Shown here: positions 1-64,000 of the stretch, piece by piece | Position numbering within the stretch: position 1 is the stretch's first letter | Layout of the letters: each line of letters begins with the position of its first letter | Assembly (NCBI GenBank): GCA_024679065.1 | Contig: JAGIQG010000010.1 | Location: 75,950,001-76,014,000, forward strand | DNA: 64,000 nucleotides | Direction: 5' to 3' | Source: Sphyrna mokarran | Taxonomy: Eukaryota | Notes under the pieces: model-generated | What the model saw: the letters and a program-made list of their open reading frames with translations, nothing else | Databases searched by the model: none | What the model was told of the DNA's origin: nothing | Made by a program: the position numbers and the translations under genes

Positions 1-200
1 AAGTTGACCAAGTGTTCTTATCATGAAAATACAATCCAATAGGTTGTAGGAACCAAGTCACATGATGTGTTCGGAGTTATCCACTGAGCAGAACAGAGTG
101 CCAGGTGCTATTTTGATTAGTGAATCAAGCCAGGTAGAGCGATTAAACTGTAAAATTACAGTGGCATCCTTATGTTGCAATTGTTTATGCACTGGTAGCC

Positions 201-603
201 ATGAATAGCGAGGAACATTATTATGCCCCGGCTCAAATGTATAAAGAATCATGCGCTTATCAGCGATCACAAACCCAGGAATATAATCAAAGCCCACCAG
301 CATGTCTCTATGTAGGGAGACAGCCACAGACTTCATATTCCAACCCTTCCTTGGCAGGACTTGAACAAGGGAGTCCCGCTGACATCTCACCTTTCGAAGT
401 GCCTGCGATATCAGAGGACCCTACAATCTCGCATCTTCATCACCCCCAGCAACATCACCCTGACCCACACACCCACCAAGGGGCTTGCTTTGGGACCGGC
501 TCCGAAATGGGTACCTTGGATGAACACAGCAGAACTCACCTGCCCTTCCCGTGGATGAAGTCGACCAAGTCGCATGCCCACGCCTGGAAAGGGCAATGGC
601 CGG
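201..603 (+). CDS. PDX1: Pdx1 exon 1 (N-terminal activation domain and hexapeptide)
   Basis: [22 protein letters not shown]...[10 protein letters not shown] resembles the vertebrate Pdx1 N-terminus. It contains the [20 protein letters not shown] hexapeptide region. Donor G|GTAAGT at 603/604 (phase 1). Confidence 0.96.
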
Positions 604-3600
604 GTAAGTGTCCAGGGGCTCTGGAAGGTAATTATATTTCCTAATCATTGTGGGTTTTTTTTAAAAAAAAGATAACCCAAGAAAATAATTAAACTGCACA
701 TTAGGACATGGATGGACAGCATTAGATAACAAGGGCTAAACATCATTTATTACTATGGATATTTCTTTCTGGTTAATGCTATCGATATTATTGATATGTT
801 AACAGCTTATTGATGTTCCAATTATCATTGTTAGCAGAAGCAATGCCACTGATGGTTATAATATCAAGATCAATTAACACTTCAAGTTGTCAGTGGATAT
901 GATGATGACCATTATACCATACTTGCACCACATTAGACGACAAATCTGCATATACCTCTTTAAAATCAAAACGGTGTGTTTATAATTACAGCACTTCAAA
1001 CGAACTTGTTCCTGATCTCCTTAAACAAGACTAATCCTACAGGTCAAACTGCTGTTGAGACGGCAGCACTGACAATACACGCGTCACTTTTTTTCATTTT
1101 TATGCATCACATCTTTTAATAATCAAAATTTCACTAACAAACCAACGTGGTTATAATCAAATCTGGTTGAGAAAATAATTCCATTAATCAAGATTTCCAA
1201 TGCCATTCTGAAACTGAACCCAGTCGGATTGAATGTAAAATTGATGTCGTTTTGTGACGGGATTTGGAACACGGACTTCCTTTAAAAAAAAGGCTGTAAA
1301 CGTTGTCGAAAGTTATCAAGCAAATGCTTGGCACCGTACGAAACACGTGGTAATATTTAAGTTGGACTATAACCGGACATCTCAGTTTGGAAAGAAAAGG
1401 GGGATCTGTTCCAGAGAAATGTCTTCCTCGATTTGGGTCTGTTAGTTGTTACTGAGGAATTGGAACCTAACTTCGGTGGGACACTTCGGAAGCAGGCAAA
1501 CGAACCAGATCTGCGGTTTTGGTTGCGTGCATAAGAGCCGCGTTAAATTAGTTTTTTAATAAAACGTCCATTTTCAAAACGCGAGACATGTCTCGTGTTT
1601 GGTAACATATTAAAATCTCATTAGGACAAACTAGAAATTGAATTCAGAGGCAAATCGCAGGGCATCCGGGTGATGATGTGATTGCTGGTCATAAAGGGAT
1701 TCTATATGTGTATAATTACTCTAGATTTGTTTGCATCAAGTCATAAAAGTGAAATCGCCGTCCATTACATAACCAAATATATGTGGACTGGAATCGAAGT
1801 CTCAACAAATGCTAAGCATTTCACCAAACATGTAAGTGGAGTTGTTAATTCTCCACGCCTGAAGCACTTGCGTGCTCACAGCAGACAGCCTCGTTAAAAC
1901 ACATGCAATAATTGTCACCTCCCTGGTATAAATTACGTACCTCAGAAATGATGTATCACTTTTAAAAAATTTTTTATTCATTTATTCATTTTAATGCTGC
2001 CTTTTTAGCACAAATGTAATCAGTAACCAGCAAATAGAGGGCCATCAGCATTGTTCCAGGAAACATTTTGCCTTTTTAAAATTTATATTTATCTGTCAAA
2101 GATTGATTTCTTTTGCTTTCGGAATCAAACTGTTGTTTTTCTTTCTTCTGTCAGATTGCGAGTGGGTTCTATTTCTGTAGCATTTACGATTCCGCCCGTC
2201 CCCTCCCCCCTACCCCCGTCATTAAAGTGAAACTTGAATCACAAGAACAACCAATTTCCAACAAGTAATTGGGAATGTTACAAGCAGCGTTAATATGCCT
2301 GGCTTACACATTGAGAACCCAATTTCTAGTCAATTCTAAAAATCAATTCTTTAAAAATGAAAAGTGGTCAGTAGACTTGTATTGCCAATTTGATAATGAT
2401 AGTGCCGTGGCCGTTCAGCATTTGGATTAGTTGATCAGAAGGCTGGACATTGTACATTTTACAACAAGTAAAATATGAGTCAAATCAGACATTTGGGGGC
2501 GATTCTATGAATTGCTTAGCGGGGTAACAAGAACGGCATCGAGCAATATAAATAAATAATCTGAAAAACATCATAACACTTTTCCTAACACGTTAGAAAA
2601 GCCAGGAACAGGAGCAGGCCATTGATTCGCTGGAACTTGCTCCAGATTCAGTTCAGCTGATCCGTACCTTAATTCCATTTACCACCTCTTCCTTATTCCT
2701 TAATACATTGATATTCACATTCACATTTGACATCGAAGCTCTGAAAGCTCTAGATGTCCCGGAACAGGTTTCCTTTGGGAAATGCCAGATCTCCACAACT
2801 CTTGCATGCTGCTTCCTGATCTTACTCTGAAATGATCTGCCTGCAATTTTAAAGTTATGTTCCCTTTGTGATTACTTCACCATAGCTGCTAATCCTTCGT
2901 ATCGCGTCCTTCTAACATTTTAAATAGTTCGATCAGACAAAGCCTAAATTTTCAGCCGATAGTTATACGCGACAGTTAATAAATGCTATCTATAAGCGGC
3001 AAATAATTCCGCGAGCTGGAAGCCGACGCTATCGGGCAACAGTAAATAAATGTATTCGCGTGCATGTTCAGACCTTCCTTGTGACATTGAGAATGAACGA
3101 CTTCATAAAAGCGTGAAGTCGATCAGGTTAGACCACCAGCACTTTATCGGTGAAATACCTTAATTGGGCGCAGAGTGATCGCGCTCGGCTTCACATTACG
3201 CCGCTGCACAATTTACGGCTGAGTTGAATGAACCTTTGTCTTTGAACATAGTCACCCCCTTGAATCAGAATATCAAGAGTTTTCAAGGAGCAAATATCAG
3301 TTTCTGGAGCCAAACAGTCATTTCCCCATGGAAAACACGAATTCAGAGGGAGGGTAAAGCTCGTTTTAACTAAACCAAGTAAGACAAATTCTAACCCACA
3401 GTTATATGAGGAAAATTGCTGATGGTTCAATTAAACACGTTTCATTTTTGCGGTGGTTTTATTTTCTAACGTGCAGCTTTTGGTCATCTCTACATATCCA
3501 CACTGGCGGGTCGTCATTCAAAAGGCCATCGCCTGGCTTTGAAGAGCAAGACAGCCTCGCCCGGCTTTCTAATTGTACAAGTGAAATATTGTGCTTAGTT

Positions 3601-4662
3601 TATAGAATCACATTTATTGAATCTCACTCATTTTATTACAATTCAATGTACACGTGTGGGCGTATACTCGGTCAGCAGAATGGATTCACGAACACTCTAG
3701 ACATTTTAAATGTATTTTATATTTAAATATATAGTCCTTTTCAATGACAGAATTAAATTTGATATTGATCATGCCTCATTAATTTGGATCGATTCTTATT
3801 AAAAATAATTTCCCTTTACAACCCAGAATAGAAAGAGACAGATGTATGCTGCAAAGTGTAATTTACAATGTATTAATTATACTGAAACGGCAGCAACTGA
3901 CAACAGTTGTAAGTCTTGACATTGGATTACGAATTTAACTTCATACATTTTTCATTCAACCTGCATTACAATCATTTCTAAATATATATGAGAAAACGAG
4001 TGCATTTAGGTAACAATGTAGCACTGTTCAAGAATCGTACGATTTAAAGCTATTTGGTGATTACTTTTTTTATTATTAGTGTTCACAAATAAGCTCACAG
4101 TAATACTGCGATGAAAATTCCCTAATTGTTATTTTCCTCGATTTATCTTTAACTGTTTGGGAAACTATGTTGTGATTAGCGAGATCATTCATGCACTCTT
4201 TCCAAACTGGAACCGCACAGGAGTTAATCGCAGCGAAAAAAAACTTCACGCATGTCCCTGTTAGACGGTGCGCCAATTATACATTAGCACAAACTTCCCA
4301 ATTAAATATCTTTCTCGTGTTTCAATTATTTATGGTGAAATCCGCATCTGCATTCATTCAAATTCGGTCTAGACATATCCGAAGTTACCCAAAAATGCGT
4401 CCGTTTTGAGATGTGGTATAAGTATATTATTATTACACAGTTAAGCTTAAGGAGACCCAGGCACTTGGCAGCTTTTCGGGATATTCCATGAGGCGATTCT
4501 GTGTGACTGGTTTCATGTCATTTCACCGTTTAAATCAAGTTCAAATGAAAAAAAAGTGCGATGGTCGCTGGAATTTAATTCTGAATCCGCGAACTATCTA
4601 AACGATCACAAACTGCACCGATCCGGTTCTGCCATGAAATATTTTGGAATGTAGAAAGTTTC

Positions 4663-5045
4663 AGGGCGGCACGGTGGCACAGTGGTTTAGCACCGCTATC
4701 TCACAGCGCCAGGGACCCAGGTTGGATTCCCTACTTGGTGGAGTTTGCACTTTCTCCCGTTGTCTGAGTGGGTTTCTTTCGGTGGCGAACACACCAGGAG
4801 TGGGCTGCAGGAGACTACAGGAGACTAGCCAAGGTGGAGAGTAGGCTGCGTGGCAAGAATCATTGAAACGCACAACAGACTTTCCTGTCAGTGACTCTGC
4901 GTTTCCTCCCACAGTCCAAAGATGTGCAGGTTAGTTGCATTGGTCATTCTCCTCTGTGGACCTGAGTGTGGCAACTAGGGGATTTTCACAGTAAGTTCAT
5001 TGCAGAATGGATATAAGTCTACTTGTGACTAATAAGTAATAAGTA
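4663..5045 (+). mobile_element. HE1-like tRNA-derived V-SINE in the Pdx1 intron, interrupted by a ~110-bp insert
   Basis: Head GGGCGGCACGGTGGCACAGTGG...GGTTGGATTCC (A/B boxes) and V-domain GGAGTTTGCAC...GTTTCCTCCCACAGTCCAAAGATGTGCAGGTTAG. Tail GGGGATTTTCACAGTAAGTTCATTGCAG...CTACTTGTGAC followed by TAATAAG repeats. Confidence 0.85.
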
Positions 5046-5278
5046 AACGTTCATGCCCTTTTCACAATAGTTTTCTCCTTTCCGCTGGAATAACCAACCT
5101 TTCACACTGCAGGGAGCTTGGTGTGTGCGGTTTTCGCTCTGGTTGGACTGAAATATTTCTAATTACGATAGGAATAACGCAGAATCGCTGACAATAGTGT
5201 TTGTTGTGTGTTTCAATGATTCTTGCCACGCAGCCTCCTTTCCTTCCACCTTGGCTAGTCTCCTGCAGTGTGTTCGTT

Positions 5279-5418
5279 TTGTATTTGCCTGACGAAGACA
5301 CAAGAGTGTTGAAAGCTCGCAATTATACTATCAAATAAATCGGTTGGATTTAAAATTGGTGTTGCTAAATTCTTACTGAGTTCTTACCACCCCAGTCCAA
5401 CGCCGGCATCTTTACATC
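5279..5418 (+). mobile_element. Solo Penelope-like terminal repeat (pLTR) fragment with an 11-bp TSD
   Basis: Nearly identical over ~95 bp to the 3' end of the Penelope element at 16412-16508. Flanked by the direct repeat GTGTGTTCGTT at 5268-5278 and 5419-5429. Confidence 0.88.
5281..5328 (+). ncRNA. Minimal type I hammerhead ribozyme motif (Penelope-derived)
   Basis: Stem I TTGC/GCAA (extendable GTAT/ATAC), core CTGACGA (5289-5295), stem II GACAC-aaga-GTGTT, GAAA (5311-5314), minimal palindromic stem III AGCT, predicted cleavage after C5318. Confidence 0.75.
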
Positions 5419-5864
5419 GTGTGTTCGTTCTCCCAGTGCTTAGTGTGGGGCAAACCGACACTGCCCCACATGGTTTGAAAAGATCAATTTCTGGGGAAGT
5501 GCACATGATTCCCAAAATGATTTACACAAACGGGAAAGGGTCGGGAGGGGTGGGGGGAGTGCTGCCTGCTGTGCTTTTGAACTGCGTTAATCGCAGGGCG
5601 TTCTCAGCATTTCAATAGTGGTTTGAATAGCTAGGATTAATGGATGGGAAAATGCAAGTTTCCAGCGTGCCCTTAATCTCATTTAAACTATGCATTTGCT
5701 TAATAACAGGTGTAGGTTAGCCAGAATATCGTGTTTAATTCGTTTGGCTGAATATTGTTCGTTGATTTTATTTTTCATACTTTCTGCCGCAACGAGGCGA
5801 AAAAAAATGCAGCTATTGAAAGCTGTACTGAAAGCGGTTGTTGATGCTTTCTCTGTTTTTTTAG

Positions 5865-6268
5865 GGAGTTCCTTCATGGTGGAACAGGAAGAAAATAAGC
5901 GCACGCGCACTGCTTACACCCGGGCTCAGTTGCTGGAGTTGGAGAAGGAATTCCTCTTCAATAAGTACATCTCCAGACCCCGCAGAGTGGAGCTAGCTGT
6001 CATGTTAAACCTCACCGAGAGGCACATAAAGATCTGGTTCCAAAACAGGAGGATGAAGTGGAAAAAAGAAGAGGATAAGAAAAGAGCTAGGAGTGGCGCC
6101 CCCGAACAGGACTCTGTGGTCTCCTCTGGAGATCTCAAGGAGGATGTGTGCGCTCCCAATAATCCGACTGGAAGAGAGTTACTGTCTGTCGGGGTCTCCT
6201 CTTCACAACCTGCCTCTTCCCTAAGGAGCCAAGGTACGGCTACTAGAGACTCGATGAAAAATTCCTAA
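5865..6268 (+). CDS. PDX1: Pdx1 exon 2 (homeodomain and C-terminus)
   Basis: Acceptor ctctgtttttttag|GG (phase 1) joins exon 1 in frame (403+404=807 nt, 268 aa). Homeodomain [58 protein letters not shown] with the Pdx-specific His. C-terminal EQDSVVSSG resembles the Pdx1 SPOP-binding region. Linkage to Cdx2 and URAD favours Pdx1 over Pdx2. Confidence 0.96.
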
Positions 6269-6721
6269 ACTCAAACTTGCCAGAACACTTAACAACATCA
6301 CACCACTTAGATCATTTCAATTGGAATTTAACAAGATTCAAGGTTTTAAATTAACTGGATAGGCTGAAGACTCCCGTTAGAATTAGCAACAAATACGCAG
6401 CATTCAGTGACAGCAGCGACATCGACTTAACATTTGTCATTTACTTGTTTTACATTTTGCAATTATAGTCGGAATATAATAATATATTGGAAAGAAATGT
6501 TTACATTCCAGCGAGTGAAAGATGGCTGCGATTGCTCAGAAATAAGAAAACAAGATATTCATATCAGGTTATGTTTGTGTTGTTTCGATTTTATGTATCA
6601 ACAGTAGACAATTATTTTTATTTCGTCTCGTGTTAATTATAATGGAATTATTAGTCAGTGAATAATCTGCATTGTACATTTCCTTCCAGCGGTAGAACCT
6701 CAAGTGCTGCCTCTGGTTACA

Positions 6722-6967
6722 AATAAAAACCACATATTTGGAATAAAAACAAAATGTGCTGGAAATATATATATATTAGAAGTTGTATATGTACAAATAT
6801 TGCCGTGCTCTGTATATTGTTTTAATGTTGTGTGTGTTTTCCATCAGCGCATGTTGTTTTAATCCCGCCTGAAAAGCAAACTGTTACCTTCACTGCTACA
6901 TCTTGTTGTACATTGTATGGCGATTCTATCGTATCTATCCGCAGATCTTAAGAACTATTTCAATAAA
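6722..6967 (+). terminator. Candidate Pdx1 polyadenylation signals
   Basis: AATAAA at 6722, 6742 and 6962, downstream of an AU-rich 3' UTR. Which one is used cannot be determined. Confidence 0.5.
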
Positions 6968-7509
6968 GGAAAAAGACCCTCCAAAACTGGTGTTCACCAA
7001 ATGTATGCGGGAATGGGCATGTCTGACAAAATTCCATTCATTAAAGTATCAAAATGAAACGTTCTCCCCCCCTTCTTAGACAATCGAACGACACGAAAAC
7101 TAGGGGTAAGTCTTCAGCATCACCTTTAAAATATACGTTCCCTTCCTCCTTGAACCAATACCTCCAGAGCAGGATTGTAGATCGCCAATATAGCAGATCA
7201 ACTCTCTCACTGTCCGTCTGTCTGTCTAGGATTGTCAAACTAATGGCGGATTTATCACCATCAATAATAAAGTTGAGACTGAAGAGCTTCATTTCACTTA
7301 GGAACCTTACAGTAAACAGAAAGGGAACCTTTTATTATCTTCGATTGGATTGGATCAAATTCCAAAGCTAGAATTCAAATTACAAACTAGAGTTCAAATC
7401 CGTTACTATATATCACCCATTGAAATAGATTTGGATGGAATAATCGTTTTTTTAATATGTGGGCAATTGATATTTACAACATAGGGCCACGTTTTATTGA
7501 AAGTCATTG

Positions 7510-7870
7510 CCAGAAGGAGACTTTATGAAGGTATTCAAGATTCTGAGGTGTATGGACAGGGCAAATAGTGAGAAGCTGTTCCTTCTCAAGGAAGCATCAA
7601 GAACTATACATTCAAAATATTGGCAAAAGAATAAAAATTAAGTGAGGAATTTCTTTCACAGAGACTGAAATGAATTTTATATGAGTGTGGTTGAAGCAGG
7701 TTCGACTGAAGCATTCAAAAGGGAATTGGATTGCTATCTGAAAATACAAACAACAAGGGTCCCACAAATGATCCCTGGGATACTCCACTGATGACTGACT
7801 TCCATACACAAAAAGACCCATCTTTTTGACTCATCAGGCTGAATGGACTCCTTCTGCACTGTGACCATTG
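7510..7870 (+). mobile_element. Decayed CR1-like LINE 3' fragment
   Basis: GGAGACTTTATGAAGGTATTCAAGATTCTGAGG...GACAGGG...AAGCTGTTCC...TTTCTTTCACAGAG pattern and tail GGCTGAATGGACTCCTTCTG. Confidence 0.6.
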
Positions 7871-8251
7871 AAACTTGCTGTATCTTGTAAACAATTTAAG
7901 ATTTACTTGAAATGTGTTTTTTATGGAATGTGGGCATCCAGCATTTATTGCCTATCCTTGCCCTTGAGAAGGTATTGGTGAGCTGCCTATTTAACGTGCT
8001 GCAGTCCATCGAATATGTGTAACTCCACAGTGCTGAAAGGAAAGGTATTCCAGTATCTTGAACAGTGAAGGAACAGTGATGTAGTTGCAAGACAGAATCG
8101 GATGTTTGACTTGGAGAGGAATTTGCAGTTGGTAGTATTCCCATGTGTCTGCTGCCCTTGTCCTTCTAGGTGGTAGAGTTTGCAGACTTGAAATGTCCCA
8201 TTAAATGAGATTTACTGAGTTGCTGTAGTATATTGAATGTATTCAAGAGGT

Positions 8252-8985
8252 AGAACATAGAACATTACAGCGCAGAACAGGCCCTTCGGCTTTCGGTGTT
8301 GCGCCGACCAATTAACAAAAAGCAATAACCCTCTAACCTAAACCATTCCCTTTTCATCCATAAGCTTATCTACTAACCTCTTAAACGCCACCAAACTTGG
8401 CGCATCTACAACTGCAGCAGGCAGGGCATTCCATACCCTTACCACCCTCTGGGTAAAGAACCTACCTCTGACATCCGTCCTATAACTACCACCCCTTAAT
8501 TTAAAGCTATGTCCCCTCGTGCTAGCTTTCTCCATCCTAGGAAAAAGGCTATCACTGTCCACCCTATCTAAACCTCTAATCATCTTATATGTTTCAATAA
8601 GGTCTCCTCTTAGCCGCCTTCTTTCTAACGAAAACAACCTCAAATCCCTCAGCCTCTCTTCATAAGACCTGCCCTCCATACAGGCAACATCCTGGTAAAC
8701 CTCCTCTGTACCCTCTCCAATGCCTCCACATCTTTCTTATAATGCGGGGACCAGAACTGCACACAATACTCCAAGTGCGGCCGCACTAGAGTTTTGTACA
8801 GTTGCAACATGACGTTGCGGCTCCGAAATTCAATCCCCCTACCAATAAAAGCTAAGACTCCATATGCCTTCTTAACAACCTTATCGACTTGATTGCCAAC
8901 TTTCAGGGATCTATGCATATATACACCAAGATCCCTCTGTTCTTCAACGCTATTAAGAGTCCTACCATTAGCTCTATGCTCTACA
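8252..8985 (-). mobile_element. CR1/HER1-like LINE 3' portion (ORF2 C-terminus, one frameshift)
   Basis: QRDLGV...LYKTLVRPHLEYCVQFWSPHYKKDVEALERVQRRFTRMLP followed by YEERLRDLRLFSLERRRLRGDLIETYK...FFTQRVVRVWNALP. Ends in a short repeat tail. Confidence 0.93.
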
Positions 8986-9019
8986 CATTTGTTATTCCTA
9001 GCTATAGCACTTGGGGCAA

Positions 9020-9160
9020 ATGGGATCATAGATTATGGGGAGAAAGCAGGATTAGGCTATTGAGTTGGATGATCATCAATGATTGTAATGAATGGCGGAG
9101 TAGGTTCAAAAGGCCAGATGGCCTCCTGCTGCTCCTATCTTCTATATTTCTATGTCTTGT
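9020..9160 (+). mobile_element. CR1-like 3' tail fragment
   Basis: GATTATGGGGAGAAAGCAGG...GAATGGCGGAGTAGG...GGCCAGATGGCCTCCTGCTGCTCCTAT, similar to the tail at 29350-29470. Confidence 0.6.
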
Positions 9161-9369
9161 ATATAATATATACTGTGATGTATTACGGGGGTGGAAGGAA
9201 TGAATAAGTGATGATGGGGGATTGAACAGATGTGCTTCTTTGCCCTGGAAAATGTTGAGCGTCTTGAGAGTTGTCAGAGCTGCATTAAAGTAGTTAAGAG
9301 GAGAGAGTGATGGAAGAATCCATTGCACTCCTGGCCTTTCCCATGGATAATGGACTGGCTCCTGGTGAT

Positions 9370-10130
9370 CAGGAGATGAGTTACTCAAAATTTCCAGCTT
9401 GTGATTGGTACAGTTCAGATTCTGGTCAAAAGTAACCTCCTGGACGTTAATGAGGGATTCAGTGATGGTTATGTGATTGAATATTCAAGGGAAATATTTA
9501 GATTCTTTCTTGTTAGAGATGGCCATTGCCTAATACTTGTGTGGTGTAATTGTTACTTGCTACTTATCAATGCAAGCCGGAATGTTAACCAGATCTTGCT
9601 GCATAGTAGCACAGACTGCTTCAATATCTGAGAAATGATGAATGGTGCTGAACATTGTACAGTCATCAGCAAACACTCTAGTCTTTGCAGTATTTGGAGC
9701 TTCAGCCATTTGTTAATATCATGAGAAGTAAATCAAATTGCCTGAATAGTGGCATCTGTAATGCCGAGGATCTCAGGTAGAGGCCAAGATAGATTATCTA
9801 CTTTTGAATTTCTAGATGAACTTAGGACTTTAGTATTGATTTGTTGAGCTCCACTATAATTAAGGATGGGAACATTTGTGAAGGCTCCTCCTCCTATTAG
9901 TTGTTTAGTTGTCCATCACCATATATACCTGATTGTAGCGAATGTTTATTTCTGACCTTTTCTGCTGTTTGACATTTAGAACTGTGCTGTAGCTTCATCA
10001 GGTGGACACCTTTTTGGTTATTGCACCTGGCATGTACCCCTGCAGTCTTCTTTGAATCAGGGTTTATTCCTTGGCTTGATGGTGATGGTAGATTGAAGGA
10101 TACATCAGGTCATGCTGTTAGAGATTGTAG
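9370..10130 (-). mobile_element. Decayed CR1/L2-clade LINE fragment
   Basis: Reverse-complement similarity to the LINE at 31.3-32.5 kb (GGAGGAGGAGCCTTCACAAATGTTCCCATC; TTTGCTGATGACTGTACAATGTTCAGCACC, an FADD-type motif). Confidence 0.55.
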
Positions 10131-11169
10131 TTAGTTGAAGACTGTTCTGGTGCCATGAGGCTGATCAGATTTTCAAAATTCAAAACCAGGATATATTGAA
10201 GTGGCTGGGCTCCATTATGATGCACATGTTAGACGATCAATGGCAAGTGTCTGAAAGAGAGGTGGTTGAAAATAAGAAGTTATGTGATGACACCTCCTGG
10301 AATATGTCCAGCCAAAGCTAGCAACTGTATTAGGAAACCCAACACAAATATCTTCATGGAATGTTCCCAATATTTATTCAAATTCATTGTAACAATGATT
10401 GTCTATATCACACCATCTTACTGAGATAGACACTGGTGAGGAAAATGGGGCCATATCTACAGTTAGTAGACAAGAAGGATTTTCCATCAATAATTTCTGG
10501 CTGGGAAATCACAGAATTTAATCCATTATATCATTGGTATGGCATATGAGGATTCAGTTTGGAATGAATATTTACTATGGATCATGAGTATTTGGTTGAA
10601 CTCATGAGTTAGAAGATGGAATATGGGAAATTGATGCTCTTCGTCCTGGAGGTGAGTTCTGATGTGGGTGGTGGGGTGAGGGAATGGAGATGTAACCTTT
10701 GTTTGATTGGGCAGGATGGCTAGTCATCCCACAGTGGTAGGAGGAACAGTATTCCACATCTTCACAATGCAATTGTAGAAGCTGAGCCCACTAATTATAA
10801 CCCAATGTACTGCAATGCAGTGATGTTAGGGTCAGCAAGCAGGCAGAATTCCCAGGCTTTAATGCAATGCGAAAGAATTTGGGGGATTTGAAGTGTGGAA
10901 TAATTTGGATTGTAGAGCAATTTAGAGCGTGAAGGGCAAGTAAAAGAGTAGGGATCCAGGAGAGGAAGTGGAGAGACATTAAAAATAGACAAAATAAAAG
11001 TTAAAGTTCTGATGGAAATCTCTGATATGGTTCATTTAGGGAAAAATCAAAAGGAAATCAGGACTGTCCTGCAAAACCTGGGACATCTGGTCATCTAACC
11101 TGCAGAACTTCATGGATGTCCAATTTTGAGCTGCTAATTCTGAATCTATCCCAGTAAGTGCAGTGTAGC

Positions 11170-11510
11170 ACAACATAAGACTAGTAATCCAGAGACCCAG
11201 GGCAAGATCTGGGGACCCAGGTTCAAATCCCACCATAGTGAACCATCTATCTTCAACTGCCCCTCTCTCAGATGGTGACATTTGAATTCAATAAAATTTA
11301 AAATTGTAATGATAACCATGAAGCCATAATCAATTGTCTTAAAGACCCATCTTTTTCACTAATGTCCTTTAGGGAAGCAACTTCGCCATCCTTACCTAGT
11401 CTGACCTAAATTATTCCAGGTCCACAGCACTGTGGTTAACTCTGAAATGGGGATGAGCAACAAATGCTGGCCCAGTGATACTTACGTCCCTTAAGTGAAT
11501 AAAAAAGTAG
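11170..11510 (+). mobile_element. tRNA-derived SINE, second family (core TTTGAATTCAAT...CACTAATGTCCTTTAGGGAAG)
   Basis: B-box GGTTCAAATCC and an A-rich end. Related copies at about 12600-12870(-), 27190-27350(+), 29680-29760(-), 58420-58740(-), 59680-59998(+) and 62570-62910(-). Confidence 0.7.
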
Positions 11511-12194
11511 AGGATATGCTCAGTGTGAAGATGGGTCTTTGTCTTCACAAGGAATGTACAGTGCTCATTCATACAAATACGATCATGGGTATACACATCA
11601 GTGACAGATTGGAGAGATAATCTCTAGTAGGTTTTTTCCTTTTGTTGGTTCCTTCACAAGCTATCACAGGCCCAGTCTGGCAGATAGTCCTTCAGGGCTG
11701 ACCAAGTTGGCCAAGTAATGGGGCTATTGAGTCACACTTAGTGATAGACATTGAAGCATCTCACCCTAAGTATATTCTGTGCCCTTGCTACCCTGTTACT
11801 TCCAATTGGTATTAATCAGCAAGAGAGGGAGTTAGACAACAATCAGCAAGAGGTTTCCTTGCCCATGTTTGATCTAATGGTATGAGTCTTCATAACATCT
11901 GAAGTCAATCTTGAAGACTCCCAGGGAAATCCCTCCTGAGGGTATACCATTGCGCTATTTCAGAGGCACAGAGCAAACCCAGGGTGGGTGATGATCCTGT
12001 TTGAGTCTTTGACTGCAAGCTATGACTGTGTCATGCTAGTTGACTGGTCTGTGAACAGCTCTCCCAATTTTGGCACAAACTATCAGGTGTTAGTAAGGAA
12101 AACTTCACACTGTAAACAGGACTGGCTTCACTGTTACAATAAAGGCAAAATGCCGTATAAGATTTTGGAACAAGATTCCAAAATTTTGTTTTGG

Positions 12195-12505
12195 AATCTA
12201 AAACAAAAACAGAAAATACTGGAGGAACTCAACAGGTCTGACAGCATCTGTGGAGACAGAATACAGTCAACATTCCAGGTCAGGAGATCCTTCAACAGAG
12301 CTGAAGGCAAAGAAAAACAGACAATATTTATACTGTGAATGTGGAATTGGGGGTGGATGGTGGCGATTCGGGGAGAAGGCCCCTTGTATCTTTGTCTTCA
12401 GCTCTCACCAAAGGTCATCCAGACTCAAAACAATAGTTCTATTCTCTCTCCACAGATGCTGTCAGAGCTGCTGAGTTTCTCTAGCATTTCCTGGTTTTGG
12501 TTCTG
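12195..12505. mobile_element. Inverted pair of non-autonomous Penelope-type terminal repeats
   Basis: AACAGAAAATACTGGAGGAACTCAACAGGTCTGACAGCATCTGTGGAGA on the left and its reverse complement TCTCCACAGATGCTGTCAGAGCTGCTGAGTTTCTCTAGCATTT on the right. The same family occurs at about 18930, 23370-23530, 37105-37405, 39240-39570 and 51815-51915. The Penelope assignment is from recall of shark repeats. Confidence 0.65.
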
Positions 12506-14301
12506 GGTTTGCTATTGCTGTTTTCTGTGTCCAAGTTGATGCCATCTAGTTTTATTCTTTTTTGACTGATCTCTGGAGGGTTGCTACAATGGGGTGGCTT
12601 CCGGGGTCATTTCAGGGCGCAGCCTGGAGTCAAAGATAGGGCAAGCCAGATAAAGGCAGCAAATTTCTTTCTCTAAAGAAACAGGTGAACTAGATGTTTT
12701 TAAGCCAGCTGCCAATGATAGTTCCATGGCGTTATTACGGAAGCTAGCTTTCAATTCCAATGGTCTTATTTTAAATTGATCAATTGAATGTTAATTCCAC
12801 GGCCCACCAGATGCCGTAATGGGAATTGAATCCGTAGAATATTATTCCAGTGACATTACAACCGTCTTCCCGAATCAGTGACTTTACCAACCTTATTATA
12901 GCTGATTCAATACACACACTTTAAAAGAAATCAAGATGAGTTATAATAAAGGGTAGGATACCCCGTTTTGAAGCATTCATTTCTCTTACTTCCTTGGTCT
13001 TATGTAGCATTCCTCTGTGTAAAAGAGAGAGAGGGGACGGGCAGGGGGAGGTGACTGCCTCCCATAAGCATTGAGATTGCAGAGATTTCTTTGAAACCTG
13101 TTGTACCTGTTTGGATACAGTTTCCTCTGATTTTTCCTATCTCTATTTTGGAAGGGCATGAGCTCAGCGCTGTCCGTCTCTGTGACCACCGAGAAGGGAG
13201 TAGAAAAAGCAGACTGCTGGTATATACCCCAATGAATCCACTCCTTTCTCCCCCTCCACCCAGCTCAGAGACTCCAGAACACCCGGCATTCCCACCTGGA
13301 GAAAGTACAAGTAGATGAGGAACAGGTGATATATGCCTCTTCTAAATGATTTTTCCCCATCATCCTCACTCGAATGCTGAAATAATTTGTACATAGTTGG
13401 TTGCACCCAGCGTTCGCTGTCTTCCAGCTGCAGGGTTGAATCAGGAGTACAGCACACTTTGGACAATCTTGGCATTTTACAATTCCTTAGGCGCAGTGAA
13501 GAGATTCCAGGTCGTTTACTTAGGAGTTCGTTTTTGAACCCGAGCCCTAGACTAATCCATGGCACTTGTAGCAAATAATAACACGCGAACATTAAAAAGA
13601 AATAGTGCAGACTGACTTGTGATGTTAACGGGACAGAAACCAGTGCAGAGTGAAGGCTACATCGATTCAGCGGGTTATAGCGGAGTAATAAGACTCTGTT
13701 TACTGTTCCATTTGAGGTGTGAAATGTGAGGTTGGACTAATACAGTTAACACATATTTCGCCTTCTTTGTACCGTATAATAATAAACTGAACCACTGAAA
13801 GTTGGATCAACCACAACTTTAGTAAGTGCTACCTCGACTGGGAATTAATATCAGGAAAAAAGTGAAACGATATTTTTAAATGCCATGACCTCCATGACCA
13901 GGGTCCCGGAAACGTGTACAGAACAACTAAATTTAATAGCTAATTTAGACCTTCACATATCTGTAAAAAAAAAGATATTAAAACGCTATCGATAACCGAT
14001 GGAAATCTGAAATAAGTCGTCCTACTCAAGTTATGTTGTCTATGGCTGGTTATCGATCTGAAAATTTCTACATTGGAATTAAGAAAGGCGAGATACCACG
14101 GGCTTTTAAGGATATTAGTAGTTTGCCTCTACATTATGCACACGAACAATTTCAGACCAAGATCTGGGACTGCTGTGATACCTCCTGAGGTTGAATAGTC
14201 AACGCATTATCGCTGCCAATGGTTACTTGGAGTTTCACAATATTTCTATCCCATCTGAGCAACCGCGCAGATGAAAGCTGGGAACTTTAAAAGCTGAACA
14301 C

Positions 14302-16508
14302 CAGATTCATCAACCGCACTTACAAGACAGTCCCGAGCTTCACCCAAGCACAAAGCAAGGCCATCCGTGCTCTCAAGACCAACCACAACATTGTCATCAA
14401 ACCAGCAGACAAAGGAGGCGCCATCGTCATACTGAACAGAACGGACTACTGTGAAGAAGTGTACCGACAACTAAACAATGTGAAACACTACAGACAGTTA
14501 CCAGCAGATCCGACCAAAGAACACACTTGTCAACTCAACACTTTGATCAAAACCTTTGATCCGGACCTTCAGAACAGCCTCCGGGCTCTCATTCCACGTA
14601 CTCCCTGCATTGGAGATCTCTACTGACTCCCAAAGATACACAAGGCAAACACACCCAGCCGTCCCATCGTATCGGGCAATGGGACCCTGTGTGAGAACCT
14701 CTCCAGCTATATCGAGGGCATCCTGAAACCCATTGTACAAAGAACCCCCAGCTTTTGTCTTGACACTACGGACTTCCTACAGAAACTCAACACGCATGGA
14801 GCAGTTGAACCAGGGACACTCCCTGTCACAATGGATGTCTTGGCGCTCTACACCAACATCCCCCACGATGATGGTATTGCTGCAACTGCCTCAGTACTCA
14901 ATGCCAACAACTGCCAGTTTCCGGATGCAATTTTACAACTCATCCGCTTCATCTTGGACCACAATGTCTTCACCTTCAACAATCAGCTTTTCATCCAGGC
15001 ACATGGAACAGCCATGGGGACCAAATTCGCACCTCAGTATGCTAACATCTTCATGCACAGGTTCGAACAAGACTTGTTCACCACACAAGATCTTCAACCA
15101 AGGTTATATACTAGATACATTGATGACATCTTTTCCCTTTGGACTCATGGTGAACAATCATTGAAACAACTGTATGATGATATCAACAAGTTCCATCCCA
15201 CCATCAGACTCACCATGACTATTCTCCAGAATCAGTTGCATTCTCGGACACACGCATCTCCATCAAGGACGGTCATCTCAGCACCTCACTGTACCGCAAA
15301 CTGACAGACAACCTCACAACGCTCCACTTCTCCAGCTTCCACCCTAGACATGTTAAAGAAGCCATTCCCTATGGACAAGCCCTCTGTATACACAGAATTT
15401 GCTCAGATGAGGAGGATCGTGACAGACACCTCCAGACGCTGAAGGATGCCCTTGTGAGAACAGGATATGACGCTTGACTCATTGATCGACAGTTCCGACG
15501 TGCCACAGCGATAAACCACACTGACCTCCTCAGAAGACGAACATGGGACACGGTGAACAGAGTACCTTTTGTTGTCCAGTACTTCCCCGGAGCGGAGAAG
15601 CTACGACATCTTCTCCGGAGTCTTCAACATATCATTGATGACGATGAACATCTCGCTAGGGCCATCCCCACCCCTCTACTTCTTGCTTTCAGACAACCAC
15701 ACAACCTCAAACAGATCATTGTTCGCAGCAAACTACCCAACCTTCAGGAGAACAGTGACCACAATACCACACAACCCTGCCACAGCAACCTCTGCAAGAC
15801 ATGCCAGATCATAAATATGGACGACATCATCAAACGTGAGGATACCATTCACCAGGTACACGGTACATACTCTTGCAACTCGGCCAATGTCGTCTACCTA
15901 ATACGTTGCAAGAAAGGATGTCCCGAAGCATGGTACATTGGGGAGACCATGTAGACACTACGACATCGGATGAATGAGCATCACTCAACAATCACCAGGC
16001 AAAACAGTTCCCTTCCTGTGGGCGAACACTTCAGCAGTCATGGGCATTCGGCCTCTGACCTGCAGGTAAATGTTCTTCAAGGGGGCCTTCGTGACACACG
16101 ACAGCGCAGAGTTGCTGAGCAGAGACTGATAGCCAACTTCCGCACACATGAGGATGGTCTTAATAGGGATCTTGGCTTCATGACACACTATCTGTAACCC
16201 CCGTAACTTGCCTGGGTTAGCAAAAAACCTCACTTACTGTGCTGTCTGGAGAAAATACACAATTCTCTTACCAATGCTCAGGATTCCCTTCACACACATT
16301 GTTCGCCACTTTAACACTTCATTAGCAGGTTAGATGTAAGGATTCACATTCTAATCAGCAATCTGTGACTGTCTGTGTTGATATGAGTGCTATTGCAGAC
16401 CAGAACACTGCATTTGCCTGACGAAGACACAGAGTGTTGAAAGCTCGCAAATTTACTATCAAATAAATCGGTTGGATTTAAAATTGGTGTTGCTAAATTC
16501 TTACTGAG
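14302..16508 (+). mobile_element. Penelope-like retroelement (RT plus GIY-YIG endonuclease), 5'-truncated, with stops and a frameshift
   Basis: IVIKPADKGGA, PKIHK...RPIVS, MDVLALYTNIPH, GTAMGTKFAPQYANIFM and RYIDDIF mark the RT. CNSANVVYLIRCKKGCPEAWYIGET and EQRLIANF...GLN mark GIY-YIG. Premature stops near 14624 and 15952; the 3' terminal repeat carries a hammerhead motif. Confidence 0.95.
16412..16452 (+). ncRNA. Minimal type I hammerhead ribozyme in the Penelope 3' repeat
   Basis: ATTTGC-CTGACGA-AGACAC-AGA-GTGTT-GAAA-GC-TC-GCAAAT: perfect 6-bp stem I, intact catalytic core and palindromic AGCT stem III. Confidence 0.8.
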
Positions 16509-16689
16509 AACTTAAACAAATACGTATCTGTGAAGACCCTTATGGTGTCTTAATATTTCCACTGCTTATTTTATGGCCTATCTTTGATGAAAATGTCGTT
16601 GAATAATCATTGATTATATATATTCTGCAGTCATCTCAAAATCTCTCATAACCATTTCATTCATCCTTTCAGAAACAACAAACATTCGG

Positions 16690-17370
16690 AATGATTTGAT
16701 TTGATTTATTATTACATGGATTGATATACAGTGAAAAGTATTGTTTCTTGTAGTATACAAAGCATACCATTCATTGAGAAGGAAAGGAAACAGTACAGAA
16801 TGTAATGTTACAGTATTAGCTAGGGTGTAGAGAAAGGTCAACTTAATGCGAGGTAGGTCCATTCAAAAATCTGATAGAAAGAAGTTTTTGAGTCAGTTGG
16901 TACATGATCTCAGATTTTTGTATCTTTTTCCTGATGGCAGGAGATGGAAGAAAGTATGTCCTGGGATGTGTAGGATCTTTAATGATTCTGGCTACTTTTC
17001 CGAGGCAGTGGAAAGTGTAGGCAGAGTCATTGGATGGAAGGACAGTTTGCATGGTGGATTGGGCTACCTTCACAACCCTTTGTATTTCATTGCAGTCTTA
17101 GACAGAGCAGGGGCCATACTAATCTGTGATACAACCAGAAAGAATGCTTTCTATGGTGCATCAGGAAAAGTTGGTAAGAGTTGTAAGGGACATGACTAAC
17201 TCCGTTCTGAGAAAGTAAAGGCATTAGTAGGCTTTCTTAACTATAGTGTCTGTGTGAGGAGATCAGTGCAGGTTTTTTATGATCTGGACACCTAGAAACT
17301 TGAAGCTTTTGACCATTTTCACTTTGTCCCCATTGATGTATACAGAGCATGTCCCCCGCTAATCTTCCTG
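16690..17370 (-). mobile_element. Rex1/Babar-like non-LTR retrotransposon 3' fragment
   Basis: Minus-strand pieces FKFLGV, CTIESILSGCIT, QRVVKVAQ, IIKDPTHP and IRFLNG. Tail of (ATCAA)n repeats. Confidence 0.7.
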
Positions 17371-20300
17371 ATTTAATTATGATTAAGTAGCCACAATAGT
17401 TAAAGCTGAAAGTAGAATGACCAAGTCCAATTATCTTGGCCTTCCTAAACTATGTTATCAACTTCTGGAGAGTCGCAGGGTCCTCGATCCAAAAGGAAGT
17501 AATGGGGTAAATTTTCCTGTTCCATCTGCCACAGGAATTGGAAAGGACGAGAGGCAGACCATGGAAAGGTCCATTGATCTTGAAGAGGATTTTCCAGTTT
17601 CACGGTGTGCACAGCTGGAAAATTCTGGCAATATGTTGGCTTTCCAGAAGGCAGATCAGACCCCTACCAGCTCCATTCAATGCACCCTTTATGTTGTCAT
17701 CACAATTTATTTTCCTGCCTTCATACAGTTTATAGCTTACAATACAATTGTGTCTTCATCCATGTCACTAATATGGATTGTAAATAGTTAAAATCCTAGC
17801 ACTGTCCTGTGACTTCCCATTAGTTACAGTTTGGCTGAAAAATTACTCATTTATCCCAGTGCTCTGTTTCGTATTAATTGGCCAAATCTCTTTCTTTGCT
17901 AATATATTAACTCAACACTATGAGCTTTTATGTTATGTAGCACTTACCTTTTGTGTGGCATGTTTACAGATTCTGCTTTACTCACTGTACTTATTGCATC
18001 CTTAAAGAACTGTAATAAATGTGTTGAACATGACTTATCTTTCCAAAGCCATGTTGATTTGCTTGTTTGCATTATGATTTTCTACTTGTCTGCTGCTACC
18101 TCCTTAAAAATGGGTCGGGAAGAAAGGCAACTAAGGAATTTTCACAATAACTTCATCGTAATGTTAATATAAGCCCACTAGTGACGCTAATAAATAAATA
18201 GAAAAATCCCTAAGAATGCATGTCTGCATTTTCCAGTGACAGATGTTGAGCTAACTAATCTATAGTTTCCTGTCTTCGTCCTTTCTTGATTAGAGAATTA
18301 CACTTGCTATTTTCCAATCTTCTGGGACTTTTCCAGAGTGTAGCAAATTTTGAAACATTATGACCAATGCATTCATTGTCTTTACAGTCACTTTCTTGAA
18401 GACACTACTTTGCAGACCATTATGTCCAGGGGAGTTTGAGGAGGTTGGAACAAATACTGCAGGTACCAAAAATCTTTCGAAACAGAAATTGAGCTGAAGG
18501 ACTTCTAAAAATCATTAGTTAGTCTCAACTGGAATATTCCAGCTCTAGACACAACACTTTTGGAAAGATATTCAAGTCTTAGAGAGGATTCAAAATAAAT
18601 TTAGGATAATGTTACCGGGGGTGAGGGACTTCAGTTGTGTGAAGAGACTATAAAAAGTGAGATCTCCTGAGAATGCGGAGAGTTATGGGGAAATTTCATG
18701 AATTACATAGAACATACAGTACCAAAACAGGCCATTCAGCCCAGCTCGTTTGTGCTGGATTTTATACTCCACACAGGTATCTCTCATTCTATCTACCACA
18801 TTTCATTGTTTCACAAACTTATCTTCTCTTTTCTCTCATGAACAGAGCTTTTCTCTATTTTCATTCTGCATTTATCATTAAATCTCGTATTTTTTCAGAA
18901 CCAATTCTGATGAATGGTCAACCACCTGAAACATCAATTTTATTTCTCTCCACAGATATTCCCCAATCTGTTGAGTGTTTCTGCATTTTCTGATTTTATT
19001 TTGTATTTGTCATCCCTACTTATGAATTCCACTAAAAGTGAAAACAATCTCACCATATTTATCCTTTCCAACCCATTCACAATATTAACTACATCTAAAA
19101 ATTACCTCTAAATCTCCTTTCAAATGAGAAATGGTTTCCAGTGCTAAGAGAATTACAAACTAAATGACATCGATCTTAGCTAATTGATAAAAGAACCAGT
19201 GGGGAGATGAAAAAAAATTTGCCTATCCATCTGGTTATAATATATCCTCAATGCACGGCTCAAAAGAACAGTGAAAGCGGTGATTTTCAAAAACAGGAAA
19301 AATATTTCAAGGCTATTGGAAAAAAGCTGGGACATGGAACTAATTGGATAACTCGTTCAACTTGCCATGTGGTGACATTTTGCACCCCTATTTGAGGAAG
19401 TGGAGAAAGTTGAGTTAGTTAAATAGTCTTGCCTCAGTTCTAGATTAGCTGCTACTGTTCCTGACATGAGATGACATTAAAGAACACTGATTCACTAATC
19501 AGAATAATTACTGTGGATTTCTAAAAAGCAGCTTGTGCTTGATTAATCTGTTTGAATTTTTTGAGGAAGTCAAAATGTACACATTATATCTGGATTATCA
19601 GAAAGTATTTACTAAAATACCACATAACTTGTTTGAACCACTGATATCCTGGTGGTGATGGTGCTTTCATGGTCATATTAAATACAGAATCCAAGATGCA
19701 GCAATGACAGGCAATGGTGATACATATTTTTAGAAGGTGCTTAAGGCAGGAAGAGGGGTAGTAATGTTCTGATGTAGACTCAGATTGGATTTGAAAAGTC
19801 AGAGGGGAATCCTCCGGGCCCACTAACTGCTGGCGAGAAACATGATGACCTGGAGACTTGGGCATTGGGCAAAAAACAGAATGACCCTGGCTTGCCCCTT
19901 GAGCCCGATTGGGTTCCTAATAATTATCCAAGCCCATTAATTGTATTTCAATTAGAGAGCTTGATGACCCATGCACCACCTCAAACCCTGCCCATTTCAC
20001 ATTTCTCTCCAGCACAAAATGCACTGCCAGGCTGAACTCGAGGGTCTAGGGGAGGACCATCAACCCTCAACTAAGAGGTGCATCCTCCTTCCCACCATTC
20101 AAATAATAGGCCACCATACATCGCCCCCCCCCCGCAACCATCCTCACAGACCATACAGTCCACCTTCAGACCATGCATTTTGATAGCACCAACAGTGCAC
20201 TGCCCTCTGACACTTTAGCTTGGTGGCTTAGTCCCTGAGAGGGGTTAAGGAGATAAGTCCAGTGGTCATTTGCTCCTTTCATGCCTCCAGGCTGCAGAGG

Positions 20301-21445
20301 GAGGGTCACAGAGGTTGGCTGGGCTTGGGCTGAGGGCAAAGGGTTGACCTCGCCACTCTCCCTCAGGATGGGAATTTCATAGCTTGACTGTCCCTTAAGC
20401 AGTTTGACTCTTCCTTTTCCAAACCATTTATTCCACAGCTGTTAATCAGGTTTAGAGTCTCTGTAAACATTGCAGTTAGGAAAATGGAGGTACTTGGGAT
20501 GCATTCAAGCATCAAGTTAAATGAAAATAAACACAGCTGACTAGAGACCAAGTACAAATCCATTAAACTGTTAATGGAAGCCTGTTTAAAGTCACTATAT
20601 TTTGGAATTGACAGAGATCTAAGATTTCCAATGCATTAGAGATGGTTTCAAAGATTTCACCTTGCTAGGAAGGCTCAGAGACTCCAGATCAAAGCTGAAT
20701 GAATACACTGGAGCTGAATACACAGCCATGCAGAATGAAGCTCCCTCCTTTCTCCCTCCCCAACCACCAAAAATTAACATTTCCTCTCTGTCAGAGGACT
20801 CGAAGGGGTCTGCTCACATCTGCAGCTTCTGTCAGGCAGAAGAGGAAATCCCTGATGCTGAATGGAGTGATTTAAGAGCCTGCCAGGTGATCAGAGAGCA
20901 TGAAAATTAGTGACTGGGCCACTTCAACATTTTCAGAGCTGATAGGCAGGGATGCAGAAATGGATCTATTGATGTTCTTCAGGTCTGTGAAGGCCAAAAG
21001 GGGCAGTCAAGCCATGAGACCCCCGTCCTTGATGAGAGGTTGTGAGGTCAACCTCTTGCACCAAGCCTGAGCTCACTTGACCCTTAGGACCTTTGAGGAG
21101 CCCTCCCTCTGTAGCATGACAGTAGCAGAGAGAAAAATGCTCACTGGACCTATCACATTGATCACCATTAATCCAAAGTGCCAGGCCAGCTGACAGTGCG
21201 AGGGTGCCAGGGACAGTGCATCGTTAGCATGGGGGAATAGGGAATGTGTAAGTCTTTGCTTCTGGAAAGAAAACCGCCCATAACAGTTTTAACCTGCCCT
21301 CCTCTATAGGAATTTTGATTCTGGATTCTGGACTCACATGAATCCATGACTCTTATTTTTATCTTGATCTTGCTCTTTCTTTCCTGTTTCCTCTTCTGTT
21401 GTATGAATGCAAAAGGGATGAGCATTGCGAATCCTCTTTCCACAT

Positions 21446-21447
<2 letters not shown>

Positions 21448-21484
<37 letters not shown>
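21448..21484. repeat. (TG)n microsatellite
   Basis: About 18 perfect TG units. Confidence 0.98.
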
Positions 21485-21486
<2 letters not shown>

Positions 21487-22439
21487 AATCCTCTTATTTT
21501 ACCTTACCTCGAGTTGCTGCAGGGCAATAGAGGATTGGATTACTCCAAACTGGAAGGTTGTAGAAAATATTCAGCACTTATCAAGGGGAAAATCAGAAAT
21601 TGAAAATACCTTTCTGTTTATGGATGGGTAGAGAGAGGATAAATCAGGGCTGTTTAGATTAACCCCTCTCCTGTCCAGAACAAAAAGTATAAATAATCGT
21701 TAAATTTTGCAATATATCAAAACATCTCAAAATGTTTCATCCATGAATTTACATTTTATAGGAGTTTCTCTTCAGGTTAAGCTGCTAAAACTAAACCATT
21801 TAAAAAGGTGAGTAGTTTCCTGGTTTGTCTTGTGGAGAGTTGTATTCATCAGAAGCAATATGAATTCACATCACCTCAGACCTGCCTCCCTGAACATTTG
21901 CTGCTGTGTCTTGAGCACTCTTCTTACTTGGCTGTTCTTGGTCTTACTTTGCTCTTTACGCATATCCATAGTGAGGCCTTTACCCATGTCAATATTATAC
22001 AACATACTCTACAATTTTATCTACGCTCATTGATTTTTTCATGTGATTAAAGCATTGAATCAACCCCCAAATATTTGCTTAATAGTTATATATGTACATC
22101 ACTATATCTGATCTTTGGTGGGCCATGTGAGTTACGCAAAATGCCATCTGCCATAATTCTAGTACAATACCCATACATTTTAGCAAAAATCCACACAGCA
22201 TTGCAGTCTCCTTTTCTTTCAAACAGCTATGCCACATTTAACATTTTAAGAATGAGGCCATGAGGCTCGCAGTGATGTGCTTTACTTTACGGCGATAGTC
22301 ATATGCCATATTTATGCTGCTGAATCAATATTCTTTTATATTTATTTATGCATGAATAGTTCCACAAGGAGAGTTAATGCTGCTCTTTTCTTTGGAGACA
22401 TTGTTAAATTCTATCTGCCTCTGCTGCCACAGTTTGTGG

Positions 22440-23040
22440 TGCCTATTGTGATTGTTTGTCCATCATCATCGATGAGGACCTCAACACCATTAGTCATTTG
22501 AGGCTGGTTGCAGTATGTCCGAAGATGACTGATCAGGCCAATTTGGGCCTGGAATACCTGGCACATATGGGGCAGACTTGTGTAGACACTGCATTTGATG
22601 CACTGGTGGCTCTGGACTTAAGTTGTGCATCAGCAATACACCTTGCTTTGTGAGCTTGACAGCTTTTGTGGATGAGGGAGGCCCAGGTAGGGCAGTTTTG
22701 TGCCAGCATTTCCTAGGTGATTGTGTCAATGTCAAATGACTTCAGGAAGGCCTTGAGTCTGTCTTTGGAAATTTCTTCTGCTCTCCATGCAAGCTTCTTC
22801 CAGCAGAGAGTTCCCAAAAAGGAGCTGCTTGGGTATGCGCTCGGATGACATGACCTGCCGACCAGGTCTGCACTTTCATCAGTAGTGTGTGGACTGATGA
22901 TAGACTTGCTCTAGAATGGTGCCTACTAACGTTTATACGGATGGTAAAACCAAGGTTGTGAATCTCCACACATGTTCTTCCATTAGTCTGCCAGAGCTTC
23001 AGTAAGAGATACATAAAATCCTGCAAATGCAGCATTCCGA
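22440..23040 (-). mobile_element. RTE-clade LINE 3' fragment
   Basis: Translation ...WSAGHVIR...(PKQLL)FWELSAGRSLHGEQKKFPK resembles the RTE C-terminus RWAGHVxRM...PKQLLxGEL..G.R..GGQ.KR. Tail of (GAT)n repeats. Confidence 0.65.
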
Positions 23041-23148
23041 CCCCAGGGTTCCAGTTGTCTCTTTAATGCAGCAGTAGATGATATAGTGATTGACTCCCAT
23101 GATGTTTCTGTGGCTGCGTAGAAACATGATTTTTTTTAAGTGTATCTT

Positions 23149-23175
23149 CACACACACACACACACACACACACAC
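23149..23175. repeat. (CA)n microsatellite
   Basis: About 13 CA units. Confidence 0.97.
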
Positions 23176-23674
23176 TTACTTTTCTTACTTTGGGGAATGA
23201 TGGAGAAGTGGAGGAAGGATTCCTGAGTTGATCAGCAGCTGTTGAATTGTGTTTGACCAGTAAGTTCTGGTGCTGGATTTGAAGCTGGAGTGTCTGTGCC
23301 AGAAAATCTCCTAAGATTTATGTTAACTTGAATGCTTATGTTTAGACAGAAATACACAGCCACAACAAAAACAAAAATTGTGGATGCAGAAACTCTGAAA
23401 TAAAAACAGAAAATGCTGGAAATGCTCAGCAGGTCTGGTGGCATTTATGGAGAATGAATCAGAATTAATGTTTCGAAGAAGGATTCTTAACCTGAATCGA
23501 AACTCTGTTTCTTTTTCTGTCATTGCAGCCAGACATATGCTTTATCAAACATGGTATATACAAAATGTATAGTATGTTCTTACTGGGTGGCTAGATCAAC
23601 TTTTTCCTAAATATATTTTGTTTGATCAGTGATGCATTTAAGGAAAAGCTGGATAAACACATGAGGGAGAGAGA

Positions 23675-24070
23675 AAAAAGACTTGCGTTGATACAGCAAT
23701 TTCACAAATTCCAGAGGTTATAACTTGCTTTACAGCCAATTTGGAATGTTAAAAACATAGGCATCAATACACATACTGCAAACTCCCAAAAACAGCAATC
23801 TGATAATGATCATAATAATCTGATGACGTGGTGTAGATTAAGCAATAAATTTTAACCAGGACAATGCTCTCCCCTCTTTTTCTTCAAAACAGTGCCTTCA
23901 GGATCTTTTAGCCCCGCCCAAACAGGCAGGCAGAAGCCTTAGTTTAATCATCTCATCTCAAAGACAGTACCTCTGATAGTGCAGCACTCCCTCAGTGCTG
24001 GAGTGTCAGCATTAATTTTTGTGCTCAAAGCTGGAAGCATGATTTGAACCTAGAGCTTGTAACTGAGCAG
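23675..24070 (-). mobile_element. Deu-domain SINE (SacSINE1/AmnSINE1-like)
   Basis: Reverse complement CTGAGGGAGTGCTGCACTATCAGAGGTACTGTCTTTGAGATGAGATGATTAAAC...TAAAAGATCC...GGCACTGTTTTGAAGA...CAGATTGCTGTTTTTGGGAGTTTGC matches the recalled Deu-SINE consensus. Confidence 0.75.
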
Positions 24071-25224
24071 CAAGGGAGTTACATACTGAACTATAGCTGG
24101 CACAAAAGGGAGCTGGGAGAAGAAAGGAATAGATTTGTTGAAAGTGGGGAGGGGATTCTTTTAGTGCATAAACACTGTGAGAGACCAGATGGGCCAAATG
24201 GCCTGCTTCTGTACTCTGAGTTCCATAAAATAGCCTGTATTGTAATATTTGATTGAATTTGAAATTCTAGATCAACTTATGTTGTATGTTTTTAAACTTG
24301 TATCCTTTTGTATTTAGTTTGATTAGCATCTTATGTTTAAATTGTGTGTAGTATATGCTTATATTGCTTTATCAAGCAAGTTTAGATTGTCATGTACTGC
24401 GTATTTGCACTGACTTGTACTACTTGCTTACATTGCTTACGTATTCACATTTGTTCAGTATTGATAAGACGAGGTCAATGTTTATACCATATTCAAGTGG
24501 AATTTGCAATATGCACATGGTTTGTGGGAGAAGTTTCAAGTAGGGTGGAAATAAATGATGATTTTTCTGGTAACATTTTGCAAAATGAAGGACAATTTCA
24601 GAAGCTCATTAATTGTATAGTTTTTATGAAGTTAATTTTGAGTTAGATTTTAAAGAAATGCATTTCGTATATAAATTAAAATAAGCATTTAGTTATGGTA
24701 AGAAAACAAATGCGAATTACTATTTTCTTCAGCACCAGTTTACTAATGGGAGCCACACAAGTTGGTGAATTTCCTATGGTTATTGGCACAAATGAAATAT
24801 CAAGAATTGGAAATTTATACCTGCATTTTAATAAGCAAGGGTTAACTTATTACTCCTTGCTCATTAAAATCAGCAACAACTTTAATGAGCAAGTCAATAT
24901 CAATCAAAACATTTAACATCGACTCATTGTACCTAGCCTGAGTCAGACATCATGGTGTAGAGGTTCCACTTATTTCTGCTGGTAATCCCTATGTAACCCA
25001 AACAGAAACAGAAGACTTAATGCAAAAGATTGGAGAATTTTAAGGGTAAGAAATTTACACCCACAATCGCTCATGTTCATGCTTTCCACAAATTTGCATT
25101 AGCTCAGGATTCAATGGCCTTCATCTTCTAACAGGACAAAAGAAATCCACTTACAAACCCATGTTGTTTAAGACCAGACTTCTCAATGTACCCACACCTT
25201 CCCCTCCAAGATCTTCTAGCACAG

Positions 25225-25867
25225 TAAGGTGGGAAAAGCTCCAGCACAACATTGCGAAAGGTGTCCACTATACAATGCAGGAAAGTCTCCAGCGCCGCAT
25301 AGCAGGAGAGCATCCAGTGCAGGAATGCAGGAAGGCATCCAATGCAGCAATGCAGTAAAACCTCCAGCACAGCAATGCGGGAAAGCCTCCACACAGCAAT
25401 GTGGAAAGCCTCCAGTGCAGCAATGCAAGACGGCATGCAGTGCAGCAATGTAGGAAAACCTCCAGTGCAACAATGTGGGAAAGCTTTAATGCAGCAATGC
25501 AGGAAGGCCTCTAGTGCAGCAATGTGGGAAAGCCTCCATTGCAGCAATGCAGGAAAGCCTTCAATACAGCAATGCGGGAAACCTTCATTGCAGCAATATA
25601 GGAAAGCCTTCAATGCAGCAATGTGGGAAAGCCTCCAGTGTAGCAATGCAGGAAGGCCTCCAGTACAGTGATGTGGGAAAGCCTCAATGCAACAATGCGG
25701 GAAGGCTTCCACTGCAGCAATATGGAAAATCCTCCAGTGCAGCAATGCAGAAAGGCCTCCAGTGCAGCAATGCAAGAAGGCCTCCAGTGCAGCAATGTGG
25801 GAGTGCCTGCAGTGAAACAATGCAGGAAAGCCTTTAGCAAAACAATGTGGGAAAGTTTCCAGTGCAA
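25225..25867. repeat. 25-bp minisatellite, about 26 degenerate copies
   Basis: Units such as AGCAATGCAGGAAGGCCTCCAGTGC and AGCAATGTGGGAAAGCCTCCAGTGC in register without spacers. Confidence 0.95.
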
Positions 25868-26199
25868 TTTTCTTTCCTGTGTTAGATTCACAGATTTCCA
25901 TGGACATATCAGATGGTAATGGAGGCGTAAAATCTGAAATTCCTGAAATGATCAGATGGGAGTCAAATGCATCACACCAAAAAAAAGCAGCAGCTGCATT
26001 GAAAGAAAAAGAGGAGTGTCAAACATGGAATAGGAGGGGAGATTTGTAATTAATCATTGCCAAAACCTCTGTCTTAATGTTAAATCTTATGGCTTTTGAG
26101 GAAAGAGAGGTCTGTAATGTAATGGCTGCTATAGAAGGAAGCTGCTCAAAATTGACAGGAGACAAAGGACCTGCAGTTTTGGAAATTTTTACCAGGGTC

Positions 26200-26380
26200 A
26201 ATCCACCTTATCTACATATCTTTGGAGTGTGGAAAGAAACCAGATCACTCAGAAGAATCCATAGAGATATGGGGAGAATGTACAAACTCCACATAGACAT
26301 TGACCCAAGACCGGAATTGAACCTGGGTTCTTGACAACATGAGGCAGCAGTGCTAATTACCGTGCCACCATGCTGCCCTG
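26200..26380 (-). mobile_element. HE1-like V-SINE
   Basis: Reverse complement GGGCAGCATGGTGGCACGG...GGTTCAATTCC...GTGGAGTTTGTACATTCTCCCC...TCCAAAGATATGTAG. Confidence 0.8.
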
Positions 26381-27929
26381 TGGGAGATATTGGCCATTGC
26401 AAACTTGATGCAGCAGGCTTTGATTGATTTGTTTCAAAGCCTGCATAATTTAGCCATGGGTCTTTGCTAGTAACTACAATGAAACAATAATGAGATTCTC
26501 TGTCAGCTTTTGCAAAAAGGCAATGGAATCCTGAATGAAGTGAGGCAGATTCTGGCTTGAATTGTAATGGCTACAGTTTCTAGCCTGCTGAGTGTTCTCA
26601 TATCACAGATATGGGAGGATGCAGAGGAATTAGGGTCCCCTCCTTCTATCACTCCCTCCTAATTATCACCCTTGCCCACTCCTTGGTTTTATCATGAGGG
26701 TGATTTTTCACTGGTTTGTGTTATGTTTCATGTTTATTGTTACATTTACCACAATATTTTATTGCACAATGTACTGTGTCATTTAATTTGGAATCTATTC
26801 TTTGTAGTGTGTTGTATAATATATTAATGCCCTTACTTAAATGTGCATTGTTCCATTTCAGATTTCTTGGATATTTGAGTAGTTGTGATTTAGCAATAGT
26901 TCTATTTATGTAATGCTTAAGCATTTATTGTTTCTGATGCTCAATTCCCATAAAATCCCATAGGATCTCTCCAATGGAGACGAAAGCTATTGGGAGACAG
27001 AATATTCTATAACAGCATGAGGAGAAAACATATGAGGTTAAAATAAAGAAAGTACAGTTGGAGATCATCCAGGAGTTGCTTGCATGTTGTATTCCACAGG
27101 TGGCTGCAGTGCAGGAAGAGCTTTTATGATCTAATCAGGTCAGCAAATGTAAGTAAGTTGCACATTCACTTACAAAAGGGAGACATTGGTATGGTAGTAA
27201 TGTAATAGCCTGAAGGCTCAGACTCACGCCCTGGGGAATGGGTTCAAATTCCATTTAAATTCAATGAATAGCTAATTGCAATTGGTCAATAAAAACTTGT
27301 CATTGAATGCTAGTGTAGGCAATGGTGATGAGGAAACTATCAGTGGTTGTTATCACACATTGGCGGTAGTTTCCGTAAAGTGCTCGTTTTTTTCTCACAT
27401 TAATGTTACTGATTTGAAAACAATTTTTTGCATAACCTTTTACATGAACAATTGACATTTACCTTCTTCAGTAGCAACTGGCTCAAAAGCCTTTCAAGTA
27501 TTTGGCCGAAAATGAAGACAATCTTTCAACTAACAGATCTGTTGTTTTACTTCTGAAGGAAGGGAGATAGGAGGGAGAAAGGGAGGGAGGGAAGGAGGAA
27601 AGGAGGGAGGGACAGAGGGACGGAGACAAATTTGCAATTCTCAATGTTGAAAAGCAGTTACTAGCAACTGACTGCTCTGGTGGTGACTGCAGCTAGAGCT
27701 TCCTCATGTGCTTCGGAAGGCATGTCTGCATCTGGACCCATGTGCTTCTCTGTCCCTTCCATTTTAACATTAACTTGTCCGTGTGATTGAGGTCCAGAAT
27801 ACTGTAATATATGTCAGGAGTTGTCCGGGTAATGGAAATATGAATGATTTCAGCATCTCTATTGTCATATCTACCACCTAACATGTTGAAATTTATACCC
27901 TTTGGATTTTTTGTGCAATTTGTGGCTGA

Positions 27930-28230
27930 TCCCAGGATATCGTGTCATCAGCCACATTCTCAGCAGGTAACACATATCACTTTTTATCTATTCTAAACTT
28001 CCCATTGATTAACTCATTGCTTGGTGCAACCTGAGTTCACCAGGAGGATTGAATCATGAACACTTGCCCAGTTATCTGCATTTACAGTGACGATCTTCAG
28101 TTGGACATTACAAATAATCATGATATTCAAATAATGGAAGCTCTTCCTATTGTTAACTGAATTAGGCTCATCTTTTGCTGTCTTCAGTGGAGTATGTGTT
28201 CTATTGCTAGCGCTAAGCATTTTGGGACAC
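27930..28230 (-). mobile_element. Decayed PIF/Harbinger (HARBI1-like DDE) transposase fragment
   Basis: NRKSFHYLNIMIICN...IVTVNA..WASVHDSILL resembles NRKGFHSxNVQxxCD...WPGSxHDS. A downstream frame gives SDMCYLLRMWLMT, resembling GDxGYPLxxWLMTP. Confidence 0.7.
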
Positions 28231-28289
28231 CATGAATCCTGTGGAATGCTTTAGGCTACTCCCTTATCTTCACAGAGACATGTTGAAGT

Positions 28290-29480
28290 TAGATAAAGGG
28301 AAATCAGTAGATGTAATATATTAGGATTTCCACTAAGTATCCAATAAGGCACCATAAGGCTGCTTAATAGGATAAGAGCCCATGGTGTTGAGGGGCATTA
28401 CATTTGGATGCATAGACAATTGGCTAACTAATAGAAGGTGGAGAATTAGATAAGAGGCAAATTTTCAGGATGATAACCTGCAACTAATGGAATGCCACAG
28501 AGGTAACTGCGAGGGCTACATTTGTTTATGATATATACTAATGATTTGGATGAGGGAAGTGAATCTAGCATTACCAAGTTTGCAGATGACACAAAAATTG
28601 GAAGGTGGGAAGTGGTGAGAATGACACAGAGTCTACATAGAGATATAGACAGCTTAAGTAAGTGGGCAAAAACTTGGCAGATGGAATAAAATATAGGAAA
28701 ATGTGAAGTTATGCATTTTGGTAGGAAGAATAAAGGAACTGAATCTTATTACGTAGAGAAAGAAAACTGCAGCACAGAAGGATATGGGAGTCCCTGTTTA
28801 TAAATTACAAAAGTCTAGCACTCAAGTTCAGCAGGCAATAGGGAAGGAAAATTAAATGTTGGTCTTTATTTCAAAGGGAATGGAGTATAGAAAGTCTTGC
28901 TCAAATTATACAAGGCACTAGTTAGATCACACCTGGAATACTGGGAACAATTTTTTTCCTCTTATCAAAGGAAAAATATACCCATATTGATAGCAGTCCA
29001 GAAAAGGATAACTTAATTGATCTCAACTACGGAAGAATTTTCTTAGGAAGAGAGGTTGAGTAAATTGAACCTGTACCTTTTAGAGTTAGAAGAATGAGAG
29101 GTGACCTTATTGAGACATGAAGGATTTTCAGGGGACTTGACTGGTAGGTGTGGAGAAGCTGTTTCCCCGTTCTGGGAGACAGGGACCAAGGGACATAATT
29201 TCAGATTAAGAGTTGCCCATTTAAGACTGAGGGTAGGAGGAATTTCTTTTCTCAGAGGGTAATGAATCTATGGAATTCTTTGCCACAGAGGGCTGTAATG
29301 GCTGGGTCGTTACATATATTCAATTCAGATTTTTAATCAGTAAGGAAATCAAGGGTTATGGGGATAAGGTGGAAAAGTGAATTTGAAGATTATCATACCA
29401 GTCATGATCACATTGAATGGTGGAGCAGACTGGATGGACTAAAAAGCCCCTAATTCTGCTCCTACTTTTATAGTCTTAGA
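28290..29480 (+). mobile_element. Decayed CR1-like LINE (RT C-terminal half and 3' tail)
   Basis: KFADDTKIG, W..WQME....KCEVMHFG, YKALVRSHLEY, RMRGDLIET and FFSQRVMNLWNSLP motifs. Confidence 0.88.
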
Positions 29481-30256
29481 GTGAGCCCTTTGATGGATTG
29501 TCTCAGTAACCTGGTGAGTGAAGCCCTCACAGCATTCTGGAGGATTTTGTATATGTCACCAACAGCTGACTGAAATGACTCAGTTCGCTTTTTATGCATA
29601 TAAAAATTCAATGCAATGATTACTTTCATTGCCACTGATAAAACAGTACAGCATTTTTAATTAATGTCCTATTGCTGTCACTCTGGAGCCACCTGTAGGC
29701 CAGACCAGGAAGAGATAGCAGATTTCTTTCCCTGAAGGACGTTAGTGAAACTAATGTATGTCCTGCTCAGTGTTTGAATTGACAACAGGTGCTGGAATAT
29801 CTGTTCAAGGTGATGATAACTTACATCAGCTTCCAGACTTTCTAAAAACTCAACGTACATAAAGAACTTGTAACAGTGAAATCTAACACACTGCAGATTC
29901 CTATATCACATATACTTTGGAAAAAGATTCTAAAATCAACATATTAAAGAGACTTTTGTGAGATTTATCAAACTCTGTCTATAACCCCTGTATAAAGTGT
30001 GTTAAACAGCCAAAATTCACACAGAAGTTAGAGAATTATTTACTTATCTATCTTTTTTGAACATTTTGGAGAGTTACAGATCACTTGAACATATCAAACA
30101 TTAAAATTGTTTTCAAGAAACTTTAGAATTTCTGTGCTGCCAGCTCAGCTTTCTAATTCAGTTCCTCAGATCTAGAGCAGCAATGACATTGTCAAGGCAG
30201 ATCCGTACTATTTCTAGGCAACTCCTGGGTATCTAGCCCAAAATTCAGTGATTATT

Positions 30257-31065
30257 TGTGATGTTAATATATGTTTAAGAAGTGTCTTTTTTTAATCATA
30301 TACTCTGCAATTGTAAGCAAACTTTTTAAGTTTGTTTTTCTCATTGTTGTCAGGCTGTCTGTGGGTCTTTTTTATTGGTGCTTAAATTAGTGTTTGTTTA
30401 TTTCTTCCGGGATGTTTATGACTCTGCATTGTTAGGAGAAAAACAAGTTGGCAGGTCAAGTGACAGGATTTTCTTTCATTTTCAGTTTAGAGCTGCAGGT
30501 TTGAGTTTTAATTTTAGAAGGAACATCAAGTTGAAAGTCTCACTCTCCCTGGTTTTGGAAATTCTGTTGGTTAGCTGAAAGCAAGGCTTTGCCTTTCTGA
30601 TGGGGAGAATCAGCTATTGGTGTCTTGCCTAAAGTCCTTGATGTTTTGGGAAGCTGCTCTTACTTCAGACTGTCTGAGTCTATCCAGAGAACTGCAGGAG
30701 AGCTACAGATTTCATTCAAAGGTCTCAAGTCCGGTATCACATGAGCATTAGTCTTTGGTGTATTAAACCTGTAAAAATTAACTTTTGTCTATAGATTGGT
30801 TTGATTGGAACACATTAGGTATATTTGTTAAGGATTATAGTGATTGTTTTGTTTCTTGTTTATAATTGATAAAAGTTCATGCTAATTTGTTTACATACAT
30901 GTTAATTATATTCTTAAATAGATTTTGTTTGATAAAAGCTCCCTAGTGGTCATTTGAATCATATCTGAAGTGAAAAATATCATGCTTATCCTAACTAAAT
31001 TCAAGATGCAAAACTTATGATCCTAGCGGGCTCCACTTTGGAAGTTTCTGACCTGAATCATAAAG
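30257..31065 (+). mobile_element. Possible solo LTR
   Basis: Starts TGTGATG and ends ...GACCTGAATCATAA, with an AT-rich polyA-like region. No clear TSD; based on overall resemblance only. Confidence 0.3.
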
Positions 31066-31309
31066 TATGCAATGCCTCAATGAAAATCCTGGAAATACCA
31101 AGGAATACATTGGAGTAATTGAAGCAATGTTTAAAAAAACCCACATGGAACTTTAAAATTCCTGCAGATCTAACATGAGAAAATCTGGCCATTGGTCCCT
31201 CTTGTGGAGTCTTGCTGTGTATCCCCTAAAGTACATTCTGGCCCTAGCAATACAATTGGTGGAAGATTTGGTTTAATTAGTCTGGATCAGACCAAACAAT
31301 GAATTTGCC

Positions 31310-32810
31310 AATACCTGAAAATTGAAACTGGGAACTTATGAGGCGCTTTGGGCCATTAGTAGCAGCAGCAGAATTGTACTCAGCCACAATTTGTAACCTT
31401 ATGGTCCAGCATATATCCCACTCTACTACTACTAGCAAGCCAATTGATCAATCCTGGTTCAATGAAAAGCATTCTGGGATCAACACCAGGCATATCTAAA
31501 AATGAGCTGTCAGCCTGGTGAAGCTACACCGCAGAGCTACATGCACCACAAGCAGCATAACGAGCAATGATAGACAGAGTTCAGCAATCCCACAAATAAC
31601 AGATCAGATCTGGAGGAGGAGGCTTCACAAATATCTCTGACTTCAATGACGGAAGAGCCCAACATATAAATGCAAAAGACAAGGTTGAAACATTTGCACT
31701 CACCTTCAACCAGGAGTGCCAAGTGGAAGATCCATAGCAATATCCTCCTCAGGCCATCAGTATCACAGATGTCAGAGTTCAGTAAATTTGATTCACTCTA
31801 TGTGATATCAAGGCTGAAGGTACTGGAGAGTGCAAAAGCTATGGGCCCAGACAACACTCCATCAATAGTATTAAAGGTTTGTACTCCAGAACTAGCTTGG
31901 CCCCTAGCCATCTACCCAGCAAAATACAAAATTGGCCAGGTATGCAGGTGTGTCCTGTCCACAAACACAAAATAAATCCAACCCAGACAATTACTGTCCC
32001 ATCACTCTACTCAAAACTGCCAGCAAAGTGATGGAAGGCATCATCGATAGTGCTTACTCAACAATAACATCACTAATGCTCAGTTTGAGTTCCATCGGGG
32101 CCATTCAGCCTTGGTTCAAACATGGATAAAAGAGCTGAGCTCAAGTGGTGTGATAAGAGCAGCAAGAGTGACTGCCTTTAAGGCAGCATTTGACCACATG
32201 TGGCATCATGGAATCTTTGTGAAACTTAAGCCAATGGCAAAGACGCAAAACTCTCTGCAGATTGGAGTCATACCTAGCACAAAAGAAGATGGTTGTTGGA
32301 AATCAGTCATCTCTGTTCCATGACATCACTGCAGGAGTTCCAAAGGGGAATGTTCTAGGCCAAGACATTTTCAGCCGCTTCATCAATGACTTTCCATCCA
32401 CCATAAGGACAGAAGTAGGGATTTTTGTGAATGACTGCATAATGCTCATCGCTCTTCGTGACTCTTGGAGTAGTCCATGTCCAAATGCAGTAAGACTTGG
32501 AAAATATTCAGGCTTGGGCTGACAAGTGACATGTATTATTCACACCAAATAAGTGCTTGGCCATCTCCAACAAGAGAGAATCCACTCACCTTCCCTTGAC
32601 ATTCAGTGGTTTTCCTATTGCTGAATGCCACACTATCAACATCCTGGGGTTTCCAATTGTCCAGAAAATGAATTGGAATAGCCTTATAAAAATGATGGCT
32701 GCAAGGTCAGAAGCTAAGAATTCTGTGGAGAGTAATTCATCTACTGACTCCCCAAAGTCTGTCACTTATCCACAGGACACAAGTCAAGACTGTGATGGAA
32801 TACTTTTTGT
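31310..32810 (+). mobile_element. Decayed CR1/L2-clade LINE ORF2 fragment
   Basis: KAMGPDNTPSIVLKVCTPELAWPL, KSNPDNYCPITLL, AAFDHMWHHG, ITAGVPKGNVLG and FINDFPS...FVNDC motifs with frameshifts. Confidence 0.85.
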
Positions 32811-34129
32811 GGGAGAAAATTCCACACTTTATATGAAAGCACATTTCCTAAATCTTTCTGGAACAGCCTGGCTCTGATTTTTATGGCTGTGTTGCCTTGT
32901 CTTAGACAGATATAACAATGGAATGTTTCCATCTAACTGTTTTATCAATACCTTTCAAAAGTCCAAACAAAAAATTAACCTTCTATATTCTAGAGCACCA
33001 GAATATTACGAGAGACTCCCTGGTTATATTCTGATGAATCTACAATGCTCTATTTCTGAAGGCCACTATGTCTCATCTACAATGTGGCACCTAAAACTGC
33101 AAAAGTCTTATACTGTAACCAGGACTTTGTAGCACTTTAGCAAAATTGTCTCCCATTGGAATATGCTCCTCTAGTTTTAAAGGATAACATTCCATTAGCT
33201 GTTTTTATTATTTTTGGGCCAAATAGTACATTTTAGTACATGGACCTTTAATCTATTTACACTTCCACTGTTTCTAACCTCTCACCATTTAAAAAAATAT
33301 TCTGATATATCTCTTTTAGTCCAAAATTGATAACTTCACACTTTCCTGCACTAAAATACAATTCTGACTAATTTTCCCGTTGACTTAATAGAGAGGTGTC
33401 TTTGTAATTTTATATCCTGTTTACTATACTAAGGAGAGCGTGCCTGTCTCTGAACCAGAAGCTCCGAGTCCCACCCCAGTAAATGATAGCCAAAGAAGGA
33501 GCGTTCATAACACAGTCAGTTTGAGTATGTCAAGCTGTAAATCTACCCAAAAACGTCAATGGTTGCGGCAAGAGCGGGAGAGACTCCTGGTCAGCCACAC
33601 TTGATGGTGAGTGACGTCCCTCAAGCTTTAAGCCTCTGGCGACAGACTAGCATCCTGGAAACAGACTAACGTTTGCCTTAGTGCACCGCTAGTTGCTGGA
33701 AGAGAATTAGACATATTGTATTAGAAATATTATATTTGGGTTATTGACGAATTCGGATTATACGATTCTTTGAGGGAAGTTTTGTTTGGGGATAATTGCT
33801 AGTATTGGGGGTTAAAGGTGCTGAAATTGACAGCACACTAGAAAACAAATTCCAACTCTTCAACTTCTGCACTTAATGGTGCCGCATACCATCCCACCCC
33901 TGCATTCTACTCCCCTTTAAAGAGAGTCGGACTGTGAATTTAAATGTTAGTAGGGATCGCGTTTTTAATCGGTATTTTCAAACTTAACTGTGGGTGACTA
34001 TAGTGGCTTCAAAGACATTCTGAAACACTCCTGATAATCATCTCCTCAGCAATCCCCGGTCATACATTGTTCCTCTCGGTAGCAAGTTTCTTTCGCCTAT
34101 TGAAAGGTCAAAGGATCTCTCTGCTGGCC

Positions 34130-34660
34130 CTCACTGGCCACAGGGTCAAACCAGGGTGCTATCAGTGAAAGTGAGCAAGAAATGCTGGCCAACTCTTCTC
34201 CCAAACCTTCTTCAAATCAACAGATCCAGCACTGAGGCACAAATCACTCAATCCAATTCTGTTGGACAGGACATGCCATTTGTCTGCCAGATTGCCTCAG
34301 CAAATGCTCTACTTGGAACTTGATCCGGCAGAAGATTCCCCGGAGGACAACGGAAACACGTCAGGGATGAAAAGATCAAGAGCATCCTTGTGGACTTACG
34401 GCAGTTCCTGGCTTGTTACTGATCAGAATGGCGAAGGTTCAGCCAGCAACGCACTGAACAGAGAGACTTCATCAGGAACACGCAGTTGTAAACTTGAAGC
34501 AGCGGCAAGAGCATACAAGCATTCAAATTCCTCATTTGTTTCATTCTTTAATCACCCTCTGTCCCATCTAGAACAGAGGCTACAGATCACATTTTGAATT
34601 CATGAGCCATCTCGGAAGCCATGGAACTAGAGTGGAAGCAATTCATCCACAATTCCGACA
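34130..34660 (+). mobile_element. RTE-clade LINE 3' fragment
   Basis: W.GHAI...LPQQMLYLEL..GRRFPGGQRK pieces read across frameshifts. Confidence 0.6.
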
Positions 34661-34689
34661 GCCTGTCTAATACCAAGTCATAGGAAATG

Positions 34690-34995
34690 TAGCACACAGC
34701 AAACAATGTGCTAATGACCAGTTAATTCTGTTTAGTGATATTGATTGGGGTTAGCTTAATGATATGATATTGATAAACATTAGCTCTGGACAATGGGTTT
34801 AATTTCCCGGTTGCTGAATGTTTTACATCCAACTGAAAAAGCAGCCAGGACCTCGGGTTAATGTTTAATCTAAAAGACTTCAGCACTAACTTAAAATATT
34901 AGCTGAGATTTTTTTGTGCTTAAAACTCTGGACTGGGACTCAAAACCATAGTTTTTTTTTGATTGACAAGATACTAACCGAGCCACGACTGACGC
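34690..34995 (-). mobile_element. Decayed Deu-domain SINE
   Basis: Similar to 23675-24070 (TAATGACCAG...TTTTACATCCAACTGA...CCTCGGGTTAATGT...TTTGTGCT...CTAACCGAGCCAC). Confidence 0.55.
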
Positions 34996-35314
34996 CAAAT
35001 TCCCAAATTGGTGAATTGTTTAACATATACTCACTGCTTGGTAAGAAACAACCCCAGATATTTAGGTGGATTGCTGTCAGTAATTATTTATGAATTACAA
35101 ATAAGAAAAGCTCCACTTTGTCCTTGCGAGAACACCGGAGATAAAAGTGATGCCATACTGCCACCTGTTGGATAGAACTGATGAAAACAATTGGTGGCGA
35201 GAGAGATTTCAGAAAAGAATGCCGCAGGTACGGAGGGGCTACGTCAAAGGAGTTGACTAAATACCTTTACAAACATTCCTAATGCAATCTGAACCAATTC
35301 CCAGGGTCGAAGGG

Positions 35315-35940
35315 TCAATTACTTGGAGCATAGGTTGAAAGTTAGTGGGGGAAAGTTTAAAAGCGATGTAAGGGGCAAGTTTTTTTCACACAGAGGGTGG
35401 TGAATGCTTGAAACACTCTGCCGGAGGAGTTGGTGGAAACAGATTTTATAACAACGTTCAAAAGGCATTTGGATAGATACATGAATAAGCGGGGAATAGA
35501 GGGATATAGACCACATTAAGGCAAGAAAGTATTAGAGAGACGTCTGTGTCAGCATAGATTTGTTGGGCTAAAGGGCTTGTCCCTGTGTGGTACTTCTATG
35601 TTCTTTTCTCTTTGTTGTTCAATACTTGGGGCGGCCCAGTGGTTAGCATTACTGCCTCACTGCACCAGAAACCCGGGTTCAATTCCCGACTTGGGTCACT
35701 GGCTGTGTAGAGTTTGCACATTCTCCCGATGCTTGCAAGAGTTTCCTCCGGGTGCTCCGGTTCCCTCTCACAGTCTAAAGATGTGCATGTTAGGTTGATT
35801 GGCCATGGCAAATTGGTCCTTAGTGTTAGGGTGATTAGGACTATTAATATGTGGGGTTACAGGAATGGGATCCAGGTAGGAAAGCTGTTGTGCAAGCTCG
35901 ATGGGTCAAATGGCCTCCTTCTGCTCTGTAAGTTCTATAA
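35315..35940 (+). mobile_element. CR1 3' tail followed by an HE1-like V-SINE
   Basis: AAGTTTAAAAGCGATGTAAGGGGCAAGTTTTTTTCACACAGAGGGTGGTG (CR1 3' end). From about 35628: CAGTGGTTAGCATT...GGTTCAATTCC...GTTTCCTCCGGGTGCTCCGG (V-domain). Confidence 0.85.
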
Positions 35941-37554
35941 TATTTGTACACTTGATTTTATAATAATCAATTCTTGAAAAATGATTACGACGCCTGTACC
36001 CGAAATCTCCCATGGTCCGTTAAAGTTGCATTGTAAATAATGTTTATTCCCAGGAAAATGCACAGAGAACTTTGCTCTACTTACTGTAATGCAATATTAA
36101 TGAGTGCAACAGGAAGAGCAATAACTTATCGGGCTGCTCTTTTTTAAATCTTAATGAGCCAGCTCGCACTCAAGTGTCACCATATTAACAAATGAACCTG
36201 AGTGACATTTCTGCTACACTGAAATGAATGATGGAAAAAATGGAAACTGTTTAAGATCTTAGTGGTCCTGCAATAAGCAACTGAGTTCCTAAATGGAAAT
36301 TACTTCAACGAAGAGGGCAGTTTAATGTCAGATTGAGCAAATGATAACATATTTCGTCCAAATAACGTCATCAGCAAGGTTTACTTCCAAGCAGCTGGAA
36401 ATAATGGAATCGCGCCATTAGAAAGAAGGATGTTATTAGAAAAGAGCCCTGGGCGATTTATTTCCCAAAACTGCGTGGCTGACCTGGTCCATTACTAAAG
36501 CAAGTTGATGCGAATGGAAGTAGCCCAAAGGAAAGCCAGCCTGAAAGCTGTAGTCCAAGCAACAGGACACGGATTTTGATGTAACCAACAGCTTACAGGA
36601 GTTTGAGAGCTCTAGCCAATGTTCCCAACTCATCTCCGTCGGAAGCGCCTTCTGTGACGTGAAGACACTTTCCGATTTGTGTGGGAGCAATTAGATGTGA
36701 GTGTACACTCCTGTTGTGATTTAAAGCGACTGTAGCATAAACCAATTTGAAAGCATAATGAACTATTTATCCTGTGCCGAGTTAGACGGGAATACATTTT
36801 CAGAGGTTTTTATTGTTCTTTCATTCATCTCTCTGGAATCTAATTTTGTTTACAAATCTCAATTGTGCTGGTTTGCACTCCAATTCACTTCCTCTTCAAT
36901 TATTTATATGCTATAATCTAGAAAAATCAAACATCAAATAGTTTAAAATGCCCTAGCATGTGTCATGACATGACTTTATGTAAACAAATCATCTTTCCAA
37001 CTGTAAATTCATTATATTTAAATTAGAATTAAAGTATCAAAATTTTAGATTACAGAGCATTGCAAATTGCTAATAGACAACTCAAGATTTGTAGGCATAT
37101 ACATAGAAAATGCTGGATAAACTCAGCGGGAGAGAAACAGAATTAACTTTTCAGATGTAAATGATCCTTCTACAGAATTTCCTTATATCAATTAAATTTC
37201 AAACCTCAATATTTTGTCGCCATTACTTTATTTTACAAATTATTCCAAACAAGTGACCTTTCATTCATTCCTTATGTAGCCTCTTTCTTCTAGTATTCTT
37301 ATATTCCCCAGAATCTGTCGAAGGATCATTTAGGTCCAAATTTCTCTTCACAAATGCTGCCAGACCTGAGTTTATCCATCATTTTCCGTTTTTTTAATTT
37401 CAGATACATGTACATATATATTCATCCCATGTAGGTATTGCTGACAAGTTCTATATTTGTCCTTGCGAAAGTACTAGAGAGCTGCTATTTTTTGGATTAC
37501 TGTAGTCCATGGGGTGTATAGACGCTAACAAGGAGAAATGAAGGAAGAATCATG

Positions 37555-37850
37555 TATAATCTTTACAGTGCAGGAGGCCCTTCAGCCCATCGAGTTTGTA
37601 CCGATCACAATCCCACCCAGGCCCTATTTCCACAACCCCACATATTTACCGTTCTAATACTCCTGAAACGAAGCGGCAAATTAGCATTGCCAATCCACTG
37701 AACCCACACATCTTTGGACTAAGAGGAAATCGGAGCAATCCGTGCAGACATAGGGAGAACATGCAAACTTCACACAGACAATGACCCAAGGTCGGAAATG
37801 AACCTGACTCCTTGATGCTGTGAGGCACCACTATGTCACCTTGCCACCCC
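37555..37850 (-). mobile_element. HE1-like V-SINE
   Basis: Reverse-complement V-domain TGTGTGAAGTTTGCATGTTCTCCCT...TCCAAAGATGTGTGGGTT and a HER1-type tail CTCGATGGGCTGAAGGGCCTCC. Confidence 0.8.
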
Positions 37851-40820
37851 AAATTAAATTTGGAGTCAGGATGGTGCATGATCTGGAGGGGAACTCACAG
37901 TTGTTAATCCCGTGTGCATGTTTCCTTTGTTTATTTAAGTGGGAAAGGCCAAAGATTCATAATATGCTGTCAAAAAAATGGTAAATTGCTGCATTTTGTA
38001 TCTGGCGTATACTGAGGGCACTCTGTACTTGGTGGAAACAGTAAATGTTGAAGGTGGTGGATGGGGTGCCAATAAAACGAGCGGATTTGCTCTAGGTGGT
38101 GTTGAACTTCTCGAGTGCTGATGGAGTTGCACTCACCCAGGCAAGTGGAGGGCATTTAATTATACTCCTGACTTGCACCTTTTAGATGTGGACAGGGTTT
38201 GGGGAGACAGGAGAAGAATCAGATTCCAAAGAACATTTGACTCTGACCCAAACTACTAGCCACAGTATTTAGGTGGTGCTCTGGCCATTGGTGACCTTTC
38301 GGGTGTTGAGGTGAGCGATTCGGTGATGGTAGCACCATTGAGTCTCAAGGAGAAGTGTTTAAGATCTCTTCTCCTTGGGGATAATTGCTGACATTGGCCT
38401 GCATGAATGTTGTCACCAATTAGCACCCAATGATGCTGTTTTAATTACAAAATGTTACTAGCAATTGGGAGGCAATGTCTGTGCGAACTATATCAATATT
38501 TAGGTCATTTTTCCTTGCATCAATTATATTTCAAACCTCGATATTTTGTCACCATTACTTTATTTTACAAATGATTCCAAATAAGTGACCTCTTGAAATA
38601 AAGCCACATCTTTTTCATTCATTCCCCATGCATCCTCTTTGTTCCAGGGTTGTTACATTTCCCAGAACTACGTTCTGACTGTAATTTCTCTGTTTTTTTC
38701 CCACATAGCTCGCCCTCCCATTTTTACATTTAGGGGACATCTTCTTGTTCTGTTCTCTATCACTTCTGAAATGAATTCCTTCCAGTTCCGGGTATCGGCT
38801 GCCCAAAACTGAGCTCACGATCCAAAGGGTGTATTTTGCTGGAGTTTTCAGGGGATTATGGATCTTTGCCAAGCAACTAGCCTGCTAATATCGCTTTTCT
38901 TTTGCCTGGCTAGAATTTTCTTAGCTGCAGTTTGCTGGGAGAGAAGCCTGTATCTGTGCAAATATTTTCAGCCTCAGAATGCCATCCCAGGAGGTGAGTG
39001 TTCGGAAATGACAAGGTCCTGCTCTCACGGTCAACTTGTCGGCCAGTTTAAAATGTATTATGAGTGTTCAGTAGTTTAAGGCAAGGCCTGAGGCATCGAG
39101 GCGTTAAACACATTGTTAACTCAGACTTTAGCACCACCAAGATGTCAAACCATTCGGTAAAATACTGAAGGGTTGTCAAACTCCCTCCGACTAGAGATTC
39201 ACACACCGCGTTGTGGCTGAGTCAAGACGCAAAGGCCCACAGTGTCAAGGGGTCACCTGGACTCCAAACATCAGCTCTTTCCTCTCCTTATAAATGCTGC
39301 TAGACCTGCTGAGATTTTCCAGCATTTTCTCTTTTGATAAACCAACACTGAACTTGGAACAAAAACAGAAAATGCTTGAGATTTGACAACATCTATGGAG
39401 ACAAAATGGAGCCAAAGTTCCGTGTCTGGATGACCCTCAGAGCTGAAGGCAAAGAAAACCAGACAAGGTTTATACTATGAGGATGGCTCCATTCAGACCA
39501 GCTGAATTTCTCCAGCATTTTTTGTTCTTGTTTCAGATTCCAGCATCTGCAGTGTTTTGCCTTTATTTTACTGAACTTGCAATGTGAACTGATATAGCTC
39601 TTCCCACCTCTGTACTTTGGTCCCTGTTCTGACAGTATAGCACAACATAGTTCATTAATTTGACGTCAGGATGTATAAATTCATTCATTTCATCTAACAG
39701 TATTAATGTTTTTTTAAATCAGTGTGAAGTTAAATTGGGGTGTGATTGGGATGCGCAAGGATCTTAAAGCTGATGCTTTGGTTGGAGGGAAGACAAGTGT
39801 AAAGTTGGTGAAGAGCCTTGACTATTTGACTGCAATCCTGATATAGATCACAATGCCACGTAAACATTGAACAGGTTATTAAAGGGGCGGATGAAATGAA
39901 CTTTCTTCGACAGAAAGATGCATCGATTGTTTTTGTTTGAAAATTTTTGAATTATTCCAAGATTTTTCAGGCTAATTTAATAAATGGAAACAATCAGTTT
40001 TCGAGACAACTGATTTGCTTAGAATTAAGTACTTTCGGATAAAAAATTTCCTTTTTTTTCAAATGTGGTGACTGGTTTTCATAGAATCATAGAATTCCTA
40101 CAATGCAAGAGAGGCCATTTGGCCCATCGAGTCTGCACTGACTCTCTGACATAATACCTGGCCCAGATCCTATCCCATAACCCCTCACATTTTCCATGGC
40201 TCATCCATTTAACCTACACATCTTGGAACACCAAGGGACAATTTATATGTATGTTTATATATTTATACGCCAAGATCGCACAGGCGCAGTATCACTTTCG
40301 TTGGTTTTACAAGTCACAATTAAATGTTGCCATTTTATTTCTCCTGGATTAATATGTAGGCGCCTCATTACTCAATATGGCGAACGGCCTTGAAGAAGAG
40401 TTTTCAATTGCTGCCTTTCTAAATGGAGGGACACGAGTTTCACCGGCGCACGTTTTGTTGCCCGACTCCATTGCAAACTTTTAATCTTCACCAGTAGAAC
40501 AATGCTGACTTTTGCCCTCTAACCATTGTACAAACACCCCTCCCGCTCAGCTTTGCCAGCAAACACAGTTTATGGTCTGCCGTTTCACAGCAACGCATAG
40601 CAACGCCAGTCAACTCATCGGCAATAAGATCAATTATCTAGCTCTATTTATTCGATAACAAGTAGGAAGTATCAAAGTACGTTTTCCAGTACAATGGACA
40701 AAGTGATAGCGTGACCTATCCTCCCCTTGCCAACAATCAGCGGGCCTACTCATACCAATTGGTAGAAAGGTTAAATTGACTGATTAGTTTGTATTAAATT
40801 CTCTAAATCTGTATTGTTAA

Positions 40821-40826
40821 TTTATT
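40821..40826 (-). terminator. Candidate Cdx2 polyadenylation signal
   Basis: AATAAA on the minus strand about 1.06 kb past the Cdx2 stop, at the end of a U-rich UTR. Confidence 0.4.
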
Positions 40827-41882
40827 ATGAAACAACAGAAATACAAGTTAAATGCAAACTTGCAGGTTGTTGGACAAAGGAACTGCTTTTGTATTTATAA
40901 CATAGGCATACCCGTTCATCTTTCATATTCAATGAGAATTAATATCGGAGAGTATGGCAACTTACAGAAAGCTCCTCACACTCTACACACACTGTTATTG
41001 TCAGGGCATTATAACTGCAATTTTCAAAAAAAGATTTCACATTATCGATGTTCTTATGCAATGCCGATAAAGCATTAGCGGATCGTTAAGCAATTGTGGG
41101 TGAGCTCACTACTGTAAAACTAATCCATTAACTTCTGCGAAAGTGCTTTTCTCTCTCTTTCCAAATGCGACCAAAACGGATGATTTACTACATCAATACC
41201 CTAGAGCCATCACAGCACAAGAATGTGACCGCCCCCCCCGACCCACCGCGCCCATAAAACAGTACTGCAACATTACAATTAACTTCCCAACATCTCGTAA
41301 AATAAATCAAATTCTGATATTTAAAATCTACATCGCGATAAACTAATCTGTGCAGCACTAACACCTCAGATTTACAAAAGTGTATTTGAAAAGGAAAATA
41401 TGAAACTTATATACATCCAAAGCTGAAAAAATTGCATCAAGGACAATCCCATCCGGGAGCATTTCTGGGGAGGAAAGAGGTTCACATTTGAAATGCCGAA
41501 ATACAACTGATAGTATTTCTCTGGGTCAATAACCCCACAGTTGACAATTATATTAAACTAATCATTTCTCAGTTTTGTAGCCCGAAACACACAGGGGAAA
41601 ATATCCAAGTTACAATCGGTTCACGTTGTCGGTTTAGCCGTGGCAAGTTTTCAGAATCTCATAGCTGCTTGTGGAAGTCTGGAATATAATGTCCAGACAT
41701 TGTCAGATATAAAAAGTCCAAAGCTTCCCTGGAGTACTGTAAAAAAATCTTCTCGGGCACTGACGGATCTGGAGTTCCGCGCTTGAAGAGGTGGCGGTTT
41801 ACATTTCTTGTCCCCCACCCATAGACACACACATACATACCCAGCCCCTGCCTCTTTCTATATCCGAAAGTCTAAGGGGTGT

Positions 41883-42077
41883 TCATTGAGAGACGGTACC
41901 AGGTAGGACCCCGCCGCCGGCAGTCAGCACTCCACCGTTCGGAACCGATAGAGAAGCGGCTGACCCGGGGGGGACTGGGCTGAGCCGGCCTGGCCCTTGC
42001 TGAGACTGCTGTTGCTGCAACTTCTTTTTCGTCAGTTTTCGCTCTTTTGCTCTTCTGTTCTGGAACCAGATCTTTAC
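41883..42077 (-). CDS. CDX2: Cdx2 exon 3 (homeodomain helix 3 and C-terminus)
   Basis: Acceptor atctcag|GTA (phase 0). [24 protein letters not shown]...[10 protein letters not shown]; the GGVL...TV.Q end is Cdx2-like. Confidence 0.95.
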
Positions 42078-43120
42078 CTGAGATATCATATGAAAAATAC
42101 GTCAGTACAATGCCACAAACCCAGTTTGCGTACACGCAGGAATTAGTACATTCAGACTACATAAATTACAAAGAAATACCAACTAAATAAATGTTCATAC
42201 TCTGAAGAGCATTGTTAATTAAGTATATGCAAATTATAATTTCAGATGCATAGATGGCTTGTTATGACTTTAGCTTTCCACCTAACAATCGAATAACAGC
42301 AAAGAGTAAATCTTAAATCGGTCTTTATTTTTACTTGCCCATAGGAACCTGCACATAAAATTATCTTTAGCATGTGGTGTCTAATACCTGTATTTAAAAT
42401 TGCCCTACACTTCGACAACAGATTTTGCCTCCGATTAGTGAAGTTATTGCAAAGAAGGGAGACCGCGGGTTTTTGCTGCGCTTTTAACGAACCAGGCAGT
42501 TTATAGAAGCCAAGTGGTGTCAAAAAGTGCACCACTGGAGATGCATGTATCACCGTTACAAATGTGATACATAATAACATAATTTCATCAGTCGATGCAA
42601 CTCGCTGGAATTGGATGGGCGATGATTAATATTTTGTTATGGCAACGGCAAATTAAAACCCATCGGATTTGCTGATCATGTGTTCTACATTATCTATGAT
42701 GAAAGACAGGTTCGAATCATTTTCATTGTTGATTTCCTATATTTGTGAAATTATAAATACTGGCTGCCCCGATTTCGATGAAACTTTTAGCGATCGACTT
42801 CCCTATTGCTCTGAGACAAAGTTTGAAAGGACATCCTTAAACTGCCGCCTGTTAAAGAAAATCACACTTCAAGGTTTATGCAGTGAAATTATAGCGGTTG
42901 AACGCACCCAATCAGATTCTTCCTACACATTTATCACCAGATTGGTATAGAAGAGTTTTCAAATATAATTTTTAAACTGTTCTGCGGTTTTACGAATTCG
43001 TCCATCGTCTCGATCAGAAGTGGAAAAAGAAGTGGATTTAGATGTTATTATCACGGTAAAATATGCAAGGCCCTCTGAATGTACAATGGACGCGACCAAG
43101 TGGCAATTCTGGTAACTGAC

Positions 43121-43266
43121 CTGTCTCTCAGACAGCCCCAGATTAGCTGCCAGCTCCGCTTTGCGCCGGATAGTGATATAGCGGCTGTAATGAAACTCTT
43201 TCTCCAACTCAAGTCTCTGGTGATCTGTATACACCACCCGATATTTGTCCTTTGTTCTGGTTTTAT
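43121..43266 (-). CDS. CDX2: Cdx2 exon 2 (homeodomain helices 1-2)
   Basis: Acceptor cttttatctcgtag|AT and donor CAG|GTCAGT; 146 nt. [48 protein letters not shown]. Confidence 0.96.
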
Positions 43267-46200
43267 CTACGAGATAAAAGGAGTTGAAGCCCATGTAATA
43301 AAAGCTAAATACATTTTGTATTATTGTGATGTCGATTCTCTGGGATTGGGAAACAATTGAATCTTTCTCGAGGCCTGAAATGAAATACCCATTGCAGTTA
43401 ATTAGGTAGTTAAATATCTGATAAATATTATTGAACGTATAGTGATTTGGTTTCTCATGTTGACTTGTTGCGGAGCTCATCCGAAAACAATTTCCGACAG
43501 CCATTGATAGCTACATGGAGACCTTCCGAAATACTGTGCCCCTGTTATTAGAAACATACACCGGCCAACATATAGGCTAATGTGTATTCATTTTCAGAAT
43601 TGCTCCATATAAAGGCGATTAATTTGAAAGAGTCAAAAACATAACTCAAAAATACGTCCTTGCAGATTAGATTAAAAGGTTACACGAGGTCAGTCAATAG
43701 CTGATCCCAAATGCATAAGCAGAGGATAAAATACAGGCGCCGCCTCGCTTAGCCTACAAAGTGCATCAAGTTGTCGATTCCCAGGGGGCAAACCATATTC
43801 GAAATGTATCTGCCTGGTTTTATTGTATAGATTAAATTATATATGTTTTCTATGCTCTGATGCTTCATTATCCAATTATATTCTCAACCATCTACCACTG
43901 TCCAACATCTTTAATATTTTTATCTGAAATTGCCCTGTACTTCTGCATCATATTTTGTCCCCGATCAAATGATCCTTCGAAAAATGCACAGATCAGTGAA
44001 ATCATTGCATAACAAATGATGCGTGCCTCATTTTCTGGCAAACTCGGTGTTCCATTCCCTCTTAGCAGGGCAGTTTCTGGTTAGAGATGGACCTTTGCCC
44101 CTTGTCCCACCAGCTGCATCATCCGAACCGGACTTATCATATTACTTATTTGGCACTCCTGACATGGTACGTTCTTGTTTACAATAAAGGATACCACTCT
44201 GGCGGAGAAAGCTGGGTAATGTGAGTCGAGATGATTAAAAGTTTTGAGGCAAGATTGGAAAGATCTTGCCCTGAGATTTTTTTAACTTGCTTCTTCGAAG
44301 CATTTGAAGTAACTCAGATTGATGCATTTCACAAGTGACCACCCGATTTTGATAGTTTTATTCATTAATCAACAGCCAAAGTGGAACACTACATAAGGCC
44401 AAACTTCAGATTGAAATTTCATAGCAGAAACTGCTTGTGTTAGTCAATAATGAAAAATGTAAGGCGCGGGGGGCGGATATTAATTTCGTGTGTATATTGT
44501 GGCTGGTTTAGGTCAAAGCCAGCGCTAGATTGTAGTAACAACAAGAGCTAATCGAAATAACTGATCAACCCACTGCCAAGGAAACGAATACCAAAGCTGG
44601 TCAATAATCTAGTTCACTGCTTTCACAGCGGGTTTGTGTATGTGTGTGTGAGGGCGGGGGGGGGAGGGGGGAATCATTTTGTAGTGCATTTCGTGTGCAT
44701 TTTGATAAAATGGACAAGTCAAGGATGTTAAAGAAATAAAGAACAGTTAATCTAAACATTATCATAACCTGCAAAACTAAAATCTCAGCGGCAAATGAGG
44801 CATTTGAGCTCTCGGGGAATGTTCACGTTCTGCAAAACAAAAAGCAGGTGAAAATGAGACACCTCACCCTCCTTCCCGCGGCGTGAGCAAGGTTCCTAAC
44901 ATTGAATCTTCCCAATGGCAATCCTAATACAAAAGAAGCAGGTGTGTTTATGTGTAAGGCTGGAAGTGTTTAAAAATACACTTGCATTGAGGCAAGTTGT
45001 TTTACTGATGGAGTTAAACCCGGATTTAATAATTATATCGGTTTATTTATTTTCGCTAGTGAGTGGAATCAGGCCTCACTCGCTCTGAATTTTTTTTCGC
45101 CTGTGGCAGGCTAACTGTTCAGGTAATTCACTGCAAACCACAACAAAAGCACCCTGCAAGGAAACATGTCTGATGTGGGGAATCTGTATACAGCTGTTTA
45201 AAGGAGAACACGGCTCAAACAATGCAGTACAAGACGATCTTATCAAAGGGAATTTTTCAGTGATGGAATAACAAACCCATTCTGTTTGAATCACCACTCC
45301 TGAACAAATGGCGGCAAAGGCTTTCATCACAGGCCTCGGCACATTTACATTTAAAACCCCATTCCTAAAAGAATGCTGAAGAATTTCAATAGGGAACCTG
45401 CTTCAAAGATCAGGATTGGGTATTGGGGCAGGGGCAGCGCAAACAGGCATTTTCAGAATGCGAAAAAAAATTGATCTGACAAATGTACTTTTAAAAAGAC
45501 ACATTAATCATCTAAAAACACATGGCTTATCTCGGGAAGCACGAATTACACAAATAACCTCTGGTTCTGAATGGAAGGGTCAGAGAACATACTGGGGACG
45601 GCTTAGGCCTCGTCATTATACTTTTCTACCCGTTTTACCAAAAAACTTAATTCTGTATAAACTGAATAAAAGTAAAAGAAAAACATACTTTTAAAAAGGC
45701 ATAGTTTCGTGTTTGAACAAATTCCAAGTTCTCAATAGATTTTTAGGGTGAAAAGGAACCTCACTTTTAGACTTCGACTTTTATTTTACCCAGAATTAAA
45801 GACTATTACTTTTGCAATCCAAACTGCTGCAATTTCTAATTGTTAGTTATGAGCGGTGTCTCTTTTCCCTGCTATTATTTTGAATTTAGAATACTAACGT
45901 GTACTGGAAATTAATGGTCACGTGATGAACGGGTTTAATGTATGGATGAGGATGTGTACTCATGGTGAGACTCATTAACCCAATTATTTTAATACATTGG
46001 AATAGTCTTGAATACATTTTAATTAAAGTTAAACCTCTGCAATTTGGCTAATTTTATTTATTATTATTCATGCATGTGGAACTTTTCAACGAGCGAGTGA
46101 AGTATCCGAAATAAATTTGTCTATGGACAATAAAGTGAAATTGAATTAAACTGAATTTGGATCATAATTTCACAGATATTGGGCGGAGATGATTGACATA

Positions 46201-48254
46201 AATGCGTGTCACAGATAACACTTCGTTAGTCGGAATGAGTAATATTTATTGTTCTGTGATGGCCTGGGAACTGAATGGGATCATGCAGAAATGTCAAAAT
46301 TCTTTATTTGCTGCGAAACGCGCCACCCTTTTCCGGGAGCTGGTCGGAACAATGGGCTGGAATTGGCAGAGTAAGGTGTATATCAAAGCACTCAATGTTG
46401 AAAGGTCCTAACACGTAAGAGATCAACCATCAGCTTGTAGCTTGAAGAAAAGGAAACGACATAAATAAATTAAAGAGAGTTGGGCTCCGTGCAGGTCTTC
46501 AGGCTAAAATAAATCTGCATCACAACTAAGAACGGCGCCTGGTCGTGCAGTCTCTTTACCATTTGAGTATTTGCATCTGACCCAAGAGTTGAACCGACAT
46601 CTTACTCTCCCACGCTGCCAACCGAGGTTGAGGGGCATCGCATCGCATTGAAGGTGCAAATTCTTCATAATTGAAACAGGCCTCCGAGGCTTCACTTCTA
46701 ACCGTCAAAAGTAGATCTCAGAAAACAGCTAATTTTGTGAAATATACTCTTAGCTATTTTGCTTTGCTTTCTCTGAATCTAAAAGTTACATCAACGCTGT
46801 TAAATCCTAACCAAGTCTCTCCTGCCAACTAAAATAGCGTGTTATATTGGAATACTGGTTGAAGAGTTAACAAGAGTGAAACCATTATTTTAATGTTGTA
46901 TACGAACCTGGATAAGTGAAGATTTGTTGTATCAGAGAGTGCCTTGGAAATAATTTTGTGAAAGTTAATGTTAATTTTCGGTGAGTGAGGAGTGTTCTAG
47001 GTGGAGCTGAGGGAACGCAGAACCCATTCTAAATTACTGTACACCACGCAAGTGGTAACCAGTGTTCAGGCCGATCATTCATAAAATTATACAGTTGTTT
47101 AATGCTTGGAAAATAGCGGGTACTAATAAAAGTATTTGCTTAATGACACAGAAACAATTGTCAGACGACACTCTTCAGTGATTTATATGGCCGAAATTGG
47201 TTATAAAATCTTCGAATGTCGATAACAGGGTTTGGAATTATTGCAATTAAAGCATGTCTCCACATTTTAAATCTCTTATCAGGATTGCTAATGTATAAGT
47301 CAAGGTGAAAGAAGGCAGAAGGAATGGCAGCCACAGAACAGCGTTACAAATTTACTATCATTCATTTATACATTAATAATAATGCTATTATATTGGCCTG
47401 TTACAACCAGTGTCCACATGAGAACGATAATAAATGCTGCTAACCTTGTAGCACAATGCACACATGGAACTGTTCTTTCAGACATCACCATGGAAAACAT
47501 TCTAACAAGGTATCACCTCCTCATTTATTAGTGTTTAAGCGAAATTTTCCTGACAGTTTGACAGCGAATGATACATACTATAAATAGATGATTGGTGCAT
47601 ATTGTTGGTACACAGGCTGCCTACATCAGGATCCTATTTGTGGTTCGGATGGGTAAATCTTAAAGGTAAGAAGTTTTTTTTTCCAACGCTGTTTATTATG
47701 CGTAGAATTTTTAACAGGGTGCTGCTTCCGTAGTCTTACTGGGTTTGAAGGTTAAATTATTTTACTGTATTGGTCTGATTTTGATGAAACCCAGCGTCAA
47801 GAATATTTGCTTACACTGACTCGGTACAGAGAATTCGAGTTTATAACCTATCTGTAAAAAAAATGCGATCAATATCCCCAGATGCGGTTGGGGTTGCGGC
47901 AGAGGGGATTTCCTCCCCTCGCGCAATACAAAAAAATCAGATCATTCTTCTTTACATGTGGTATCTAGAAAATTAAATGCAATATGATTACAATTACAAA
48001 TTTGTCGTGGCTTTTAATTTAAGGGCTGGACTATTCCCTACAAGGAAGCAATGGGCAGTTTAGTTTGGCAGCTAACTTTTAACATCAACTGCCAGTGAAT
48101 CTTCACAGCAGAAATGCACGAAAGCCTCGCTTTTTGCACGGTTTATGCTAGCGGGAGAGCTGAGGCGACTGTGGTAGTAAAATGAGAAAGAAGCACTTGG
48201 CAGCATTCCCTCCATCACGCTCAGCTTGGGGGATTTTAGGACACACAATCTTAC

Positions 48255-48684
48255 CCGTAGATGATAGCTGCTGTCCTGGTTTCCTCATCCACTGGTAAGG
48301 GTTGCGCCTTTGGCTGTTGGGAGAATGCTGTTCCAAAAGGTTATTGTTTAAAGGCTGTATGGCAGCAGCTGAGCCCGGGGCCTGGACCGAGTTATAATCT
48401 GTAGGGTTGTAAGACAGGGTCCCCGGTGCAGAGTTGATGGCGTGCACCGTGTTTGGAGGTGCCGCGTAAGCACCCCACTCCTCCCGGGAAGGGCCATAAG
48501 GAGAGGGCCAGGATCCTGAAGCTTGCGGGTGGTTGTCCAAATTCACCCCGGGTACATGATAACCAGCATAGTCCGAGTACTGTGGCGCGCTGACAAAATT
48601 CTGAGCGCCTAGATTGATGCCAGAATGCCGGACGGATCCTGAGTACATGTTCATGTCTTTATCCAAAAGATAGCTCACGTACAT
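48255..48684 (-). CDS. CDX2: Cdx2 exon 1 (caudal activation domain and hexapeptide)
   Basis: GCCACCAACATG start context. MYVSYLLDKDMNMYSGSVRHSGINLGAQNFVSAPQYSDYAGYHV resembles the Cdx2 N-terminus; hexapeptide PYQWMRK. Donor G|GTAAG (phase 1). Spliced total 430+146+195=771 nt, 256 aa. Confidence 0.95.
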
Positions 48685-48814
48685 GTTGGTGGCAGGGCGC
48701 AATCGGCATGCTGCTTTGGAAAGATCCAGAGTATTAATTTGGGGGACCTTTTTTCCTGGTTTGCCTTGAGCAGTGTCTCTCCAAAGGTGATCAGGACGAT
48801 CCGCCCGTGTCCCA

Positions 48815-48920
48815 CATGATTAACGATTGTTTACAAGCTTCTATTAGTAATGGCAAACTAAAGGCAGGTGACGTCAACTAATTCGTCCTGCCAAAGATTT
48901 GCATTTAAAAAGATAAGGAG
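48815..48920 (-). promoter_or_regulatory. Cdx2 core promoter
   Basis: Minus strand: GATA site, octamer ATGCAAAT (48897-48904), CRE TGACGTCA (48869-48876), then CATTACTAATAGAAGCTTGTAAACAATCGTTAATCA, which closely resembles my recollection of the mammalian CDX2 start region. Confidence 0.75.
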
Positions 48921-51900
48921 ACAGGAGCGACCCGATCAAGGGCTGCATATTCAACCAAGTATTGTTTGAGAAGCTTTCTCTCTCTATCCCAACCTTCCGC
49001 ACTTTAACCTCAATGCTTCTGATACTAAAATCATTAATCACATTCAGAAACTTATTTTTAAGAAGAAAAGCAGCTTTGGAACGTTAACTGGTTCTGCAGG
49101 AATGACTCAGACAAGGTTCGTGGAAGAGATCCAGTCACACAAGGTTCAAAAGGCGGCAGATTTGTCCACTTACAGATTACATCACGGATCTATTAAGTAT
49201 CCATTTTAAATCATATCAGAGAGAGAGAGAGCAAATAACTGGACTCAGGATCAAGTTGGTCTGAACACTTCACACCAGCTTAGTAAAATCTCATTATAAA
49301 GCACGGCAAATTGTTATGTGTGTGTGTACTGGACAGTAAGGGAACCAAACTAGGATTCAAATACCAATACAATGTATTTGTGTCTTTGTAAGGCGCTGTA
49401 ATCCCGGAATCTAACTCAGAGTCTATCTGTGTTCTGACGTTTCAGAGTTTAGGGCGTAGTGACCATAAATTAAATTCCTCACATAAGGAGAGTTTAAACA
49501 AAATGATTTTCGGTGAATTTTCAGTCAGAAAATTGCTAAAAGGAGTGGAACATTCGACATTAATTTACGGTGCGCTCATTCTGGAAAGATAGGAAGCGGA
49601 GTGAATTTTTGTGATTGCAGTAATTATAGTTCGACAAATGAGTAAATGTAAGTTTGCAGCTTCACAAGACAACAGCGGGTTAGTGTCTGGGGCCATGATT
49701 CTAATAAGGAGACATTTTATAACCAGGGCTTACTGAGACTGAAATAGATTTAAAAGAAATAGATCCAATTCGACCCAATACAGGGTGTGTCGATAATTTT
49801 AAACTACTTCAGATGGGAAATGAAGATTCGGAAATGCTGGTAAGAATCTGAACAACAAGAATGTGAGCAAACTAATATATTTCATAGGAGAGAGTAGTGT
49901 AAATTAATCATTAATCTTCTGGGAATAGAAATTCAAGATGTTTAGGGTTTTCAGTAAGATTTAATTTGCAAAATTATTATTTTCGAAGACATTTTAAGGT
50001 ATCGAAAGTACAATTTTATATCTCAAACCACTTATTAAACTATTAACTGGACAGTATTTTATTACACAAAAAACAAAACAAGCAAAAGCATTTCCCCAAA
50101 AACGTCTGAGTAAAAACCGGAAGTCGTTTTTTTTTGAAAACTGGTAGTGTCACATTGCTACATATAAGTTCCACACATGTCATGTTCAGAATTGACCTTT
50201 CCCTTCGACAATTGCCCATAAACTAAACATTTTCCAAATTTGAAAGTGCCGCCAATACAAATTATTTTTTCCGTTTTCAAACTAAAACGTGTTTCAACAT
50301 CAGTAAAGTGCCTTATTAGGTTAGGATCTTGCATACATGTGACGGCGTGGAGAGTGCATCTCTCCTAATGCATTGCCCTTAAAGTCTTAATGAGCTACGT
50401 CCGAAGACGTCGGGAGCATTTCTAAAAAAGAGTCTTAATTATCATTCAGTGATGGACTACAACTTGGTCGCTATTACAACACAAATATAAAAATAACTAT
50501 TATATCGATGATATAATGTACTGTGTCACGCGAGTTCCTACGCAATGTAATGATACACAACATTTAATGTCGTGGCTTATATTATTAAAGTGATCATTTT
50601 TATGTTACTGACAATCACACACCATAGTAAACCTGACAGTATCTGTGCTGTTCGTCCTTTGACTTAAACTATGTGGTGATATTATACTAACACTTCAAGC
50701 CTGGCGAGTATATTTGTATGAAGCAAAGGTGTAGCCGGCAAATATATAGTCCTTTGCCACGTGTATCCCTACTAAGCAATTATTTGACATTGCATTTTTC
50801 CTCCTGCTCAGATTTTGGCAAGTTACCCGCCAAGGTGTCAAGAAGTGAGAGCACAAATCATAGTCAGGAACCCTAACAATGCTGGCAATGCTATCGAAAT
50901 ATTTGCAAACGTGCTTGATATTTTAATTACCTCAGAGACAAGGGGGGGACCTTTCGATGTCAAGGAATTGTATGTCTTTGGAATTACAAAAACTTATTTG
51001 TTTGTTTAGGAAGAGCAGGTCCTCGAAGTACTTTCACCTTTCACATTTGGCCCAGCGTTATTTTGAAAGACTTTTTTCAGAATTTCATTGACTTCCATTT
51101 ATTAGGTCTCAGCAACCGACTAGTCTTTTTTAAAAATGTAAAACTATAAACAAATCGAAATGCCCACTCCTCCCCTGGCCTCCGCAGCCGATCCCATGTT
51201 AATGGCTAATTTTAAATCGCCCTATGTGAATTTGATGAAGCAGTCAACTCAAAATGCAATTTAAAAAGGTGATAAAACTGACAAAAGTTGTTGTCACTTG
51301 AATTATATTGCATGAGTGTGCTTCATAAATTGAGCTCCGAGTTGTCTGCCCTGTCTGTGAACGCCATTCAGATCCTGTAATCTCAAAGTAATAAATGACC
51401 ATTAACCTGACGAGTTATGATCATGGCTATTTGTTAGAGCCTGGTGTGACTCTGATCTCTGCAGTTTTATCTGCTGCAATGTATTCTGTCAAAACAACGC
51501 ACTAAATTAATTTCCCCAAAAATAGAGCCTTACTTCTGGGAATTGTGTCTTTCTGGGTTGATTTTAACTATCGCTCCAATCGAATTCGATTTCTCGGGAT
51601 TGAGTGAAGGTTTCAGAATTCACAGTTTGATCAAAGAAAGGCAACGATACATTTCTGCTGAGGTGGACAGTGGGCGTTAAGTTTGGCCAACAATAACCAC
51701 CCGCAGTAATAAAACAAGTACTCTTACATCAGATAAACTACCGGAGATAAAGTACAAATTTGTTTCTTTTCTTTTGAGTGCAAAGTTTAATTGAATCAAC
51801 CAAAAAAAATTTCGAAAATAAAAACAGAAAATGCTAGAAAAAAAACTTAACGAGTCTGACAGGATCTGCAGAGAGACAGAGTTAACATTTCGAGTTCCTA

Positions 51901-52129
51901 TGACTTCCTCAGAGTCTTGCGATTTCTATCATTGCATTTATTAGTTTCCGAACGAGATAGATTTTGTGTGGGGGGTTGGGGGGTGCGTAGGGGGAGAGTC
52001 CCACCCGTTACATTTTACATTGCGCTACAGGTTAGCACATTTCATCTAGAAATTGGCACGCTGATATTCTACATCATTTGTTCCCCATTGCTCGATGTTT
52101 TGAATCTCTCAGGAAGGCAGCCCTTTTTG

Positions 52130-52465
52130 TTAAAGCTTGGTGGGCTGGGCTTCCTGGCTGGGAATATCCAAAAGAAGCAGGTGGCAGATTTTTTAACCTC
52201 CTGGATACTGATGTGGAGCTCTTGCTCTGGGCTGTTGCGGATCCTGCTGCTGAGCTGTTGGATTGTGGTTTCCCTGTCATTCATCCTGACACAGATCACG
52301 AACGGGGAAATCAAATCTGCTCTTGTAAGAAGCATTTAATTCAGTAAGCTGGGATCTCTGGCCCCCTGGAGTGAGGTGATTAAATCAACTCGGTTCTGCC
52401 CTCCCTAAGATTCGGGTCCCTTCTAGTCAGATTGGGATGTCAGTGCAGGATTCTCTTCATTCTCT
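52130..52465 (-). pseudogene. URAD: Disrupted duplicate of the URAD last exon
   Basis: Retains FVICVRMNDRETTIQQLSSRIRNSPEQELHISIQEVKK and ends ACCAAGCTTTAA (TKL*). It has an in-frame TGA in the LRCHP region (CTG CAC TGA CAT CCC), an internal deletion and frameshifts relative to 61961-62313. Confidence 0.88.
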
Positions 52466-52949
52466 TTACGATACAAGTTTTAAATGTAATATATCTTTGG
52501 GGAAACTGGCGTCAAATTGTTGTATTTTGTTTCGTAATCCTTAGGCTCTTCACACAAAATGAACAAAGATAATTGACAACGACAAGTAAATAATTGATTT
52601 ACTGACTTTTCTGAATATATCAAATTCCATATTTAATCTTGGGATAGAGACAACAATTGGTGGAAGCAGCTGGAGCTTAAAGCATAGATCAGAGTATGTA
52701 TTAAATGGTAAGAAGCTGGCGGGTATAAAGCAGTAAGCAGCAGCGAAACCAGTTAAATTCATAGAGCGCTCAAACCAGGAATCTGGTGAAGGAAGAGACC
52801 TGTAGTAATTTGCAAGACCGAGGCAGATCCGAGAGAAAGGTTGGGAGACAGCAAGACATGAGGACTGGAGGCATCATTTACATGTGCGGGTGGCGATTGC
52901 TTGCTGGGTTTGCGGTTTTTTTCTCTGAACTGGGGCAGTAGTTTAAAGT

Positions 52950-55250
52950 AGGAATGGTGATCACAATTCAATAAGTTTCAAGATATTTGTAGAAAAGGAT
53001 AGAAGTAGTCCCAGAGTGAAAGTACTAAACTGAGGGAAGGCTGACTACGATAGTATTAGGCAGGTACTAGGAAGTAAGGACTGAGGAGGGTGTGGTTATT
53101 TAAGGGCTGAATCCACGTCGATTATGTGGGAGTCTTTTAGAAGTTAGTTGTTAACAATTCAGAAAAAGTATGTCCCTGTAAAAGTGAAGGATAAAGATGG
53201 CAAAGTGCAGAAACACTGGATGACAAGAGAGATTGGAAGTTTAGTGAAAAAGAAGGAGGCATGCATAAATTTCAAGAAATTGAAAATGAATAAGGCTCTT
53301 GAGGAATATAAAGATAGCAAGGAAGAGCTTAAACAGTGGCTTAGGAGGGCAAAAAGGGGCTATGAAATGTCCTTGGCAGGCAGGGTTAAGGAGAATCCCA
53401 AGGCATTTTATGCACATAGAAGGAAAAGGGGAGAAATTATTAGTGAGGATCCTTAGGGACAGGATATACTTGTATTTGGAAGAGAATAACCTTATTTGCA
53501 ATAGGCAGCATGGTTTTTGCAAAGGCGAAGTCATGTCTCACAAATTTGGTTGAGTTCTTTGAAGAAGTGAGAAGAAAAAGTGACAAAGGTAGTGGAGGGA
53601 ATTTGTGTGTGAAGATGAGATCCTTAATGAGTACTTTGCATCAGTATTCACAGAAGAGAAAGATGTGGTGAACGGTGAATGTAGAAAGGCGGATGTTGCC
53701 ATTCTAGGACACATTGAGATAAAAAGGGAGGAGGTGTTAGAGTTTTGAAAAACATTAAGATTGACAAGCCCTCAGAGTCGGATAGGGTCTATCCCAAAAA
53801 ACTGAGAGATGTGAGGAAAGAAATTGCTGAAGCCTTAGCCAATATCGTTGTATCTTCTTTAGCCACAGGTGAGGTACTAGCAGACTGGAGAGTAGCTAAT
53901 ATTCTTCCTCTATTTAAGAAGAGCAGAAGAGACAATCCAGGAAATTACAAGCCTGTGAATCTTGTATCAGTGTGGGAGAAATTATTGGAGAAGATTCTTA
54001 GGGACAGGATGTAGGCAGCATGGTTTTGTGAAGGCGGGGTCATGGCTCACAAATTTGATTGAGTTCTTTGAGGAAATGACAAGAAAAAGTGACCAGGGAA
54101 GGGCAGTGGATGATGTATACATGGATTTTAGCAAAGCCTTCGATAAGGTTCCCCATGGTAGGCTAACACAAAGGGTGAAGTCAAATGGGATCCAAGATGA
54201 ACTAGTAAGATGGATACAAAACTGGCTTGGGCATAGAAAGCAGAGACTAGCAGTGGAAGGACACTTTTCTATCTGGAGGACTATGACAAGCAGTGTTCAA
54301 CAAGGATCAGTGCAGGGGCCTCTGTTTTTTGTAATATATATGAATGATATGGAGGAAAATGTAAGCTGTCTGAATAGTAAATTTGCAGATGACACAAAAA
54401 TTGGGGAGTAATGGATAGTGAGGGGGATTGTCATAGGGTACAGCTGGATACAAAACAGCTGAAAGATGGCAGATGCAATTTAATTTGGACAAATATGAGG
54501 TGATGCAATTTGGGAGGTATATTACAGAGAGCCCTTAGAAATATTAGCATACAGAGGGATCTAGGCATGCAGATCCAAAGTTCCCTGAAGGTGGCTACTC
54601 AGGTGGTCAAGGTGGTTAAGAAGTCATATAGCATGTGGGCCTTCTTTGTTCGGGATATTGAGTATAGGAGTTGGAAAATCATGTTGCAGCTGCATAAGAC
54701 ATTGGTTAGGCTGCATTTAGAGCATTGTGTACAATTCTGGTTGTTACACTATCAGGCGGATATTGACGCATTGGAAAGGATGCCGAAGAGATTTACCAGA
54801 GTGTTGCCTGGTTTGGGGGATATGAACTACGAAGAAAGGTTGAACAAACTTTGATTGTTTTCACCGAAGTATCAGAGGATGAGGGAGGACTTAACGGAGG
54901 TTTGCAATATTAGTTTGGAGATAATGGATAGTCAGAGTCTTTTTCGCATGGTTGAGGGGTCAATTACCTGGGGGTAAAGATTGAAAGTGAGAGAGGAAAA
55001 GTTTAAAAAGAGATGTATGGGGCAAGTCTTTCACACTGAGAGTGGTGAATGCCTGCCAGAAGAGGTGGTGGGAACAGATTCCATAACAATGTTCAAGAGA
55101 CATCTGAATAGATATATGAATTGGCAGGGAATAAAGGGATATGGACGATGTAGAGGTAAGAAAATACTAGATTAGAAAGGTATCTGTGTTAGCACAGACT
55201 TGGTGAGCTGAAGGGACTGTTCCTACGCTATACTGTTCTTTGTTCTTTGG
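52950..55250 (+). mobile_element. CR1-like LINE, rearranged and decayed ORF2
   Basis: KENPKAFY, DWRVANILPLFKK..RDNPGNYKPVNL, QHGFVK...LTNLIEFFEE, YMDFSKAFDKVPH, KFADDTKIG and LVRLHLEHCVQFW, plus a 3' tail. Confidence 0.92.
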
Positions 55251-55509
55251 TCAGGACTTGGGAGATATAAGCATTGCATTACATTTAAAGCCTAACTGAT
55301 TAGACTATTTACTGTAACTAGAAATAATTGCTTAGTGGTATTTCAAAACTTGAAATCCACGTCAGGTAAACAAAATGTAATAAAGTGGTAGGGCGGGTAA
55401 GATGATGCAGCTGCAGCATTTTGGAACTTGTAGATCTAAGTGCAATCCACAGAAGCCACATTTGAAGTAAATCCTTTTCACTAAGATCAAGCATCTGATC
55501 AAGCCCAAG

Positions 55510-56300
55510 ATGGCATACAATGCCTTATCTTGTCAGCTTGGATCTTGTTTGTCTCCCTTGTGGGGACCATGGGATTCAGTTGGAATTTGAATTTAGTTTT
55601 TGGAGCAAGAAAGGAATGAATTTGAGTCTGCCCAGTCCACTCTGCAAATTGGCTTTGTAACTTTAAGAATGGAATAAAAATGTTAAAAACTGTCTGTAGT
55701 TGTTGCACATCTTGTGGAATGTGCCTTTGCAAACAAGGTCCAGAGGGAAATGCAATATCTTTTGTTGAGGTTCATCCCAAGCAGTTCTGTGATGCAGGAT
55801 TCTGTTCTCTACAAATATTTCCAGGGAACAAAGAACAAAGAACAACACATCACAGGAAACAGACACTTAGGCCCAACGAGCCTGCGTCACCACCTTGACG
55901 TTCCTTCTACCACCCATGATCCCTGTCCATATTTATAGAAATCTGCATTGGAACCAAATTAGCGAGATAATTTAGGGAGAATTTGTTCTGCCAATCAGCC
56001 TAAGAGCACATCTTTGGGGTATGGGAGGAAACCGGAGCACCCGGAGAAAACTCATGCAAGCACAGGGAGAATGCGCAACTCCCACAGACACAGGCCCAAA
56101 TCCATGTATCTGCACAGCACAGTGATAGTCACTGAGCTGTCATCAACTGGTCCAGTATAAGCGTACACTAATGACGTGAAGCACTAGGCTACTCTCAAAA
56201 ATCCAAGAGCAGCCCTTTCACGACCCATCACGTGTATGCCCCTTGTTGGACAACAAGGCGGACCAAGTCTCTGTAGGAAGCACATGAGACAAACATCAAT
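55510..56300. repeat. Local duplicate copy A, containing a minus-strand V-SINE
   Basis: Colinear with about 60500-61060 through the SINE and through non-SINE flank (GCGTACACTAATGACGTGAAGCACTA.GCTACTCTCAAAAATCCAAGAGCAGC). Confidence 0.85.
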
Positions 56301-56999
56301 TGCTACTGGAAGATCATCAGCTCGATGAAAGGCACTCATTAGTCTGCCTGAATAGCGTTGATCTACCAGTTCAAAGAATTGTCCTTGACAGAGCGTTACA
56401 GACTGGCACATTCCAAGGTCTAGGACTATGGGCTGAGGGATACACTCAAGCTTGGGGCAGCTGCCACCAAGAAGCAATGGGGAAAGGCTACTGTGTGACT
56501 TTCAGTCAATTCACAGCAAGGGGCTGGTAACTGTGTAACACCCCTCAGACTTTGTTTAATCCTAATTGTATGTAACTGTATTGAAGCACCACATCGTGCA
56601 ACATGATCAATATATATAGTTTGAAAAAAATGTACTCTCTGTAATGAAAATATTGAAATGTTTGTAATGTTCTCATTACTGAACTGAAGCACATTGGAAT
56701 GCATCTTGATCACTGGAGAAAATGTAAACATCATTGCACTTTATTGTTGTGACAATTTGAAATGTTTTGAATTGTATCTTTCAGATATTTTATAAATAAG
56801 ATACTTCTGTAAAAATCAAATGTTCAAGGAACTTCGGCTGAGATGATGCTCTGAAAGTCAAGCTTCACACTCTGTGATGCATCAGGGAGGGAGAAAATTG
56901 CTTGGGTATTTTGTTGCAGGAAAAAGTCTTTAAGTTAAGTATTTCATATTTGGTGCTTGGCCTAGGGGAGGAGGGTGTGACAATGAGTGAGATAGTATG

Positions 57000-59690
57000 G
57001 AGAGCCAAAAGAAAGCACTGAAGAAGCATCAGCCCTTGCACTTGTCCAAAAGCTTTAAGATTCTTGCAGCTTGTGTGGACAAAAGCAGAGACTGTAGGGA
57101 GGATGAGCAAACTGACCACAACACTTTGGTATAAAAGGCCATTCAAATTGGGGGACTAAAAAATAATGTAATAGTGATATAAGTGGACAACATAGTTGGG
57201 GGATAGATACTGCTCTTTGTAACCGACAGTATTAATCCCTAATTCCTGTGCCAGGGCTAAGGACATCTTCTCAGGAGTGGAGAGCAAATTGAAGTTTAAG
57301 GAGAAGATCCGGTTGTCATGATCTACATGGGTACAAAAGCCATAAGCAGGACTAAGAAAGAAGTTCTGCACAGGGAGTATAAACAATTAGGAGTGAAATC
57401 AGAAAGCAAAACCATAAAGATAATAATCTCTGGATTACTATCTGAACCTTGAACAAATTACATATTGTAAATAAGATCAGAGTTGTGTGTGATTTATTAT
57501 TTTTGTCATCCTTTGCTTGTTTCCATTTTTTTCCCAATCTTCATAACATTGTAAGTCTTTTCTTCCCATCCAATACCATTCTTAACTTCCTTAAGTTAGT
57601 CAAGAGTTGATATCGGAGAAGTGGGTTTCAATTTAAGGGGCACTGCACAAGAACTGGGGTAGAGTGTGCTGATTCATTGTTTTTAGGTTTTACTTGAAAC
57701 TTGTTGAAGCCAGTTTCCTGGTGAGTTGAACAATTAAGGCTGTAGCGAGGTCTTTAAAGTAAAGAAAATGATGGAGCGGATTCCTGTTAATGAGAACAGA
57801 GAAGTTAATAGTGAAGATTAACAACTCAGATAGTAATTGTCAGATGTAAGAGGTGGAGACTGAGTAAACAAATGTGCATCAACAAAAAATGGTCATTTTT
57901 GTTAAACTGTACATTGTAAAAAGGCTGAATTCTTTATTTGAGTGCATGGCTCATTTATAATGATGAAGATAAATTGACTGAACAAATAAAAATAAATGGA
58001 TATGGTATAATTGCCATAGTAGAGACATGGTTGCAAGGTGACCAAACCTGGGAATTGAATATTCAAAAGTTTTTGACATTTAGAAAGGATAGGAAGCAAG
58101 GACAAGGAAGTAGAGTATCTCTGCTAATAAAGGATGAGATCAGTGTTATAGTGAAAAATGATCTTGACTCAGAAGATTAAGGTGCAGAATTCATTTGGGT
58201 GGGGATAAGAAAGAGTAAGGGAAAGAAGTAGTACAGAGTATAAATCAGGAAATTATGGGAGCTTCTAAAGAAGGCTACTGAAATAATTGTGCCTGATTTT
58301 AATATTCAGAAATTGGACAAATCGAATTGGCCAAGATAGGCTTGTGGATGAGTTCACAAAGTGTATCTGGACTGTTTCTCATAAGAATACATTGAATCAG
58401 GGAGCTGGCTTTCTTTCTTTGTTCTTTCATGGGGGTGTGGGCCTCACTGACAAGAATAGATTTTTGTTGCCCATCCTGCATTGCCCTTGAATGGTTTGCC
58501 AGGCTATTTCAGAAGGCACTTAAGAAAGAGTCAGTCACGTTAGAGTCACATGTCACAGTAAGGACAGCAGATTTCCTTACCTAAAGGACATTAGTGAACC
58601 AGATGGGTTTTTATTTCAGCTATGTTCCAGATTTATTAATTGAATTTAAATTCCACCAGCCATTGCAATTTGAACCTTTGCCTCCAGATCATTAGCCAGA
58701 ATCTCTGGATTTCTATTCCAGTAACATTAAGCCACCATTTCCCATAAAAAAAATCATTACCCAGTGTAGGGCTTGAAAAAAATGACATTGAGCTATTCAG
58801 GCTATTTACAACATAGTTATGTGCAATGAAACAGGATAAGTAAATTATCTCATAGAAAATGGCCCATGAGATAAAAGTTATTGTAACATGATAGAATTTC
58901 ACATTCCGTTTGAGGGTAATAAAATTGGGTCTGAAACTAATGTCTTAAACTTAAATAAAGGCAATTACAAAAGTACGATGATTGAGTTGGCTAGGGGATA
59001 CTGAGAAAATAAGTTAACAGGTTTAACAGTAGAAAACAATTCTGGGCAGACATTAAGGAGACATTTCATAATTCCCAATAACTCCCAATAATGATATATT
59101 CCATTGAGAAAGAAAACTTCTACGGAAAGGATAAATCAACTGTGGAACTTAAGGAAATTAAGAATTGTATCAAATTGAAGCAAAAGGCATACAATTTTGT
59201 GAAGATTTTCCCAGGAAATTGGGGAAAAAATAGAAACAAGCAAAGGATGATAAAAATCATAAAGATTAAGAAATTAGGATTTGAGAGTAAACAAGCCAAA
59301 AATATAAGAGATAGCAAGCACTTCAACAAGTATATAGCTAAAGTAAATATTTTGCCCTTAAAAGGTGTGACTGGAGAATTACCATAAGAAAACAAGGAAA
59401 AAGCAGACTTTGAACAAATATTTTATAACTGTTTTCATGGGAAAAGACACTAAAAGCATCCCAAGAATAGTAGAAAATCAAGGCGCAAAAGGTAGGAAGG
59501 AACTTAAAGCAACCATTACCACTGGAGAAAAGGAGAAAATGAATGGGATTAGAAGCTGACCGGTTCTGTGTGCTACATAGCCTGTTGACTAGTTTGTTAA
59601 AAGAAGAGGATGCATTGTTTGTAATCTTATAAAATTCTCTCAACTCTGGAAAAATTCCAGTGATTTGAATAACCAGAAATGTAACTAGTA
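57000..59690 (+). mobile_element. Highly decayed CR1-like LINE 5' and middle fragments (APE endonuclease), interrupted by a SINE
   Basis: YGIIAIVETWLQGDQTWELNI...FRKDRKQGQG...LLIKD (endonuclease), LNLNKGNY, and later NSLNSGKIPVI pieces. Confidence 0.7.
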
Positions 59691-60499
59691 ATCCAGAGGC
59701 ACCTTCCCTCTCCCCCGCCACTCCTGTTAATGCTCCAGGAATCCAGGTTCAAATACCACCATGGCAGATGGTGAAATTTGAATTCAATGTAAGTTTGATA
59801 ATGACCATGTCATTTAAACAAAACCCTTCTGGTCCTCTGCGGGAAGTGGAAATCTGCCATTCTTATTTGGTCAACAGGTGACTCCAAATCCACAGAAATT
59901 AAATGTCCTCTGAAATAAGCACTCTGTTCGAGGGCAATTAGAGATGGGCAATGAATGCTAACCCAGCCAGCGATTCCTATGTGCAATGAATAAAAAAAGT
60001 CACCAATTAAATATTCCTTTGAAGGGTATTTGCTGTTACAATATAAAAAACAAAGAAAACACAGGGCTCCACACACAATGCAAAAATGTCCAGAATCATT
60101 CTTTTAACTGATTGAGTTAATTGAGCATCACGTATTGGTTGCATCAGGAGGAGAACTCACTTACCCAATTGAAAGTGAAGAGGGCATTTAATTTGAATGA
60201 TTACAATGAATAGTCAGCACAGATATTCATATTTGAAATTCTGGAGGAAACGATGATCACATACATGATTGGCCCAGACTAGGGTCAAGGAAATATTTCC
60301 GTAAACATAGACAAGGGTCATGGGTGGAAGTGGGAATGTTAAAATGGTGGCACGGGCTCGTTGGGCCGAAGGGCCTGTTTCCCGCGTGGTGTTCTTTGTA
60401 AAGGATCATCTAATGAGGTTAAACTGAGACTTCTCCTGATGCAATTCTTCAAAGCCACCTCAGCCTTTTAGATAGGATGAAGCATTAGATGAAGTCTAG

Positions 60500-61060
60500 A
60501 GTGGATGCAATGCCTCATTTTGTTGGCTTGGATCTTGTTTATCCTTTTCATGGCGACCATCCATTAGATTCAAAGAACAAAGAACAAAGAACAAAACAGC
60601 ATGGGAAACAGGCCGTTCAGCCCAACATGCCTGTGCCACCACCTCGATGTCCCCACTTCTACTCATGATCCCTGTCTATGTTTATAGATCTATGCATTGG
60701 AACCAAATTTGCGAGACAATTTAGGGGGAATTTGTTTTGCCAATCAGCCTAAGAGCACATCTTTGGTGTGTGGGAGGAAACTGGAGCTCCCAGAGAAAAC
60801 CCACACAAGCACGGAGAAAACGTGCAAACTTCCACAGACACGGGCCCAAATCCATGTATCTGCACAGCACAGCAATAGTCACTGAGCTGTCGTGTTGCCC
60901 ATCAATTGGTCCAGGTCAAGCGTACACTAATGACGTGAAGCACTATGCTACTCTCAAAAAATCCAAGAGCAGCGCTCTCACGACCCATCGCATGTATGCC
61001 ACTTGTTAGACAACAAGGCAGACCGAAGTATCTGTAGGATAAAAGAGAAAAACATCAATA
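60500..61060. repeat. Local duplicate copy B
   Basis: Direct-orientation partner of 55510-56300. Confidence 0.85.
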
Positions 61061-61124
61061 TCATTCACAACTTACACAATTCCCAGGGAACTCCCAAGAC
61101 TCATGATCCCTATTTTAAATCAGT

Positions 61125-61567
61125 TTTCAATATCCCTCCATTCCCATTTTGTTCATGTGCCTATCTAAGTACCTCTTAAATAACTCCAGAGTGCCTGCCT
61201 CCACCACTTTACTTGGCAGCGCATTCCATACCTTCATCACTCTCTGTGTGAAAAAACTCCCTCTAGCATCCAAATTATACCTTACACCCCTCACCCTAAG
61301 CCCGTAACCCCTCGTGATATTTGAGTCTATCCTAGAAAAAAGCTTAACACTGTTTACTCTATCTATACCCCTCATTATCTAGTACACCTCTATTAGATCT
61401 TTTCTAAGTCTACATCTTTCTAAGGAAAACAGCCCCAATTTGCCAAATCTCTCCTCATAACTCAGACCTTCCATACCAGGCAGCATCCTAGTAAACCTCC
61501 TCTGCACTCTCTCCAGAGTCTCCACGTCCTTCCGGTAGTAAGGCAATCAGAACTGGATGCAGTATTT
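61125..61567 (-). mobile_element. CR1/HER1-like LINE 3' fragment
   Basis: YCIQF*LPYYRKDVETLERVQRRFTRMLP...MRGIDRVNS...FFTQRVMKVWNALPS. Confidence 0.9.
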
Positions 61568-61960
61568 GTTTTTTTTGGATGAGGAGTGGGATTTCAATTC
61601 ATAATCTTCTGATCTGGAGACAAGAAAATACCCACTGAGCCACAAGAATTAGTTTAAGGCTTGGCCTTCTGCATTTTGTATGATGGGATTTCTTTGGGAA
61701 TGCTACCTTCAATAAATAGCATTCACACCAATAAACTAGTAGTGTAATGCTTAGGGGAGGGGCGAAATAATGTGTAGGTATATTTCATTCCTTATGAGTG
61801 AAAGACTGAATGAATTTAATCAAACAGAATAAATTCTAGTTTCATTGCATTTATTAGCCTCCAAAAACAATACATTCAATTTGTGATGTTACATTTGACA
61901 TTGTACTCGTGTTCCTCAGTATTTGATGCTTTGAACTTCTCTGACAGACAGCCCTTCCTA

Positions 61961-62313
61961 TCAAAGCTTGGTGGCTTGGGCTACCTTGCTGGAGATATCC
62001 AAGAGGCGCAGGTGGCAAATTTTTTTAACCTCCTGGATACTGATATGGAGCTCCTGTTCTGGGCTGTTGTGGATCCTGCTACTGAGCTGTTGGATTATGG
62101 TTTCCCTGTCATTCATCCTGACACAGATCACAAACGGGAAATTAAATCTGTTCTTGTAAGAAGCATTTAATTCACTAAGCTGGGATCGCTGGCCTGGAGT
62201 GAGGCTGGTTAAGCCAGCGCGGTTCTGCTCTCCCTGGGATTCTGGTGACAGGGTTCCTCGGAGTAGGTCTCTCCCTGCCAGGTCGGGATGGCATCGCAGG
62301 ATTCCCTCTTTCC
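61961..62313 (-). CDS. URAD: URAD/PRHOXNB (OHCU decarboxylase) last coding exon; upstream exon not found in the window
   Basis: Acceptor tctttgtaaag|GG (phase 1). GKEGILRCHPDLAGRDL..GTLSPESQGEQ..AG...LNASYKNRFNFPFVICVR...EVKKICHLRL with the catalytic His in HPDL and a C-terminal TKL (PTS1-like). Expected position next to Cdx2. Confidence 0.92.
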
Positions 62314-63218
62314 CTTTACAAAGATAATGCAAATTATAAATATGCCATATTTATAGAATTTGTGATAAACATTTTCATCTTACAACTCTTACTGTTATGA
62401 AATCAACACACATTTCACTGGAGACTGATGACTGTCTTCCCTGCTATTTCTGAATTCTACACAGTCACGTTGAACTTTAACAATCAATCAAAGAACAAAA
62501 CCTTATTGCAGTCCGTTTATGTGCTTAGTGAAATATAAAATGCAACCTTCCTTTAAATCGTCATTTTAAATAAACAATTTTTCATGGGATGTTGCTGCCC
62601 ATCTCTAATTGTCCTTGGATTGAGTAATTTGCTAGGCCACTTCAGAGCATAGTTGAGAATGAATCACATTGCTGTGAGTCTGGAGTCATATGTAGGCCAG
62701 ACCAGGTAAGAACAGCAGATTTCCTTCCCTAAAGGATATTCGTGAACCAAATGGGGGTTTGATAACAATTAGTAATGGTCATTACACCTTTATAATTCCA
62801 GTTTTATGTATTTATTGAACACACATTTTGTATCCATCACCCTAGAACATTAGTCTGGCCCTCTGGATTACTAATCCAATGATATTAATATAATGTCAGC
62901 ATTGCCCCTACATATATGCATTCCCAATAGGTAACAATTTGCATTGACATAGTGCCTTTAATTTTTTAAACATTCCAATGACATTTAACAGGATCAATTA
63001 TCAATAAAATTTCACAGCAAGCCATATAAAAGAGTCAGGATGGTTGAACAGAAGTTCGTTCAAATAGGTAGGATTTAGGAAATGTCTTAATGGAGACCAG
63101 AGAGATAGAGAGGAGGTTCAGGAAGGATTTGTGTGCACCCAAATTAAAAGGATCACACACTGAAAAATCTTGAGGCAAACAACTACATTTTAATGTGAAT
63201 ATTGGCTGTAGGTATGAG

Positions 63219-63315
63219 TCATGATGTGGAGATGCCAGCATTGGACTGGGTAAACACAGTAGGAAGTCTGACAACAGTCAAACTTTAAACTTGGTGTTGT
63301 CAGACTTCTTACTGC
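63219..63315. mobile_element. Fold-back Penelope pLTR remnant with a TSD
   Basis: GATGTGGAGATGCCAGCATTGGACTGGG is the reverse complement of the pLTR end at 5391-5418. Internal inverted repeat at 63257-63276/63295-63314; flanked by the direct repeat AGGTATGAG. Confidence 0.75.
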
Positions 63316-63919
63316 AGGTATGAGAGCAGGAGGTCAGGTTACAGAAATAGGGAATGAAAAGAGGGATTTGAAAACAAAGAGAGCATTGGACTAGTCCAGG
63401 CTAGACCTAATAAAGGAATGAGTGAGGATTTCAATGCAGGTAAACTGAAGCAAAGGTGAAGACTATGATGTTACACGAGTGAAAGTAAAAAGTTCTGGTG
63501 ATGGAGATTAAGGGATTGGAGCTCATATCAGAGTGAAATAGAATGCCAATATTGTGAACAGTCTAGTTCAGCCTCAGCCAGTGGCCAAAGAGGGAAATGG
63601 AGTCAGTAGCTCCCAAACAATGTTTGTGGCGAGAATCAACTGGTTTCCCAATACTTAAGTGCAGAAAATTTCTAGTCATTCAACACTGGTTGTCTAACAA
63701 GCAGCCTGGCAAATCAGAGGCAGTAGCAGGATTAAAAGATTAAATTACTATGTACACAGTTTTATGGAGTTATCTACCGAGTTCTCAAATATATTGTATT
63801 TACATGAGAAATGTGATAAAATACACAATATCTAATAGTGCACACATCTTAGAGGTGAATGCTAAAAAAGTCAAGAAATAGCGAGAGTAATTAGAATAAT
63901 ACAGGTTAGCCTGCAAAAG

Positions 63920-64000
63920 GGAAGCACGGTGGCACAGTGGTTAGCACCTCACAGCGTAAGGGACCCAAGTTTGATTCTGACCTTGAGTGACCATCTTTAT
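63920..64000 (+). mobile_element. HE1-like SINE head, truncated by the window end
   Basis: GCACGGTGGCACAGTGGTTAGCAC...GGGACCCAAGTTTGATTC. Confidence 0.75.

Follow-up and report, generated by a model that had tools for sequence, protein, structure and literature searches.

A recent, probably neutral Penelope-like terminal-repeat insertion carrying a minimal hammerhead motif in the Pdx1 intron of Sphyrna mokarran

The window (the whole stretch of DNA analysed, 64,000 nt) contains, close to its start, a homeodomain gene with two coding exons:

201-603, forward strand: Pdx1 coding exon 1, from the ATG to the donor, with the FPWMK hexapeptide; GT donor at 604
604-5864, forward strand: Pdx1 intron, 5261 nt, phase 1, GT..AG, with the frame continuous over the splice, as deduced from the sequence
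5865-6268, forward strand: Pdx1 coding exon 2, with the homeodomain, to the stop

The encoded homeodomain is identical at 61 of 62 residues to the PDX1 of PDB entry 2h1k. Past the coding end lies an AATAAA cluster (6722-7630), and further downstream, on the reverse strand at 42959-48819, a Cdx gene (Caudal_act, E 5.5e-44), tail-to-tail with Pdx1 as in the ParaHox cluster arrangement. We take this neighbour to be Cdx2 rather than another Cdx gene. Cartilaginous fish also have Pdx2, which is linked to Gsx2 and Pdgfra, while Pdx1 clusters with Gsx1 and Cdx2 (PMC2944030). The homeodomain identity, the Cdx neighbour and the synteny of the two paralogues together identify the host gene as Pdx1; Pdx2, considered as an alternative, is ruled out by the Cdx neighbour and the synteny described in PMC2944030.

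Within the intron, 140 bp at 5279-5418 stand between two exact 11-nt direct repeats, the target-site duplication (TSD) GTGTGTTCGTT. The features of this insertion, and of a related copy elsewhere in the window, are as follows:

5268-5278, forward strand: 5' copy of the TSD, exact repeat, with complementarity to element nt 5291-5301 by which it is predicted to mask the ribozyme core
5279-5418, forward strand: terminal repeat and tail, 5'-truncated, of a young Penelope-like element family, recognised by near-identical copies genome-wide and a sibling with an ORF for reverse transcriptase (RT) and GIY-YIG
5280-5327, forward strand: minimal type I hammerhead motif, from a stem-checked descriptor and folding
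5334-5339, forward strand: AATAAA brought by the element, the fifth in the Pdx1 intron
5386-5418, forward strand: optional AC-rich tail of about 33 nt; 3' ends of 28/66 and 35/66 sampled copies define it
5419-5429, forward strand: 3' copy of the TSD, exact repeat; the motif is single at the empty site of relatives
14291-16508, forward strand: second, longer copy from this Penelope-like family, broken, with RT, endonuclease region and terminal repeat; hammerhead at 16418, no tail

An earlier note had described a 140-bp Penelope terminal-repeat fragment bounded by an exact 11-bp TSD and lying in sense orientation about 550 nt upstream of the exon 2 acceptor. The repeats were found, the motif and the Pdx1 exons are both on the forward strand, and the nominal cleavage site is 546 nt before exon 2. 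Two other repeats were noticed in the window: a SINE-like element in two pieces at 4657-5047, which lies in the Pdx1 intron shortly before the Penelope-like insert, and a dispersed repeat of 750 bp at 8248-8999, with 92-96% identity to copies elsewhere.

Comparison of the 140-bp insert with the genome gave 1,328 candidate copies, and all 40 that were scored were 97-100% identical to it; its nearest siblings have 2 differences in 139 nt (98.6% identity). Exact patterns for the two halves of the family's motif occur at 2,157 and 3,331 places genome-wide. The insert itself is non-coding, and the coding capacity of the family was seen in longer copies. In one sibling (L050), RT (RVT_1, E 3e-6) and GIY-YIG share a single 429-aa frame, the latter on the C-terminal 143 aa at an E of 2.3e-5, above the cut-off; among the Atlas neighbours of this protein, GIY-YIG is found in 31-34% of members. 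In two others (L008 and L103) the ORF begins directly behind the tail, forming a pLTR-ORF tandem junction. The broken copy at 14291-16508, 2.2 kb long and carrying stops and a frameshift, lies between Pdx1 and the Cdx gene, outside Pdx1. A Pfam search of this copy found RVT_1 (E 6.6e-9) and missed the endonuclease domain, and its hammerhead is located 220 nt after the ORF stop. The near-identical copies, together with RT and GIY-YIG in one frame of a sibling, bear out the Penelope-like terminal-repeat origin that had been proposed for the insert.

The ends of the insert are those of its family. Our sample of 66 copies was drawn from the first 68 places listed for one half-motif pattern, on contig C1; six loci in it supply both halves of a head-to-head pair. 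The 3' ends of these copies are bimodal, 28 of them falling at 5375-5395 and 35 at 5413 or further on. The 5' ends peak before stem I, where 20 of the 66 copies start 4-25 nt ahead of C3 (8 of them belonging to four inverted pairs), whereas the following 75 nt hold 6. The observation that the insert begins almost at stem I is thus correct, but members of the family are truncated here more often than at any other point. The clustering of breakpoints ahead of the hammerhead core may be due to an RNA 5' end, to stalling of the RT or to a template-switch site. TSDs of 12-13 nt flank other short copies (L005, L064 and L071), and a simple TSD search in 53 sibling copies gave none for most. As its breakpoints, tail and TSD recur in other copies, the cassette is a common product of its Penelope-like family, not a special construct; judged by these siblings, it is the 5'-truncated terminal repeat and tail of a Penelope-like element.

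The hammerhead motif comprises a core C3-A9 at 5289-5295 (CUGACGA), followed by an extra A at 5296, and a stem II of 5 bp (5297-5301/5306-5310) closed by the loop AAGA. The second core part, 5311-5318, consists of G12-A14 (5311-5313), A15.1 (5314), a G-C dinucleotide, U16.1 (5317) and C17 (5318), after which the nominal cleavage position falls. Stem I (5280-5288/5319-5327) has four pairs at 5285-5288/5319-5322, a U.U mismatch and four further pairs at 5280-5283/5324-5327. The motif has no true stem III: A15.1 and U16.1 are just 2 nt apart, so helix III is unable to close in a monomer, and the stretch 5314-5317 forms the palindrome AGCU. The stem-checked descriptor detected 2 hammerheads in the 64-kb window (at 5289 and 16418), and none of 100 dinucleotide shuffles contained one. 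An Rfam search returned no gathering match on the insert region and no hammerhead among 3 matches at E<=10; we regard these weak matches, to snoR32, CRISPR-DR11 and STnc550 (E 1.4-3.8), as fortuitous. In folding z-scores, the region did not stand out (-0.78, -1.56 and -1.17). The pair 10.1-11.1 is a G5297-U5310 wobble, the second position being U in 51 of 66 sampled siblings and C in 15; this wobble lowers the claim of an active ribozyme and leaves the family assignment untouched. The proposal of a minimal type I hammerhead with an intact core is therefore upheld, with the CUGACGA...GAAA core and both helices I and II identified.

The age of the insertion was addressed with contigs from 8 of 24 listed sequencing runs: X1, the best-covering run, which may be the assembly's own sample, and seven runs of relatives (X2, X3, X4, X7, X12, X13 and X15), which differ by about 5-9% from the window in the flanks. 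X1 spans both junctions, at 4977-5309 with no difference and at 5393-6300 with one, and its contigs showed no joint skipping the insert, which may therefore be fixed or homozygous. At 5241, X1 has a 4-letter deletion allele at about half the depth, and X13 and X15 have a gap of 4 letters at 5240. X3 had no cover at the insertion site and was left out of the informative count; in the six informative runs of relatives, a single contig joins over the site and the insert is absent. The joint leads from 5268 to 5430 in X4, X7, X12, X13 and X15, and from 5268 to 5437 in X2. In the five joints to 5430, the two sides are separated by 20 letters, which open with about 10 letters missing from the window and end in one copy of the target motif; the window's lineage thus also has a small deletion beside the insertion. 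On this comparison, the insertion is most likely recent and lineage-specific. The earlier note had itself named absence from related species as evidence against a regulatory role, and absence is what all six informative runs show.

The empty site bears directly on the idea that the motif belongs with the conserved, domesticated hammerheads in introns of amniote genes such as RECK or CTCL. Its intronic place in a developmental regulator would suit such a role, which has a precedent (PMC6155905), but the orthologous site is not conserved and is empty in relatives, which already refutes it. Misjoined contigs are unlikely, given that six runs of five or six organisms agree, and the motif also lacks helix III and retains 98.6% identity to dispersed mobile copies. 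We give this explanation practically no chance.

The presence of such a motif in the intron, and its good preservation, are both unsurprising. A general minimal-hammerhead pattern matched 55,544 times in the genome (27,720 on the forward and 27,824 on the reverse strand), against 9 for a reversed control; these matches stem from many families with differing stem II sequences. This corresponds to one motif of the class per 100 kb per strand, and, with an even spread assumed, to a chance of about 5% of finding a sense copy in a 5.3-kb intron (P = 0.05 per intron and strand). At a divergence of 2/139, the expected number of core changes is 0.19, and the probability of none is 0.83 without selection. 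The core is intact in 46 of the 60 sampled copies that cover it, and, since siblings are 97-99% identical, an intact core is expected without selection. Departures among the 66 siblings amount to 13/501 at core and 214/5,768 at non-core positions, figures that are mixed with subfamily variants and uninformative on selection. In X7, X12, X13 and X15, no contig was found on the 5' half of the hammerhead (window 5277-5305) at 80% likeness, and in X2-X4 the summed depth at 5272-5317 is more than 100-fold below that of X1. These contigs and depths suggest that the Penelope-like family has expanded in the window's lineage, bearing in mind that depth is no copy number.

One property does set the Pdx1 copy apart. 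It departs from the family at 5282 and 5325, two positions that face each other in outer stem I, where a U-A pair replaces a C.U mismatch. The 5' change occurs in 26 of 2,157 copies and the 3' change in 3 of 3,331, and the Pdx1 copy is the only one with both, where 0.02-0.04 such copies are expected; a subfamily with both changes was sought among the genome copies and not found. The isolated motif folds at -10.1 kcal/mol, compared with a best of -9.8 and a mode of -7.7 among 48 sampled intact siblings, and a null of two random changes reaches this stability in 0.9% of 20,000 trials (post-hoc P about 0.009, or about 0.01). This strengthening of stem I is one point in favour of a regulatory reading, on a test that is post hoc. 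Stem I is, however, not the limiting part of the hammerhead.

The strengthened stem, together with the intact core, the sense orientation, the thousands of potential trans partners in the genome and the protein-assisted cutting shown for an anole element (PMC11167929), can be read as conditional cleavage: a fraction of nascent Pdx1 RNA would be cut with the help of an AGCU-paired trans hammerhead RNA, the element protein as a chaperone, or both, and the stem I changes would reflect early co-option or a mild dose effect. The double change is, however, less telling than it looks. A distance of 3 nt separates the change at 5282 from the 5' junction, and of the 25 other copies that carry this change, 4 are likewise joined to their flank at that point; the letter at 5325 is read from the assembly alone. 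As a single change would already make a pair, the double change is not what selection would predict, and an event of 1% is expected in hundreds of 55,544 motifs. To these points is added the absence of the insert in 6/6 informative relatives.

Folding predictions also weigh against conditional cleavage. The upstream TSD at 5268-5278 is complementary to 5291-5301, with 9 Watson-Crick pairs and 1 G-U among 11 positions; at least 9 Watson-Crick pairs with this segment are reached by 2% of 5,090 intron 11-mers. Complementarity between target and element RNA might arise if the two anneal at insertion, once the target is nicked; 5' inversions are present in many siblings. The probability of forming stem I and stem II with an open core is 0.13 for the bare 52-mer and falls to <=0.0004 with at least 21 nt of upstream flank including the TSD, at both 37 and 25 C, whereas among 29 siblings folded with 100 nt of their own flanks, 16 keep a probability of 0.03-0.10 and 13 are below 0.004; all these values are equilibrium predictions, which ignore co-transcriptional kinetics and proteins. 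The upstream TSD is thus predicted to sequester the hammerhead core. An AGCU/AGCU helix contributes just -2.5 kcal/mol before any association cost, and the minimum-energy prediction for two strands uses strand-swapped stems in its place. A partner for dimerisation in cis, allowing one mismatch per core half, was sought between 1 and 16,417, and none was found besides the motif at 5289; the next hammerhead, at 16418, is about 9 kb past the AATAAA cluster.

Published work on minimal hammerhead ribozymes (min-HHRs) agrees with these predictions. Single min-HHRs gave no detectable cleavage and dimers and trimers had low activity (PMC4209133; echoed in PMC6765202), and versions with an engineered helix III were active mostly at non-physiological Mg2+ (PMC4209133). 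For cutting, the ribozyme of the anole element required the element's protein; insertion in vitro did not depend on the ribozyme, which, in the data described there, left no RNA-seq ends at its site (PMC11167929). The need for a dimer, proposed earlier, stands, given that helix III cannot close in the monomer and that a single min-HHR is reported without detectable cleavage. Taken together, conditional cleavage of nascent Pdx1 RNA appears very improbable. Its most specific form, early domestication in which a lineage-specific insert with a strengthened stem I cuts part of the nascent Pdx1 RNA when trans partner RNA or Penelope protein is present, and thus ties Pdx1 dose to transposon activity, is slightly less probable still.

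The insert might also alter Pdx1 slightly without any catalysis. About 20 nt beyond its sense AATAAA at 5334-5339 comes a G/U-rich stretch; together the two could cause premature polyadenylation, or the added sequence could change intron structure. Four other sense AATAAA and seven ATTAAA are already present in the intron, however, and the insert is at least 435 nt from the acceptor, with the pyrimidine tract intact, so that we see only a slight chance of such an effect.

The best explanation is, with a probability of about 0.88, that a 5'-truncated Penelope-like terminal repeat inserted here recently, as a lineage-specific event, and that the resulting cassette is likely neutral and predicted to cause no meaningful cutting of Pdx1 pre-mRNA. 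We observe directly that the insert belongs to the family, is flanked by a TSD, is young and is missing from the site in relatives; the steps of insertion we infer. The element protein would have cut one strand of the target and begun reverse transcription at the 3' end of the AC-rich tail; synthesis would have ended just 5' of stem I, at the commonest breakpoint of the family, and repair would have left the 11-bp duplication. The ribozyme would have been carried along as part of the terminal repeat. Lacking helix III, it would need a second copy, through the AGCU palindrome, and probably also the protein of the element; no second copy would be available in Pdx1 RNA, whose upstream duplication is, by prediction, base-paired to the core. 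The neutral insertion that the earlier note held out as its alternative is therefore the best reading, and the effect on Pdx1 splicing or dose that it thought possible finds no backing: the insert is absent in relatives, its class is common genome-wide, no partner copy exists in Pdx1 and the flank is predicted to misfold the core.

As it stands, the insert has little significance: the genome has tens of thousands of minimal hammerheads derived from Penelope elements, and this one was noticed for its well-known host gene. With its TSD and the empty site of relatives, it is nevertheless a clean, dated example, on which one could test whether such motifs ever cut host pre-mRNA. If Pdx1 RNA were cut, mobile ribozymes would be seen to have a way of becoming domesticated intronic ones.

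A literature search for shark, Penelope and hammerhead ribozyme found one review, in which the shark enters just through the shape of its head, and the supplements of PMC4209133 list species that may include cartilaginous fish. Among known systems, the animal non-LTR retrozymes (bioRxiv 10.64898/2026.07.22.740005) resemble the insert in being short, hammerhead-bearing and related to the terminal repeats of Penelope-like elements (PLEs). Unlike retrozymes, which form tandem arrays, the insert is a single truncated copy with a TSD, and the upstream sequence of its siblings runs into the PLE ORF. In Xenopus, 42-44% of retrozyme copies are reported as intronic, with some depletion after normalising (same source); copies of related elements within genes may therefore be under mild negative selection. 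The amniote intronic hammerheads RECK, CTCL and DTNB (PMC6155905) are, like the Pdx1 motif, type I, intronic and related to retroelement ribozymes. They are conserved across lineages, whereas the Pdx1 insert is lineage-specific, minimal and near-identical to mobile copies, and so lacks conservation, the defining property of domesticated intronic hammerheads (PMC6155905).

The closest likenesses are with Penelope-like elements themselves. In the PAc/Poseidon element of Anolis (Frangieh et al. 2024, PMC11167929), as in the shark family, RT and GIY-YIG are encoded in one ORF, and both have two 3'-end sites about 30-40 nt apart around an AC-rich tail, about 110-120 nt after stem II; in the anole element, this optional tail of 30-40 nt lies between two start sites of reverse transcription. 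Unlike the ORF of PAc, which starts at stem II, that of the shark family has the first ATG of its frame after the tail (L008 and L103). With the min-HHRs in the pseudo-LTRs of metazoan PLEs (Cervera & De la Pena 2014, PMC4209133), the motif shares the core CUGANGA/GAAA/UH, helices I and II, the extra nucleotide between 9 and 10.1 (A5296) and the palindrome at 15.2-16.2 (AGCU, 5314-5317). It differs in having a 5-bp helix II and, as a family-wide variant, G-U rather than G-C at 10.1-11.1; G10.1-C11.1, which the literature calls highly conserved, is a recurrent trait that stands outside the descriptor of that source. The 55,544 pattern matches counted here are well above the 4,000-9,000 given there for coelacanth and Xenopus, by a method that differs from ours. 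On these shared features, the structure of the insert is that of the min-HHRs of metazoan Penelope-like elements, and we file it as a fragment of such an element.
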